Assembly (NCBI GenBank): GCA_035325645.1
Contig: DAOKZK010000008.1
Location: forward strand, 559-64,558
Direction of reading: 5' to 3'
Length of the DNA stretch: 64,000 bases
Origin: Candidatus Macondimonas sp.
Lineage (GTDB): Bacteria; Pseudomonadota; Gammaproteobacteria; UBA5335
The notes under the pieces are model-generated. The model was not told where the DNA came from, searched no databases, and saw only the letters and a program-made list of their open reading frames with translations. A program made the translations under genes and the position numbers. Of this stretch, positions 1 to 64,000 are shown one piece after another (within the stretch, counting starts at the first letter, position 1; the number at the start of each line of letters is the position of its first letter).

Positions 1-50951: not shown

Positions 50952-51395
50952 CTACTCATGCGGGTAAACGATGCAGTAACCGCGCCCGTAGTCCTTGCTT
51001 ACTGGCTTGCCGTCAGAGCGTTTGCATAACGCAACCTGCGGGAACGGCGAACATAGCTTTTTCACTCCCGTGACGGAGTAAATGGTTCTGGCCGTGCCTT
51101 TCTCGACCTCTTGGCGTGCAGCGTCATCGGGTGCGTCGCATAGCAGTTTTTCGAGGAGCTCAGTGTCCTCCTCTACGGGAGGGATGATGACGATGTTTTC
51201 GAGTGTGCCCTCGTAGGTTATCTCGCCTGGTGACTCCCCAACGATGAAGTAAACGACGACGTGCTTGCCAGCGATGTGGGCATCTTCGATGCTTCGCCAA
51301 GAGACGTTCGAGTAGAACGTGACAGCCCCGCCTTTCTTCGATGCTGGATCAAGGTGCGCCGCGTAGTTCCGGGTAAGGACCGCGATCTTCGACAC
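50952..51395 (-). CDS. hypothetical protein (147 aa), lower G+C than its neighbours
   Basis: The ATG has AGGAGA 6-7 nt upstream. Few competing alternate-frame ORFs are present, consistent with lower G+C. I recognise no family with confidence. Confidence 0.55.
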   Translation of the reverse strand: MSKIAVLTRNYAAHLDPASKKGGAVTFYSNVSWRSIEDAHIAGKHVVVYFIVGESPGEITYEGTLENIVIIPPVEEDTELLEKLLCDAPDDAARQEVEKGTARTIYSVTGVKKLCSPFPQVALCKRSDGKPVSKDYGRGYCIVYPHE

Positions 51396-51517
51396 GTCGT
51401 TTCTCCTGCGTCAACGGGAATCAACCCACCCAGACCCTGCTGCATTGATTCGTCCGAATCAGCGACCGTTTCATGAGCAGCATCGGGTCGGTCCGCATTG
51501 CCTCTCCCTTGCCTCTG

Positions 51518-52663
51518 TCAGGAGCCGGGATAGCGATCGAGGAAGGCGCGCACGGCCGGCGCATCCTCATCCTCGAACCGAACCGGGGATCCTGAAAGCA
51601 ACAGGTCATCGGCGATTTGTTCCAGCACATCCCGCAGTTCCAGCGGTGCGAGCCAGCGCTCCGGGATGGCGGACAGGCCCTGTACGGCGCCCAGCAGATG
51701 GCCGGTGAGCAGTCCCGTTGAATCGCTGTCGCCGCTATGGTTGACGGCCAGGACGACGCCTTCTTCGAAGTTCCGCGCGCTGAGCGCGCAATACACGCCG
51801 ATCGCCAGGGCTTCCTCGGCGACCCAGCCGCCGCCGAGCTGCGCGAGGGCATCCGGACTGGCCGGCTCCCGGTCGGCCAAATGCTGCGCCCGGCGCAGCG
51901 CTGCCGAGGTTTCCTCATGGCCCGCGCGGGTTTCGAGCAGGGCGAGCACGGTGTCGATCGCAGCGTCCAGATCCCAGTCCGTCAGCGCGCAGAAAATCAG
52001 CGCCGCGTAGGCGCCCGCGCTGAGCTGGCCGGTCACGTGGCCGTGAGTGAGGCCGGCCGTTTCGCAGCCCATCTCGAAGCAGGTGCGCAGCCGGTCGGAG
52101 CGCGCGGCATCGGCAGAATCGGCTGCCTGGGCGGCGACGAACATGCCGACCGGCGCCACGCGCATGATGCCGCCGCAGCCCTTGCTGTCGTTGCAGGCCG
52201 GCTGGCCGATGTCGCGCATGGCGCGCAGGGCGTTGAGACAGGTATGCCCCGGTGCCCGCCGCGCGTGCAGGTCGATCTGGCGGATCAGCCAGCCGTCGAG
52301 AGCGCCCTGCTGCAGCGGATGGGATTCGCCTTGGGTGTAGAGCCAGCGCAGATAGGCGCGCGCCATAACGCCCGGCGGATGACAGATTCCCTTGGAGTCG
52401 AGCCGCGTCTGAGCGCGCAGCAGCCCTTCGGCGGTGAAGGCCGCCATCTGGGTATCGTCGGTGATGGCACCGATGCGGCCATAGGCCGGTGCCATGTCGC
52501 GGATGCCGCCCGGTCCGTAGGCCCGCAAAATTTCTGCGCGTTTCAGAAACTCGACCGGCGCGCCCAATGCGTCGCCGACGGCGCCGCCGAGCAGACAGCC
52601 GTGGAACCGCGCTCGCCGTGTTTCGGGAAGCAGTGAATTGGTGATGTATGAATCGGCGGTCAT
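51518..52663 (-). CDS. ADP-ribosylglycohydrolase family protein (DraG/ARH-like)
   Basis: The ATG at 52663 forms an ATGA overlap with the upstream stop, inside track ORF 51518..53734. Motifs are GGAVGDALGAPVEF, ITDDTQM and NHSGDSDSTG. Confidence 0.85.
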   Translation of the reverse strand: MTADSYITNSLLPETRRARFHGCLLGGAVGDALGAPVEFLKRAEILRAYGPGGIRDMAPAYGRIGAITDDTQMAAFTAEGLLRAQTRLDSKGICHPPGVMARAYLRWLYTQGESHPLQQGALDGWLIRQIDLHARRAPGHTCLNALRAMRDIGQPACNDSKGCGGIMRVAPVGMFVAAQAADSADAARSDRLRTCFEMGCETAGLTHGHVTGQLSAGAYAALIFCALTDWDLDAAIDTVLALLETRAGHEETSAALRRAQHLADREPASPDALAQLGGGWVAEEALAIGVYCALSARNFEEGVVLAVNHSGDSDSTGLLTGHLLGAVQGLSAIPERWLAPLELRDVLEQIADDLLLSGSPVRFEDEDAPAVRAFLDRYPGS

Positions 52664-53631
52664 GGCTTGCTCGTCACGAAATGATGGGGATTCAGAACCG
52701 ACTCGCCGCTCCAGCGATAGGCCGCCAGGGTGCCGCCTGGCAGGGCCACGCTGTAGTCCACGCAGGCCATCTGAGGCGCCAGGATCGCCGGCGTGCCCCT
52801 CATCCAGTAATGACCGAAGAAGAGCGGCTTGCCTTGCGGCAGGGGAACTTGCGCGTGGTGCGGAATGGCCAGCTCGGGAAGCTGACGGCGTTGTGCGTCG
52901 GCCAGGAGGGCGGTATCGCGGTAGGTGCGCGCGTTTTCGTCCCACCAGCGAACCCGGACGCTGGTACGTTCGATGCCGTCCTTGTCCTGAAAACGGTGCG
53001 AGGGCGGCAGCGGGATCTCGATGCCTTTCAGGAGCGCCTCGACGGCCTTGAAGACACTGGGCGTGGCGCTCGTTTTTTCCGCCCGATCGGCGGGCTCCAG
53101 CGTCGCCGGCGCGAGCAAGTCGTCTGTGAGCTGGTGTTCGGCGGTGAGATGGGGCGCAAGCCAATCCATCAAGCGCTGGTGCCAGCAGGCGTGTACGACG
53201 CGGATGCCGGGCAGATCGAGCCACAGGGGAAGCGTCTTGAACCAGGCGATGATGTCGCTGTGCAATGGAGAGTCCTCCCCCACTTCCGCGAGGAAACGCT
53301 CGTGTTGCCGGAGGTTCTTGTGGCCCCAGTCCGGATCGTGGCGTGAACGGAGGAAGTCGCCGGAGCCATCGGGATGCGGCGTGTGCCAGGCGATGGCATT
53401 GAGTTCGTGATTGCCCATCACGGCCAGCGCAGCGCCCGATTCCACCATGGCGCGCACCAGTTCGACGGTGCGCCGCTGCTGCGGTCCGCGATCGATGAAG
53501 TCGCCGACGAAAACGGCCGTTCGCTCGCTGTGGCGCCAGGCGCCGTTCGAGGGCGCGTAATCCATTTTTCGCAGCAGCGCTTCCAGCGCTTCGGCGTGGC
53601 CGTGGAGATCGCCGATGATGTCGTAGTGCAT
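52660..53631 (-). CDS. calcineurin-like metallophosphoesterase (PrpE/ApaH/Ser-Thr phosphatase-like)
   Basis: 323-aa ORF with motifs IIGDLHGH, VGDFIDRG and GNHE. Confidence 0.85.
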   Translation of the reverse strand: MHYDIIGDLHGHAEALEALLRKMDYAPSNGAWRHSERTAVFVGDFIDRGPQQRRTVELVRAMVESGAALAVMGNHELNAIAWHTPHPDGSGDFLRSRHDPDWGHKNLRQHERFLAEVGEDSPLHSDIIAWFKTLPLWLDLPGIRVVHACWHQRLMDWLAPHLTAEHQLTDDLLAPATLEPADRAEKTSATPSVFKAVEALLKGIEIPLPPSHRFQDKDGIERTSVRVRWWDENARTYRDTALLADAQRRQLPELAIPHHAQVPLPQGKPLFFGHYWMRGTPAILAPQMACVDYSVALPGGTLAAYRWSGESVLNPHHFVTSKP

Positions 53632-53640
53632 GAGCTTGCC

Positions 53641-54579
53641 TCAGTGGACCGTGCGGGGTGATGCCCCGGCGCGCAGTGAGAGACCGTCGAACTGCGCGGC
53701 GAGTGGGTCGTCGAGACCGTCCGCGATCTCGCAAAAGCGCCGCAGCGTGTCGGCAAAGACCTCATCATTCGACGGCAACATGGGGAAAACCGAAATGGCG
53801 GCGATGACGTCGCGCGTGTGGTAGACGTGCATGTGCCCGATGCTGACATTGATGTCGTTCAGATACGCGTACAGTTCGGGCGTCGGTTGTACCCCAATGA
53901 CCAAGGGTGCAAAGAGACGGACCGAAACCGGGTTGTCGAGCAGGCGTATGAACACCGATACGTCGCCGAACCGGATGCCGATGTTGCCGTCGATGTCGTA
54001 GCCCAGATCCCCGATTCCCGTGACGCGCGACACGGTGGCCAATAGCTGGCTGGCGCGTTGTTCCTGTGTCTGGCGATCCGGCGCCGGCGCGTGTTTGATG
54101 CCGAGCGTCGCGAAGACCAGGGCGTTGCCGTCGGTATCGAACGCCATGTATTCGAGAAAGCCGGGGTGCGGCAGGCCAAGCACGTCGATGAGAGTTCGCA
54201 CGACGAGGGCGGCGATCCGCTGCGGCTCGACAGGGCTGGCAAAGTCGATGAAGAAATTGGGCGAGCCGTCGGGATCCCGTTCCGGTGTGGATGTTTTGGC
54301 GGGCCCGGTGGGTGCGCGCCAGCCGTTCTCGAGCAGTTTGCGAATCTGTTCGTCGGTGAGCCGATTTTCAGCCGGGAGGAAGGCGTTGCTGCTCACCTCT
54401 GCGCGCATGCCGAAGGCGCCCTGGCCGGCGAACTGGATGAAGCGCGCGGATTGCTTGACCGCGAGGATGAGAAACTGGTCTTCCCGCAGCGCGGCCAGTA
54501 CGGCCGCCAGCCGGTCTTCGAAAACGGGCCAGTCGCGCGAGATGCGCGGCGCCGGCCCGGGTGGCTCGACGGTGCTCAT
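53641..54579 (-). CDS. YbjN / T3SS-chaperone-like (TY-Chap-type) two-domain protein
   Basis: 312-aa ORF. The C-terminal half (IRFGDVSVFIRLLDNPVSVRLFAPLV...ELYAYLNDIN) resembles YbjN-type chaperone-fold proteins. The N-terminal half (FIQFAGQGAFGMRAEVSSNAFL...DPDGSPNFF) resembles the module fused to them in 'TY-Chap' proteins. The family call is from memory; the ORF itself is solid. Confidence 0.6.
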   Translation of the reverse strand: MSTVEPPGPAPRISRDWPVFEDRLAAVLAALREDQFLILAVKQSARFIQFAGQGAFGMRAEVSSNAFLPAENRLTDEQIRKLLENGWRAPTGPAKTSTPERDPDGSPNFFIDFASPVEPQRIAALVVRTLIDVLGLPHPGFLEYMAFDTDGNALVFATLGIKHAPAPDRQTQEQRASQLLATVSRVTGIGDLGYDIDGNIGIRFGDVSVFIRLLDNPVSVRLFAPLVIGVQPTPELYAYLNDINVSIGHMHVYHTRDVIAAISVFPMLPSNDEVFADTLRRFCEIADGLDDPLAAQFDGLSLRAGASPRTVH

Positions 54580-54750
54580 GCGTTATCGCCTTGTGTGTAT
54601 TGGGCGCCATGCGTGATCAAGCGCGGCTTGTGGCAGCCGGTCGCTCGGCGCGAGTTCGCCTGCCTGCATTTGCTCTGATCATTTCGGCAGAGCGGCTGCC
54701 GACTTGATGTGAGCAGCGCTGCGATGGGGCCGATCGGGTCGGCGGACGGC

Positions 54751-55197
54751 CTAGGGGTGCTCGACCCGCAACCAGAAGGTGACCGGGCCGTCGTTGGTGA
54801 GGCTCACCTGCATGTCGGCGCCGAATACGCCACTTTGCACGCGGGGATGGAGTTGCTCGGCGCGCGCAATCAGTTCGGCATAGAGCAGTTGCGCCTCGTC
54901 GGGCGGCATGGCGGGCGAAAAGCCCGGCCGGTTGCCCTTGCGAGTGTCCGCGGCCAGGGTGAACTGCGGCACCAGCAGCAAGCCCCCTGCGACATCGCGC
55001 AGGCTGAGGTTCATGCGGCGCTCGGAATCCGGAAACATCCGGTAATCCAGCATGCGCTCCAGCAGACGATGGGCGGTCGCAGGGGTGTCGAAGCGCTCGA
55101 TGCCGATCAGTGCGACCATGCCGGTGCCGATGCGAGCGACGGGCGCGCCGTCGACCTCCACCCAGGCGCGTCGCACCCGTTGCAGCAGGCCTATCAT
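54751..55197 (-). CDS. dtd: D-aminoacyl-tRNA deacylase
   Basis: 148-aa ORF starting MIGLLQRV, with SQFTL-like VPQFTLAAD and the C-terminal NDGPVTF. Confidence 0.9.
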   Translation of the reverse strand: MIGLLQRVRRAWVEVDGAPVARIGTGMVALIGIERFDTPATAHRLLERMLDYRMFPDSERRMNLSLRDVAGGLLLVPQFTLAADTRKGNRPGFSPAMPPDEAQLLYAELIARAEQLHPRVQSGVFGADMQVSLTNDGPVTFWLRVEHP

Positions 55198-55245
55198 GAT
55201 TGCTTCCGATGGCTGAACGAGGCCATCAGGTCATCAATACTCGGT

Positions 55246-55263
55246 ATTAAGAAAATGCTTACA
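55246..55263 (+). promoter_or_regulatory. GacA/UvrY-box-like imperfect palindrome ATTAAG-N6-CTTACA
   Basis: It matches TGTAAG-N6-CTTACA at 6/6 positions in the right half and 4/6 in the left. It lies about 40-60 nt upstream of where the GGA-rich block begins. Confidence 0.3.
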
Positions 55264-55295
55264 CCGAATTTTGGCATTGTCTGACTGTTTATGTC

Positions 55296-55628
55296 ACAGA
55301 GGTGGCGGAAGATGGACCCATCCGGAGACGAGTGGTAAGGACGCCACGGGGCCAATGGATCGGCCCGATCAGGGATGAATGGTGGCAGGAAGCCGCCCAT
55401 CATGGAAGAGTCAAGGACGTACACCGGATCGGCAGTCAGGGAGATTGCCGTAGGCCAGGAGGCCGATGCGGATTGGTGGCCCCCTCCGGTCAGGGACGAG
55501 GGGATCGGATGGCAGGATGCCCGGCGGGCGGTCATCGATCGGTTGTTCAGTGCACACGAGAACTTTGCTTTAGCCATGTCTGGCTCACGCAACCCGGGTT
55601 GGTTCACGCCGACCCGGGTTTTTTGTTG
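55296..55628 (+). ncRNA. candidate CsrB/RsmY/Z-type CsrA(RsmA)-sequestering sRNA (5' end not determined)
   Basis: I counted 17 GGA trinucleotides in 55307-55517, several of them in loops of short GC stems. No credible CDS covers the block. A strong + strand intrinsic terminator lies at 55591-55628. Confidence 0.55.
55591..55628 (+). terminator. rho-independent terminator (AACCCGGGT-12 nt loop-ACCCGGGTT + T-run)
   Basis: A 9-bp stem at 55591-55599/55612-55620 is followed by TTTTGTTG. No + strand CDS ends here. Confidence 0.75.
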
Positions 55629-55737
55629 TGGCGAAAAGCGCTGCCGAACCAACTCGGGCGGGCACTCGGCCGCACCGTAAAGGTCCAATTTTTATCCACA
55701 TCATCGTCATTTTCGCCGCTCCGCGCAGGAGGCCGCC

Positions 55738-56379
<642 letters not shown>

Positions 56380-56545
56380 AAGCAAGAAGGGAGCTGAACC
56401 CCGACGGGGTGTCTTGCCAGGCATCGGTGCGCCGGCACCGAACCGGCCGGCTCGGCCCCGCTCGCCGCTTGCGGTATTCTTGCCCACCATCAAGGGCATG
56501 CAGCACACGGCATGCCGGGATCGGGTTCGAATCGCCGAGGCTGGG

Positions 56546-58621
56546 ATGCTGAATTCATTGCGTCTTTCTTCACTGCTCTGGGTTGCCGTCGCCGGGCTCG
56601 GTGCGTTCACGCTGGGCGGTGTTGCGCTCCACCGCGGCGAGTCCATCGATGCGCTGTGGCTGATCGTCGCGGCGGTCTGCGTTTACGCCCTCGCCTATCG
56701 CTTTTACGCCGCCTGGATCGCGGCGCGGGTCTTGGTGCTCGATCCGAACCGCGCCACGCCGGCGGTGCGGCTCGCCAACGGCCGGGACTTCGTGCCGACA
56801 CATCGCTGGGTGGTGTTCGGGCACCATTTCGCGGCCATCGCCGGCCCCGGTCCGCTGGTCGGGCCGACCCTCGCGGCGCAGTTCGGCTATTTGCCCGGCA
56901 CCCTGTGGATTCTGATCGGCGCCGTGCTCGGCGGCTGTGTGCAGGACATGGTGGTCCTGTTCTGCTCGTTGCGGCGCGACGGACGCAGCCTGGGTCAGAT
57001 GGCGCGCGACGAACTGGGACCGATCGCCGGCAGCGCCGCCCTGATCGGCACCTTCATGATCCTCATCGTGCTGATCTCGGCGCTGGGCCTGACCGTGGTC
57101 AACGCCATGAAACACAGCCCCTGGGCGACCGCGACGGTGGCGGCGACCATCCCCATCGCCATGCTGATCGGCCTGTACATGCACCAGCTTCGCCCCGGCC
57201 GGGTGCTGGAAGGCAGCCTGATCGGGCTGGCATTGCTGCTGCTGGCGACGGTCGGCGGCGGTTGGATCGACACCCTGCCCGGCGTGCGGACCTGGTTCGA
57301 CTGGGATGGCGCGTCCCTGGCCTGGATGATCATGGTCTACGGCTTTGCGGCCGCCATCCTGCCGGTTTGGCTGCTGCTCGCGCCGCGCGATTACCTGTCC
57401 ACCTTCCTCAAGCTCGGCACGGTGTTTCTGCTCGCCATTGCGCTGGTCGTGCTCAACCCGCCGCTCAAGATGCCGGCGGTCACGCCCTTCATCGACGGCA
57501 GCGGCCCCATCTTCGCAGGGCCGGTGTTTCCGTTCGTGTTCATCACCATCGCCTGCGGCGCCGTGTCGGGCTTTCACGCGCTGGTCGCCTCCGGCACGAC
57601 CCCCAAGCTGCTCGACAGCGAAGCGCCCGTGCCGCTGGTGGGCTACGGCAGCATGATCCTGGAATCCTTCGTCGCCATCATGGCGCTGGTGGCCGCCACC
57701 ATGCTCGATCCCGGCGTCTATTTCGCGATCAACAGCCCTGCGGGCATCATCGGCACCGATCCGGTCCAGGCCGCCGCCACCATCACCGGCTGGGGCTACC
57801 CGGTAAGCGCCGCACAGATGGCCGAGCTGGCGCGGGAGATGGGCGAAACCTCGCTGTTCTCCCGTACCGGCGGCGCACCCTCGCTTGCCGTCGGCATGGC
57901 CAGCATCTTCAGCAGCGCCTTCGGCGAGGGACTGCTGGCACTGTGGTACCACTTCGCGATCATGTTCGAGGCCGTGTTCATCCTCACGACGCTGGACGCC
58001 GGCACGCGGGTGGGTCGCTTTCTGCTGCAGGACCTGTTGGGCACGCTGTGGGCGCCGCTCGGCCGGACCTCCTGGACGCCGTCGGTGCTGTTCAGCTCGG
58101 CCCTGGTGGTGGCCGCCTGGGGCTATTTCCTGCGCATGGGCGTGCTCGATCCCAATGGCGGAGTGAACATTCTCTGGCCGCTGTTCGGCATCTCCAACCA
58201 GATGCTGGCGGCCATCGCGCTGTCGGTCGCCACCGGCATCCTCGCCAAATCGGGGCGGCTGCGCTACGTGTGGGTGACGGGGCTGCCGCTGGTGTGGCTC
58301 ATCATCGTCACCACCACGGCGGCCTGCTACAAGGTGCTGAGCGCCGATCCGCGTATCGGCTTTTTCGCCGGCGCGCGCGATCTGGCCGAGCGCCTGGCAA
58401 GCGGCACCCTGCCGCCCGAGAAGGCGGCGGTGGCGCCGCAGCTCATCTTCAACCTGCACGTCGACGGCTGGCTGACCGTTCTCTTCGCAACCCTGCTGTG
58501 GATCATCGTGCTCGACATGGCCTACACCGTCTGGCGCGTGGCCACCGGAAGGCCGGTGTTGCCGCTGCGCGAGAGCGCCGCCGCGCCGGCGCTCGATCTG
58601 GCGCAAGGGGAACGGGCGTGA
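56546..58621 (+). CDS. cstA: carbon starvation protein A (pyruvate/peptide transporter family)
   Basis: The ATG at 56546 lies within ORF 56414..58621. About 16-18 TM helices and CstA N-terminal conservation ([26 protein letters not shown]) are present. Confidence 0.9.
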
Positions 58622-58821
58622 CAGTCGGGATCAAACCCGGTCTCGACCGGCTGCGACAGGCATGGGCGCTGTTCCGCCAGTGGAGCGGGGACGACGCCTA
58701 TGAGCGCTATCTCGCCCACCACCACGCCGCCCATCCCGGGCAAGCGCCGCTGTCCCGGCGCGCCTTCATCCGCCGGCATCACCACGAGCGCTTCTCCAGC
58801 GGCGTCAACCGCTGCTGCTGA
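58618..58821 (+). CDS. ybdD: YbdD/YjiX-family small protein (CstA-associated)
   Basis: A GTG at 58618 overlaps the cstA stop (GTGA). This 67-aa product is the tail of track ORF 56512..58821. It carries the family-like YERYLAHH...RCC C-terminus. Confidence 0.75.
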
Positions 58822-58874
58822 AACCCCACGTCCGGCCGCACCACACGGCCGCCGACTTGGCGTGATGGGCGTGG

Positions 58875-64000: not shown

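Follow-up and report, generated by a model that had tools for sequence, protein, structure and literature searches.

The window analysed here is a 64-kb stretch of DNA in which dtd and msrA, lying on opposite strands, enclose an intergenic gap that carries a candidate sRNA gene (Table 1). In our analyses, this dtd-msrA gap holds a conserved, structured, non-coding unit on the plus strand, bounded by an upstream box on one side and a terminator on the other. The candidate transcript would be about 300-365 nt long, or ~330 nt if it starts at the conservation dip at 55299, and the alternative candidate 5' ends lie near 55264 or near 55321. The plus-strand orientation is supported by the G-U pairs of the predicted fold, which would become A-C mismatches on the other strand.

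Table 1. Features of the dtd-msrA gap and its flanking genes (positions in the window).
Feature	Position	Strand	Basis or content
dtd	54751-55197	-	
Module 5' edge, first conserved bases CATCAATAC...	55232-55243	+	alignment A2
GacA/UvrY-like candidate box GTATTAAGAAAATGCTTACA	55244-55263	.	window search and four-lineage alignment
Invariant promoter-proximal block TTGGCAyTGTCTGACTGTTTnnGTCAC	55271-55298	+	present only alongside the RNA
Candidate sRNA transcript, ~330 nt	55299-55628	+	conservation limits, terminator, G-U pairs, candidate -10 elements
GGA-rich sponge body (putative)	55307-55525	+	17 GGA, 10 AGGA/ARGGA, 7 CA(N)GGANG
Hairpin, loop AAGGAC	55332-55347	+	GGA in loop
Hairpin, loop AAUGGAUC	55349-55366	+	four-lineage consensus fold
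Hairpin, loop AGGAA	55381-55397	+	four-lineage consensus fold
Hairpin, loop CAGGGAG	55430-55450	+	GGA in loop
Hairpin, loop AGGA	55453-55464	+	four-lineage consensus fold
Hairpin, loop containing UCAGGGAC	55485-55509	+	GGA in loop
Hairpin, loop AGGAU	55511-55521	+	GGA in loop
Near-invariant GGA-free 3' segment	55544-55591	+	alignment; two small hairpins (55545-55563 and 55566-55591, the inner stem AGCCA/UGGCU of the latter at 55572-55585)
Rho-independent terminator	55591-55628	+	13-pair stem (55591-55620), 4-nt loop, T-run; stem followed by TTTTTTGTTG
msrA	55738-56379	+	

We then compared the gap across lineages and found a module of ~400 nt that is common to the window and three related lineages (MsrA 81-92% identical). 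The conserved stretch extends from the box to the T-run, at about 55232-55628, and conservation collapses on both sides of it; at the 5' side, variable positions make up 30 of 32 alignment columns in 55198-55227 and 8 of 30 in 55228-55257. Across the lineages compared, the module occurs either complete or not at all. Nothing in its pattern of change is indicative of a coding sequence: substitutions are distributed 24/26/28 over the three codon phases with no 3-nt periodicity, and the indels are not multiples of three. The first-pass annotation had set aside the ORFs of the gap as artefacts, a judgement that agrees with their non-coding third-position GC content (0.59-0.71 in the overlapping ORFs versus 0.79-0.90 in real genes) and with the want of homologues, the ORF drawn across the RNA by the gene caller of one assembly having no relatives among 5.8 billion proteins other than itself. 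Its expectation of a spacer conserved in relatives without codon periodicity was likewise borne out, and the conservation ends at the terminator.

The distribution of the module outside these lineages was also surveyed. An nhmmer search with the RNA profile over 179 sequences (~1 Mb) detected neither paralogues nor diverged copies, viral contigs scanned for exact patterns of the box and the 3' segment gave 0 matches, and blastn against plasmids and phages gave no match. A metagenome scan with Dtd, in which the best match was 68% identical, yielded no locus with a comparable GGA block. The genome scan with MsrA returned 80 loci, 79 of them from unrelated phyla, and only one (L007) was useful; MsrA is shared too broadly, and conserved too strongly, to serve well as bait.

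The most conspicuous property of the block is its density of GGA. On the plus strand, 55307-55515 contains exactly 17 GGA starts and TCC only 2, and our recount reproduces the earlier figure of 17 GGA in 211 nt, whereas the window mean per 211 nt is 2.9 and the maximum elsewhere, on either strand, is 10. The density also exceeds that of shuffled sequence: mononucleotide shuffles of the 211-nt block gave 7.9 GGA (0 of 5000 reached 17), and dinucleotide-preserving shuffles gave 11.3 +/- 2.1 (23 of 5000 reached 17). Roughly half of the GGA excess is attributable to local composition, and the other half to the trinucleotide as such. Longer forms of the motif are concentrated in the same manner, with AGGA/ARGGA occurring 10 times per 240 nt in the block, where both strands of the 64 kb average 0.9 (sd 1.2) and the next-highest count is 7, and CA(N)GGANG occurring 7 times against 0.33 per 333 nt and at most 3 elsewhere.

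These motifs are preferentially exposed in the predicted structure. In the folding ensemble, the unpaired probability is 0.60 for GGA versus 0.37 for other triplets (p = 0.002), an enrichment in unpaired and loop positions of the kind for which the first-pass annotation had proposed to test; where GG is not followed by A, this probability is only 0.23. Of the 17 GGA, 13 are fully unpaired in the consensus structure of the four lineages, and hairpin loops hold 7. The three GGA-loop hairpins described earlier, those starting at 55349, 55381 and 55453, are present and recur in the consensus fold. Variable columns are fewer within GGA (6 of 51) than in the other positions (60 of 167; p = 0.0008), and two apparent losses of GGA in relatives are one-base shifts in which the GGA is kept. 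The exposed GGA motifs are under selection. The stems themselves are maintained as well, as standard pairs fill 98% of the cells of the consensus structure against 23-45% in slid controls, with 6 pairs changed on both sides (0-2 in the controls) and 28 extra pair types (5-12 in the controls); these covariation statistics are thin since only four distinct sequences contribute to them.

It could be argued that the block is no functional RNA at all, being instead an accident of composition, a repeat element or coding sequence in decay, in that part of the GGA excess is accounted for by dinucleotide composition and high-GC genomes carry many spurious features. Against this stand the sharp limits of conservation, the compensating changes in the stems, the preferential retention of GGA, the lack of codon periodicity and of protein relatives, and the lack of other copies in the window and in 183 loci and of matches in plasmids or phages. 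We consider this reading scarcely credible, and the comparative data effectively refute it.

At its 3' end, the unit closes with a Rho-independent terminator. The first-pass annotation was right in placing a plus-strand terminator here and understated its stem, which it gave as 9 bp and in which we count 13 pairs. Across the lineages, this helix (helix 14 of the consensus structure) has 2 pairs changed on both sides and 3 on one side, with 100% of its cells paired. The terminator shares the strand of msrA, which begins 110 nt further on, and the module adjoins msrA in all four lineages that carry it. It could also belong to a cis-acting msrA 5' leader, transcribed from a start upstream of the GGA block, in which attenuation at the terminator and read-through control msrA (and cstA), and terminator-containing leaders are common. 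Several observations are at odds with such a leader: conservation collapses right after the T-run and the 110 nt from the terminator to msrA are almost fully variable, the msrA orthologues of four sister lineages (~75% identity) are entirely without the module, and the 13-pair terminator is very strong. Moreover, no conserved antiterminator was found, the sole complement to the 5' arm of the terminator lying downstream (55646-55658) and being unconserved, and Rfam returned no riboswitch or leader family. Attenuation of msrA is therefore very unlikely in our estimate.

Upstream of the candidate transcript, the sequence ATTAAG-N6-CTTACA at 55246-55263, which had been pointed out before, shares 16 of its 18 positions with TGTAAG-N6-CTTACA and has a perfectly palindromic core, TAAG-N6-CTTA. 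It is the sole match at no more than 2 mismatches in the 64 kb (0.15 expected), and at least one match occurs in 14 of 100 shuffles; on its own, the box is weak and not statistically compelling. It is unchanged across all four lineages and, together with the promoter-proximal block, is confined to those dtd-msrA gaps that carry the RNA. The block at 55271-55298 presumably serves the RNA gene as core promoter or as regulatory DNA, and it is overlapped by a sigma-70-like promoter directed toward dtd on the minus strand (GTGACA-18-CAAAAT, 55297 to 55268). The -10-like TATGTC proposed earlier (55290-55295) did not withstand comparison, relatives reading TACGTC, TTGGTC or TGCGTC at this place. Downstream of the box, the four-lineage comparison revealed no conserved sigma-70 -10/-35 pair, so the position of the box relative to the transcription start is uncertain, and inspection by eye revealed no sigma-54, sigma-E or sigma-32 consensus. 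GacA sites are located at -75 at rsmY and at -196 at rsmZ (PMC4950607); the distance from box to RNA here is uncertain at about 40-70 nt, and the geometry of the candidate box may be different from the published ones.

Among known RNA families, affinity is restricted to one clan. Rfam at gathering thresholds returned nothing in the whole window. In permissive Rfam scans, the Csr/Rsm clan (CL00106) supplied the only RNA-gene families with affinity to the full body: PrrB_RsmZ (RF00166) gave two matches, one of 20.3 bits over 55348-55451 and a second of 12.9 bits over 55475-55621, both below its gathering threshold of 44, and CsrB/RsmB (RF00018) reached at best 25 bits, in the locus L173, below its threshold of 71. 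CsrB was not listed at E <= 10 for the window copy, where clan competition displays the best family only, and RsmY, RsmX, CsrC and other members of the clan did not appear at gathering or at E <= 10, at which they may hide behind PrrB_RsmZ or CsrB. Matches to NsiR1 and asX2 were disregarded as terminator look-alikes. The earlier assignment to the Csr/Rsm families is supported as to the kind of RNA; all Rfam matches are below threshold and none amounts to a catalogued family, and the RNA is a new family of the Csr/Rsm kind and not a member of CsrB, RsmZ or RsmY.

The sequence criteria that Kulkarni et al. (2006; PMC1488887) set for CsrA-regulating sRNAs name five properties, four of which are found in the dtd-msrA RNA: an intergenic location, a 3' Rho-independent terminator, GGA placed repeatedly in loops or free regions of the predicted structure, and a concentration of AGGA/ARGGA above background, the background being the 64-kb window and not the whole genome. 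The fifth, an upstream UvrY/GacA-type site, is plausibly represented by the candidate box.

The RNA resembles CsrB/RsmB (RF00018; E. coli, Erwinia/Pectobacterium, V. fischeri) in its size class (~330 nt here; CsrB1/CsrB2 of Vibrio fischeri have 416-420 nt and 21 motifs, PMC1488887), in the numerous CAGGA(N)G-type motifs that its short hairpins carry in their loops, in its intrinsic terminator, in the weak full-length model match in L173, and in a candidate 18-bp palindromic upstream site of UvrY/GacA type, which deviates at 2 of 18 positions. Unlike CsrB/RsmB, it has no sequence homology to that family, and its host belongs to an uncultured clade at about 70% (AlaS) from any named genus. With RsmZ/PrrB and RsmY (RF00166, RF00195; Pseudomonas, Azotobacter, Legionella), it has in common GGA in linkers and in loops of five to eight nt closed by GC stems, as well as the TGTAAG-N6-CTTACA form of the (here candidate) GacA box, and PrrB_RsmZ is its best Rfam match, aligning three GGA hairpins over 55348-55451; its length, however, is about three times that of RsmZ or RsmY.

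The most conserved part of the RNA is the 47-nt GGA-free segment that precedes the terminator, with only 3 of 31 columns variable in 55558-55587. All pairs of this segment are invariant, and covariation is consequently silent on it either way. Such a segment is left unexplained by a pure sponge model, and it possibly serves as a turnover site or as a site for a second partner. In E. coli CsrB, the GGA-free site at which RNase E enters lies directly ahead of the terminator and controls RNase E-dependent turnover (PMC7652899), and the conserved 3' segment is for this reason compatible with a sponge; the segment of CsrB is unstructured, whereas the one described here is structured and invariant. 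A different comparison is with the dual-function sRNAs McaS and GadY of E. coli, in which CsrA-binding GGA sites and a separate functional segment reside in one RNA (PMC7652899). The dtd-msrA RNA likewise has GGA sites beside a distinct segment; in McaS and GadY, GGA sites are few and base-pairing is the main activity, whereas here the GGA body dominates. As a base-pairing seed, the 3' segment gave duplex energies with 39 translation-initiation regions in the window that were no better than those of shuffled seeds, and no target was found for it.

The genomic evidence on the partner protein bears on the same issue. By tblastn, neither five CsrA variants, GacA and UvrY nor the outgroup's own CsrA and LysC found any match in the window or in the sampled loci of its clade. 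The nearest outgroup (L180/L181) carries a canonical csrA in the order recA-recX-alaS-lysC-csrA; in the window clade (the window and L179), alaS is directly followed by a convergent gene and the alaS-linked csrA position is empty, which indicates that csrA was moved or lost. The leader of the neighbouring cstA, considered as a sign of a CsrA regulon, has no conserved GGA pair at its Shine-Dalgarno.

Conceivably, the RNA is a structured sRNA that works mainly with a partner other than CsrA, either a sponge for another protein after loss of csrA or a dual-function RNA acting through its 3' segment by mRNA pairing or another factor. The vacant csrA position next to alaS, a most conserved part that a pure CsrA sponge would not need and the sub-threshold scores of the Rfam Csr/Rsm models are in line with this, and we nevertheless hold it to be unlikely: the motif displayed in the hairpin loops is the full CA(N)GGA(N)G recognition element of CsrA/RsmE (PMC7652899) and not GGA alone, the duplexes of the 3' segment do not surpass shuffled seeds, and the turnover site of E. 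coli CsrB offers a fitting precedent for the segment. A more specific version, in which the clade lost its alaS-linked csrA and the RNA titrates another, as yet unrecognised GGA-loop-binding protein or is a two-module regulator and not a simple CsrA decoy, seems to us quite unlikely. In its two-module form, it is a possibility that the 3' domain has a partner of its own (either an mRNA seed or a factor involved in turnover or localisation) whose action is coupled to the occupancy of the sponge body. No protein other than those of the CsrA/RsmE family is known to select the CA(N)GGA(N)G loop pattern.

Taken together, the evidence supports well an independent plus-strand non-coding RNA gene, and we favour, with a probability of roughly 0.7, the reading that its product is a protein sponge of the CsrB/RsmB/RsmZ type, most likely for CsrA/Rsm. 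The earlier proposal of a Csr/Rsm-family sponge RNA of ~330 nt is supported by conservation, exposed GGA, GGA density and the box, and the canonical CsrA encoded by the nearest outgroup also counts in its favour; CsrA as the bound protein, a GacA/UvrY-like activator and the exact 5' end are what we infer. In this mechanism, the RNA would display about 15-18 GGA, many of them as CA(N)GGA(N)G, in GC-rich hairpin loops or single-stranded linkers, and these motifs would act as high-affinity sites for dimers of the CsrA/RsmA family. Transcription would probably be switched on by a GacA/UvrY-type response regulator at the TAAG-N6-CTTACA box and ended by the strong intrinsic terminator, and the accumulated RNA would titrate the CsrA/RsmA-family protein off mRNA leaders.

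Decoy RNAs of the Csr/Rsm kind are master switches of post-transcriptional lifestyle control, and they evolve so rapidly that they escape homology searches beyond the model genera. The RNA described here is a new, well-bounded family that was found through its architecture and comparative genomics, in an uncultured host lineage that we take to be deep-branching, between the classical beta- and gammaproteobacteria, and in which we know of no study of a Csr or Gac component. The alignment obtained provides the basis for a covariance model, and a candidate response-regulator box has been identified. The sponge reading predicts that the clade keeps csrA at another locus, together with a GacA-type activator; should csrA be missing, the RNA would instead suggest a new partner that binds GGA loops.

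The gap between dtd and msrA holds a real small RNA gene that is new to the catalogues and carries its own regulatory box and terminator. The first-pass annotation had counted 17 GGA triplets at 55307-55517, and a recount on the plus strand returned exactly that number, with TCC found only twice; the mean per 211-nt frame of the window is 2.9 and the richest other frame, on either strand, has 10. This density exceeds that of shuffled sequence: dinucleotide-preserving shuffles of the 211-nt block held 11.3 ± 2.1 GGA (at least 17 in 23 of 5000), and mononucleotide shuffles held 7.9 (17 reached in 0 of 5000). Counting AGGA/ARGGA in 240-nt frames, as published work does, gives 10 for the block, 0.9 on average and 7 for the runner-up frame; CA(N)GGANG, the longer motif of CsrB type, is found seven times in the block, compared with 0.33 per 333 nt on average and never more than 3 elsewhere. 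The element is not coding. Its variable columns are divided 24/26/28 over the three codon phases (p = 0.86), its indels are of 1 or 2 nt, and ORFs over the block have a GC3 of 0.59-0.71 vs 0.79-0.90 for 39 real window genes. A 92-aa "gene" called there in one assembly matched only itself among 5.8 billion proteins.

Six contigs from one and the same species show no difference over the element and just two SNPs in all, both downstream of the terminator. Three further lineages (see table) keep 510-550 nt of spacer between dtd and msrA, and the genes past dtd differ in each; a tRNA gene sits between rpoD and dtd in the most distant one (L173 2874-2946), which shows that the region past dtd is rearranged in every lineage and the dtd-RNA-msrA core kept. 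In the four-lineage alignment, 30 of 32 columns are variable over the first 30 nt beside dtd, only 3-16 per 30 from about 55232 to 55617, and 23-36 per 30 past the T-run, so that, judged by this alignment, the conserved unit extends from just upstream of the box to the terminator exactly. The element is absent from the dtd-msrA locus of four sister lineages (L007, L174, L182 and L183; MsrA about 75% identical), which have a gap of 175-206 nt or another neighbouring gene. An origin by chance, as a repeat or as a decayed gene is excluded, as this comparative pattern contradicts it; further copies are absent from the sequences searched, as are plasmid or phage matches.

Coordinates of features in the window and in related loci
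Feature	Position	Strand	Remark
Candidate start	near 55264	plus	-10 GAAAAT within box
Candidate start	about 55299	plus	dip in conservation
Candidate start	near 55321	plus	-10 GAAGAT/GATCAT at 55309-55314
Sigma-70-like dtd promoter GTGACA-18-CAAAAT	55297 to 55268	minus	overlaps invariant block
PrrB_RsmZ match	window 55348-55451		20.3 bits vs gathering 44
CsrB match	L173, full model length		25 bits vs gathering 71
Lineage, MsrA 92% identical	L167-L171		includes 1.2-Mb contig of MAG GCA_045864775.1
Lineage, MsrA 90% identical	L172
Lineage, MsrA 81% identical	L173
msrA-cstA gap, RNA-less lineages	L007 3631-3990; L174 2754-3048; L182 1098-1456; L183 1206-1555	minus

The sequence at 55000-55900 bears out all the sequence statements of the first-pass annotation, and the three hairpins that it named lie where it had placed them. 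The RNAalifold consensus of four distinct sequences consists of short hairpins in a chain, a single branched domain, two small hairpins on the 3' side and the terminator; an implausible pairing of the 5' end with sequence past the terminator was dropped before pairs were counted. Standard pairs fill 98% of cells vs 23-45% in controls with partners slid by 1-3 columns, with 6 both-side pair changes (0-2 in controls) and 28 additional pair types (5-12). A good many pairs take the G-U form in some lineages or in all of them and would be A-C mismatches on the opposite strand, which, together with the terminator, places the RNA on the plus strand. As modelled, this structured RNA displays its GGA triplets: 13 of the 17 are fully unpaired in the consensus and seven lie in hairpin loops, an enrichment that agrees with the first-pass expectation. 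Thermodynamic ensemble folding of the window sequence gives an unpaired probability of 0.60 for GGA vs 0.37 for other triplets (p = 0.002) and only 0.23 for GG followed by a non-A base. GGA columns vary less (6/51) than the rest of the zone (60/167; p = 0.0008), and two seeming losses turn out to be shifts by one base (CAGGGAG to CAGGAAG), with a GGA left in the same loop. The loops AAGGAC/ACGGAU, AGGAA/AGGAC, CAGGGAG/CAGGAAG and AGGAU/AGGAC/AGGAA vary around a constant GGA and their stems co-vary, the signature expected of CsrA/RsmE sites (PMC7652899). The spacer is conserved without 3-nt periodicity, as the first-pass annotation had anticipated. In the hairpin 55381-55397, the loop with the 3' arm (55385-55397, GCAGGAAGCCGCC) is a near-repeat of the msrA ribosome-binding region (55725-55737, GCAGGAGGCCGCC, then ATG); this is probably mere Shine-Dalgarno resemblance, since neither L172 nor L173 conserves the msrA copy.

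The GacA/UvrY-like site ATTAAG-N6-CTTACA, reported earlier at 55246-55263, is the sole match in the window to TGTAAG-N6-CTTACA with up to two mismatches. Taken alone it is poor evidence (0.15 matches expected; at least one in 14 of 100 shuffles). The box GTATTAAGAAAATGCTTACA and the next block, TTGGCAyTGTCTGACTGTTT, are invariant wherever the RNA is present and missing wherever it is missing; they go with the RNA gene rather than with dtd or msrA. The -10 element TATGTC suggested before is not conserved in relatives, and no conserved sigma-70 -10/-35 pair was found between the box and the RNA body. With the start near 55321, the centre of the box would fall near -67, comparable to the -75 reported for the rsmY upstream site (PMC4950607). 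The terminator is real and on the plus strand, as had been proposed, with a stem of 13 pairs instead of 9 bp (55591-55620, then TTTTTTGTTG). A 13-nt stretch 40 nt past it (55646-55658) is 92% complementary to its 5' arm (55593-55605); regulatory alternative pairing is unlikely, because the complement is not conserved in relatives. A reading of the element as an msrA leader or attenuator is disfavoured, as conservation stops at the terminator and does not extend into the 110 nt that precede msrA, no conserved antiterminator was found, and four sister msrA genes do without the element.

Downstream, msrA and cstA stand about 180 nt further apart in the four RNA-less lineages, and the gap between them holds 10-15 GGA on the minus strand vs 3-4 on the plus; it lacks an intrinsic terminator, its conserved GGA loops are few, and the cstA leader overlaps it. 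Either a pyrimidine-rich leader of cstA or another GGA-rich RNA, antisense in orientation, could account for it. GGTATyCTTsCCC precedes cstA in all five lineages compared (window 56380-56545), followed in RNA-bearing lineages by a GCATGC...GCATGC hairpin, and probably represents the cstA promoter and leader; no conserved GGA pair was found at the cstA Shine-Dalgarno sequence in the lineages compared. Near the contig end, genes for an 867-aa ResIII-type helicase and a 556-aa N6/N4 DNA methylase lie side by side on the minus strand (58875-63878) and may form a restriction-modification or defence module.

No Rfam family reached its gathering score anywhere in the window. In a permissive scan, the affinity of the RNA body was limited to the Csr/Rsm clan (CL00106), and of the models singled out earlier (CsrB, CsrC, RsmX, RsmY, PrrB_RsmZ) none reached its gathering score and CsrB and PrrB_RsmZ gave sub-threshold matches, so the element is not a member of CsrB, RsmZ, RsmY, RsmX or CsrC. 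Five features mark CsrA-regulating sRNAs (Kulkarni et al. 2006, PMC1488887): they are intergenic, are rich in AGGA/ARGGA, end in a rho-independent terminator, carry GGA in loops or free regions, and have a conserved site upstream. The element has the first four, and plausibly the fifth, since its box is invariant and RNA-linked. It is a new family within a known kind of RNA, not a new kind. Its GGA exposure and conserved edges support the sponge reading of the first-pass annotation outside the catalogued families.

That the sRNA has a different partner, or a second role, is a less probable alternative, kept mainly on account of two observations. In the nearest outgroup (AlaS 71%; L180 8708-10259) the genes run recA-recX-alaS-lysC-csrA, and the encoded CsrA is fully canonical. 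The window has recA and alaS (21624-24290, minus strand), and within about 110 nt after alaS (junction at 21516-21624) comes a convergent PQQ-dehydrogenase/cytochrome c gene; the two share a bidirectional terminator at about 21541-21572; L179 (AlaS 83%; 12623-12735) has the same junction, terminator and spacing. Neither csrA nor a tRNA follows alaS in either, and the window has no tRNA genes. The lysC-csrA pair is gone from its ancestral position, and from this gene order csrA appears relocated or lost in the clade. Secondly, the 47-nt segment near the terminator (55544-55591) is the RNA's most conserved part and GGA-free. Its predicted pairs are all invariant, so its structure is neither backed nor contradicted, and no duplex with a start region of the window rose above shuffled controls. 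A turnover element is the most economical guess, because RNase E starts decay of E. coli CsrB just upstream of the terminator, at a site protected by CsrA binding (PMC7652899). The invariant block at 55270-55286 (TTTGGCATTGTCTGACT), next to the promoter region, and the equally invariant 3' hairpin at 55569-55585 (TTTAGCCATGTCTGGCT) are direct repeats (76% identical, TGTCTG in common), which may be chance.

Relatives of the window's AlaS reach down to 83% identity and make up its own uncultured clade; below this there is a gap to about 70%, where it is equidistant from Burkholderiales/Rhodocyclales (Pandoraea, Pigmentiphaga, Limnobacter, Sulfuricystis) and Halothiobacillaceae (Thiofaba). In this deep-branching proteobacterial clade, the element is built like a CsrB/Rsm-type CsrA sponge, and we put the probability that it would act as one at roughly 0.7. 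The find is solid and usable, and a specialist would expect such RNAs in lineages like these; two points, the vacant csrA position and the invariant 3' domain, could raise its significance.
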